A stretch of 64,000 bases of DNA, taken from positions 372,001 to 436,000 of the forward strand of contig JBEWZL010000126.1 of assembly GCA_045837725.1 (NCBI GenBank), in the 5' to 3' direction. Each line of letters opens with the position of its first letter. The first letter of the stretch is position 1. The notes below the pieces were generated by a model. The model searched no databases. It saw nothing but the letters and a program-made list of their open reading frames with translations, and was not told where the DNA came from. The position numbers were made by a program, and so were the translations under genes. Positions 1 to 64,000 of this stretch are shown piece by piece. This stretch comes from Vermamoeba vermiformis (lineage: Eukaryota).

Positions 1-138
1 AAAATTAGCTTTAATGAGCGTGTAATGATTGCTAGCAAATATGTAAAGATTAGGGTACTTCTAGTAAAGCGGTAAAATAAATAAATTATTTTGGATGTAA
101 TGTGCGAGTAAAATTCAATAAAGCGGTCTGCAACTTAC

Positions 139-1296
139 TTGAATACCCTCGAGGTTGTGAGGGAAGTTGCGCTCGTCCAACTTAACGGTGTTGTGCTCGA
201 TCCACTCGACCAACTCCTTAGCGCGAGTTTGGAACTCAAGCTTCAACTTTTCAGCGGCTTGAGCGAACTCAATAACGTTGGCGACGTTCTTGGCAGCAGC
301 ATCAGCCTAAAGGTAATATCGTAATTAATAAAAAGATACGTGGCACATTTTCTGAAACGGATGAGACCAAAAGATTTTATCTTTACGAAGTTGAAAATTC
401 ACCATTAATTAAGGCGAACAAATCTAATCTTTTAAATTGCAAGTTTATATCAAAAGATTATAATAATCGAATTTTAGGGATGAAGAAAGATTAATTTTAG
501 GTGTTTAACGACCAGATTTAGAATCGTTACTTAAAGTTGCAAAAGGGTGTTTAACGCTTACCTTGCCGTAAGAAGCAAAGACGTGGTACATGGCAGCAAC
601 GTAGGTCATGATGGAGCGCTCGTCAGGCTTGGGGAGATCGACAATATCCTTAGCGTCCAAGATCTTAGCAATACCGAGGTGCTTCTCAGCAACATCGAAG
701 GCAAGTTCCAAGTTCTCGAGCTTGTTCTCCTTGGACAATGAATCGTAGTCGATCAAGTCGGGGCGGTGCTTGTGAATCAAAGCGCAGAAGGCCAAACCGT
801 CCTGGAAGGACATATGGAAGTTCTGAACATTGACGTCTCTGTAGCCCTTAGTCTTCTTTTGGACCCACAAGAGCAAGGCTTCCTTGGCGGAGAGCTCTTC
901 TTCAGAAATATCTTGAATCTGGAAGCGAAGAATGACGGTCCAAATTAAACCGAGAATCATCTTAGCGTTTTGATCGACAATTTCTTCGGGACCAGTACCA
1001 GGGAGCTTGACACCCTTGCTTTGAATGAACTTCAAGGCAATACCGTTGTTGGTGACTTGCTTGATTCGCATCTTGCCGGGATTCTTCTCGTAGCCGGTAA
1101 TGGTATCGCCGGAAATAACTTCGAGCAACTTAATCAACTTGATACCATCTTGGAAATCAGCGGCGAGATCCTCGATTTTGAGGCCGACTTTGCTGAGGTG
1201 AGAGTTGACCCAACCAGTAAAGGTTTTCTTTTGAATGCGTTCCCAAGTCTTCTCCAAGAGACCAGACGAGCTAACGGCAGTTTGGGTATCGGCCAT
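139..1296 (-). CDS. ACTN: Alpha-actinin (5' part; gene continues beyond the window start)
   Basis: Exon 1 (1296-562) encodes tandem CH domains ([41 protein letters not shown]). After a GT-AG intron, exon 306-139 encodes the start of a spectrin repeat (ADAAAKNV...ELVEWIE) and ends at a gtaag donor. Confidence 0.9.
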
Positions 1297-2013
1297 TTTT
1301 CAAGATTACGTGGTATTCAAGAATGATAAAGAAAAGATAATGCAAAAAAAATGCAGGCTAAATCTTTTTTTTGTGGTCTAATTTTTGCGCACCAAATATT
1401 CGTGAAGGGAAAATTGACGAGCAAGTTGGACTCACAAAGCCCGCAAGAAGATATCGTATTGTGGTCGACTGTAATCTCGCGGGTGTATGGTCGAGTAAAA
1501 GCAAAGATTCTGTGTTTCGATATATCTCGATTCAATCTCCCTTATCAGCTTGGTTAAATATTCCCGTCTTGGACATTTAAGCGACTAGAAGATATGTGGA
1601 GGCATACATGTATCATAAGCGTGAGTTAGCGAACTAAAAAATTGAGGGAGCTAATTTTACCCCTTCCGGATTTAAATTTTGTTTGTATTTATATTCCTAG
1701 GTACGTTGCTGCAACATCGAGATGCCATTCAAAATAACCCGTTTTTTTCAATCAAGAGTAATGTTGCGGATCGCGAAAAGGGACCATACTTTTTAATCAA
1801 AGAAATTCTGTGCTATAACGGGACAAAAGGAGTACTAGCGTTGTGTACTCACAAGCGTGATTAGTGTAAATGACGGCTAACACTCGTCCTCTTATTTTAT
1901 AAAATTTAATTTGCCTCCCTGCTCGGGTTTTCCTTCAATTTTTTTTCAATTACAACTTTGTTATTGAACACATCACAATATTACATACGGACATATAATA
2001 TTATTTATTCGCA

Positions 2014-3165
2014 ATGTCCTTATTTACTGCTAAAGATAAGAAGAAGATCGAGAGCACGGTCAAATCTCTTGCTGAAACATTGAAAGAAATTGGAAAGGAT
2101 AAAAATTCAAAATCACTCGATAAATTAGTAGAAGAGGCAGCAAAAACATTGCAATTATTAAAGAACCAATTTACTGGTGACGCCAATGACCCCAACCAAG
2201 CAGATGCGATTCAGGCAGTTTCCTCCGAGCTGTTGGCCCAGGACATTCCACTGTTATTGATTACGAATTTGGGCAAATTGGACTTCGAGTCAAAGAAAGA
2301 CGCAGCAACAATTTTATGCGCAGTGCTTCGAAAGCAAGTTGGCAACCGCAATCCAGGCGTGGACTATTTTGCCAAGAACCCGACTATCTTGGAGAAGCTG
2401 GTAGAAGGCTATAACAATTCCGAGATATCCATCAACTGCGGAAGTATCCTCAGAGAATGTATTCGACACGAAGCATTGACCGCCCTTTTGATTCAATCCG
2501 AGGCGTTTTTTAAATTTTTTGTGTTTGTGGAGTTACCTAACTTCGATGTGGCCTCTGATGCGTTCCAGACTTTCAAAGAGATGCTCACGAAGCATAAGAC
2601 AATGTCCGCAGAGTTTTTGGAGAAGAACTACGACAAATTGTTCGAGGAGTACACCCGATTGCTGCATTCAGAAAACTATGTCACCAAGAGACAGTCCCTA
2701 AAGCTTCTCGGAGAACTCCTCTTGGATAGGTCGAATTTTAATGTCATGACTAAATACATTTCGCAACAAAAGAACCTCAAATTGATGATGAACTTGCTGC
2801 GCGATAAAAGCCGATCAATTCAATTCGAAGCTTTCCACGTCTTCAAAGTATTCGTGGCTAATCCTAATAAGGTAAGCAGATTATAGCATAAATATATGAA
2901 TAGCATTATTTTAATTGCTCGTCGGTTTATTCCTCACTTACCCGTAACTATTTATTTTAAAATGCTCAAATAATTATAAATCCGCTACAATATTATTCAT
3001 ATTATTCTAACCATTATTTTGCAGCCCAAACCCGTTTTGGACATTCTAATAAAGAACAAAGATAAATTATTGAAATTCTTGAAGACATTCCAATCGGATC
3101 GAGAAGACGAGCAATTCAACGACGAGAAGGCATATTTGATTAAGCAAATTGAACAACTTGCCTAA
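2014..3165 (+). CDS. CAB39: MO25/CAB39 kinase scaffold
   Basis: Exons 2014-2871 and 3025-3165. Motifs FDVASDAF, NYVTKRQSLKLLGELLLDR, IQFEAFHVFKVFVANP and EQFNDEKAYLI. Confidence 0.95.
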
Positions 3166-4358
3166 ATGTAGAACGCGAAGAGTATGTAATAACGATATTT
3201 TCATATCAACCCTTGTAAGAATAGCACAAAAACAACTAAATTATTTTAATCGACTCATCGTGCGCTATGATCTGTCGTTCCTTATTATTTCGCTGAAATA
3301 TTTATCCGAACCACAAATGAGCTCCAAAGTTGGATCTGGAATTTAGCCATGACGTCACGACCAGGTAAGTATAGACGTGCTATTATGGATGTCAACTGAG
3401 CAGCTATGCATTGTAAATGCTTATTTCTATTTAGTACGTGAAACGGTGGTGTAAATGTGTGGTGCGGATCTTGTACAAAACAGTGTTTAATTGATAATTA
3501 CATTGCTTATGGATTACAATCAGAGCTATATATTGGGTAGTAGACGCGGGCTACATACATTATTCGAGGTTCTTAGTTATCTCCCTCGTCCTCTGGAGGA
3601 GGATAGAAGATGTGTTGAATCCACGACTCTGCAGAGGAAAAGTTAATAAATGCTTGCAAGTAGCAAGAGTGGGGCTAGTATATAAAAATAAGTATCATTT
3701 TTGGTCTCGATTACTTACTCCAAGGAATAACATAAGCAGCAAGGCCACCAGTAACAAAGAGAGTTACCCAGACCGCTTTGGGAACGGGGCGAATTGCTTG
3801 ACTGTAAAAAATCCGAAGTTAGCAATGCATACGAGTTTGTCATAAGTTAGTGAGGCAGCACGGTGATAAAATAAAAGCCGTAAGAAGATGCGCTGATGTA
3901 CAATTCCAATTCCGTTGTGCTTCATTGGAGAGAGCCAAATAATATTTTAAAAATATTTACACGATTCATTTAATCGAATAGGCACAGAGAAATGTTAAAA
4001 ATAGGTAGTTAAGGAAGAAAAAGAAATCTGGTTTGCAAAAAAATTTAAAATCTATAATAATAATTAAACGGGCTACAAAACGTTCTAAAATCTGACTTAC
4101 AGCTCAGGAGGCAAATTATCTTCAGGATTGGTGGTTTGAGTATTTTGCAACGGTCGGGCAGTTTGGCTGAAATATCTTTGTTGCGCTCGGCCAGTGACTG
4201 ATTGGCGCACGAGATTATTAAAGCTCGAAGAGAATATTCTTGAGGCCATTGTTTCTCGTTCGAAATAAAATTTAGAATGGAACGCCAGCCAAGCAAAATA
4301 GACCTCAGAAAAAACCCTTAATTTTTATTCTGCCCAAAAACAACAACCACGAATAATA

Positions 4359-6764
4359 ATGTTAAAGCAAGTGCCAAATCTCGTTTACGTGGAGAAGGAC
4401 CATTTCAATAACTATGACGCTGTGCTGGTGATTGCAACGTCATTAACGGATGCGACGAAGTGGACTGACGTTCCTGGTTATCAAACAATTGCCGAATTGG
4501 CCAAGGTAATATTTTTGGGTATTTATTTTTCAACGACGAAAGATTGTGCGGGTGGCCAGTGTAAGCCGAACTGAATCCAGCCCTGGTAGATCCTTAGGCC
4601 TGCAGAATATTTCAATTCTATAATGGCACCTGAATGTTTTGTCGCCGTTATATTTAATAGAATATTTAATTAACCCTATTATTCGCAAGACATTTCTGAC
4701 TAATTTTTACTATTTTTAAAGCTTGATGCTACCTCTTCCTCCAGCGTGTCCTTCCTCGTGTGCAATGAACATCCCTCGAAGAGATTGATCGTTTCCCCCA
4801 CTGGTATGTCCCCAAAGTTTCATTTTTTTGAAAGATCTTCTCTCACCTGACTATTCCAGGACCAATTAACCGTGACTTTGATGATGCTCGTAGATTCTAT
4901 GATGCAGGTCTGAATGGCATTACAAAGTAAGCCAGAATTAATTAAAGATCACCCAGATCTTTCGAGCTGACAACACCTCGATTCTAATAACAACATCAAT
5001 CTAGGGTCAAGAAGTCTGGTGCAGTAAAGCCATTGATCCTGTTTGCCGATGCACCACTTCAAAGCACTGACTTCTCACGTGCAATCGAGGTGACTTTGTT
5101 CGGAGTGTTCCAAGCATTGTACGAGGTACGAACATGCAGATCTATGCAACTTGCTCGTCGAATAGTGCGTACTAATACCTCATTGTATAGCCTCTTCAAA
5201 GTCGAGAACACAAGGGCTCCGAGTATCTAGAACCTGTTCGTGATATTGGTTTCCACGTGGTTGGCAATACAGGTCGAGATTATGCTACTCTGGGTATGTA
5301 AAACGACAAAAAATTTTGCTAAAATTGCTAATATGGTAATTATTAGCCGAGAATATTCGTGCAGTTGAAGCAGGAAGACGATTGGCACGTGACTTGGGTG
5401 GTGCAGATCCTGAGAGAATGGCTCCTGGAAGGTAAGTGGAGGCGAGCGGATGTGGCGACAGTATTAACGCCATGCACTCACAGATTCGCCGATTACATTG
5501 AAAAGTACTTCAAAGATGTTCCTAATGTGAAAGTGACATTTGAACGTGACGGTGAAGTGTTGGCCAAGAACTATCCTCTTTTGCATTCCGTTGCTCGTGC
5601 TTCACTGCCTGGTACGAAGTTCATATTCATAGTACTCACGCCTATAATTGGTAACTAATCAACTACTTCGTGCAGTTCCTCGCCATCGTCCAGTTGTTAT
5701 TCGCTTGGAATACGAACCTGAAGGAAATGAGGTTCAACAAACGCTTTTGTTCGCCGGAAAGGTTAGTTGCGCAGCGAAGATATTTTACCACAGGCTCGCG
5801 CTAACGATAAATTAAATAGGGTGTTACTTACGATACTGGAGGTGCTGACATTAAGATCAGTGGTGGCATGGCAGGTATGGCTCGTGACAAGTGCGGTGCT
5901 TCGAATGTAGCAGGGTTCGTGTTGAGTACTGCCTTGTTGAAACCCAAGCACGTGAAGGTCGTCGCCGAGTTGGGCGTCGTCAGAAACAGGTGCGTGTGAA
6001 TACTTCAAAAACAGCTAGATCTGATCGTTGTGCAGTGTTGGTGCCGAGGCCTACGTCGCTGACGAAATCATCATTTCACACGGTGGTGCGCGCGTCAAGA
6101 TTGGCAACACTGACGCTGAAGGCCGCCTCGTGCTCGCAGACTGCTTGTCTCACTTGCGCGAGTACGTGCTGAAGAACAACTGTGTCAATCCTCACTTGTT
6201 CACTGTGGCCACTTTGACTGGTCATGGTAGGTTACATAACGTAGCATTATTGAACATTCACACCGACTAATACTTGCCGTGTAGCTGGTCGCACTTATGG
6301 TCCTTACAGCGTGACGGTGGATAACGGTCCCGCAACTCAAGCGAACGATCCTTTCACTTTGAAGCGAATTTCTGAGCTCTGGGCCGTACGTTAGAGATTC
6401 AATACCTCGTATTACTTTCACGCCCAACTAACCGTTTTGTATCCGTTGTTAGGATCCTTTTGAAGTGTCTACCATCAGACGCGAAGACTATTCTTTGATC
6501 GCACCGAAGAACGAAGACTACGACGTGCTTCAAAATCCGACTGGTTCTGCCCCAGCTGCTCGTGGCCATCAATTCCCCGCAGCATTTTTGATGATCAGTG
6601 CAGGTCTGGACAAACATAGCAAGAACTCAGACAAACCTCTCAAGTACAGTCACTTGGACATTGCTGGTGCTGCAGTCGATGGAGGTGATTATGTGTTTGG
6701 CAAACCATCGACAACGCCTATTGTGGCACTGACAGCCAAATACATCTTCCAAGAAAAGATATAA
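4359..6764 (+). CDS. M17 leucyl aminopeptidase family protein (many short introns)
   Basis: Spliced product contains GKGVTYDTGGADIK, MARDKCG, NTDAEGRL, ATLTG and HLDIAG, so the M17 metal and catalytic residues are present. Confidence 0.92.
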
Positions 6765-7462
6765 AACTGCCCCTTTCGGATCTGGATCACAAACGGAAGT
6801 TCGGATGGAGTTTTCGAAACTGATGTTCGACCTTGTCGAATGTGGCCGGACGCTTGATCCTTGTAAAGTGGAGAGGTATGGAATTAATTGTAGTTGAGTT
6901 TGTGATTATGAATTTATGAAACTAGGACTAACGTTGATCCGGCGGTTGGCACGAAATTTTAGCGATGGTAATCGTCGGTGGTAATACTGATATTTGGTAA
7001 TTAATATCTTTCCTCGGTTAATAATGTAAGCTTCGGTTTCTGAGGATATTTGGGCAGACACAATTTTGACACGCGTGTCAGATCGCAATACACGCGGTTA
7101 ATTACAAAATTTCAAATCCTTGCTTTCGGTTTTTTGCCCTTAACGAAAGACAACAGTTGCCCACTTAACTATCCAAGGTAAGTGCCTGACAACTTTGATT
7201 AAATGACCTGTTAGATCGAAGTGACGTTAGTCCCAAACCAAAATCTTGCTTTCCACGAAACTGAATCAAAACCAAATATTCACTGCTAGCATTTCGAAAT
7301 TACTTTATTTTACTGGGGTATCTGCTCGCTTTCAATTCATTTGACAGCAGATCAACATTTTAATTAGCTACCTGCTTTGCTAGTTATTATTGTACATAAC
7401 GATTAAACACATTTTTTGTTAAGTAAACGAGCATTTTAAATTAATTCAACTTTTTTTCCTAG

Positions 7463-10400
7463 ATGGTGCGATCACAACTTTCTGTGGCCGTTCTCTTGGT
7501 CGTCCTCTCTTGTATTAGCGCAGAATGGGTGACAAAGCACCTTAATAACCCGAGGGCACGAACTACTGCAGCTCAAGTTGGAAACAGAGTCTACATAGCA
7601 GGAGGAGAGATCGACAACCTCGTTGAAACAGATTTGATTGAAGTATTGAATCTGGACACCTTGGAACTCGAACAAAGCAATCTGACGCTAAATACACTCC
7701 GCCAACAATTTACTGCAACGGTTATCGGTTCGAATATTTTTTTTGCTGGTGGATTCTACCACGAACGGACAATCCTCATGTACGATTACCTCACGTCCAA
7801 CTTTACTCGATTGCCTCGCGCTCCTTGGGCTGTAGACGTCAAGCACATCGAGTTTATGAACGACAATAGAACAGTCTACGTTTTCGCGCCAAATACTCTC
7901 GACATCTACCATCGCGACAACAACACTTGGACTACAAATCAAAACTTCCGCTCACTCGTCACTAGCCTGTACCTACCTGGCCTAGCTGTCGTCGAAGGAA
8001 AAGCTTACGTCGTTGGAGGCTACGATGTGATCACGAGAAAGCTTTCGACAAATGCTTACATCTTTGACCTTGCGACCGGTGTAATTACGAAGATGCAAGG
8101 CGTAGTTCTTCCGCAGTACTTCCCAACTGACATGGCCGTGGACTACTCTAGCACTGCCGTTGTCATGTGCCGAGCGTACAACGGCACAGGTAACAGCCAA
8201 ATGTGCAATGTGTACCACAAGCAGAAGCAGCAATGGTTTTCTACGTACTTGGGCATTCAAGGTTCTTCCGTTATCAAGCTTACCATGTGCGCGGTGACGG
8301 ATTATCATGCCTACATCGTGCAAGATCAGGCATCACCAGCTACCGGAAGTGGTCAAGTGATGATCATCAGTCTCGCTGACTTCTCCGTCAACAACTACGC
8401 GAGAAATGATCTCTATGGATCCTACTATGGAGTCACAGCGACTTCAACAAACGCGTTCCTGTTCTCTCGTACGAACGCGGGTGCTGACATACTGATCATC
8501 TTCGATCAGACGAGCAATGTGCTGCAAAATATAACGAACATACCAGGAATGGGTGGCCAATTCCAGCATTACCTCCAACCGTTCATTCCTTGGGGCAATT
8601 CAAGATGTTTCTGGAGCACAGCCGGTATCGTTGGCTGCGTTTCAGCTGCTGGCATGGGAGCAACTCAAGCGCTAAACACCTTTGCTGGGGCTGCAGTGCT
8701 CAACAACCAGTTGTACATCTACGCAGCTGCCGGCAATGGTGTACTCTTTACTAGCTTCAACTCGGCGAGTCTATTAACTGGAGTACCTGGCCCTGTGCTC
8801 GGGGTGTTTGACGATCAAGTGGTTACAACGTCGAGTGTTTATGCCGTTGGAGACACTACTGCTACCGTGATCCGCACAGTTGGTGGCGATGCAATTCCTA
8901 CTAACTCCTCTGTGATCCAACAACGCGGCTCAATTTCGTATGACACGCACATGTTGGCTTTGGATCCAGACACTGTCATCGTTTATCCCAGCACCGTCGA
9001 AGTCTTTGACACTGTCAACAACACGTGGAGCGAGTTTAACTTGCCCAATCTTGCGACTGATAACGTCATATACGCTGGTGCACTCGACAACAACTTGGTG
9101 TTGATCACTGTTGCGAATGTCTTGTTCATCAACTCAACTAGTTACGAGCTCCTCAATACCACCGTCAGTGTTGGTATGCAGCCAGTTTCAACGTGGAAGA
9201 GCAGGACTCACTTGCAACTGCCCGTTTATAACAACATGCTTCTTACTGGCGTCACCAACGGAATTTCGCAGATCAACACCACAAGCACTGTTTCGCTTCC
9301 AGGCAGATCGGAGTCAAGTCCGGTGATTAATCAGCTGCTCATTTACGACAACAAGCTCTTCATCTCTGACGTCTCAGCCAATCAGTTCTACTTCTTCGTG
9401 CTGACCCAGAGCCGTTGGGACGCACGCTTGCTCAGCGGTCGACGCGTGTTCTATTCCATTGCTGCCGTGGACTCCAAAGTGTTCATTCTCGGCGGAAGAA
9501 ACGACGTGACTTTAAGTTCCTATGGTGTTGTGGCTGTAGACTACACGTTCTACTTTGAGTTCAATACGGCCTCGTCCAGTTTGTCCCAACAAATCAACAT
9601 CACTTACCCGCGCTCAGAAATCACACCAATTTCAACTCCCGATGCAGCGATATTTATTGGCGGCAGATCCGCATTGGGCCAATACTTCGATTTGCTCGAG
9701 ATCTACACCAATAGAACGATCATTGTCCCAGCTGAACCAGTTGCTCCAGTAGCTAGTCCTGACCAACCTGCTGCAACTCCTGTCGGCACTATTGCTGGTG
9801 CTGTTGTTGGCAGTGTCGTCGGTGCTGTCGGCATTGGCTTGGGCGTGTTCTTCATTGTACGCGCTAAGAACAAGAAAGCAAAGAAGGCACAGCGCATGGC
9901 GACGATCAGAACGACTGTCAACCTCGACGATGCTATTGCCAAGCACCCGATGTACACTCCATTCGCCGAGATCAAGTTCGGCAAGATGCTCGGTTCAGGT
10001 GCTAACGGCCAAGTCTTTTTGGGCCGTTGGAAGAGCACAGACGTGGCACTCAAAGTCAGCATGTCACAAGCGAACGAAGGATTCATCCAAGAAGTCAATC
10101 TGATGCTTGGCCTGAGACCTCATCCCAATGTGGTTCGTATCTTTGGTTTCAGCATCCATCCTGAGACCCAGAACGTCATCTTGATTCTCGAGTTCTGCGA
10201 CGGAGGTTCACTTGACAACATCTTGTTCGACGATCCCAACGACATTCCCATGGCTAAGAAGCTTGCCTGGATTCAAGGCATTGCCCGTGGTGTCCTGCAC
10301 TTGCAATCAAACAACATTGTTCACCGTGACTTGGCCGCGCGTAACGTGCTGTTGCACAGAGGCGAGGCGAAGATTACGGATTTTGGTATGTCTCGTGTTG

Positions 10401-10797
10401 TTGATGAAGGCAAGAAGGGCACGACTACATCTGATATTGGTCCTATTCGTTGGATGGCCCCTGAATCTATCGCTAACAAAGAGTACTCAACCAAGTCAGG
10501 TACGATGACACGTGTCATTTTTAATTTTAGTTGATGTGAAGGCTAATGTTGTTGATTATAGACGTATGGTCCTTTGCTGTTATTATGTACGAGATTATTT
10601 CAAGACAAGAGCCTCACGTGTCCGGAGATCCTCTCGAAATTGCCGTCAAGATCCGTGACCAAGGTGCCACCCCGGGTATTCCTGAAGATTGCCCCGAACC
10701 TCTGGCGTACATTATGCAACGCTGCTGGCAGAAGGACCCACAAAACAGAGCTACATTCCAAGAGATCACTGATTACCTCGACAAACTCAAGCTTTAA
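7463..10797 (+). CDS. Receptor tyrosine-kinase-like protein with kelch/beta-propeller ectodomain
   Basis: Signal peptide, kelch motifs (VYIAGG, IFFAGG, AYVVGG, VFILGG) and a TM helix (IAGAVVGSVVGAVGIGLGVFFIV). Kinase motifs GSGANG, VALK, HRDLAARN, DFG and GPIRWMAPE. One intron at about 10500-10561. Confidence 0.92.
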
Positions 10798-10964
10798 GCA
10801 TCTCCTCATGTTCATATAAACCTCCCTTACAAGTATACTCGCGCAGAACGGTATATTTTGCTCGTTTTTCTTTTGAAATTCCGCAAAAATTAACTAAATT
10901 TGTTACTTTAGTAGGTCCAGCAGTAAATTACTTTTTTACTCGCGATATTGTTTAAACTAACACA

Positions 10965-11201
10965 ATGGCACAGCCTGATAACGATACGATGGCGATCTAC
11001 GATCAGATGCAAGAAAAGCGGCAAATGATTCTACGGCTGCATAAAGAATTTCAAGAGATTACTTCAAAGCAAATACAGCCCGCAGAGGCACAAAAGCTGC
11101 GAGACCAAGTGACTAGCTTACAAGCACGTATGAACAAAGGAATTAAAGAACTTGAGGACCTTCAACAGCAATGGGACAAGTTACAACAAGCTAAGAAATA
11201 A
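10965..11201 (+). CDS. Small coiled-coil hypothetical protein (78 aa)
   Basis: ATG in an A-rich context, heptad-like Q/E/K/L composition and AT-rich flanks. No family recognised. Confidence 0.55.
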   Translation: MAQPDNDTMAIYDQMQEKRQMILRLHKEFQEITSKQIQPAEAQKLRDQVTSLQARMNKGIKELEDLQQQWDKLQQAKK

Positions 11202-11902
11202 AATAAGATATTTTTAATTATTGTATATAGCATTTGTACGCAATGGCTGCCACATTTGAATTTGTTGGTATGAATCCTTATGTAGATCTCGATTATGATC
11301 AATTTTTCAACATTTTGCGATGATCGCATCTTCGTGCGCATTAATGATATGTAGCGATGGAAATTCGCAGGTGATTACATGGTTAATCTCTGCAGCTGAC
11401 ATCTGGTGACACCAGGTTGGATCCCCAAAAATGGCCCACAATCATTTGACATAACAAAATCACCACGTAAGCGTAACATTCACCAGATTTGATTACATAA
11501 TATCTTTTTGCAAATTGTTGAAAAGCACGCAGATTTTCGAAGGATGCTTTTGATTTGGTTGCCTTTACAGGTAATTTCAACACAGAGTGATACATAGAAT
11601 TAACATAATTTTAATGATGATTTTTAAGGCATTAGGCGAGCAATTAAATCAATTTACGTTGGGTTGCAACTTTCATGAATCTTTGATTCCGTTACAGTGC
11701 TCCTGTAGCCCAACCATTATTGCATATTGCGTATCTAATTTGTTTAAATAAGCGAATCAATTGTTTATCTAAAGTTGATCTGCTTCAGAAATAGCTCGGG
11801 AGTTCCACACCATCTTTTTTTGGCCGTTATTTTCTCCGACGTAGCCAACATTTTTTTGTACGAGAGCCCTCTCAAAGTTCATAACTTAGACGATATAGCA
11901 AC

Positions 11903-14900
11903 ATGAAATCAATTATTTTGATTTTCTTTGTTGGCGCTTTGCTCCTGGATGCTATTGCTGCCCAAGGTAACTCCGATTACTTCGTGTCGATTGATATTAA
12001 CGAAGCAATTCATCGATAGAACCTAGTGCAGAAAGAATATCTATTGTAGGAGTCGGTGCCACATTTCCTCAACCTCTTTACTCTGAATGGTAAGAAAATT
12101 GACCGTTAAGATCTCCATTTAAAAAATTAGAAGAAATATAAGAGCGCCATAACATAATTGATTTATGTTATTTATTTATATTATTTTTGGTCAGGTTTTT
12201 CGCGTACAGTTTGATTAAACCAGATGTCGTGTTTTCCTACACCGGATCTGGCTCCGGTGCTGGTCGCAGAGCTATACGAAGTGGCCTTGTCGATTTCGCT
12301 GGAAGTGATGCGCCATTATCCGCCGCCGATTTACAAGTGGTACGTGAAAAGACCTGGTATTAAAATGATCCACAATAATACGTAGCGATATCAAGCTTCT
12401 ATACTCTATCAATTGAATATATATAATAACATTTCGTTATCCTACGAGTGCGAATTTAAAATAGGAGAACAAATACGAGATCTACTGCATGATCCCCAAA
12501 ACCTTATCAATCGTTTTTTATTTAGAATCCGAACATTGTCCAAGTGCCTTTTCTTGCGGGTGCAGTAGTACCATTTTACAAGATAAGCGCGCTTAACGCA
12601 TCAGATCCCGCCATTATTTTCGAGCGATCAGTTTTGGCCGATATTTTTCGCGGCGTTATAACTAACGTGGAACGACCCTAGAATATTAGCAGACAATCCA
12701 ATCATTGCAAGCAAGCTTCCGAATGCCACAATCAAAGTTGTTTTAAGGTTTGATAATCCATGATCCCAAAAAAATCTCCCGACGGCGAGCTGAATATTTA
12801 TTTTCAGAGCTGAGAGTTCAGGAACAACGAACATCTTTACTTCATTCTTGAGCTCAGTTAGCAGTGAATGGAATTCAACATATGGCACAGTAGATACTTG
12901 GCCTGCTGAAATTCGCAATCAATCAAACTTCCAAACCGCTGATGTACGCCAAAATTAGCATGTGTTCCGTTAAGTAATCTTTAACTTTCCTTATTAGGGA
13001 AGCTTTGGTATTTATGCCCTGGTAGAAAGCACGGACAATTCAATTAGCTACGTGTCTTTATCTTTCCTCGTGGATCAAACCGTAACTTACGGTCAAATGA
13101 TTAACAGAAATGGAAAGGTAGTGCTATTATAATATAATTAATATACTTATATATTGGTTTAAGGTCGTTTCTGCTACATCTGAGTCCGTTCAAGTTGCAA
13201 TGGACACCGCAAAATTCAACTCGCAAAGGGCTGCTTCGATCGTCGATTTGCCCGCAGACACTGCTTGGCCTATTGCTAGCTTTACTTATATCATCGTCGG
13301 AACGAGTAATAGACCCTTATTGAACCATTCATACCGACCAAAATATTCATTATTGCGTTGCAGATATCACCGAAGGCTTCACCAAACGTCGTGAGATGAT
13401 GCGTGCTTTTCGTTGGATGCAAACATCTGAAGCTGCCAGAGCACGTGCCACTAAACAAGGCTACGCGCCTCTGACTGAACAAGTAGCTAGGGACACCGTG
13501 AATGCATTAGCAGCCATTACTGTTGATGGTCAACCGCTCCTCGCAGGTAAGTCCCACACGTGCGAGTGACGGACTTTGCTGACTTGATTCTATCATAGTC
13601 GAGTTGCTACCACAACACGAAGGCGCTGGTTTTAAAACGGTCTTCGGCTTGTCTATAGCCGCATTTGGTATAGCTCTAATTGCGTCAGTGATGTTTATCG
13701 TCATCGGCAAAAAGAACCGCGTACGTAGCACTTCATCATGACACCTCAAAAAGTGTCAGTGTCTGACTTGCTCGCAGGATTTGCCTAGCCTCGAGTACGC
13801 CTTCACCGCAGTCTTGTTCAGCGGGTCTACTTTCATCGCCATATCGTCCATCTTTTGGTACTTGTTGCCGGACAGTGACTACATCTGTCACTTGCGCGTG
13901 TGGTTCTTGACCTTTGGCATGACGTTGATTCTTGCAACCATGTTCTCGCGTACTTGGCTTTATCTTCGAATCTATAATGTGGTGCACGTAAGTTTATTAT
14001 CAAAATTTTTCACGTGCGGATCTGACTACTTTACAGCGCCTCCGTAAATTCAATTACAAAGTGAGATATACGCTCGAATCATTGGCCGGCATGGCTGCAA
14101 CATTAGTATTACAACTTGTAAGTCGATAATATGACAGTTTGGAATTGGATCTAAGATGTTTCGTGCAGGTTATTATGATCGTTTGGCAAGTGATGGATCC
14201 GTATACATCGAGTGTCGCGATCACAGATGACATCAATATCTACGGCAAATATCAGTGTCAGTCTTCGTTAATCACCACCTGGGTCATTGTCGAGCTTGTT
14301 TTCACGGTACGTGAAATTTCACACCTTCGCAACCACGTCGCGGATACTGATTATATGATATTATAGGGTGCGATTTTAGTATGGGGTGTGTATGTCGTGT
14401 ACCAAGCGTGGGAATTGCGTCAAAAAGCAAGAGATTCGAAGTGGCTGTTGATCGGCATTTACAACTTCATCGTGGCAATCTGCGTGCTGGTGCCACTTGT
14501 CGCGACATCAGTGGATGTGGACGATGATATGTTGTTCTATATCATAGTGTGCGGTATAGTCTTCATCAATGTGAGCACTATCTTGTGCGTCTACATTCCC
14601 AAATTGTTCGTGCAATACAAGTCGTTCTCGAGTGGTCGCACTTCTCGCGTGGTCAGCATGGGCGAAATTTCAACGGTACGTACAATAAGCATTACCTAAA
14701 ATATATATCTATACGAAAAATGCAATATTATACAAGTGTTATATATATTCGGCGTAATGGTATCCTGGTTCGTGAGATTCAGAAATTATGTACCAAGATC
14801 CGGATCTTTGCATTGAAATTCTTCTCTCATTATCTTGTCTTACTATTATAATATAAACTATTTGCTGGTTTTGGACAATGTATCTAATATAGGTTTTTAT

Positions 14901-15174
14901 TTTTAAGGCACAAACTCCGGATGCCCCCAAGAACCTCCGCAAATCCGCCACCAATTCAGCCGTTGCACCTGCGCCTACCAATCAGAACAGTCAGGGCAAT
15001 CAAAGCAATCAGAGCAATCAAAGCAGCAACAAATATCCGAGTATGCCTTCGACGAACTCTGACAAACACGAGAGTTATCCCGCTTCTGAGACACCGAACG
15101 GATCTAATAAGAGCAGCAAGTCATCTTCAACATCCTCGTCGAATTCTTCATCGAGTTCGTCAAAAGATGATTAA
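11903..15174 (+). CDS. PstS-type phosphate-binding ectodomain fused to a class C (family 3) GPCR 7TM; 1-nt frameshift at about 12665
   Basis: Signal peptide MKSIILIFFVGALLLDAIAAQ. PstS motifs GVGATFPQPLYSEW, GSGSGAG, VDFAGSDAPL, WNDPRI, RAESSGTTNIFT, WPIASFTY and GYAPL. Seven hydrophobic segments with class C motifs ICHLRVWFLTFG..MFSRTW, WQVMDP, DSKWLLIGIYN and YIPK. Ser-rich tail. All joined by GT-AG introns. Confidence 0.85.
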
Positions 15175-15245
15175 TAAGTACCATAATATATAATTATATA
15201 ATAATAATGTAAATTAGAGTTAGAAAGAGAATTAAAATAATTAAT

Positions 15246-16819
15246 TTATTCGTCGTCAATCACCAAAATATCTTTCGTAGTGTCATTTAATATGCTCTTA
15301 TTCGTATTATTCATATTATTACTATTATCATCGCTAGTCATTATTATATCATCATTCTTGTCCTCTTTAACTTCTTCCATTTCAACTTTTGCATCGACAT
15401 TATTATTGTTATTTTTGCTGTTATTGTTGTTATTATTCACATTTTGTTTCTTATTCGGGTTAAATATGAACTCATCCAATGAGGGTCGCTTCTTTTTGAT
15501 TGGTGAATTTGACGCCACAAACGGCTTGTGAAATGCATCGTACAATCTTCGCACTCGTTTTTCACCGAGTCCAGGACACAAACTCAGCTGTTCTATTGGC
15601 GCGGTCATAATAGCTTTCAGGGACTACAGCATCGATTAATTTTATCAATTTTATTATTATTTTCAGTGAAAATGGACTTACGCCAATGTTCTGTTGCAAA
15701 CTGGCCACATTTCTTTTGTTGATCGATCGAACGGCAGTTAAACAGTCCGTAAGCTATAATATAGTATATTATTATTATATATGCACTATACTTAATTAGG
15801 GTATTATTATAATGTTTACCTGGGCTTCGTAATCGTCTTTGACCTGTTCTTTAATGGTGTCTGCTGACTTGCCTTCCAATGCTTTATAGGTCTCTAAATA
15901 TCGCGCGACTTCTAAATTACTATAATGTGTATAGTATATTAGTATTAATAGGACTAATATCGTGACAACATCGGAACTAGATCCGACCCAAATATTTTTT
16001 CAAAAATTCTTGTAGGTGACATTAACGCAATATTCGGATTTAAATTGGTATATGAAAGTATATACTAAAGGGTGTATATATATGCATAGTAATTACCTCC
16101 AAGCCACAATCAGGGTCAAATTGGATGCGATGCAAAGTTTGTTGAGTTGTCGGAGAGGTACAGCATTCTCATCAGTATCAACGAGGCATAATAATACGCG
16201 TAGTCTATATTTAGCCGGAATATCTTTTAAACGGCGCAATAGATAGTCGCCATTGAGTAAATGATAGCGTAGACTGGATCCGATCGAAAAATAAAATGAT
16301 TAGAGAATAAAATATATGAAAATGATAGGTAGTTATATAAATATTACCTTAAAAATAGGCCGCAACCTGTAGAGCCGAAATGGTAGTCAGGCACAAGCTG
16401 TGGATCGAACTCGAACTTGACATTTTTGATAAATTTTACAACAGGGTTGCCGCGCTGGAAAAAATAAAATTAATTAATTGTGGGCATTATTAGGCACTGC
16501 AAAAATTGGTAAAAATATTCCCGTAATTTCTCGATTATTTTTTTAAAAGTTGAAAAATTCTCTCTTACCTGGCGCTCGCTTATATATAATACATTTGGTA
16601 CATATTTAATTGGCATAGTATTTACAAGTGGTTTTCTGTGGAAAGAAATGTTATTGCTATCAGATCAAGTTCGAACACGTACTTTACAAATCCAGCCTTC
16701 GGCGATGCGATGGGAGGTGCGGGTGCTGCATTAATATTATACACTACAGGTGGCTTCACATTGTTTGTATTAATAGCTGGTTTTGGTGGATCTGTGTTGT
16801 GGTTGTCTTTCTCGCTCAT
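15246..16819 (-). CDS. ERCC1: DNA excision repair protein ERCC1/Rad10
   Basis: Spliced QRGNPVVKFI, LFLSLRYHLL, TLIVAWS..EVARYLETYK and the HhH motif LCPGLGEKRVRRLYDAFHKPF, followed by a poly-Asn tail. Confidence 0.93.
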
Positions 16820-17102
16820 TTTACGGAACTACTGCGTCCTTCCAATTTTTTAGAACTATCAAAAAATTCACAAACGAAAATATAGATGTAAGACTTTCTA
16901 AGTCATTTGAGTCCGTACAGACTCAAGGACAATAGTTCTTCTTTGGATCAGGAACGTTTTGTACTGGCTCGAATACGAATACTACCTGTTCATTATACGT
17001 TCATTTAGCCAAAATACTGGATCTTATGAACGAATATATACGATGATACGAAGGCTACAATACAACGTCTTTAGTATTTTTACATATTATTACATTTGTC
17101 TT

Positions 17103-17886
17103 TTACATCACAACGCAGATATTCTTTCGCTTGTTGTTGAGGTTCTTATTGTGTCTCTTTGTCCCCTTAGCATTATCATCGTTCTCACGCTTCATGCGCA
17201 CCAAGTGTTCGATTGTCTCCGTGACATTGAGGTTGGATTGGACACTGCCCTCAAAGAACGAACAATTCAGTGACGCAGCTAGTTCTGCGCCATGTGCGGT
17301 ACTGATTTGACGTTTTTCCGCGAGATCAGTCTTATTACCAAATAAGGCAAGTGGCATCTGAGGCAGTGAAAGCTTGGCGCGTGCGTCTCGGATCGCGTGA
17401 TACAGCCGTCGGGCTTCATCGAGAGTCCTTTCATCGGTAATAGAGTATAATATTACACCTACATCAGCTTTTTGATAAAATAATTCTCCATATGAAGCCT
17501 GCTCTGTCTAATTAATAAAAATTGTAAGCGAATCTGGATCGAGCAAAAAACAGCGTTATGTGAGGGAAATTTCAGCGTTAAACTGAAGATAACAGTAACT
17601 TACCGCATTGCATGTCCACTAATTCTAATACAATGTCTTCTCCTTCGTAGTCAATATGTTTTATGTAACTCTCCGAAGCTGTCGGATCGTGCTAAGTTTT
17701 AAGCGTTAGAAATACGCTGCTGAATTTATATATCGTACCTTGTTAATGAATATTCCTTGAGCAAACATCACCTTTCGTAGGATTAAAATTAATTTCAATT
17801 TAAATTTAAAATGCAACCATTACCGTAAACGCCGATTTTCCGGCGACTTTAGCACCGACTATCAGAATTTTAAGGGAACTATCCAT
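17103..17886 (-). CDS. Divergent Ras-family small GTPase with CAAX box
   Basis: Four exons. P-loop GAKVAGKS, switch I HDPTASESY, G4 GNKTD, basic tail and C-terminal CVVM. G3 is degenerate (DMQC). Confidence 0.85.
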
Positions 17887-18277
17887 TATGTACAATTATG
17901 AATTCAAAGGAACTTGCAAATCCGGAACATTGACTGATCCGTAATATTGACCAAAAGAATGATGAATCGTTTACCTCTCGGTATGCAGAGGTATTGTGGT
18001 CATGTGTGACACTAGAAATTGTTGAAAGAACGTTTCGCACATTTGTTATTTAAGACTTTTTTACGTGCCGCACGAGGTCGAAGTTTCGCGGGAATCCTGT
18101 AGCGCCTTACCATTGAACCGTAAATAGAAATGGTTGAGGCCGCGTAAATAATCTTTCGTAATAACGCTTAGCTAAATTTGGCTCTGATCTTGCGCGGGAG
18201 ATTTTGTGTTTCTTTTGTACTGCTTCAAACCTCGCACAATATTCATCAACCAGCTGTATAATAGTGTACATATATAT

Positions 18278-20625
18278 ATGTCTAATAAATCATTAAAGTC
18301 GGGATTCAGGGAGGGCTTCCTGAAAAAGAAGCAAACAAAAAAGAAGATTTGGCGCAGGCGGTGGTTTGTGTTAACTAATGACGCGTTATGTTATTATACA
18401 GAGAAGGTAATATTATATACAAGCATTTTATAGCGTTCGTTTAGTTTGTACAGCAAGATCCGCGTTGGTACAAAAACTACCAATATTTTTGGTGGATCTC
18501 GCTAGAAAATATGTAATATAATAAAAATAACATAGACGGATATAATACGTCGCTTGAATATGTCGTTTTGCATTTATAGTCCTGCATCTAGCTCCGTTAA
18601 TTAATTATTTTTATTCACGAATATAGGGCGAGCTTCGTGGCGAAATATTGATGAAAAATGTGCTTAAAGTAGAAAATTGGGAGCCCACTGAAGATGATAA
18701 GGACTTGGGGTTGAAATTTTGCTTTGAAATAGAAACAAAAGGGGTAAGAAAAAAACCAGATCCGTTTTTTGATGCATGGACCGCTATCTCTTTGCATGAT
18801 ATCGATTAAATATAGCTATATTTACGAAATGAACGGTTGCCAGAACTGGATTTGGCGTGCGCAAATAAATTAATTTTGATTTCTATTTTCAGGAAGTAAA
18901 CAAGAAAGACAAAACCGAATCAAAATATATATTGCAAGCAGATGATGCTGCGAGTAGAGATAAATGGATTTATCATCTGGATGTAGTCGCTGCGGTCAAT
19001 TTTTACGCCAATAATCCAAAGTTAAATAGTAAGTGCCAACAATTAAAATGATAATATGCTAATGTTATATTAATATTCTTACTATTTTTGGTGACTATTC
19101 GGACACTAATTGCTTGTTTTTGAATAGCTTCGCGCAGATTTGTTCTGCAATGCGCATTGATTCTCCAAACTAGTGCGTCCTATATTACAAACTCTGTGCG
19201 CTTCTCACGCAACACATTCTTGCGTGGTGATGAAGCAAAAATATTGGATATGAATCATCAGCTGTCTCCGTTTTTGTTTCGTTTATTGGAGGTACGTTGA
19301 CACGTGCTTTTACGCGTTGTTTTTGGACTTACCTTATATGGCAATCAGGCCGGCATGAGATATGTTGTTCAGAGAGGCGATGAGAATAGAGAGGTCGTGG
19401 TATTGAAGGCTAAAGAGTTCGAGGAGTTTAGTTTGCATGTCTTCAACCTCTGGGAGTACATTTCACAACTTGACGGAGTGAGCGCTGAAGCTATTAGAAG
19501 TATCGTCATAATCACTTCAGTACGTTATTGACACGCGCTATATTTACACGAGCACGTGCTAACTATCGACATTTCCTTTTTAGGACTGTGTTCGTGCCGT
19601 TCATGAAATAGCGCAAATGGACATCAGTTCGGAGATTGTGACGGAGGATAATACGCCAATAACCTCACCTATTAACAGTCCTCGAGTCCCTTCAATATCA
19701 ATGTCTGCTGATGGTTGGAGAAGACGACCAAGATCTACTGCACAAAGCATCACTAACTCCGCCACTGGACCTAGATCTGTTGACTCAGCTTTTCAGCGCC
19801 CAATAGATAACGTTACTACGGCTGGCAAAGGTACGTACCGTAACATTATTTAATCTTCCTTAAACTGCCATATTTTGCTGGATGCAGTCGAGTTTGAACC
19901 GATCGCTACGGATGTGTACTAACCATTATTAATGATGCAGAAAGCGAAGTTAATAAGCCTTCTACCTCATGGCAACCTGTTTCAAAAGCAACTCTGAGAA
20001 AGACAAAGAGCGAGACCGATAGTATTGGACTGGAAGAGGATGCGGACCTGAGCAACAATAACAGCCTTAGTGTGCCAACGAGTGATAGTGAAAGCAGTAG
20101 TCCAGTGAATATGAGTCCTATCAAAGAAGAAGAGATTGAAGAAGCAGCGGATGTGGCTTCAAGAACAAATCGACACCAAGAAACGATCTTTAATCTTGAT
20201 TTGGCGGAGCAAGTAGAACAGGCATTGAACTCCATAACAGAAGCGAATAACAATGACCCTAATGGAGTTCCTGATATAGTTGCTCCAACACCAAGAAAAA
20301 AGCGATCCTTTATAGCCAAGTTTGAAAAACCGGTCGATCCGAGCGGCGTAAGTTGCGATATGCTCATGATACACTATAATGAACATATAATAATATTTTA
20401 TTGCAGCAAATCGATAATTGTGTCCGAGAACTAACGGACATGCAATTTGAGATCGCGAAAGAAGAGGTGCATCAGAATATTGAGAAGGGTGCAGCTACTA
20501 GTGGCTGGAAGAGTTATAGTCCTCATGCTGCTAATCGGAAGTACGCTGGCTCGCTTAGCTCGTCGACCAGATCGAGCGTTAGTGTAATTTCGGATGATCC
20601 AAACGGAAATCAAGACAACAAATAA
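18278..20625 (+). CDS. PH-domain protein with helical middle region and S/E-rich disordered tail
   Basis: REGFLKK..WRRRWFVL..LCYY, FCFEI and YILQADDAASRDKWI form a PH domain across spliced exons. Confidence 0.8.
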
Positions 20626-20835
20626 AGTCAACATAAACGATGTAGCGAACATAATCTTATTATGTATTCTAAAATAATATTGGCTGACCTGATCTGCCAC
20701 GATAAGCGGAGAAAAAACTCGACCGAAATTTATTTTTTTGGCAAGCTTTATTTAAACTTATTTATTACTGGTAAGACCAACGATTAGTCTTATTATTTAT
20801 TTATAAGCCTTTCGTTGCGTCTACAAGCAGAGTAA

Positions 20836-24608
<3,773 letters not shown>

Positions 24609-24699
24609 TGCCCTTCATTTTCCTTATTTATTTTGTTTATAAATGGATCAGATCAGATTTCGAAACCAAGAATCAAAAAAATTATCCACGCTTGGCTAA

Positions 24700-27550
24700 T
24701 TATTCGGTATGTTCATCGATTTTGTTGCACAGTTGTTCCATCGTCTGCTCATTCAACATTAATAGAACTCAAATATATACATCAATAATTACTTACGGGT
24801 CGTGCGTTTGGATCCGTGTTCCAGCACATCTGCATGATCTCGCGCAGAAGTGGTGGACAGTCTTCAGGAATCGTCGGGGTCAAGCCCGAGTCTCTGATTT
24901 TGATTCCAGTGTTCAAAATATCTTCACCAATGTGTGGCTCTTGTCGTGCAGTAATCTCGTACAAAATGATACCGAACATCCACACGTCAGATTTGAAGCT
25001 GTAAGTTTGATTGGCAATTGATTCAGGAGCCATCCAACGAATAGGACCAATGTTGGATGTCGTTTTGCCTGCTTGTGTGGCTTCTTTCAAGGCTCTCGAC
25101 ATGCCAAAATCTGATATTTTTGGCTCACCGTTGTGCATGAGAATATTTCTTGCAGCCAAATCACGATGGACGATATTATTTGTGTGCAAATGGTAAAGTC
25201 CCTTGGCAATGCCAGTAGCAATGTGAATTTGCTGTGTCGTGGGAATTTTTTGGTTAGTGTCAAAGAGGAGATTGTCCAAACTGCCGTTGTTGCAGTACTC
25301 TAATATCACAAGGGGATAAGGACCATCAGTAGATATGCCAAGCAACTGAACAATGTTGGGGTGGGGAGGAATGTTCATCTGGAATTCTGCTTCTCTCAAA
25401 AATTCTTCTGTCGAAATTGCTGCATTGCCAACTTTGACTGCAACTTTAGTAGCTTGCCATTTGCCCAAGTACACTGAATTGACATTAGTTTTAGGACATG
25501 AAGAAAAGATCACTCTACTTACCCTTGCCAAAAGAACCAGCACCAATCTCTTTTTCCAGGGTGACAGACTTGTGTGGTATCAATCTCTTGTCTGCTGACA
25601 GTTGAGATAAAGGATTGCCAACTTGTTTCTTGGCACGTGATTTTCTTTTCAGACCCAGAATGACACCAACAACAATGCCAGCAACTACAAGGGGAACTAC
25701 TACTGATGGCACAACTATCACTGCAATGTTTTGGGGTGCTTCTGCTGAGGGAGTGTTTGGCAGAGGCCCTTCTGTTGTCGCAGGTGTGGGCAGTGAGGGA
25801 GGTGTCAAATAAACTCCATACTGAAATGAAATGTTGCTGCCACTCACCCAAGTCCATTCATTAGAAGAAGGGTTAAATCTCCACAGGTCATTAAGATAAG
25901 CTAAATGACTGGTATAAGCAAAGGTGTTTCAAATAAGTTATTACCTCCACTCACCCTGCCCATAGGTTGCATCATAAATAGAACCTCCAAACAACCAAAC
26001 TGTTCCATCTGTGCCAGTCTGCAATGTAGAACCAGTTCGTGCAGTTGGTATGTTTGCCACTGAGGGGACTCCTTGAGTTCCATAGTTTCCAAGTTGGTTT
26101 ACTGAGGTTGAGCCTCCCATCCATGTCCATTGATTGGTGGAGGGAGTGTACTTCCAGAGGTCATTCATAAAGCCCATGCCTAATGAAAATCAGGCAAAGG
26201 GTTGTAAGTGTAAAATATAAACTTGACTTACTAGTACGGTTAGCATAGCCATAACCTCCAAACAACCAGAATGATCCATTAAGGTCAATCCAAGCCTGGC
26301 TGGAGCGGCGTGAACCAGGCCTTGTGATGTCTGATGGCACTCCTAGACTACCAAACTCTCCAAATTGATTTGTTGTACCGTTTCCACTCACCCAGGTCCA
26401 TTCATTGGTGGTTAGATTGTAGTTCCATAAGTCACTAAGCTGCCCAGAGACTGAACCAATTCCACCAAATAGCCAAAATGTGGTGTTATCTGAGGCTGAG
26501 CCAAAGCCTTGTCTTGAGCCAGGATTGCTGGAGGGTGAGGGGACTCCTTGTGTGCCATAGCTTGGCTGTTCATTGACTGTATCATTGCCACTGACCCACA
26601 CCCACAACTGAGTGGAGGGATTGTACTGCCAGACATCATTGAACGTGCGGCCCGCTAAACACTTGTTAGAATCTGCAATGTCAAAGGAGACAAATCAAAT
26701 CATACATCCAGTTCCACCAAACAGCCAAAATGTTCCATCGAAGCCTGTCCACGACCCAGATGTTGTTCTAGCACCAGGATAATTAGATGGTGAGGGGACT
26801 CCTTGAGTTCCATAGTTTCCAAGTTGACCTGTTGAGGTTGAGCCTCCCATCCACGTCCATTGATTGGTGGAGGGAGTGTACCTCCAGAGGTCGTTTAACA
26901 AACCATTTGTAGGTGGAAAAGGACCATTTGTAGCTGTGATACCAGTCCCGCCAAAGAGCCAGAGCGATCCGTCAGCACCCGTCCATGAGACCGAATACTG
27001 CCGTCCACCAGGAATATTGCTGTCTGCTGGTACTCCTTGCTCTCCAAATTGTGCTGGTTCGTTAGCATAGTACGTGCCTTTCATCCACGTCCACTCGTCC
27101 AACAACGGATCGTATCGCCACAGATCGTTGAAATATCCTAAAAAATTAAATCCTTCAATATCGAGAGTCACCTATTTAACTTTTGCACCCACCACTGCCT
27201 CCAGGACTGTATCGCGTAGTAGTGTTGCTATAGCCATTGCCTCCGAAAAGCCAAAATTTGCCGTTGAGATCCACCCACGAAACTGGATCGGTGCGAGCGC
27301 CAGGGACTGCTTTTAATACTTGACACAAGTACGGAGGGATGTAAATTGCAACCAATAATACCAAAAATAAACCTAAATAAAACAAGTTATTATACCTTTG
27401 GCGATAATCTTGCCATCCGAATAAAATCTGAATTTGTTGGATGGATATACTAAAGTTGTAACTTGGCTTACGTAAGTTCATCAAGTGTGGTTTAGAATGT
27501 GATTTAGAAATAGATAATTGGCTCCGGCATCGAAACATCGGTTTTAGCAT
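24700..27550 (-). CDS. Receptor tyrosine-kinase-like protein with kelch/galactose-oxidase-type repeat ectodomain (start codon unresolved, about 27415-27550)
   Basis: Repeats of the form NDLWRY..W.WM.G..GNYGTQGVPS..PGAR..W...G..WLFGG, and a TM helix VIVVPSVVVPLVVAGIVVGVIL. Kinase motifs GAGSFG, VAVK, HRDLAARN, DFG and GPIRWMAPE. Last exon TMEQLCNKIDEHTE*. Confidence 0.88.
26061..26895. repeat. Near-identical 105-bp direct repeat (26061-26165 and 26791-26895) within the kelch ectodomain
   Basis: tgaggggactccttgagttccatagtttccaagttg...tccagaggtc occurs twice, 730 bp apart, differing by one short block and three point changes. Confidence 0.9.
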
Positions 27551-29091
27551 GTCAACTTGTCATAACACATTTAATCGACCAATCCTAACAAAGCTTTCTG
27601 TAACACAAGTATTTAATTTCAATTACCATCGCTTTATCAATATGTTGCATAGCAACGTTACGTGGTAAGGACGCGAATGCTAAACTTAAACGTGTGCTCG
27701 AAGGGCGGTTAAATGCGCAAAAAAAACAGAAATTTCCTTCGCCGTGACAGACACACCGTAATTGGCGTGTACTGTATAGTGAATATTATCGTTATTGACG
27801 TAGCAAATCTCTCCGGAGAACACCCGTTCCAATGAAATTCACATTTTTTCACTTCCAGAAAACTCCCGATGATTGGCATTGAGGCACATCCAACTTAAAA
27901 TTAAGTCCGTTTAATAAAGTTGTATACATTGCGTTTCTTTACAGCTTGTACAAGAGTAGGGGAGTGAGATAATTAATGATAGCATGAAAAAACGGATCTC
28001 AAACGCATTTGTTTTTCCGATCTATGCACCACACCACTGCCATAATCACGATCTGTATATCAATGGCACATTAGGCTTTGTCGCTCGCGTATCTTTTCAA
28101 CTGTCATCAAATGTCAGTTTTGTAATGTTCCTCCAAAGAAGTGCGTTTGCGTAAAACAGAAAATAATGGCCCTACGAGAAGCTCCATAATACAAAGCGAC
28201 TTCTATTTGGCTGTTGGGGCGCACGCTTTGCATGTTAACGTACCGATTACCGGTAACTATTTTCTTTGAATTCAAATTAGCAATCTGTTCGTCTTTTCGA
28301 TGGACAGAAATAATTACTGTAATTACAAATTAGTTATTTATTTAACTCAAACGCAAAATGGCAATTTCTTCTACATCCTAATTAATTATTTTTATTTGCG
28401 TGAGATCTTACTACTTGTCCATTTGTAACACTGCTTGGCACTAATGAATTATTCTATTCTATCTATATAGGTCACTGTCGACCAGCCGGCGTCCGATTTT
28501 TTCCGCCGCAGATCAGCGTTTTTTACGTATTCAAAGAATGGTTCCAGTACGCGTATATCGTCCGCATACTTCCAACACTTATCTTACCAAATTTAGAATT
28601 GTTGTGTTTGCACCAAGAAATATCGTGGCCTCTACTGGTTCAGCGATTCAGATCGAGAAGAATTAACCGGTATACTTGGTTGTCCTGCAACGCTTGAGTG
28701 GGTTGATTATTGGTACGTCGTCTTTGACTACAACCGAATGGCTTATAGCCTGAGCGGTGGTGCTGATTAGCAAGAAAATATTCTTAGCTTGCCATCTTTA
28801 TTCGTAAAGTAAGTCCAATTTGTGCTTGATATTGGTATAGCGACAATCAATAATGCTCTAGCTACGACCAGCGCCACTCGTTACGGTCGGCTAGTGATGT
28901 TTTGGTCGTGGATCGCGATTCAAGCGAATTAATCATGACTGACTATTTTAAACCAACAGCTGTATTACATTGTCGATATCCCAGTTGAATTTGAATTCTT
29001 TCTTTGTTTTTTGGCTGCCGATATTTTTTGAATCACTTTGACAGGCTTAAATACTGCCGACAAATTCTAATTGTTTTTATTCAGATTCGCT

Positions 29092-29599
29092 ATGGCGGTC
29101 ACAAGAGAATGCAAAATAATAATCTTTTTGATTATTATGCTCTTCGGAGCAGGCGCGCTCATCGTGGGCATATTCATAGCCGCAATAGGCATTAGCAGTG
29201 ATGTTCTAAGTGCCGATGGTAATTACAGCGAAAAATATTTAAATTTTACTAATTATAATCAGTCATCAAAATTGCTGGCTACGTATTGATAGGCGTTGGT
29301 GGTGCTATATTCATCGTAGGCGGAATGTTCTTCGCTATTAACGTGCACAGTAAGTTCCGATCGTAATTCCAAATTCGCGCCTAATCGTTACAGAAAAACG
29401 GCGTGACGAAACATATGAAAAACGAATGGTAAAAAAGCGAGAAAAAGAGGAAAAGAAAAGGCAGAAGGAAATTGAAGCGAAAAAGAAGAACACAATGATC
29501 GCATCCTTTTCCACATCCAGCACTGCTTCGACGACTAGCGGCATGTCGACATCACGGTCGAGTGTATTATTGCTGAATACCTATCCCGAGGAGGTATAA
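29092..29599 (+). CDS. Small two-TM membrane protein with a K/E-rich then Ser-rich tail
   Basis: Three exons with phase-compatible GT-AG introns. Hydrophobic segments IIIFLIIMLFGAGALIVGIFIAAIG and YVLIGVGGAIFIVGGMFFAI. An upstream exon is possible. Confidence 0.6.
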
Positions 29600-29944
29600 G
29601 CTCATTTTTGTTGTTTATAATGTACAGCTGGTTTTATACCAGAAATTAAAATCTCGAAAACCTATCTCGACAGAAATTTCGAATCACAACTGATAATCAG
29701 GTACCTTGCGTCATATAATTATCAATATTATGTTACGACATCGTACGGCGAACGAATTCGTCAATTGAGTAGATTTAATTTCTTTTCATCGTTTGCGGAT
29801 CTGGATCCAGGCCTCAATCAATAGTTTTAATCCAACAATTTCATGAAATTAATTTAATTGAGATATATAATAAACAATTTTACGTTGTGCGCCAAGTAGA
29901 ACTTCTGACGCTCACGTGACTGGACATCGCCGTTCACTGAACGA

Positions 29945-32900
29945 CTAATTCTTTTTGAGAATGCTATTCGCGTACTGGTCTCTATTCTTGCTGTTGTAGA
30001 GCAATTGGCTGTATTCGCCCATCATCAGATTGTTAAATGTATAGTCGTCTGTTTTCTTGCTTCCACCGCTGAATAATTGCAATGATTAGCACGCTTGTTT
30101 CTACCTTATATGGTAATAAATAGTACTTACTCGTAGTTGAAATAATCGTAGTCTCTGTTGCAAGTGTAGCACGTGGTATTGTACAAAATGGAACTGAACA
30201 AAATGTTGTCCAATGTTCCGCGAGGACTGCCAGTCAAACCTTAAAACGATAATAAAATTAATAAAACTAGCACTAAGCCTATACAAAATATCGGAAATAA
30301 ATTGCTAATGTTTTCACGACTGTGAAAAATATCAATTTTTTTCACGGATTAGATCTTGGTCATGAAACGTGTTTCCAAATAAGGCAATACTTACGGTTGA
30401 TGCTCCAACAGTCCCTATTGTTCGCGCAGTCACTCAACGGATCAATCACTTGATGCTGCACAATGCTGCCGCTGATGTGTCCGAACAGATCCAGCGAACA
30501 GAGCGGTTTCCACTGATAGTCCACCGACTGCATATTAAAGTTGTCCTTATAATACTGTTGCGTGGTTGAACTGTTGTAATCCACGCCTGCAAACAGATTT
30601 CCACCAATCGTTGGCGAGAACACTCCGTCGCGCCATAATAGGAACAAGAGGCCTTCGAGCTTGTTCACGACGGAATAACTCGTCGACAAGAAAATAATTG
30701 TTACGTATTCCTCGAGGGCTTCCTAATTTAGTAAAGGAAATTAAATATCTTGGTGGTAAAAGACAAAATGCTGTGAAAAATTTTGAGGTCACGCCAATTT
30801 CGATTATTTCCTTATTTGGAAGTGTCAAGAGCATACCTTGATGACGAGAGGTCTCCACGCGTTGTTATTGATGTCAGTCACGTGTCCATTGTACTTCGAA
30901 AAGTCAAAAGTTTTCAACGTCACTCCGCGCCACGTGTCCACTTCTTTGCGCTGCGAGTCACTGAGACCCAAGTCGTAAATCACCACGGCAATACTTGACT
31001 CGTGCGAGTGCATCGATCCGACCTAAATGAAAATCCCATATTAGGAAAGAGATTCGGATCCAAAAATTATGTTCTTTTTTCACGTACGAGATTTTTGAGG
31101 TCGTTGAAGTGGCTGCTGGCGGCACCAGTGATGAATTTAATCTCGCTCTTGAGATCTTTTTCAATCTGCAAATATTTGCGGTGCGTGACAGTGTTCATGA
31201 ACGACGAGGCCGTGCCTTGCGCGGGTAATGACGAGACACCCGCAGTGCAGTGCTTGGTGTAGCGCTCAGGATTGAAATACTTCGAGTACGTCGAGGACGT
31301 GCAGCGACACGATTGGTGGTCTAAAAATAGATCGTGAGAATAAATTATTGCAATGTTTTCGAGTAAATTTTTTTCAAATGAGTGTAGTGAAGTCCAAGGA
31401 TATTGTTTCCAAATAAGGCAATAACGCGTGTGCGAGTACGTACCGTGGAAGTCAGCCTTGACACGTGCTTTGATCGTGTTCCACTGCGCAAAGTTCTTGC
31501 TCACGCCGTCCCAGTCCTCACACGTGCGCACTTCGCCTGCACAATAACAAAAATAAACTATTAGCAAACCAATAGATAACAATAGCAAATATAGCACTGC
31601 AGCATAATGTCAAACAAACATATTATAATAATCGGCATTAAAGATTTGTCCAGCAACATTTGAACCATCAGTAAGCGTACTAAAGATTAATAATACGATG
31701 GCAATGTCTCGTGATATAACTATTCAAATTTGAATGCCCGTGCGTACCGTTGTAAGGTCCACTGCCGCGCCTGTGATGCAACACTTCAGTGCCAATCTTC
31801 TTCGGGTCCTCGCCACCAGCCACGTGATTGGTGAATGCCGAGTCCATGGCGCACTGCACACAGACCGTGCGATAGACTTGCATCGAGAACAGCGGCTGAT
31901 CTTTGCCGTACGACCGCGTCTCGGTCAGTTCTGGCACTAAAAATAGAACAAACCATTAGAACAATATTACTATTTTAGGAAATGAGTTGTTGATCGAGGG
32001 CAAATTATTCGGTTAGTGAAAATACGGTTCAGTGAAAATATGGTTCAGTGAAATTACCTGCAGGAGGTGTCAAACACAATTCATCGAGCGCACATTCAAC
32101 GGCTGGTCTGCAAATGAATATTAGCAAAGATTGATGACACAACGTAGATTACTATTTTTAGATTATTTTCCCGTTCAGGTAAAATGATAGATTGATCCGT
32201 ACTTGATCACGCCGTTAAAAGCACCGCCCCAATAGGTGCCACCGTGCACGCCACCAGCAGTCATTGGTCGGCCCAAAAATGACTCGAGTGTCGTGTTGAA
32301 GTGCTCGAACATGCCTGGTCTGCCACCACGTGTCAAGCTGTCACCCATGCCCGTGCAGAAATAGCCTTCTTTGTTGACACGTTGACGGATGTAATTGATT
32401 GGCTGACGAATTTCATAGCCGCTGTCCACGTACAAGATCTGCACGGAAAAAATTTTAGCAAAGTTTGATTTTTCCGGATCTTGTCTAATTGTAATTACCT
32501 TGCCGTATTCTTCGAGTGCTTGTTGCACTACGAGAGCTTTCCACGCGAAATTTCGCAAACTTTTAACGTGTGGTGGATACTTGTCGAAATCAAAGGGCCG
32601 GATCTGTTCCGATAAATAAAAATAACGTTAGCATTCGATTTATCATGTTTTATATAATAGGTATAATTATAGTATTATCTTACCGTTACTTTACACCACT
32701 TTGAAATTTGAGCCTTATTTTCCGCTGACAGACCCAGATCATAAACAGCAATCTAGTTAGAGTTGAAATAAGTACGTATATTATTAGGGCTATACTACTA
32801 TAGTGTATTTATGCTATTATTGCTTATTTACCTCTAAATCGGGCTCCCAGTAGTGAACAGATCCGACGATATTGCCTAAATGACCTACGAACCCAGAACT

Positions 32901-33526
32901 TGCAGCCGTTACGAGTGTAAGTGGCAAATTGAGTAATTCGGGGTCTGTGGTCGGCTTGGGCTTGCAGGGATCGTGACTGTAGCGCTAAATGGAAAAATAA
33001 ATATTTTAAAAATCTATTATGGATCAAAGAATCGAAATTGCAAAAAAATAGTAAAATAGCGCTATAATAACAGAAAAATAATTTATAAGATTTTTGGCGT
33101 TGAAATTGAGGCAAAATTAAGGCGAAGAAAGGTTGTTATTCAGAAAACGGTAAAAAAATATTTCAATAAATCGAATTTACAGCAATAATACTATCTTGAT
33201 ATAATTCGTACCTTAATATCTTCATCCGATAAATGATCATTAAAATCGACACGTGGTTTGGCGACGTCATCTTGATGTTGCTGATGCGTTTGAGAACTTT
33301 GAGGTGGCGTAACAGCTGCTGGTACTCGCGTTACAACATTAGGAACAGTATGTACATTGGGTTTGGTTGGTAAATACACAGCTTCGTAAATATGATCGTT
33401 AGATCTAGTGTTGGGCGTGATAATCCAGATCGTAAACAAAGAACAGCCGATAATCGTCGCTACGAAGGTCTTAAATAATAATTCTGACCTCCGTCGTTCG
33501 GCAACACGAGACCGTCCTCTATGCAT
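29945..33526 (-). CDS. Type II membrane protein with two tandem DUF1647 (glycosyltransferase-like) domains
   Basis: N-terminal TM and stem. Domain 1: VTAASS..YDLGLS..FDFDKYPPHV..FAWK..YVDSG..DQ. Domain 2: ITGAASSHF..YDLGLS..FDFSKY..AWRPL. The two join by a phase-compatible intron; two separate genes are not excluded. Confidence 0.75.
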
Positions 33527-33839
33527 TCAATTAATAGGCGCGTGTTGGTCTATTGGACAAATCTGAAAAATAAAGGCAAATTTTCATTTTGTTATTGATA
33601 AATACCACAAACAACGGGTATTTATGCTAGTAATCGAGATGTGATATTATAATTAGCCTAGGGAGTTCAGATTGCCTCTGTTTGTAGATCTTTCCCGCCA
33701 TCCGAAATTATTTGAGGTAAATATAATTTTTTAAATAGTACGGATACCAATGCTTATGCAATTACAAAAATAGCCCAGGTTTATGTTGTTAAATTCCTCA
33801 GGTGGTTGTAAATAGAAAATTTCTTGCTGCGCATCATCT

Positions 33840-34380
33840 CGTTCCAAATTGGCCAATAATGTATTTCTCGAATGTTATACTCATAATAGATGACATTTAA
33901 ATGATACAGTGTAATATAATTTCTTACTTCATTAGAATTTACGTACAAATTTAATGAATTTAACGAACAAATACTCGCCGCCGATCAACAGACAGAGACT
34001 GGTCTTGCCATGAGCAAGGACCGTGTAGAGATGAATGCCGGTGAGAAGTGCTACTACAGCTAAAATGATAGAATGAGTAATCCACGTTGGTTGTGATAAA
34101 TCTAATCGTTTCCGTTGCAACGGATGTGAATTTATTTTTCGTATCATCAATACTTACGACCTAATAAGAATTTAAATACGTTGCGCATGATAGCAACACC
34201 CACATTCTAATAATTATACGATTATTTAAATTAAAATTCATTTTTTAATCCTTTGTATTGACCGAACATCAACTTACATCGCCTGAACGAAGCTTTTTTT
34301 TGGCATATATATTTCCTGCTATTGTTGTGATGGTGCCTGCTATGAGCGCGGCGGTTAGCGATGTTCGTATCGGCTGATCC
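33840..34380 (-). CDS. Possible small multi-exon membrane protein (boundaries uncertain)
   Basis: Short hydrophobic open segments bounded by GT/AG (SLTAALIAGTITTIAG; HSIILAVVALLTGIHLY). No family recognised. Confidence 0.3.
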
Positions 34381-34743
34381 TGCAAGCTAGGCAGATAATT
34401 CGATGCAGAATGCATAATATTCGACATTTTGTGCTGAGTTAATAATGTAAGCTAGTAAAAATAGCTCATTGAACGAACATTTTTAATTTTAAGATATTTG
34501 CGAGATTAATTTAGAGCAGTTTTAACGGTTTTGGGCGAAAAAAGATTAACGACAGACGCAACAGCAATAATATCTCATACTTTATCGTCCGTAGTTCAAT
34601 TAATGCAAGTCAAAACATTTACGAACAGTTCTTTATCATTCGCCTGGTTACATCCGCGATCTCATTCAACCCTTCCACGGGCTATTGATGATCTCGACTA
34701 ATGTCAGTTTATGGTTACATTGGTTCAAGCTAATGAGGGTGCA

Positions 34744-36031
34744 ATGTTCACGAGACTCGGACCGCGCAACAATTTTGCAGTCGGGTTGAACCTCATTCGT
34801 TCATTACCCGCACAACAGAGCACCACAAATGCTCCACACAATCATCACACATACGAGTGCAGTAAAGCAAAGAGTATTCGCTGCTTCATTGTCCAAGCGC
34901 ACTATATGTATGATTACAACTACTCGTAGTAAACCCCCTTGCAGTTCGTTTGCAAAAGTGGGTTTGTTCGGACGCACGAAACAATCTGCGGTTAATATGG
35001 TACAAAATTATTCTTCGAAATTATGGCACGCTAGCAGGGCTTATGCAAGTAAGTCGCAAAATAAGCATTAAAACCATTTTCGTTAACGAAACAAAAATTA
35101 GCTGCAAATGACTCCAATCAGCGACGTAAATTCGAGCACGTGGGTAAGATCCATATTCCACGACCTCGCAGTAGTTCTTCTGGACACGACGCTTGTTTCA
35201 GTTCAACCGATCAATCAGTGTTGGGTGTGTTCGGAGGTAAAAATACATTTAAATTTAATAATCATTGTTTTGTTTGCACCAACTTACAACTCTCTTTAGC
35301 GACACACGATAAAGATAACAAATCTATGCGTAAAGTTGTCACAAATGCGAAACGAGAAGCGGACAACATTGGTACTACAGATCCGTCAAAGATTATTCAA
35401 GCCGCGGTGTCTGGTTTGACTATAAGTGATTGTCAATGGTACGATATGATTACAAGGTAATGTTACTGATGCTGTATTAGCACAGCATGCATTGCTGTAT
35501 TGAAAGGCAACACCATTTGCACTTCGAATGTTGGAGACGCGGGACTGTTGGTCTTCAGACCGTCCAACAAACAAGTAAGCTGTTGTAATTCTTCTTATTA
35601 TGCCAGCTTATTAACATTACTATAGATTTTGTTCCGCTCGGTTACCGAAAACCAAAACTTAAGAATTCCATCAGATAAGGAAGCTATATCGACTGCAGAT
35701 GTTCAGTATGCAATATCTTATCATAGTATAATTAATCTTCATCATGCCGAACAGGATCAAAGTGTTGGAGGGTGACGTCGTTCTACTGGCCTCTAACAGC
35801 GTGTTCAACAACTTGAAAGACCAGCTATTGGTCAGCTGCGCCAGCGAGGTGTTATCCACCGGCATTGGCACTGATGAGAGTTTGGCACAAAATATTGCCA
35901 ATAGGGTGGCTTCTCAAGTTACTAGCGAACTATACAGCGCTTATGCTAGTTTTAAACTTGAAAGGCGGTATGACGTTACACTGGTGGTCGGCATTGTAGG
36001 AAAAACAGAAAAAGACGATACAAAAAAATAG
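34744..36031 (+). CDS. PTC7-like PP2C-fold protein, probably catalytically inactive, with a mitochondrial-type presequence
   Basis: GHDACF..LGVFG, STACIAVL..SNVGDAGL, GDVVLLASNSVFNN and YDVTLVV follow the PTC7 motif order. The N-terminus MFTRLGPRNNF is basic and poor in acidic residues. Confidence 0.75.
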
Positions 36032-36133
36032 AATAGACTACATAATATTGATGTAACAATTAGTCAATCCTTTTGAATCCCGTTGAAAGGAAATTAAAAT
36101 GCATAAATAAATTATTGAACTTACGGCGCACTT

Positions 36134-38725
36134 TTACTTGACTTGCAATGCAATGGTTTTGTATAAAGCCATATCATTGGAGACAGTATCTAACGTATAC
36201 ATCATGCGATAGTCAGCTGGCTCGAAAACAAACTAAAAAAATGGCGTTAGTCAAATCCGTTAAAATAACCCAAAATGATGCTCTCTAATTACCTCAGCGG
36301 GGTATTTGCCGTTAAGATTATCCCAAGGATATTGCTCCCATAATGCCCAACGAAGTACGGCGCTGAAACAAAACGATCAGATCGCATCCAAGTTAAAAAT
36401 ACCTAAAAAATTTGTACGTACTTTGTAGGGAACTGTTGAGGGGCATAAGGGCTGTCCATAAGATTTAAGAGCTTCATTTCTTCTAGCAAGTATTGCAATT
36501 CATAGACCAAGCCACCAATAAAACTTGCGACCTGATCGCCGATCAGAAAAATCTTAAGAATGGAAGTGCTCTTACCATTTGTGGTCTATTGGCAATACCA
36601 CCAACTACTACAATGCGTCCTTGATTGGTTTCTTGAATATTTCGAGCCGTCAACGCGCATGCGCTACCGCAAGTTCTGAATTCGAAGAAAACGTTAGTAT
36701 TTCCAACTTGACCTTATTCTAATTATTCAATATTACCCGTCGGTAAGTACTATAACATTGGCGGGATTGAAGACGAAGCTCGAGTCGAAAGGAGGCACAT
36801 CCAACATGGAGCAGTCATCTTGCAGCTTGTTTGAGTACTTTGAAGCTGAATTACCGCGGAAATAAGTATTTCCAGGTAATATCCAGCCTATTGAATATTA
36901 TATTAAGTCATTTGCGCTTATTTTTGAAGCTTTGGATCTTACTCAGATCTTGGTATTGAGCACCAGTGTTGTAGTCGAAGTACTTCCAAGGAGAGAAAAT
37001 AGAATAGACATCTCTAGGCAATTTAGCAGCATTTTGAGCGAGAGCGAGAGTCAAGTTCGAGTGAATGAGATCGAACACTGGATGTTGCGGGTATTGCAGT
37101 GATTCGGGGAACATTAAGCGCAAGAATTGCATCGCTAAACATACGTAACCACCACCATTGCCTCTATAATAGTAATATTATATAAGCTTTTAATTTGAAA
37201 GGCATTGACAGAAATAAAATATTTGTTGAAATTTAAAAATCGTCTAAATTACTTGTAATATTGAATATCATTATATTAAAACTAATGCATACCTAAAGTC
37301 CAAGATGAGCTGCTTCAATTTCAATTGATTAGCCAAGACTAAAGAGCGTTGCAGATCGAACAAAAATTGAGGCTCGCTTTGCAAATCGTCGTTGGTGTCC
37401 AATCCGTATTTCTCAGGCATAAAGCTGTTGATTTTCATCGCTGCTACACCATTACCAACATTAAATAGCGAAATATTCTCGCCTTGATAGATCGGTTTTT
37501 GAGATGCAGATGCGCGTTTTTGTTTTTGCGGTAAGTGATAGCTCTTGTCATCAAACAATTGTGCCTTAACATATTCAGTCTCTTCTAATATCGTAGAAGG
37601 TGAATCAACGTAAGGAATGCTGCCGTTGCGAATAGATCTGTCGCCAGTAAAACAAGCTTGATAAATGTCTGCGACATTTCTCAGTGCTGTGGCTTGCCAC
37701 TTAAGAGTGACGGTGTTACTATAATAGATATTAACAATATAGTACTCGCGTTGAAGTATTTTGAGCGGATCTTACGTAACGCCAGTTCCATAATCGTGAA
37801 GTTCGAATGTTTCAGCTTCTTGCGATGGAATTCCATATGTGCCTTGAGAACGCGTGGTATAAAGTGATTTTATGGCGTAATTGAATCTATTTAACGAAAT
37901 TAGAGGAATTGAGATCGCATGCGTACTCGATCTGACTTACCTGCTGCCCAAATCAAGCGAGAACGGAGCATTAGTATCCGCAAAATTAATAAGATATGTC
38001 ACTGCATTTTGATTATTGATTTTGTTGATTCTTTTGCCCACAAGAGTCTGATCGTACTTGGCGCTAATAATAACGATTTCTTGGCTCGAAGTTGACTCGT
38101 TAAATATAGATGCAATTTGGAACGGCAAGAAGAATGAGAATGAACTGTAACAACCTGGCTTGCGGTACTGTGAAAGTGACAGCGTCAGATCTACTATCAA
38201 AAGTCGAAAGAACTTTCAAAATTAATTTCCAGAGCACAATATTGCTTCGTAATAATATTTGCTCGTGTATTAACCATGTTTCAATTATTAACAGCTTACT
38301 TGAGTGTGCGGATCGTTCAGACTAAGAAAGAAAAAAAAATATTAAGGATTGACAAGCTTATTTTGAATATCTTACGTGGTTAAAAAGCTGGCCAATGCTT
38401 GTTGAAATTCGTAATCGGTTTTGAAATCATTTCTAGCGTTGATCTTGCTCAATCCACCGAAAATATCTACGTGCAACGGTAACCACTGTGGATCAGGGCT
38501 GTTGGCTGCTATGTCTCTAAACACGTACATTTGAAGTGCTTTTTGCACGGTGTCCATAGTTTGGGCTTTAATTGAGGCATTGTAAGGAATGGACAACATG
38601 CACGTTGCCATCTGGCCATAAGGAATGATATCTCCCTTGGTAAACGAGCATTTCTGCTGCGCCAGTGATATATTAAATATAGTAAATATAAATAAAGCTA
38701 CAGAAAGGACTCTTGTTGACTTCAT
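36134..38725 (-). CDS. Secreted peptidase S41 family protein
   Basis: Signal peptide, LNDPHT, LILDFRGNGGG, IVILTDG.CGSAC (catalytic Ser region) and FVFEPAD near the C-terminus. Confidence 0.85.
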
Positions 38726-38843
38726 TTTGAAATCTAACGAATAAAATAAAAAATTTGTTTGATCTTTTTTCGTCCGCGCAAAAGTTGCATAGGCACCATA
38801 TTTGGCCTTATAAATAGCTTGTATATATTATATAGACGATTAA

Positions 38844-41800
38844 ATGTCGAATTTAATCGTTCCTACATTTATTTGGCACGGGGCTCCAAGTCATCGGATC
38901 ACCAGCGCTGCTTTTTCACCGAATAGAACCCGATTATATACTGGATCTGATAACGGGCATATTTGTGTTTGGTCTATTGATAGTAAGGTATGCATCAGAA
39001 TTTATGGATTATTTTGAAAATAAAAATTACGAAAATGGAATTTTCTGTAACGGAATCTGCTTGTATATGCAAATTTTTTCGTGCATATAATATTAAATAT
39101 AGCCGTCATAATATTATTGCTACGTAGAGTCGCTATTACTTCAATTTACATTTTTTTTTAATTTGCTTGATCTGCTTACGTGTTGCAATCTCCTGCGTCA
39201 ATAATCCTTTTCTATTTATGCCTATTTACGATTAAATATTTATTATGGTGCTTACATATATGCAATTATAGGACTCGTCATTGGAGCCGATTTTGGTATT
39301 ATTTAGCAATGAAGAGTCTCCAATCACGGGAATTTGCTGCGTAAATTATGAATGGAAAGAGTCAATAGTAACAGGTATTATTATAGTCCTATTTGATTTA
39401 TTTCAACGAAGTTTCAAGAACGGATCTTAGATCAATTTTCTATTGAGTGTATTATCGCTACATATTAATGGCCCTATTTTTTTAGTATCACTCGATGGTA
39501 CATTATCAATATGGTCTCAAACTGATGGTCAATGTCTCGCGAGCAGATCCAGAGGTAAATTTTAATATTTGAAAATAATAATGCCTATTAATAATTAAAT
39601 TTATAGTATTTAAATGCTCGCCAAAAATGATCCGATTATTGCCCGATCAAACCCACGTGGCAGTGAGTGGATTGAGTGCTGACATTGAGGTGCTGGATCT
39701 CAATTCATTAAAGGTACGGCGGTATCATAGCCTTATATATAATATCATATCATGCTCATAATACCACCTAGATTACACATCGCAGCACAGACGCAGAAGA
39801 TTGGATCAAATGTCTCGACATTGGAAAATTGGGCGGCATTGAAAGTACGTCGTACAATTCCAAAAAAATTTCCGAATGACATCGCACCATAATATTATTA
39901 TAATATAATACGCGTTATATACTACTATCACATTCAGTTACATATAACAATCATGAAAGGACTGCATTAATTATTAATTTTTTCGCGTGTTCGCAGTTAT
40001 GTGGAGTCTGAGCATTCGCGGCACACTGCGCTATTGGCCGATTGAAGACGAATACAAAAACAACACTGCGAGTTTTGACCGCGACAAACCAGATTCCATG
40101 CCCATTCAAACGATTGTACTTGACATTCCTGACCCCGTGCACGCGTGCATGTCACCGAATAATCAGACGCTAGTCATTGTAACTAATAGTGAATGGCGGG
40201 TACGTGTTATATTTATAATCGTGGCTATCAATCAATCATATATAACATCACTTAAATTGCAAAAACATATGAGATCCAGATCCGTGAAAAAAATATTTAA
40301 AAATTAAAATATTCTCAACTACACATCTTAATTGCAATACTAACGTATATATATTATTAGCTACTTACAGCCAATGGTTCAAATTTGTTGATGAAAGTTG
40401 CTGCCCCAGATGCGAGTGGTTGCAACTACGCCCATTACGTCGACAACACAACGATTGTAGTGTGGACTAAGGTACGGTTATTATTAATGATATAATATAG
40501 CCGAGTCCTATATTAACTTCCACCTATTAGCGAGGCTATGGCTATGTATATAAATTACCCATCACCGCCAGTACTTCGCTCAACAAAAGCACCGAATTGT
40601 AAGTGTGAAAAAAATCCATCCTTTTCTAGTAAATATTAACGTCGTATTTATGATATTTATATATAGGGTGCCTAGTGAAGATGTTTTGCCGCAATCAGTG
40701 CTGTCGTTCGATTCAGATCCGGAAGATATTGTCAGCCTGTTATTGAATGACTTTGTGTTCGCAGCAAGTCACCAGTCCATTGCTGTCTGTTCAGAGGACG
40801 GTAAGCGCGGAACAATTTTCCATATTTGGCAATCAGAATAATTAACCTGACTAATCCAACAGGCTTCGTAAAAATTTGGAAAATCAGTCCAGATTCATTG
40901 CCGAAGTCTTTGAATCCAGTAATGGGTACGTATTGATTATATATGAATACTTAATATAGTAATTGAGTCCTAACCTATTTTTAGAATCGTGTTTTGAGGA
41001 CGGATGGGACGTAGTTGATTACGACAAAAAAGTGACTGCTAGTCTCGTGATTGAACAGCCGTTGACTTTGATTACCGGATATGGTAAGTACTTTCCATAT
41101 CAGGAAAAATTTTAATTCCGATAAAAAGACCGCTAACAGTATTAAAAATAGAGGATGGATCGATATCGATCAGCAAACTGCCCTATGACACCACGCCTAG
41201 TGTGTGGAAAGGTCACGCGGAAAAAATTAACTGTTTGATGGTGATGAAACACGAGGGCGAGGACTTTTTACTGAGCGGATCTGACGACGGATACATTAAG
41301 ACGTGGGATATGAAGTACGTAATCTTTAAAATAATTCATACCGTTACTAGTGCTCATATTGCAATATTTTCTAGGAAAAAGAAGCTCGTTCATCGCCTGA
41401 GCAATCAAAGTGGACCTATTTTGCAATTATTTAGGCCACAAGAATTACCGAGTGGTCCTAAATGGAAAAATAGATTTATGTCGCTTAGTCTTGACACTAC
41501 AATAGCTCTATATCGATTTGAATCCGTGCCTCAGTGGTAAGTTGTAGTTTCGTAACGGATACGCTTTTGGTCAAACTTTGGTCAAACACCAAAAATAATC
41601 GGTCCAAAAGGCGTTAATTTCCTTAGAAATAATTTTAAAGTGACCTTCTATAGCATTACATATCCTTAATAATAATAATGATAATTTCCTAATTTTTCTA
41701 TAATTTTAGTATTCATGTCTTTGGCAAACACTCCGCGCAAATTAAAGAAGTGCGATGGCAACCAGACCAAGACTATTTGCTAGTTCAATCAATGGACGAC

Positions 41801-44431
41801 GCATTTTCAATTTGGGACATGACGAGCGGTGGTCTCGAGAATTGTCTCTACGGCAAGCGAGGCCGCGACATTTTCTTCGCTGGCAAAATGTTGTCCAAAG
41901 AAGACATTCAGTTCCAAATGCGCTCCGTGTCCAAACAACCATTTTCAAGGGTTACTTTGCATATTCCTAAAGGTACGGCCTAGATTCAAAAATAGCGGAT
42001 CCAAACTAATAATATTTCATTATAGAGGCCCCAGTTCAAGCGATTATTTTGAACGTCAAACAATTGTCGTTCACGCTATATAATATATTTAAAAATCGAC
42101 TTGAACAGACTGAAGGTCACTCTGTGTAAGTAATTCCGGTGGTGTTTCGAAACGAACCAATGGACTAACATTGCCTTTTTAGGAAGGAGATTGACAATGA
42201 TGAATTGAAGTGGACTCATCCCGAGTACAAAGTATTTACGTAAGTCAATAAGAAATGAAGTTGAGAGCCTTGGTTGACATTAACTTTGCAGATATTTTAT
42301 TCCGTGGGGCATGGACGAAGATTTAGATCGACAAATCAGATCGGAATTGTTCTTGAAACCTCCTTCACCTGATGTTTGCTTTGGCATCATGGGGTAAGTT
42401 TTAAAAAAAAAATGACACGTGTCAAATTCAATTTTTTCACGGTGTTAACTTCGCGTGTCAGTGCTGGTGGCAAAATGTCAGTGTTGGTGCCAAAATCAAT
42501 GCGCGGCGTCATTACAAAAGCTCCGCCATCAGCCAATGACTCGATTGCTTCTCAATCGTCCAATCAAATCTTGAACTTGTCACGTGCCAGACTCGAACGT
42601 GAAAAAATGGCCAAATCGAGTCTAGCGAAGGACACTAAAAAGGCAAACCCTCAATTAGGAAGTTTTGGTACTGTTCAAGTGCTGAATGCTGTCAGCAGTC
42701 GTAAAAACGGACAGTGGACGACGAGTGACACGATGACAGCCATGTTGACACTCGCTTCCGTGTCACTTTCCAAGAGTCTCTTATTCTTAGACAGTAAGTC
42801 TAAATATGGCAATATGATCTACCCGGCACCTACTAACGACCTATTTATAGACAATAAGAATGTGTGCAGTCAGTTGTTGTCTTATTACTGCGCTTTGTTG
42901 CCGGATCGCGTTGAACATTACTTGGATCCGTCACTTTCGTATCTTGCACGATTCTGGCAGGACCCTATGGGTAAGCATAGGCATCATACATAACTATTAT
43001 ATATTGTATTAACCATTCTTTCAGAGGACATTATGCAGTCAGCCAGATCCATTCTGCTGTCAGTCGTAGATCGATTGCCCTTGAGCACGCGAAGAGATCT
43101 CGCGCAATCTTGGTCGCTGATGCGTAAGTACTGCAATCAGCCGTTATTTTAATTCAAATAACTCATCTATTGCCGTGCAGTCCAATCAGCCGATGCCACG
43201 AACAAATCGAAGCCCTTGGCTATTCTCGTATTGGCCATTCTAGCTTGTGAACGTGCAGATTCGTTAACACCCGAGTACGCGACATTATAACTGAGCGCAT
43301 ATATTGCACAATACTAACGACTCGTTGACACAGAATTGCCGCACAAGTCGCATTCGAGTTGGTCGATTTATTGTCCCAAGACAACGTGCAAGCGAACAAA
43401 TTGAACGTCACAACTGTCGAACTGCTTGGAAAGGGTTACGAGACATGGGCTCCTCGTAAGTATCTGAGATTAGAAAAGTGGATCTTACATCTCGGTGAAA
43501 TATTTGTTATGGATCTTAATACTTTTATTCTTATAGATATTAAGGACGTCGAAGGAGTCATTGAAAAGCTGTTCAAATTGTCACTGAAAAACGAGCCACA
43601 AAATCTGGCAACAACAGCGCACCACACACTGATGCTGATCGGTGCCAAAGACCCCAAGATGTTGATTTCAGTGATTGGTCAACGCTTTTCACTCAGTCAA
43701 GACTCGTTGAGCTCTGCTACACAACTTGACCCTCGCGAGCACGCGCACGCCTTGTTGACCATTCAAGCACTCATCAAAAAAGCACCGTACGCGATCTACC
43801 CGCACTTGTCACTGCTCGTCGAGTCATTGGTCCGCTCACTCGATCCACACGTGCCACACTTGCGCGAGGCCTGTTTGAAGCCTGCCACAGCCCTGGTCCA
43901 TGATCTTTGTCGCAGGTAAAATATTCCGTGAAAAAATTGAAAATATCTTTTGTGCTGACTGACGCGTCAATGATTAGGTTCCCATCAATTACGTTCGATC
44001 AAGCGGCGCAGAGACTGGCCACAGGCACTAACAGCAAAATCTTCGTGTACGATTTGACATCAGCGACACGGTGGCACGTGCTCGAAGGTCACAAGTCCAA
44101 TGTCATTGCGATCGCGTTCAGTGAAAACGGAAAAAGTTTGGCAAGTTACTCGCCTGACGACGGCGAGGTCAAGTTGTGGAAGATGGGCTCGACTATTTTT
44201 GGCATCTTAGGCGGCAATCCTCATTGTTACAAGACAATCAACGTATCGAAATTAGACAGTAAGTACCTCTGACATTACCATATTAGGCAATGCAATTCTG
44301 ACACGTTGAATACAGAACCTTTGACGGTGCAAACGATCGTCGATTTGCAAGTGCGATTACAATGGTCGCAAAAAATGTTCCTATTGACACGAACTTGGGA
44401 AAAAGATCCGCACACGAAAATTGAAGCGTAG
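38844..44431 (+). CDS. WDR7: WDR7/WDR72 (rabconnectin-3 beta) family WD40 protein
   Basis: N-terminal LIVPTFIWHGAPSHRIT..YTGSDNGHICVW, GHAEKINCL, VRWQPDQDYL, PWGMDEDLD, LARFWQDP..MQSARSIL, and C-terminal AFSENGKSLASYS. More than 20 introns. Confidence 0.88.
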
Positions 44432-44690
44432 TAGATCCGAAAAAAAATTCAATAAAGCAAAACTGCAACTTTTAATTGATTGATTATTCTTCAATTTACC
44501 TTTTATAGCCTGTTATGTTGGAGTATAATACATCTGGCAGGTACCTCTTCATATTTAATTAATAGTCAGTTTTTTAAAGTGAGTGACGAATGACAGCACG
44601 GGACTTGGTGACACACTTTGAACCTGGAATTATGAAAGAATACGCCCCCATCACCACAACACTTGCATTAGTTCCTTTTTAAAGATTTTG

Positions 44691-45746
44691 ATGCCAGGTA
44701 GGTCTGATTTTTCAAACGAGCCGAATCCCAAAAGGGCGATCGCAAAACAAAAACACTAAAATGATTATTACGTAGTATTTCAATTGAGATACCTTGTTGT
44801 CGATTAATCATGCTTGCTAAAATTAACTGCATAATTTTAAATAATTAAAATTACGAGTACTACGCTTTTAATACTATTTATTATGATTAATTAATCATTA
44901 TTAATTCAGTATCTTACCTATGATCTCCAATCACTATAATAACCAATCGTTTCAGATCGAGTTACCAAAACGGTGGCGGTTGTTGCTATAACTCTTCTAT
45001 TATCAACTGCCACGTGTCTTGCTCAAACATACGAAGGTGTTTGTGCCGAGCTTGAAATAGACGATACATTTTGCGAAGGGCACACTGCAAACTTTCCGAA
45101 AAGGGCTTGTACATATACCCCCTGGCTGAATTTAACTTCTTCCACCCTTTGCAACCCGACAGTTTATGGCATTTGGAAAGATTATTGTCCTAATCAAAAC
45201 GTCAATGCATCCCAATTTTGTGAGGGAACAGCGTACTATGGGCCATTCCCTCCGATGCTCAACCGACCTTGCCTCGCACTCACCCCTTGCAAAACTAACG
45301 CAGATTGCACTATCATTATTGTACCAGCTCCGAGCAATGCACCAGTGCCCGCCATCAAATCTTACTGCTACGACTGTTGCCTATTTTGCCACGATGATGC
45401 CAAGTGTCAAGAGTTGCCAATGTACGCTAACAGTACTAACATTACGGACTGCTGGCCCTGCTTTACGACACCAGAACCAATCGCATCCGACATTCAACCT
45501 AGTGATAATGCACAAGGGCCCTTCGCATCCAACGTTCCTCGTCAACAAAGTGCTAATGACAATGCTCCAGATGGCTTCAAAATGAGTCCGTGGATGTACG
45601 TTGCCATTGCCAGTGCAATCGTAGCACCATTAGTGCTGCTATTCGTGTTGTTGTTCCGACACAAGTGCACAAAAGACACGCCGCTTTCCAACTATGACAA
45701 ACTGAACGAAGACACCTCCGTCAATATGATAGAAATTGAGGAATAA
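44691..45746 (+). CDS. Cys-rich single-pass type I membrane protein
   Basis: A probable micro-exon atgccag (44691) spliced to 44956 gives MPDRVTKTVAVVAITLLL (signal). Then a Cys-rich ectodomain, P/S/N stalk, TM WMYVAIASAIVAPLVLLFVLLF and a tail containing YDKL. Confidence 0.75.
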
Positions 45747-45953
45747 AGAATATTATCACGTTGTACAATGATTCGTAGCTATAATCAGACGGAGTTACGA
45801 GCGAAAAAAAGTTGAATGACGAGTTGACACTCGACCACAAAGCAAAACTTGCCATAATAGCTGGAAAGTAGCCGCTGGGTTGCAGCCGCCCGTGTAACCT
45901 GGCAGACCTCTTCCTTGCTATGTTGCGCTCTGCAAAATGCACCAAACTTGTTT

Positions 45954-47520
45954 TTATTTGGCAATTTTAGTGAATTTTATCGTCTTGTCTCTGCTACCCG
46001 TCACAATCAACTTTTCGTTTGCCAATTCTATTATGACCTGTATGAAACATGTTAGATGGATGTTACCTTATAATCACCTTACCATTGAACTGATTGCGTC
46101 TTGATGAATTTTCTGTTCGTGCACTAGACTCCAGTTCTGCACCGGTCCTTTTTTGGTATTTTCAGTGCCCGTCAAATTAAACACGCGCAGTGCTCCGTCA
46201 CCACCGCCAGAAATAACTTGTTGCGCGTCATTGGCCAGCCACAGTGTTTTGACGACACTAATGTTCTGCAGCACGATCAGCGGTGTTTTGATCGCTTTGT
46301 CCGTGTCACTCGACCACAGCTTGATCGTCCTGTCTTTGCCACCTGTAGCTATAACTCCGTTCTAATACAACTCTTATCAGCACGTATAGTATATTAGTTC
46401 ATATAGTAGCGAACTTACCTTGACATCAACAGCCAAAACGTCGTTTGAATGTGCTTCGATGGTCTCAGTTGGCACGTCATTATCTACACGCCACTGTCGC
46501 ACAGTGCTATCAATAGGCTATTAGTATATATTACTAGGCTAGTATTCATATTATATTCACCCGTCATCGGACACAGTGACAAAGTTGCGTTGATCCATTG
46601 GGTTCAAAGTGAGTGCGCGCACGTGATCCGAATGTGACTTGTACGTCACTCTGTTCGTGACAGCGGCATCAACGACACCACTCTTATCATTCTTCTTAAT
46701 GCCTAGTATACATTATATTAATATACAATAGTATAAAAATGTCTTCGTGTTGCTCACCAACGTTGTATTTGTACACGTTCTTGTCTTGACCGGTAAAAAA
46801 TATCGTCACGTTCCAATGCTGATCGTGTCCTTGCACTCGAATCTCATCGGCTATCATTTGAATGGCATTGATTGGCTGCGGCACTGGCACTGATAATAAG
46901 GGAAAATATTGAGGCGAAACGGATGCACCTGAAAAATACTCCGTTAGACTTTCTATTCTCAGTTATTAACATAAGCCATTAAATATTGGTATTATAATTA
47001 TAGTTATATAATCCTTACATCTTAATAAGAGTTGAATGTAACGTCCAAGCCCGCCAAGAGCGCATAGTGTCAGATCTTGTTTTCGCACGAGTGAAATGAC
47101 GTGTAATGGCAAGTGATCGCGACTAATCTCGAGTGTACTTAATAATTTCGGAGAATTGTTCGTAGGAGAGTCGTCTATTTGCATCTGATCGGATCTGGAT
47201 CGCGAGTTAAAAATTCGAAATAATTGTATAAGTATATTATCGTTATGAACCAATTTAATATAAGACTTTCAGCAGAAATTTTCGGTCTAATAAATTTTCT
47301 GAATTTACTTACGCTGTATTTTGATTATTGAACGCGATCTGCGAAGTATTTGCGACTCCAGTAACATCTGTAAACACTACTTCTAATGAATCTATCATAA
47401 TAGACATTATTAAGCAGCTTAGTAAGAATATTATAGTATTTGAGTTATACCCGGCGAAATCTGGAGTAGTCGCAGATCAGTTATCTCTTCAGGATGACTT
47501 ATACTAAATATAGTAGTCAT
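45954..47520 (-). CDS. WD40-repeat protein
   Basis: FFTGQDKNV, HSDHVRAL, ATGGKDRTIKLW, ISGGGDGALRVF and VTGSRDKTIKF across spliced exons. Confidence 0.75.
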
Positions 47521-47845
47521 AATTAATGTTGATTTATACAGTGGTTAATGAAACTACGAAGAACAAAAAAAAACAGAATGCTAGCAAAAATTGAAAATGA
47601 ATTCGATTTATTTGTCTGGCGTTAATAACTTTATTGTTTACTTCAGAAACAGCTCTTACAAGAGTAAGTAATTGTCGACATATTTGAGTGGATAACCATC
47701 GAGTATTCAGCTTTTGCTGCTAGCCCTGTGTCATAATTAAAAATTCGAGCAGATCAAATGAATCAGATGTGCACTGTTTTTATTTTAATTAAGAACATCA
47801 CTTGAGGCTAATATGGCTTCACTCCCAGTGTAATGAAGTAAATTT

Positions 47846-50401
47846 TCATCTTCTGATTGAAACGTGACCAAGCGGAAACACAGCAGCAATTTGTGAAGGT
47901 GTCATCTTGGAGCTGCTGCTAGAGTACTCCCACACACGAAGATTAGTTAAGCTGCTAAATACTGAAAAAGAGCTTGGACTTAGTTCTCTGTCCCATTCTT
48001 TGAATCCAAGGCGAGTAAGATTTGTCAACTGCGACAGAGTGATTGAAGGGTTGCCACGTAGCACTAACGTGTGAAGCCGTGTTAACGTGCTTATGGACAC
48101 CATACCCAGCAGAAAATCCGCTAAAGTCAAACTTATTAGTTTGAATCAAAAGTAAACTTGGAAACGTACCTGTGTACAGTTCGCTCAAGCAAGTAAATGA
48201 CTGAAGGTTTTTTTTGCTGATTTCATCGACAGATAATGATTTGATATGCGGAGGGAGGTCGTCATTACTGTCCCACGATGGAAACCGCCCAATACCAAGC
48301 TTCGTTAAATTTGTCAACTGTGCAAGACAGGGGTCATATACATTCCCCAAATAAAGCTCTTTTAACTGGGTAAACTCCAACAATGCTTCAATGTATTTGT
48401 CTTTCACTGCCCTTAATGTTAAGCTTGTGAGTTGGCTGCAATCTGCCAAGCTGTAAGAATAGATGGGCAAAGTTTCCAGATGTAGAGTCCCCAACTGTGG
48501 CAGTTTGTTAACCCAGTGTATCTCGTCTAAATGAGGGTGATGAAAATGCAATACTTTTAACTTCGATAGCCTGGTCAGTTGAAGGGCATCTTCTTCCTCT
48601 AAATCGAAGGAAATGCGCAGCGAGGTCAACTGAGTGAACTTGGTAAGTACACTCATTAAATTGTCTGGAACGATATAAGGCTCAGTTGGGAACGAAAATG
48701 AGTGCAGATTAGTCATTTTTGCCAAAGTGTCCAAACTAAAAAACGTTAGATAGTAGAATTAAAGTAATGTCATTATCTTACTTGTCATCCACAACGTTGA
48801 TTGACTCATAAGCGTCATCATAGAAAGAGCCAGGCAGAACAACGTCCTGTATTTTCGAATGTTCCAAACGAGACAAACTATTGCGGATAAAATTGCGAAA
48901 TGAATCGCCTCGGTATGGCTCATTGTAATCGGAGGGTATTGTAAAAATGCATTTGGGTATATTTCATTTTTTTATTCAGAAAACCCATAGTACATGGAAG
49001 TGCAAGTTGAACAAAAAAAACGGCACATCAAAATATGCCGTAGAGCTGAAGTTACAGCCTGTTTTCTTGAAAATCAACTGGGAAAACCCCATTTTACTCT
49101 AAGGTGCCCATATTAGGAAGTGTTTCACTGGTTTGTAATCATGATTTGATGCTTTGAAGGTTGCCAGATCATGGTACACAAAAGAATTGGAGTCTGATGC
49201 TTACTTGAGTGTTCCTAGGGCAAATACAGTGCAAAAAGCAAGTATATAGCATGGAATAGCCTAAAAAGGAAATTTGTGGTGCATATCAGGGGTCCATGAG
49301 GTGGACATTTGCAAAACACTCCTCTTGGCACTTGTGTGCATATGATCTGGCAATTACTAACAGTTTCCCTTCATCATTTATATGCCTTGCACTTCCCAGG
49401 TGAAAACTGAGTTTTCTACTTGCCTAATATAGAAATATAGTAAAGTGATCAGCAAATCGTTAGTAATTGATAAAAACTGTCGGGACAAGTTTCAACTTTA
49501 GTAACCATGGTGCAACAAATGCCAACTGCCCCATCCTTTCCTAATTTGGTAATTACTGTCAAATCCCAAAATTTCAGTTAAAAAACAGAATTTACAAGGA
49601 TTACGAGCAACAAGGAAGTCGTTAGTAATTGCCGGAATTTGGCGCGGCAAGTTCAAATCATTGTTTTTTGTAAAGGTCCACTTATGATGTCCATAACCTC
49701 CTGCCATATATGGTTATATTTGCTAGTTACACTAACTGCCTGTTTCCACCTTGGAGCACTCTGGCAAACAGTTAGTAATTGACAGAATTTGACGGGACAA
49801 GTTGGAATGGTATGTACATGCTGTAAAGCATTGTTTATGCTAGCAACCTTCCTAATTTGGAAATTGCTAATGATTTCCGAATGGGGCAGCAATGATTGAA
49901 AATTTGCAGATTTTTGCAAGTAATTTCAAGGGCCAACATCAAATTTTATTAAAATCTTACAAAACATTGATTTTCCATCAAATAATCCTCCCAATGCCCC
50001 CCAAATATACCCAAATGCATTTTTACAATACCTTTCGATTGTAGTCATTTTGGCCAGTCAGCTCAAACCGTGTGATAAATCGCCACAAATTCCACTGCCA
50101 CTGTTTACACACCTTTGTCATACTTTGAAGTATTAAATTAATTAATTAATTAGACTACCAAGCACTTGTTTTAATTTTAAATATTTTGGGCTTTAATATT
50201 TAATTAATTATTAATCATATCGTGAGAATAAATAAATATTTAAACGATTTGCCTTTGCATTTTGTTTCGCCAAATCTGACGCGCTTTGTTTGGTAAATGT
50301 TGTAGACCAACATACCTGAAAAGAGACTTCGCGTCCAAATGAAAGGTAATACTGATTGTAATATCGTCAGGCAGGTTAGGCCAAAGCAAGTTTGAATCCA
50401 T
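47846..50401 (-). pseudogene. F-box/LRR gene interrupted in exon 2 by a TIR element
   Basis: Exon 1 MDSNLLWPNLPDDITISITFHLDAKSLF plus MTKVCKQW form an F-box, and LxxLTxL-type LRRs lie at 48734-47846. The frame is continuous across 48939-50028 if the insert is removed. Confidence 0.8.
48939..50028. mobile_element. Non-autonomous DNA transposon (MITE-like), 1090 bp, 26-bp perfect TIRs, probable TA target-site duplication
   Basis: ttgtaaaaatgcatttgggtatattt at 48939-48964 and its reverse complement at 50003-50028, each flanked by TA. Internal gttagtaattg repeats at 49459, 49621 and 49771, and inverted at 49351. No transposase ORF. CpG-poor. Confidence 0.88.
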
Positions 50402-50543
50402 TGTTGTCTGTCACAGAAATGAAGAAAATGAAAGCAATCCAGGGTTGGACCCTAGACCCTTTTTTCGCGGCAATATTAAAGCGGAATTTCAGAATTAAAA
50501 TCAAAGGAATGATGAACTCATCTGTTTCTTTCACGATGTTGCT

Positions 50544-51582
50544 GTGGTCTCGAGTCCTGTTCGGAGTATCGAGAAGTACTTCTTAGCACTCATCAAAGAA
50601 GGATCTGCACAAGAAATCAAGACTTTTTATTCTTATTTCAAGCGAGACCTTAACCACCTATTCGAAGAAAAATTAAGCAAAGAAAATTCAAGTAATCCAC
50701 TCAAAGCTGCTTTTGTTCGAGCAGATCCTAAGATTTTCAACGTGTTTATATTTTTAGAGCCCAAGTACTATCTAATAAATCAAAATAACGATGTCCGTAT
50801 ATTTCTATATGCAACTGTTCTGTATTAATAATTTATAATACAGCGGGCTCTTAAGTACGCCATCCAGTTGAACAGCGTAGAAAGTGGAACACTTTTGCTA
50901 CTGAATAGGCAAAGCGTACGTATATAAATTAACTACTATTGATTCTAATTCCTATTGTAATCAGAAGGAGCTCCCTGTCACGAAAACGTCGGATCCGATC
51001 TTCAATCAGCTTTTGAGTGACTTCAAACAGCTTGCCAAAGACGAATTCGCCCGTAAATACGCTACTCTAGAAGACGTAATATTTCCTTTCGCTGAACTGC
51101 CCATTGAATTACAATGCCACGTACTGAAAAAAATTTCAATCGGATGTACCTTTACAGCACCAGCTGTTTGCAAACTATGGCGCGACATGGTCCAGCCAGA
51201 TCCTCTCGTAGACAATGAGTTTATTGTTCGCAAGATATTTGAGTGCGAGACCACACTTGAAGAGTACTATTTGAAGATCGAACTACATCCGACGGTACAC
51301 CACTTTTGCCTGGCAAATCCAAAGAATATTTTGCCGAAAATAGAGGCAAAAGAATATGATGCTAGTTTTTTGAAGCTCGTAGATAATATTGTTAATAGTG
51401 CTGCTGAAGATTGCATCGATCCATCGCGCAAGGAAGATCTAAGAGAACTAATTCTCAATACGGACGTGGAAGATATATATTATTGGGAGGATTATGGACG
51501 TAGCTCAATATATTTAAAGATAGACGATGAAGTAGGAATAGGAATTACAATGCAAGAGCTCGTTGAAGGAAATTTTAAATGA
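50544..51582 (+). CDS. Protein with ankyrin-like helices followed by an internal F-box-like motif (5' end unresolved)
   Basis: NPLKAAF and ALKYAIQLNS are ankyrin-like (weak). FAELPIELQCHVLKKI..AVCKLWRDM is an F-box. Confidence 0.6.
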
Positions 51583-51729
51583 AGTTAATATATGAAGGGT
51601 TACCAAACGAAACATATAATTAATTATTAATAAAATTATGCCTGCTGTGACCTATTCCGAATAATACTATTTTGCAGTACAAAGCAGATCCGGATCTCGT
51701 TTCAAGTTTTGGTGTTTATTATTTTTTGA

Positions 51730-53822
51730 TTATTTTGCTGTCGACAACGGCAATGTAAATATTTTGACTGCATTTTTCGCTTTTTTATCAGCCTTCCATC
51801 GTCCAAATCGATGTTCTTGACCAACACCTGCTATCAATAGTCGTCCAGTACGCGAGAAAGCCAATGAATTTACAAATCCAGCCTAAAATACGATTAAATA
51901 AGCATTATTATTAATATGGTACTACTATCATCGACTTACGCAAGGAATATTCGTCAAATTAACAATTTTCTTCGAGTCAGTATCGTACTTCCATAATTTA
52001 ATTTCTCCGTTGTTAGAACCAGAGGCAAATACATCACTGCATATTACTGTAGTGTTAATAATTCATATATAATCGCATAATATCTCATAAGAATGTACCT
52101 GTACTTGACGGCAGCAACGGATGTGATCCAGTTAGGTACACCAGGTGACTCTAAACCGTGGGCCAGAGGGAACACTGCTGCTGGCTTCTTTTTCGATGCA
52201 CTCCAGTATTGAATACCACTGTCAGAGACATGATTAGACTAGTGTCACATCGATCGAGTGTCACAGATCCGGCCCTTACCCGTCATCACCACCGCTGACA
52301 AAGAACTCTTCGTTGACTAAGGACAGTGTGTCGAGGCCAGCATCAGCTCTGAAGACCATTTGTGTCTCCTCTACGACCTTCCACACACGCACAGTCTTGT
52401 CTGAAGATGACGTCACGCATCGCTCGCGTGTCAAACTGTCAATGCCGGTGATAGGTGATTGATGGCCGTAGAGTGTGTCTAGGTACGCCATGTCATCGCA
52501 GTTCCACACTTTTACTGTTCTGTCATTCGAGCCTGAAAAGAGTTGGTGCGAGCCAAATCTGAACGATAAGCCCTGCGATGAAACATTTAGCAACGTTGCC
52601 TAATTTGGAAATAAGGATCGTTACTACTGACCGTGATAAAGTCTCTGTGTCCTGAGAATGTGTCCAATAATTTGTTGTTTTGAGCGTCCCAAATGCGAAT
52701 TTTGTTGTCCATGCCACCCGAGGCCAATAACCGACCGTCAGAGGACACGGCAATGCTGTACACTTGATTCGTGTGTCCGCCAAACTCGGGCTTGTCACGT
52801 CCTCCTTTGAATGTGAACAATCGTGTGTTTGTCTCCACGTCATCTGGCAGTAAAGGGCTCGTAAGTCACGCGTCAAACACGATCATTTTATACGTAACAG
52901 TGATTGTATGTCATTCTATTCGAGTCTATTTGTATTAATAAAGCAGTATAGTACTTACATTTAATAATACAGCAGTCTTTGCTGCCTGAAAACACTGTCT
53001 TTTCGTCGTCAGTAATCGCGACACAAGTCACCGATAATTGATGTCCACGATGTTGTCGCACGGGGTATTCAGAGCCAGGAGTAATTAATAACTGAGGAAT
53101 ATTAATATTAATATATGCATTGGTATTCATTATCAACAGCGCAAAAAGGATAATAATTCACGTACCTGATCTGAAGCTTTTCTGTGAGGTCTCTTTCCCG
53201 TTGTTGCTTCAACCTAAATTATGAAATCAATATAATGCTTTTAATATACGTTTTCAAATTATTGTTGAATGGATTGTGACAGATCCCAATCTCGATCCCA
53301 AAAACAGGATCTGGATTTGAGCTGACCGTTGGCCATAAACATTGCCCAATAAGTATGTATATTATAATCTATTAAAATACTTACGGCTTCTTCTCTCAAT
53401 TTTGTTACAAGTGCTTCCTCGTCAACTTCGTCATCCTCATCGCGATGCAAATCCGCCAACTTTGATAAATATTCTTTTGCTAATCTAGCACGCTTCTCAT
53501 CAACTGTTTCATTTTCATAAGGGTCTGCTTCACCGTTCTCTTCTGCTACTGATCCAGCGTCTGATGCGTTTTGAAAAAAATCCTCCTCATCACTGGATAA
53601 TTCTTGGGCCTTGGCTCTAGCCACTTTTCGCTTTTTAGAGTTCTGTAGTAATATTAATAATTATTATAATCGATAAATAATAATTACAATTAATTTTTAT
53701 GATCAGATCGCGGTTTCGATCTCACCACTCATTATTGTACAATAATATAATGCATATGATCTTACATTAGGAGATTTTCCGTTATCTAATACTCGTTTTC
53801 TACCATTTGCTTTGCTTGACAT
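51730..53822 (-). CDS. RRP9: U3 snoRNP WD40 protein RRP9 (U3-55K)
   Basis: ETVDEKRARLAKEYL, GHQLSVTCV, LFSGSNDRTVKVW..YLDTLYGHQ and GVGQEHRFGRW. Confidence 0.93.
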
Positions 53823-53911
53823 TGTTAAATCTGGATCTAATCTGTTTTATTTCAACTGTCACTGCTCTTCGAAAGTCTATCAATATTAATACTAATAAAT
53901 ATAGTATTCGA

Positions 53912-54452
53912 ATGCTCGTCAGTCTACTAAAATTGTCCAAAAGAAAAGAAAAGAAAAATGCATTTTTTAAGCTTCAATCACACGACGAGCAAACACAACA
54001 GATGCAGAAACGACAACAATTAGAAGAGATGGGACAAAAATATAAGCGAAAGGGGAACCTAGTTACTGCAGTTGTAATGAGTGGTAAGCAAGATCCAACA
54101 CGCAAACAGAAAACAATTACCACCAGCCAAAAATTTTCTCCCTATTAACCCCGTAATTATAAAATTATTGACATGATAAATAGTGAATTTTTGTTATTTA
54201 TTTCTTTAATTGCGACTTGTTTAAAGATAGTTCCGTGACCACGACGTAAATTAATCCTGATCCATTTTGACAGTGGTGGGCCTTGCTATTTACGGATTAA
54301 TAGCACCAGTAGTAGCTAAAAAGCGAGAAATGGCGAAGCATAATATCGACGGCAATCCGAATTTTTATCGCCCGCTCAGTCAGCAACACAGTCGCGTGCA
54401 ACCAAATGAACACGATGAACGCAGCACTAAAGTAGTACCCAAAGCTTATTAA
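53912..54452 (+). CDS. Small single-TM protein (faint COA3-like pattern; start uncertain)
   Basis: Spliced KRKGNLVTAVVMSVVGLAIYGLIAPVV with a phase-1 intron. Divergent from RRP9. Confidence 0.5.
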
Positions 54453-54669
54453 TGCCATTGTAGGCTTATTATTGTATATTCATTCGTCCCCAATGTAAAT
54501 AGATCTTGAAATGAAGCAGATGTGTTCATGAACCTCATGAATTCACTCCGCGTCGGCGCAATTGTTGGAATTTCGTTAATAGAATTTTAATTGTCTCTTA
54601 ACGAATAATATGCGCATTAGTAATTTTGGGTCAAAGTTTATTCAATGGACAGGTTACACTAAGACGCTA

Positions 54670-55624
54670 TTAATTGACAATAGCCATGGCGAATCCATCG
54701 TGTCCCTTGCTGCCTACAGTCTGCACTGCAGTCACTGTAACGCGCTTTTCTTTGGCCAACAGCTCGTACAAGGCTCGAGTACCGTGCACGCGGTCATCTG
54801 CGTGATTCGGCTCTATTATTCCGCCTGCTCGCACCACATTATCGACTATAATTAAGGAGCCGGGCTTTGATAATTTAACGGCATAGTCAAAATAAGCGGC
54901 GTTGTTTTGTTTGTCCGCATCTATGAAAACAAAATCGAAAGGAGCCTGATTTTCTTGAGCTAACGCAGCCAAGCTATCAAGTGCCTTGCCTAATCGTAAT
55001 TCTATAATATTTTCGAGGCCTGCAAGCTTAAAATTGGCGGTTGCAACTTCCGCGTGTTTTGGATCGAGCTCCAAAGTGATCAATTTGCCTGTTGCCGGCA
55101 GTGCGCGTGCAAGCCATATAGTGCTGTAACCTCCTAAGGTGCCAATTTCGAGAATTCTTTGCGCTCCTACAAGCAAAATTTCAATATACCGCCCGATCGA
55201 GAATTTCGTTAAACTCACGGTACCTTTCAATCGTGCCAATAATTGCAAAAATTTTCCTTGATTTGGTGCAACATTAATTGCAGGCAATCCGGCCTTGGTA
55301 CTATTCTCTAAGGCAGTTTCAAGGACGGAATCTTTTTCGAGCACATGCTCGCAGATGTAGTTGTCTACATTGGTCCAAAGTTGTTGCTAAAATTCTATTA
55401 GCAATTAACAATATAGTGCGCTAAGATATCAGTCGACTTACTTCGGCAGAAACGGATTTGTTGTCTGTGAAAATACAAGATAATTAATAGACAGCTCGGT
55501 AGACAGATAACGAAATTAATTTTAGTAAAATATGAATTTATAATGCCAATTTTAAGCAATTGTAAATGGATAATAAACGACGGTTTGTTGTAGCCTAAAT
55601 ATCAAAGCTTTACTTACCAGACAT
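54670..55624 (-). CDS. SAM-dependent O-methyltransferase (CCoAOMT/COMT-like, Methyltransf_3)
   Basis: WTNVDNY, VAPNQGKFL, ILEIGTLGGYSTIW, FDFVFIDADK, IVDNVVRAG and GSKGHDGF. Three introns, with two 5' micro-exons. Confidence 0.92.
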
Positions 55625-55815
55625 CTTATTTAGCGGCAATTCCGACTAATGCAATGTAGTTATGTCTATGTATCGCGTAATAAATGAAAATGCAGCTCAA
55701 GGCAGTGAATTTATGGCGTGAACTCGTCGGCGAAATAATCTTGGCTCCGAAAGGAACTTTCTTGCTGTTCTTTGCAAGCTCATACAGCAATAAGTGTGTT
55801 ACTAATAGAACACAA

Positions 55816-57697
55816 ATGTCAAAAAAACGAAAGATCAATCAAGAAGATGATCAGCTCGGGAGCAAGCGGATCAAGACTTCGAGATCTGAGGACCGCACGT
55901 GCCCAATCTTCTCTTTACCACCAGAAATTATCAAAGAAGTTTTATATTATTTATTGACGCCCGATTGTTCTCGGTAAGCGCTATTTGACACGTCCATTTC
56001 AAGTGGATTTAGTTTTTTTTTTTTTTTAACTTTCCAAAAAATGCTAAATAATATCAAAATAATACATGATAATAAACGTGCACCTATTTTTCAGATTTTC
56101 TTTCACGTGCAAACGTCTTCGATCAATTATTTGGTCCTCAATGCCCCGGATCGACCTTCCATTCTTCAGAGAGAAGCATTTGGGAGGATTACTTAAGGGC
56201 TGCAAGATGATGACGTCATTAGAGAGTCTTAGTATCAAAATTACACCTAGTCCCGGCAAAACAACAGATCCCACCGAATTTTTTGCAACTTGCAACAAAA
56301 TGACGCGACTGGAATTTGATAGCGGAACGTTTGACCCATATATAATGATTAGTCATATGACCTCATTGAGAGCTGTCGTTATTCATTGGAACAAACGACC
56401 GCGTCAAGATATTTGGAACTTAGATCTGGCCAAGTTATTTCCAAATCATCCGCACTTGACTTCATTTGCTATCACTGAATGTAGCTTGTCTGAATGTAAG
56501 TACGATGTATATAATTTAATATCGACTTCCAATATACATGTATATTATTCTGACAAACATAACGTCATCATAAATTGACGCGCGAAAAAATTCCTTTTAG
56601 AACATTTATTCTTCACTGAAAATAGTAAATATTCCATATAATCATGATTAATATCGTAATAACACTATAATGCTTTGCAATATCCGAACAATTATAATAA
56701 TCTTTTTACGGGATCTGACATTTTTTGAACAACAGTGCAAGACTTGAATGTACTGAGCAATCTCAAGTCACTGACAATAGAGGACTGCATTAATATGACG
56801 AGTGACGAGCACATTCAGCACATCAGCACCACACTGACAGCGCTCACTGAACTCAATCTGCGATATTTTGAGAGCAGCGCAGATTTGTCAGTCATAACAA
56901 ACCTCGGCCAACTAACAGCATTAGACCTCTCTGGCTCATCTTTCGAGGAAAATTTATCGTTTTTATCGCAATTGACCAATTTAAAGTCGTTGGATCTGAA
57001 CAACTACGAAATTTTGACCAAATCCAGCGTGGCAGCAATAGCAAAAATGACGCAGTTGACGAGATTGATTATAGGAATCGACGAAGATGCATTTCAAAGT
57101 GATATTAAGGGCCTCTCAGTATTGACTAACTTGCGCGAGCTCGCTACACCTGCCTACATGGATATTTCGCGCTTTAAATTCTTGGAAAAAGCAACGTTCT
57201 TTTACGAATCAAAACTACTCTCCCCCGTAGCATGGATGCCTAGTTTGAAAGATTTATCGCTGATAGATATCTCGCTGCACGAACAAGGAAAGCAGATCCA
57301 GTATTGGGTGCACTTGACGAGACTTCAAATCGACCACTTTGAGCCAAAACAAGTTATTCCGCAGTTGAGCTACCTTCAAAATCTCCACGAACTATCTCTC
57401 GATGCGTTTTACAATGATTGTCGTAAGTTTATCTCTATCCAATCTCCAAATTTAGTAACTAACAATCTCGGATCTAACTTTAATTTAATTTACAGAAGAA
57501 GCGCTGTTTAAAGCATTAAGGCCGCTGACGTCATTAAGAACACTTGAAATTCAAAATTTGATCTTGAATCAAGCCTGGGTCAGGACTCAGGACTCAACAA
57601 ATTAACACAACTCTTCAACTCGTCAAAGTCAAGTCAGTCCCCTTTGATCAATGCTGCGCCTAAAATCAAGTTTGAAGGCCCGAATATCAGAGTTTAA
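55816..57697 (+). CDS. F-box/LRR protein; apparent frameshift in the last exon near 57556
   Basis: IFSLPPEIIKEVLYYL..FSFTCKRL is an F-box, followed by multiple LxxLTxLxxL repeats. The last exon needs one extra nt at caaaatttgat to read on to GLNKLTQL. Confidence 0.8.
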
Positions 57698-58332
57698 CAC
57701 TTCCAGATCGCCACCGACTCTCGTGTAATCTGCTGTTGATGATACTCACAAAATAATAGACCCTATCTCCTCGCTTTAGGAGCTCATCCGCGATATGAGA
57801 ACCGAGCCGACCGGCTCCAACTAGCATTACTGCAAGCTTGTTTGATGCCATGAGATGTACGTTGTTCGTGTGGGTAATTGTTTCTGAGACTTGAAATGAA
57901 TGCAATTTCGATTGGTTTTGAGCTTTTCGTACGGAAAAACGGCGGTAGGAATTCTCAGAGAACTTATTCCTTTTATGGTCTGTATCGCCGAGTTTACCTT
58001 TTTTTGGTAAATAGTCGTTGGAGATTTCAGGATAAATGTTTGCCCGAAAAAACTAAGTTTACTTGATCGTTGATTTGTAAGCTTACAACAATAAAATATG
58101 ACACTTTGCTGTAGGGCGTTAATAATACAAGTTAGGACTTTATTTAGTCAACTAGCATTCATTAGTATTCATCCTCGTCATCGTCGTCAAAATCAAAATC
58201 TTCCAACGAATCATCGCCACGATAATCTTTCATAAGCAAGTTGTGTCTATTTGGTGAGTATTCAACAGCTACACTCGGATGCGTGCCTTCAAATTCGAGA
58301 TCGGGGCCTGACTTGACTTTGACGAGTTGAAG
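57613..58332. repeat. Perfect 25-bp inverted repeat (57613-57637 / 58308-58332) inside a ~50-bp imperfect inverted repeat
   Basis: cttcaactcgtcaaagtcaagtcag versus ctgacttgactttgacgagttgaag. Confidence 0.9.
57750..57851 (-). pseudogene. Orphan N-terminal fragment of an NmrA/isoflavone-reductase-like oxidoreductase
   Basis: MASNKLAVMLVGAGRLGSHIADELLKRG is a Rossmann GxGxxG start. It lies on the opposite strand to the rest of the gene. Confidence 0.75.
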
Positions 58333-58352
58333 TTGCGTTAATTTGTCGAGTC
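58162..58352 (-). pseudogene. Orphan C-terminal exon of an F-box/LRR paralogue
   Basis: LDKLTQLQLVKVKSGPDLEFEG...DFDDDDEDEY*, homologous to + strand 57591-57690. No upstream exons on this strand. Confidence 0.65.
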
Positions 58353-58354
58353 TT

Positions 58355-59105
58355 GCGGTCAAAAAAGTAAGCCAGATTCGATTGAAGTCTACAAAGTTTG
58401 ACACTATTTAATATTATTCCAGCACTTCTGTCAGCTGCAAAAATAGCTGGAGTCAAAAGATTCGTTCCGTCTGACAATGCAATGGACATCTTCAAAGTAA
58501 AAGATGAGATCTTCGGCAACATGCTTCGACGTCGCTTCTCTGAAGAAATTTTGTATCCTAGTGGCGTAGGATATACAAATATTTTAAATGGGGCATTTCT
58601 GGAGAACGGCACGATTGAGTTTATCCGAATTTTGGATCGCGCTAACAAAAAAGTAAAAATTTGGTCGAAAATTGACTACTTTTCAATACTGATAACAATT
58701 GTAAATAAGGTCAACATATACGGTACCGGCAATGAGAAATGGCAATGGACTACTCTTGAAGATACGGCACGCTACACAGTCGAAGCGATCCACGACGAAT
58801 CTGCTCTAAATCAGGTCGTCAAAGTATGTGGCGATGAGATATCCCTAAATGAGTTCGCCAAGGTGCTCTCAGAAGTGACTGGTTCAACTTGGAGCACGAA
58901 CATTCTTGGAACCGAAGAAGATCTGCGCAACTTGATCGCTAAGAATTACAAAGAGCAGCCGCAAAATATATACGCTTGGATGCCGCTTCAATACGTGTGG
59001 GGCTCAGTCAGCGAAAAGTTTATTCTTCGTCCTCTCTGGAACAACAAATATCCCAGTGTGCATCCGACGACCGTCCGTGCTTGGGCCGCTTCGCAGAAGT
59101 GGTAA
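58355..59105 (+). pseudogene. NmrA-like oxidoreductase, C-terminal two-thirds lacking a collinear start
   Basis: Spliced GQKTLLSAAKIAGVKRFVPSD, YTNILNGAF, IYGTGNEK..TTLEDTARYTVEA and NNKYPSV. Confidence 0.75.
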
Positions 59106-59274
59106 ATACTCCGTTAACGCAGCGACGAACCGATTATAGATGCTTTTTTGGTTGGATCAATGCCGCGCTCAATAAATATTCATAGTCTTTTCGTTAATGA
59201 TGTACACCGAACAAATGATCACGCATATTACATAAAGGACTTCCTAAAGCAAGATTTCATATTTATTTTTTGGT

Positions 59275-61240
59275 TTACAAATCAATCGTGCTGGTGTTCA
59301 GTGGTTTATAAAACATTTTATTCTCTTTGGTATTTTCATCTATTTCCACCCAGTATCGCAACAGGTCGTAGGTTCTGCTAGTTGGATCTGCCGCTTTCTC
59401 GAACGGAAAGAGCGGATCTGGAAAGTATTGCTGGCCGAGCTCTTTTGCGGCACTGATAAATGTATCTGCTTGCAATGCATCGCTCGTCTCCATAGCTTGA
59501 GCCTTGGCAAATACTTTGACGACAAAATCTTCTGCCGCCGCTTTGATCAATCTGATGGCCCTGGCAGGGATGTAGTCGTTGCAGTCGTGCAGCCACAAAA
59601 AGGCGTCGTTGCATTCAGCCAGCCAGAACTTAAGTTCGCCTTCAAAAGGACTCTGTTCGTTGGGATACTCAAATTTTTTGCGAATTTCCTTCGCGTTGAC
59701 AATGTAATCCGTGAATGTGAAGAATAAAGGCACTCTAATGTCTCCGTCTATCATGTCGTACACCTGCTGCAAATATTCCACGATGGGCAGTGCAAGTGTT
59801 TGTGGATATATTTCCGGGTCAACGGGCATGAGGGCGCCCAGCACAGGCTCGTAGATCATAACCGTCTCCTCCTCACGGACAATATACTCGCCCATATGAA
59901 GGACTTTGAAGAGTGCTGTCTTGGCATCGGTTGACAAAGTTTGACCGGAGTCTGAGTCCTCTTGCTCGCTCGGAGAATAACTGGAGCCATCGCTGTCGAG
60001 CTCTTGCTGCAAATATGGCACCACTACGCTGGCTGGTTTCTTGAACGATGATGGTGCTAGTTGTGTCAAGTCACTAAGGGCGGTACTTTCTTCGCCAACA
60101 AAATTGCTCCATGTGACTGACCGGACTCTCACCGTGTCTAATTTTGGTAAACAGACTGGCGGAGCTCTCGCGCACTCGTGGTCCCACACTTCACCCATCT
60201 CGTCTATTGTAGGCAGGAACTTGAATCGCGCGCCATTCATGGCCTGTCAAAACGGTTAATTTGGACGTTCGGTCACTAAGAATAATGTACACCACTTACT
60301 TTATATAGTTCTCGGAAGTCATTGGTCAATTTGAATTCGTGGAGCTCTTCCCAAGCGTCGAGTTCATCGTCAGTCAGGCCAGGATTGAACATTCTGGCCC
60401 GCTTCACTTTTCCACCAGGTTTTCTGCGCTTCGAGTAGGGTTTGATTGCTTCGGTCAACTTCTTCGATATTTCTTCGACGAGGTGCTTGATTCTTGTGGC
60501 GTTAAGGAAATTTCTCTTGCATTCACTGAACCAATCGACTTTCTTCTCGTTTATCACAATCTCGCTGTATGTCGGATCGTGCCTCTCGTTGAAATTTCGA
60601 ATTTCATGTGGCAGTCGCCAGCGTTGGCCATAAAACGCACTTTGCCACAATTTGGGCGAGGCTGACAAGAGCGTGTCAAAGTATTTTGACACCTGTCGCC
60701 AGCGCACTAGATCTTGCAAGTCACTATTGAGCAATATAGGCCAGAAAAAATCATTGGGGAGTGTTGTCGACGTTGCAGTAGAGTAAACAGGTCTGCATCT
60801 GCGATCTGAGTCCGTTGGATCTACAATGATTGTGTATTCGTTCGTCCACGATGCATAATAAAAGTTTCTATTCCAAGGATCTTCGCGCAACAATCCTACT
60901 TCTTGAGGCTTCAAAACTTGTGAGATCTGCTCCGCATCCGACAGTTCTGACGACAGCTCTTCTGATGATGAAGAGTAGTCTGATTCTCTCCTCACTTCCC
61001 AATACCGTGTATGGGAAACCTTTTGCTTCTAGCGGGGATAGCGTGAATTATTAATAAATGTCACTGGCGCGCCAAATTTTTTTAAATTTATATTGCTGAT
61101 TTACTGTCGTATCTTAATATTTTTAGTAATATAATACTTCTCTTGGCGTCGCTTAACTAACTGACGCTTTGGAATGTATCTGATTTTTTTCTTACCTTTT
61201 GGATTTGATTTTCTAGCCTCTCTGATGCTCTTCTTTTCAT
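59275..61240 (-). CDS. F-box + SMI1/KNR4 (SUKH) protein with a possible C-terminal histone-fold-like segment
   Basis: LPNDFFWPILLNSDLQDLVRWRQVSKYF..LW is an F-box, and NPGLTDDELDAWEELHEFKLTNDFRELYK is SMI1/KNR4-like. The 5' exons from ATG 61240 are inferred. Confidence 0.75.
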
Positions 61241-61424
61241 TACGGTATATCAGATTGCGCAAGATTGAGTGCACGAGTTAGGTCACGAGTGTTGTGTTGG
61301 TTAGTTAATGGGACGGGTCACGAATAGCCAGGTATGGGACAGGCTATTTTGTTCACGATTTTTTTGAAAGCTCAAATAAGACAAGAGCCGCTCAAATAAA
61401 TTAATCCAAGAAGATTATCTTTAA

Positions 61425-62504
61425 TTACTTGAACTCATCAAAGTGTTTTTTGAAGTAAGTCCACGAAGACTCGTTAGGCGCGGTGAACTCTGTTGGTGCG
61501 TGACGGAACACGGGTCGTTTTTCAATCTCGTCTTTGAGCACTTGCGGCAGTGCGTCGAATGAGCTCTTCTTGCCGCCTTGGCCACTGTAGACGAGATAGC
61601 CTGGTCTCGCGCCCATCTTCATCCCTGTCAACGTGATGACACGTGTCAAATGAATTCATCTTGCTATGATTATGGACTTACAAGGCAGCCATTGACACTC
61701 TCTGTTCCACGCTACAACTGCTTCGAGTGAGCTCTTGACATCTTTCTTGGCCAATTCATCGTTGCTGATGATGAACTTGAAGTGCTCGTTAGCCTAGATC
61801 TCGAATGATTAATTTTGCGTTGAAATCACTTATAATGTATTCTTTACCTGATACATAGCATCAGGGCTGTAGTCTTTGAATTGAGGGTCATTGGCAAGAG
61901 GATTGGGATAGAATAGAGGAATGTCCATTGTCACGATCGTACAGCCCTCAGTTGTCATCACTGGGACTTGAGGAGGCAGCGGAATATTAACTGGATCATT
62001 TGCAATATGAGCCACTTTCACCTAATGTAAGTAGATTAAGGTAAGAAAGACGAAACGGATCCGGCTTTTAAATCCAAGTACGTTGTTTATCAAGATGTTC
62101 AAAGCTAAAATATAGTAATAATATTACCTGTTCGTTAGTCCAAGGATTTGTCCACAGATCTACACGCTGTCCAGTTTGAGGATCTAAGTAGATCAAAATC
62201 TCTCGTCCAAGCACGGTAAATTTGTTTTCTTCAGCCTTGTGTAAGATACGCGAAACGTTGACCATCTCCCATTTAAATAAGACTTTCTGTCTTTCACCAG
62301 GTACCAAGCTAACAAAAAAAAAATTAATATTTAAAAATCTGCTTGATTATAAAGCTCAATTTGATAATTTATGACTTACATAAAATATAGAAACAATATA
62401 AAAAACAGTTCTTACCTTAAAACTACACCAGATGCGTGTTGATAAGTTTCTTCCTTCGGATCTGACGAGGTGCGCAGTTTAGCAAGAGTCAAAGCGTCCA
62501 TCAT
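61425..62504 (-). CDS. DUF1838 family protein
   Basis: VPGERQKVLF, YLDPQTG..WTNPWT, HIANDPVN, IPLFYPNPLA, WLPWMKMGARPG and NESSWTYF. Four GT-AG introns. Confidence 0.8.
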
Positions 62505-62635
62505 TGTTAAATGTGTTGTATACTTGTATTGGATTTTAATATTAAGGTACGCGTTGCAATTTTCAGCTTTAGATTGACAACTCTGCCACGTGATATTTCC
62601 AAATATGGACAATAGTATCTTTATTCATCACCGCG

Positions 62636-63983
62636 TTACTTGCGAAAGAATTGAATATTGTGCCCAATCTCGTCGTTTTTGTACCAACTAGCTTCAAATT
62701 CTTGTCGCACATCGTCTTGCAAAAGCGCCATTTTCCAACCAATTCTTTTGAACTCATTGAGCCATCTCTCGTCATTGCCATCGTCTGATAGCTCCAGTAA
62801 TGTATTAAATGCCCTATTGATATCTTTCGAAGAATTTCCAAATGATTTTACGGCATACGCTTCAAAACTGCCGCAGATCTCGATCAGGTTCGTGTGGCTG
62901 TTATACTACACGATTGGATTAGCTTATTGCACCTATAGATATCATATAATTGTTGCTTACCTTCACAAATATTAACGAGTCGTTGATTTCAAGTGCACTC
63001 AACAAGCGCGAGTACATGAATGTCACGGACTTGTGCGCGTCAATAAAGGCCTTCCACACACTGCATCTGATGTTATCGCCCAGGTCCGTTGACGTATTGT
63101 CTGTGCTCAGCACGAGCATTGGACGTATGAGTTTTGAGGGCGCGTAAAAGCCAGGGTAAGATACCAGATCCATGCAGATCCAGCTATTGCTGAGCAGTGA
63201 TTTAACATTCCTTTGCACCACTTCATGATGAACACTATCTAAATACAAACAGTATTATATGCTGCGTCCTTCTTAAATACCTCGTACATCTTTTTTCTAG
63301 TTCGGTTTGTGAGCACGTGATGCAGTCAATAATTTCACTCAGTCGCAGCGATATAGCTTGTGATTTTTGAACCATTTTCAACAACAATGTGCACGCCTCG
63401 TCGGTTAGTGTAGTATTAGTGTAAAACTCCTCGCAGTAGTAGTCAGGATCCGGCTGCGAGTCTCCGATATCGAGCTCAAGATACCCGCTATATTTGAAGT
63501 GTTACAACCCAATATACAGCTATTAATAATGTCATAGACTTACTAGTCATAATTAGTCAGGGTACTAATCTCAGCAGTGTATTTTTCCATTTTTGAACGA
63601 AGTCGTTTGATCCGCAGCTTGTGCAGTATAAATAGCAAATCTGGCGTGGGAATACAATCATCCTTACATATAGTAGGTGACATTCCTAATCTAACCCACA
63701 TCGCGCGTGAATGAACTATTTCGCGGTGTCTGAAATTCAAATTAGCATTAGAAGAATTTTTATAAATCAGTAAATGCAGTGTGTACCTTCTGGATAGTAT
63801 AGACAATGTGTAGATGGTCTTACTGTAATTAAATAAATAAGAGATAATTATTTCGACCAGTTCAGGCAGATCAAAAATGCACAAAGAGGCATTTGTCGAT
63901 GCTGGATCGAGTTTTCTTCGCTTATTGATTTCGTATTCTTCATTTTTCTCCTCGTTAATCGTATCATGCCTTCGTTTGTGCAT
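62636..63983 (-). CDS. F-box-like protein with degenerate LRR-type region
   Basis: NLS-like KRRKL, IFDLPELVEIIISYL..LSILSR (F-box-like), and phase-compatible exons down to a stop at 62636. Confidence 0.65.
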
Positions 63984-64000
63984 GTTTGCGTCAAGTTACA

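Follow-up and report, generated by a model that had tools for sequence, protein, structure and literature searches.

A class C receptor gene of an amoebozoan with a PstS-type, predicted phosphate-binding ectodomain

Proteins joining a PBP_like_2 domain to a class C seven-transmembrane (7TM) domain, 7tm_3, have been catalogued before. Krishnan et al. (2012, PMC3251606) list SPPG_06488 of Spizellomyces punctatus with both domains under “Glutamate-family”, Rolfe et al. (2016, PMC4815078) describe 7tm3 proteins with PBP/SBP domains in Plasmodiophora brassicae, and a survey of Amoebozoa GPCRs (PMC10445921) includes PBP_like_2 in its domain key. The type II periplasmic-binding-protein (PBP) fold belongs to Pfam clan CL0177 and the type I ANF_receptor flytrap to clan CL0144 (PMC3251606). 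A direct response to extracellular phosphate is reported for the calcium-sensing receptor, a class C GPCR in which phosphate acts as an inhibitor or modulator at anion sites of a type I flytrap (Centeno et al. 2019, PMC6795806). Our literature search, whose scope lay outside supplementary gene lists, found no functional study of a PstS-type GPCR.

We analysed a gene in a 64,000-nt stretch of Vermamoeba vermiformis DNA (the window). Its product has the same domain order and domain families as the Spizellomyces and Plasmodiophora proteins, but these are survey listings without function, whereas the window protein is in the minority of the family (6 of 25 scorable members) with a complete phosphate site, and it has lost a cysteine pair (Cys305/Cys353) of the family. 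Clustered at 50% identity, proteins of this architecture fall into at least 37 groups and make up a large eukaryotic family; in our set, both Pfam domains were found in 37 of the 38 full-span relatives. The novelty that a preliminary description had considered for the architecture thus does not hold, given the 2012 and 2016 reports; the value of the gene is as a good experimental candidate, not as a new kind of gene.

The gene spans 11903–15174 on the forward strand and comprises 14 exons and 13 introns of 46–232 nt, all 13 bounded by GT..AG. The start codon ATG (11903–11905) and the stop codon TAA (15172–15174) were found exactly at the limits given in the preliminary description. A 735-aa product was rebuilt from the sequence with the C at 12666 omitted. 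It comprises, in order, a signal-peptide-like leader, the whole of a PstS-type domain, a class C 7TM domain resembling that of GABA-B, and a Ser/Asn-rich tail that is predicted to be disordered. The leader was judged signal-peptide-like by eye. The features are as follows.

11903..11966, + strand: exon 1, start codon and 21-residue hydrophobic signal-peptide-like leader; split codon completed by exon 2
12020..12089, + strand: exon 2, opening part of the PstS-like domain, including the G-A-T-F-P motif; T36/F37 correspond to PstS T10/F11
12195..12339, + strand: exon 3, GSGSG (S65 = PstS S38) and GSDAP (D83 = PstS D56), by alignment to solved PstS
12526..12747, + strand: exon 4, family-invariant W141 (WNDP motif); one surplus base breaks the frame
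12666..12666, + strand: extra C, frame-shifting base; without it I-T-K-W-N-D-P is read, as in the ortholog P0001
12808..12943, + strand: exon 5, R167-A-E169-S-S171-G172-T173, corresponding to PstS R135, D137, S139, G140 and T141
12998..13117, + strand: exon 6, PstS-like domain continued
13164..13305, + strand: exon 7, PstS-like domain continued
13364..13546, + strand: exon 8, C-terminal helices of the PstS-like domain and stalk; F305 and V353
13599..13720, + strand: exon 9, stalk and TM1
13778..13987, + strand: exon 10, TM2 and TM3 with Cys438 and the SRTW motif; Pfam 7tm_3 match
14037..14117, + strand: exon 11, intracellular loop 2 and start of TM4
14169..14306, + strand: exon 12, remainder of TM4, extracellular loop 2 (ECL2) β-hairpin with Cys528, start of TM5
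14367..14675, + strand: exon 13, TM5–TM7 with DSKW, IYN and IPK, start of the tail; Pfam 7tm_3 match
14908..15174, + strand: exon 14, Ser/Asn/Gln-rich tail, predicted disordered, and stop codon TAA

All motifs named in the preliminary description were recovered (GATF, GSGSG, GSDAP, R-A-E-S-S-G-T, SRTW, the TM3 and ECL2 cysteines, DSKW..IYN, and IPK).

Seven of the 13 introns, including introns 1, 3, 4, 7, 8 and 13, appear as joints in spliced contigs of a separate sequence run (X5), and an eighth, intron 2, is supported by an X5 loose end at 12091 that runs on into the first letters of exon 3. At intron 13, the 15 bridging letters match 14909–14923 with one mismatch. The spliced contigs showed 95–100% likeness to the window. 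One of them (378 nt, record 11) spans 40 nt of exon 8 followed by exon 9 and then exon 10, so that the PstS part runs at its end into TM1–TM3; this places both parts on one spliced RNA, as the preliminary description had proposed. None of the sequence runs listed is recorded as RNA. The raw RNA runs X19 and X21 yielded 43 and 65 reads at 90–99% likeness, most of them on the neighbouring gene and few on this one; they are probably those of a diverged relative and do not measure expression here. Raw RNA reads labelled organism A were 90–95% alike.

The exon model was also compared with an independent database protein, P0001 (725 aa), which is 81% identical to and colinear with the spliced window product. 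The end-to-end alignment contained 596 identical columns of 739, with gaps confined to the low-complexity tail and none at any exon junction. A metagenome scan with P0001 kept 80 PstS-like loci at 23–40% identity, among which P0001's own contig was absent; these loci were set aside. Word-based protein searches were insensitive, returning one match with exon 13 and seven with P0001, and an exhaustive search was needed.

The ectodomain proved to be PstS-type, as the preliminary description had stated. Exon 3 alone matched Pfam PBP_like_2 (E = 6.4e-6), and P0001 matched the same family (E = 4.2e-29) and exceeded the cut-off of the PstS equivalog model TIGR00975 (235.7 bits, cut-off 205); it did not pass NF008171 (PRK10918; 162 bits versus 339). 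The spliced window protein, with X at the frame break, scored 337 bits over positions 5–350 of 350 against a profile that we built from 38 stand-alone PstS-like proteins. Residues 28–346 of P0001 matched solved PstS (E = 7e-42), and in Foldseek its ectodomain model superposed on PstS structures 5wnn, 9k3x_E, 2z22 and 2abh with TM scores (target) of 0.90–0.92 and rmsd of 2.0–2.5 Å, giving the two-lobed type II PBP fold; the HMM and structural comparisons suggested in the preliminary description, with 7tm_3 (below) included, thus agreed with it, on P0001 throughout and on window exons for both Pfam families. No match to ANF_receptor, the type I Venus flytrap, was found; a type I ectodomain defines animal subfamilies and not the 7TM family. 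On the tree, the window ectodomain grouped among fusion ectodomains, and 38 of 40 stand-alone PstS-like sequences formed a separate clade (starred). Bacterial PstS, of the PstSCAB ABC transporter (PDB 2z22, 1ixh, 9k3x), has the same fold (TM 0.92, rmsd ~2 Å) and the same contacts except D137E, but is soluble or lipid-anchored in the periplasm, whereas the window protein is 7TM-tethered, eukaryotic and encoded by an intron-rich gene. A tblastn search of the window with P0001 matched this gene only, with no PstC/A/B partner beside it; together with the covalent fusion to a 7TM domain, this marks the domain as PstS-derived and not as a PstS transporter subunit.

The phosphate contacts of PstS, which we take, as in the preliminary description, to be T10, F11, S38, D56, R135, D137, S139, G140 and T141, are conserved at eight of nine positions, D137 alone being replaced, by E, as the preliminary description had noted (P0001 aligned to 2z22 and mapped to the window through the P0001 alignment). 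D56 is the residue by which PstS rejects sulfate. PDB titles among the Foldseek matches name D56 and D137 mutants. On sequence and model, the ectodomain is a predicted orthophosphate binder. Among the 25 scorable members of the family, only 6 have the complete site; the family overall is not a phosphate-sensor family.

This variability (the full set is absent from 19 of the 25 scorable members) and the D137E replacement leave some room for a functional receptor whose ligand is something other than free orthophosphate, such as arsenate, phosphite/phosphonate, pyrophosphate, or a phosphorylated bacterial surface molecule or prey cue. Recognition of folate and LPS is reported for a different amoebozoan class C receptor (PMC5969738). 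We nevertheless regard a different ligand as unlikely here: all eight hydrogen-bonding positions, D56 included, are identical to those of PstS, the equivalog cut-off was exceeded by P0001, and the pocket-forming fold of the P0001 model superposes at ~2 Å.

Exon 4 is out of frame as assembled in the window. Frame A meets a stop about 12 nt past 12666, the PstS-like reading resumes in the +1 frame, and the 735-aa protein is obtained only with the C at 12666 left out. The signal-peptide-like leader, the 7TM domain and the Ser-rich tail of the preliminary description are all present; its “complete PstS-like domain” is true of the gene but not of the window letters, since the frame of exon 4 is broken there. 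The preliminary description does not mention the frameshift. Read directly, the sequence holds no GT..AG intron able to mend exon 4 into the PstS-like frame. A 15-nt GT..AG “micro-intron” (12667–12681) opens the frame but gives a non-PstS reading, and was ruled out against P0001.

A real frameshift at this position would truncate the protein after ~144 residues and make the copy in this genome a recent pseudogene. Besides the frame break, such a reading could draw on the ectodomain cysteines: F305 and V353 stand where 37/38 and 38/38 family members, respectively, have Cys, and the loss of both could reflect relaxed constraint. However, a 427-nt contig of run X2 (possibly DNA, with the same organism label) omits exactly base 12666 (depth 456.6/456.6, one contig), and no contig carries the extra base; the X5 contigs cover positions other than 12666. 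The X2 contig differs from the window at two further positions in its 427 nt and may therefore represent another allele or strain. Among the differences listed between the window and the X2/X5 contigs, all eight exonic substitutions are synonymous (62 further rows lie beyond these). The absence of the base from X2 and these synonymous differences favour a fault of the assembly, or a variant of one allele, over a dead gene. Every remaining codon is also intact, as are all 13 splice sites, and spliced RNA contigs are present at 95–100% likeness. We therefore consider a pseudogene improbable, with the frameshift most likely introduced in assembly or carried by one allele only. With an error or variant of one base at this point of the assembly, automatic annotation would miss or truncate the gene.

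The membrane part matched the class C family in two separate exons, with exon 10 (E = 1.8e-8, 34.8 bits) and exon 13 (E = 1.2e-10, 42 bits) both above the 7tm_3 gathering score of 33.5, and P0001 matched profile positions 12–251 of 251 (E = 3.7e-31, 109.1 bits). Against solved structures, P0001 was closer to GABA-B chains (E = 5.5e-20 and 1e-17) than to mGlu4 (3e-5), in keeping with the GABA-B-like assignment of the preliminary description. Exon 13 aligned to a GABA-B receptor (E = 3e-5) with DSRY, IYN and VPK opposite its DSKW, IYN and IPK; exon 10 alone gave no match to PDB sequences. The AF2 model of P0001 (mean pLDDT 87.3, pTM 0.79) contained seven long helices (370–399, 405–429, 435–473, 479–507, 533–559, 567–592 and 597–635) and an ECL2 hairpin, with pLDDT dropping under 50 in the tail, from residue 643 onward, and its 7TM part matched GABA-B in Foldseek. 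Cys438 (TM3) and Cys528 (ECL2) are invariant in 38/38 relatives and present in the window.

Metazoan GABA-B receptors (GB1/GB2), the best solved match to the 7TM domain through P0001, share with the window protein a short stalk, the lack of a cysteine-rich domain, the TM3–ECL2 cysteines and the DS[KR]/YN/[IV]PK motifs. Their ectodomain, by contrast, is a type I flytrap and that of the window protein a type II PBP, and their heterodimerisation and coiled-coil tails were not seen in the window protein, whose tail is low-complexity. Whether the protein might instead be a nutrient transporter or transceptor and no G-protein receptor, as proposed for the Plasmodiophora proteins with 7tm3 and SBP/PBP domains, is answered largely by this membrane part: the match to 7tm_3 and to solved GABA-B covers all seven helices and brings the DS[KR]..YN and PK motifs into register, and no similarity was found to PF00528, the permease family of PstC/PstA, a family that does occur among other matches, in P0004 and P0006. 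Solute transport is not known for any class C 7TM domain. A transporter is thus very improbable, even though Rolfe et al. (2016, PMC4815078) term such fusions “novel putative transporters”.

Taken on sequence and structural models, the locus is probably an expressed gene for a cell-surface class C (GABA-B-like) 7TM receptor with a PstS-type (type II) phosphate-binding ectodomain, a reading to which we give a probability of roughly 0.6. In such a receptor, orthophosphate would be clamped between the two PstS lobes, and the membrane-proximal lobe would be tied to TM1 through a stalk of ~25 residues without a cysteine-rich domain, as in GABA-B. By closing, the lobes would shift the position of the 7TM bundle, which probably sits in a dimer, and the bundle would then activate a heterotrimeric G protein. 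A homodimer prediction with two copies of ectodomain residues 22–365 scored 0.04 (mark 0.42), a result that speaks neither for nor against a dimer. The PstS pocket would be the orthosteric site, unlike the type I flytrap anion sites of the calcium-sensing receptor (PMC6795806). The receptor would report extracellular phosphate to the amoebozoan cell, for nutrient status or chemotaxis. More tentatively, it may be a dedicated extracellular orthophosphate GPCR of a free-living amoeboid eukaryote, in which a PstS clamp driving the class C 7TM domain would guide phosphate-dependent behaviour: a starvation programme, for instance, or chemotaxis toward phosphate or toward prey rich in it.

Extracellular phosphate sensing by eukaryotic cells is still poorly understood. 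Here a well-understood and highly specific bacterial phosphate clamp is joined to a GABA-B-type receptor with its contacts intact, which makes the question of phosphate sensing directly testable, and functional work would show whether class C activation tolerates a type II periplasmic fold. If the reading is true, class C activation can be worked by a type II binding protein, and eukaryotes would possess the long-sought direct sensor of phosphate at the cell surface.

Direct reading of the window showed the receptor region to be eukaryotic coding DNA with short introns. Rebuilt from the ATG at 11903, the gene comprised 14 exons and 13 GT..AG introns of 46–232 nt and stopped at a TAA (15172–15174), so that the start and stop coordinates in the preliminary description (11903 and 15174) are its exact ends.

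Exons of the receptor gene (rebuilt gene model)
11903–11966, + strand: exon 1, hydrophobic leader
12020–12089, + strand: exon 2
12195–12339, + strand: exon 3, PBP_like_2 match
12526–12747, + strand: exon 4, frame break at 12666
12808–12943, + strand: exon 5
12998–13117, + strand: exon 6
13164–13305, + strand: exon 7
13364–13546, + strand: exon 8, residues 305 and 353
13599–13720, + strand: exon 9
13778–13987, + strand: exon 10, 7tm_3 match
14037–14117, + strand: exon 11
14169–14306, + strand: exon 12
14367–14675, + strand: exon 13, 7tm_3 match
14908–15174, + strand: exon 14, ends at TAA

The spliced product comprised 735 residues: a leader, a PstS-like domain of ~330 residues, a short stalk leading to seven hydrophobic helices, and a tail rich in Ser, Asn and Gln. 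Exon 13 as query matched a single longer protein, the ortholog P0001 (725 aa; precomputed Pfam PF00003 and PF12849; source name "phosphate transport system substrate-binding protein"). The two proteins aligned from residue 1 to the end with 81% identity (596 of 739 columns), with no gaps at exon junctions and all gaps confined to the low-complexity tail.

Ten single window exons (pieces of 22–60 residues) were scanned with Pfam. Exon 3 alone matched PBP_like_2 (E = 6.4e-6, 26.5 bits against a gathering score of 27), and exons 10 and 13 alone matched 7tm_3 (E = 1.8e-8, 34.8 bits, and E = 1.2e-10, 42 bits; gathering score 33.5); the other seven gave no relevant match, as expected at this length. 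Exon 13 alone also matched the GABA-B receptor (E = 3e-5), with DSKW/DSRY, IYN/IYN and IPK/VPK aligned. The fusion of a PstS domain to a class C 7TM, as first proposed, was borne out on P0001 by 7tm_3 (E = 3.7e-31), PBP_like_2 (E = 4.2e-29) and the NCBIfam PstS equivalog TIGR00975 (235.7 bits, above the cut-off of 205); P0001 was below the NF008171 cut-off (162 vs 339 bits). The window protein, with X at the frame break, scored 337 bits over positions 5–350 of 350 of a profile of 38 stand-alone PstS-like proteins.

Against PDB sequences, residues 28–346 of P0001 matched PstS of Yersinia (2z22, E = 7e-42) and of E. coli (1.3e-39), and its 7TM matched GABA-B chains (5.5e-20; GB2, 1e-17), with mGlu4 far weaker (3e-5). 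An AlphaFold2 model of P0001 from an 86-row alignment (mean pLDDT 87.3, pTM 0.79) had seven long helices, an ECL2 beta-hairpin and a tail disordered from residue 643. Its ectodomain superposed in Foldseek on PstS structures 5wnn, 9k3x_E, 2z22 and 2abh (target TM 0.90–0.92, rmsd 2.0–2.5 Å, ~330 columns), and its membrane part matched GABA-B 7eb2_D and 7c7q_B. The receptor resembles GABA-B in its 7TM type and TM3–ECL2 cysteines; its stalk is ~25 residues long and, as in GABA-B, has no cysteine-rich domain.

Phosphate-site positions were counted on the printed P0001–2z22 alignment and carried to the window through the P0001 alignment. The contact residues, which we take from the preliminary description and from the E. 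coli PstS literature, are as follows; PDB titles among the Foldseek matches name D56 and D137 mutants with phosphate bound.

Predicted phosphate site (2z22 alignment)
PstS T10: window T36
PstS F11: window F37
PstS S38: window S65
PstS D56: window D83
PstS R135: window R167
PstS D137: window E169
PstS S139: window S171
PstS G140: window G172
PstS T141: window T173

The PstS-like domain is present in the rebuilt product as the preliminary description had it, but a break within exon 4 had been overlooked. As assembled, this exon is out of frame: one frame reads ...G-V-I-T-N to a stop a few codons on, and the PstS-like reading (W-N-D-P-R-I...) resumes in the +1 frame. Splicing was ruled out because the window sequence has no GT..AG pair between the two frames. 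Omitting the C at 12666 gives I-T-K-W-N-D-P, the same as P0001.

The region 11500–15600 was aligned with two raw RNA runs (X19 and X21), a DNA-like contig set labelled as the same organism (X2) and an RNA-like contig set under another label (X5). One X2 contig, over 12515–12942, omits one base at 12666 (depth 456.6/456.6); it may represent another allele or strain, since two further positions, 12784 and 12892, do not agree with the window. X5 contigs do not reach this base and have no depth there. Among the rows listed (62 further rows exist), all eight exonic substitutions that separate X2 or X5 from the window were synonymous. Together with the omitted base, this read and contig evidence indicates that purifying selection acts on the gene and that an intact version exists. 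It is unlikely that the copy in the source isolate is genuinely broken, as the assembled exon reads; the frameshift most likely reflects an error in assembly or is confined to one allele. At many intron positions (e.g. 12120, 12440, 14710 and 14740) X2 contigs also split into two forms of about half depth, a sign that the X2 sample may contain two haplotypes or strains; the window is unlike both forms at some sites.

Seven X5 contigs aligned to the receptor region, four at 99% or more and three at 95–99%. Their GT..AG joints matched introns 1, 3, 4, 7, 8, 9 and 13 (7 of 13), and a loose end at 12091 running on into the first letters of exon 3 backs intron 2. A 378-nt contig began 40 nt before the end of exon 8, crossed exon 9 and continued into exon 10, placing the PstS end and TM1–TM3 on one spliced molecule. 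X19 and X21 gave 43 and 65 aligned reads at 90–99% likeness, few on the receptor gene; we attribute these reads to a diverged relative.

In an exhaustive search, P0001 matched 10688 representatives with E ≤ 1e-3, 652 of them with E ≤ 1e-30. The family set comprised P0001 and 37 of the best 150 matches, each with one matched stretch over both halves, and omitted very long multi-domain proteins and PstS-only and 7TM-only matches. 7tm_3 was found in 38/38 and PBP_like_2 in 37/38 (P0001 counted). I133, W141, C353, C438 (TM3) and C528 (ECL2) were invariant, and C305 occurred in 37/38. A full phosphate site, by a permissive rule, was found in only 6 of the 25 rows having residues at all nine site columns; four more kept 8/9, and others were wholly diverged. 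Judged from these residues, the predicted ligands of the family are diversified and the window protein is in a conservative minority.

At the positions of C305 and C353 (both in exon 8) the window protein carries F and V, and its ectodomain is devoid of Cys; P0001 retains both cysteines. Since the two were lost together, they suggest a disulfide near the stalk that was dispensed with in the window's lineage. Eight long relatives (P0008, P0022, P0029, P0034, P0052, P0062, P0064 and P0072; 1118–2386 aa), whose PstS part matched in 3–4 separate stretches, are tandem arrays of PstS-like domains.

In a tree of 80 ectodomains, 38 of 40 stand-alone rows grouped in a single starred clade (SH-aLRT 97), opposite all of the fusion ectodomains; the exceptions, P0035 and P0082, resemble truncated fusion proteins. 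The fused/stand-alone label changed three times, against a shuffled mean of 27. Because the tree is a quick maximum-likelihood one, unrooted, with rows without taxa and several long branches, we read it only as compatible with the fused domain having arisen once.

Other features of the window were as follows.

505–1299, − strand: tandem calponin-homology-domain protein
1999–2886, + strand: Mo25 (calcium-binding protein 39) gene, E = 1.2e-106
7463–10534, + strand: intron-less 1023-codon ORF, Kelch repeats then TKL-type kinase (PK_Tyr_Ser-Thr, E = 1.3e-44)
15246–15623, − strand: last exon of a convergent neighbour, low-complexity Asn-rich stretch followed by an HHH_5 helix-hairpin-helix motif (E = 6e-4)

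The best named relatives of Mo25 were dictyostelids (57–60% identity), with animals close behind. The combination of Kelch repeats and a TKL-type kinase is typically amoebozoan. With the nearest ESM Atlas cluster of the receptor architecture being mostly from Discosea, these clues suggest that the source is probably an amoebozoan other than a dictyostelid. The end of the convergent neighbour lies 72 nt past the receptor stop, and X19 and X21 reads cover this neighbour at 90–95% likeness. The + strand of 22000–24500 is strongly enriched in purines (GC skew 0.22, AT skew 0.37). It contains imperfect tandem units of 21, 24 and 27 nt in which GAA, GAG and CGC are abundant, and is probably a Glu/Arg/Lys-rich coding repeat.

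The receptor combines a leader of the secreted type, a PstS fold whose site is intact, a ~25-residue stalk, a GABA-B-like 7TM and a disordered Ser-rich tail. Phosphate would close the two PstS lobes, and the membrane-proximal lobe, where by PstS topology the chain C-terminus presumably sits, would move ECL2 together with the stalk. Activation of a G protein by the 7TM, probably in a dimer, would follow, and the tail may be a target for phosphorylation and desensitisation.

The architecture, whose novelty the preliminary description left to be checked, had already been recorded. Krishnan et al. 2012 (PMC3251606) place PBP_like_2 on the Spizellomyces Glutamate-family receptor SPPG_06488 and also catalogue LysR_substrate, OpuAC, SBP_bac_1 and BMP fusions, domains that they assign to PBP clan CL0177 and not to that of the type I flytrap (CL0144). 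For Plasmodiophora, Rolfe et al. 2016 (PMC4815078) report seven proteins in which 7tm3 is joined to SBP or PBP domains, termed putative transporters, and the domain key of an Amoebozoa GPCR survey (PMC10445921) includes PBP_like_2. ESM Atlas clusters of this PstS and 7TM architecture were from Discosea and Chlorophyta, the nearest mostly from Discosea. The literature searched contained no study of how a PstS-type GPCR functions. CaSR is reported to be phosphate-responsive (PMC6795806) via its type I flytrap, whereas the ectodomain of the window receptor has the PstS fold. The receptor gene is a real, expressed and well-conserved member of a catalogued family, and, while its architecture is not new, its product makes a good candidate for a sensor of phosphate at the eukaryotic cell surface.
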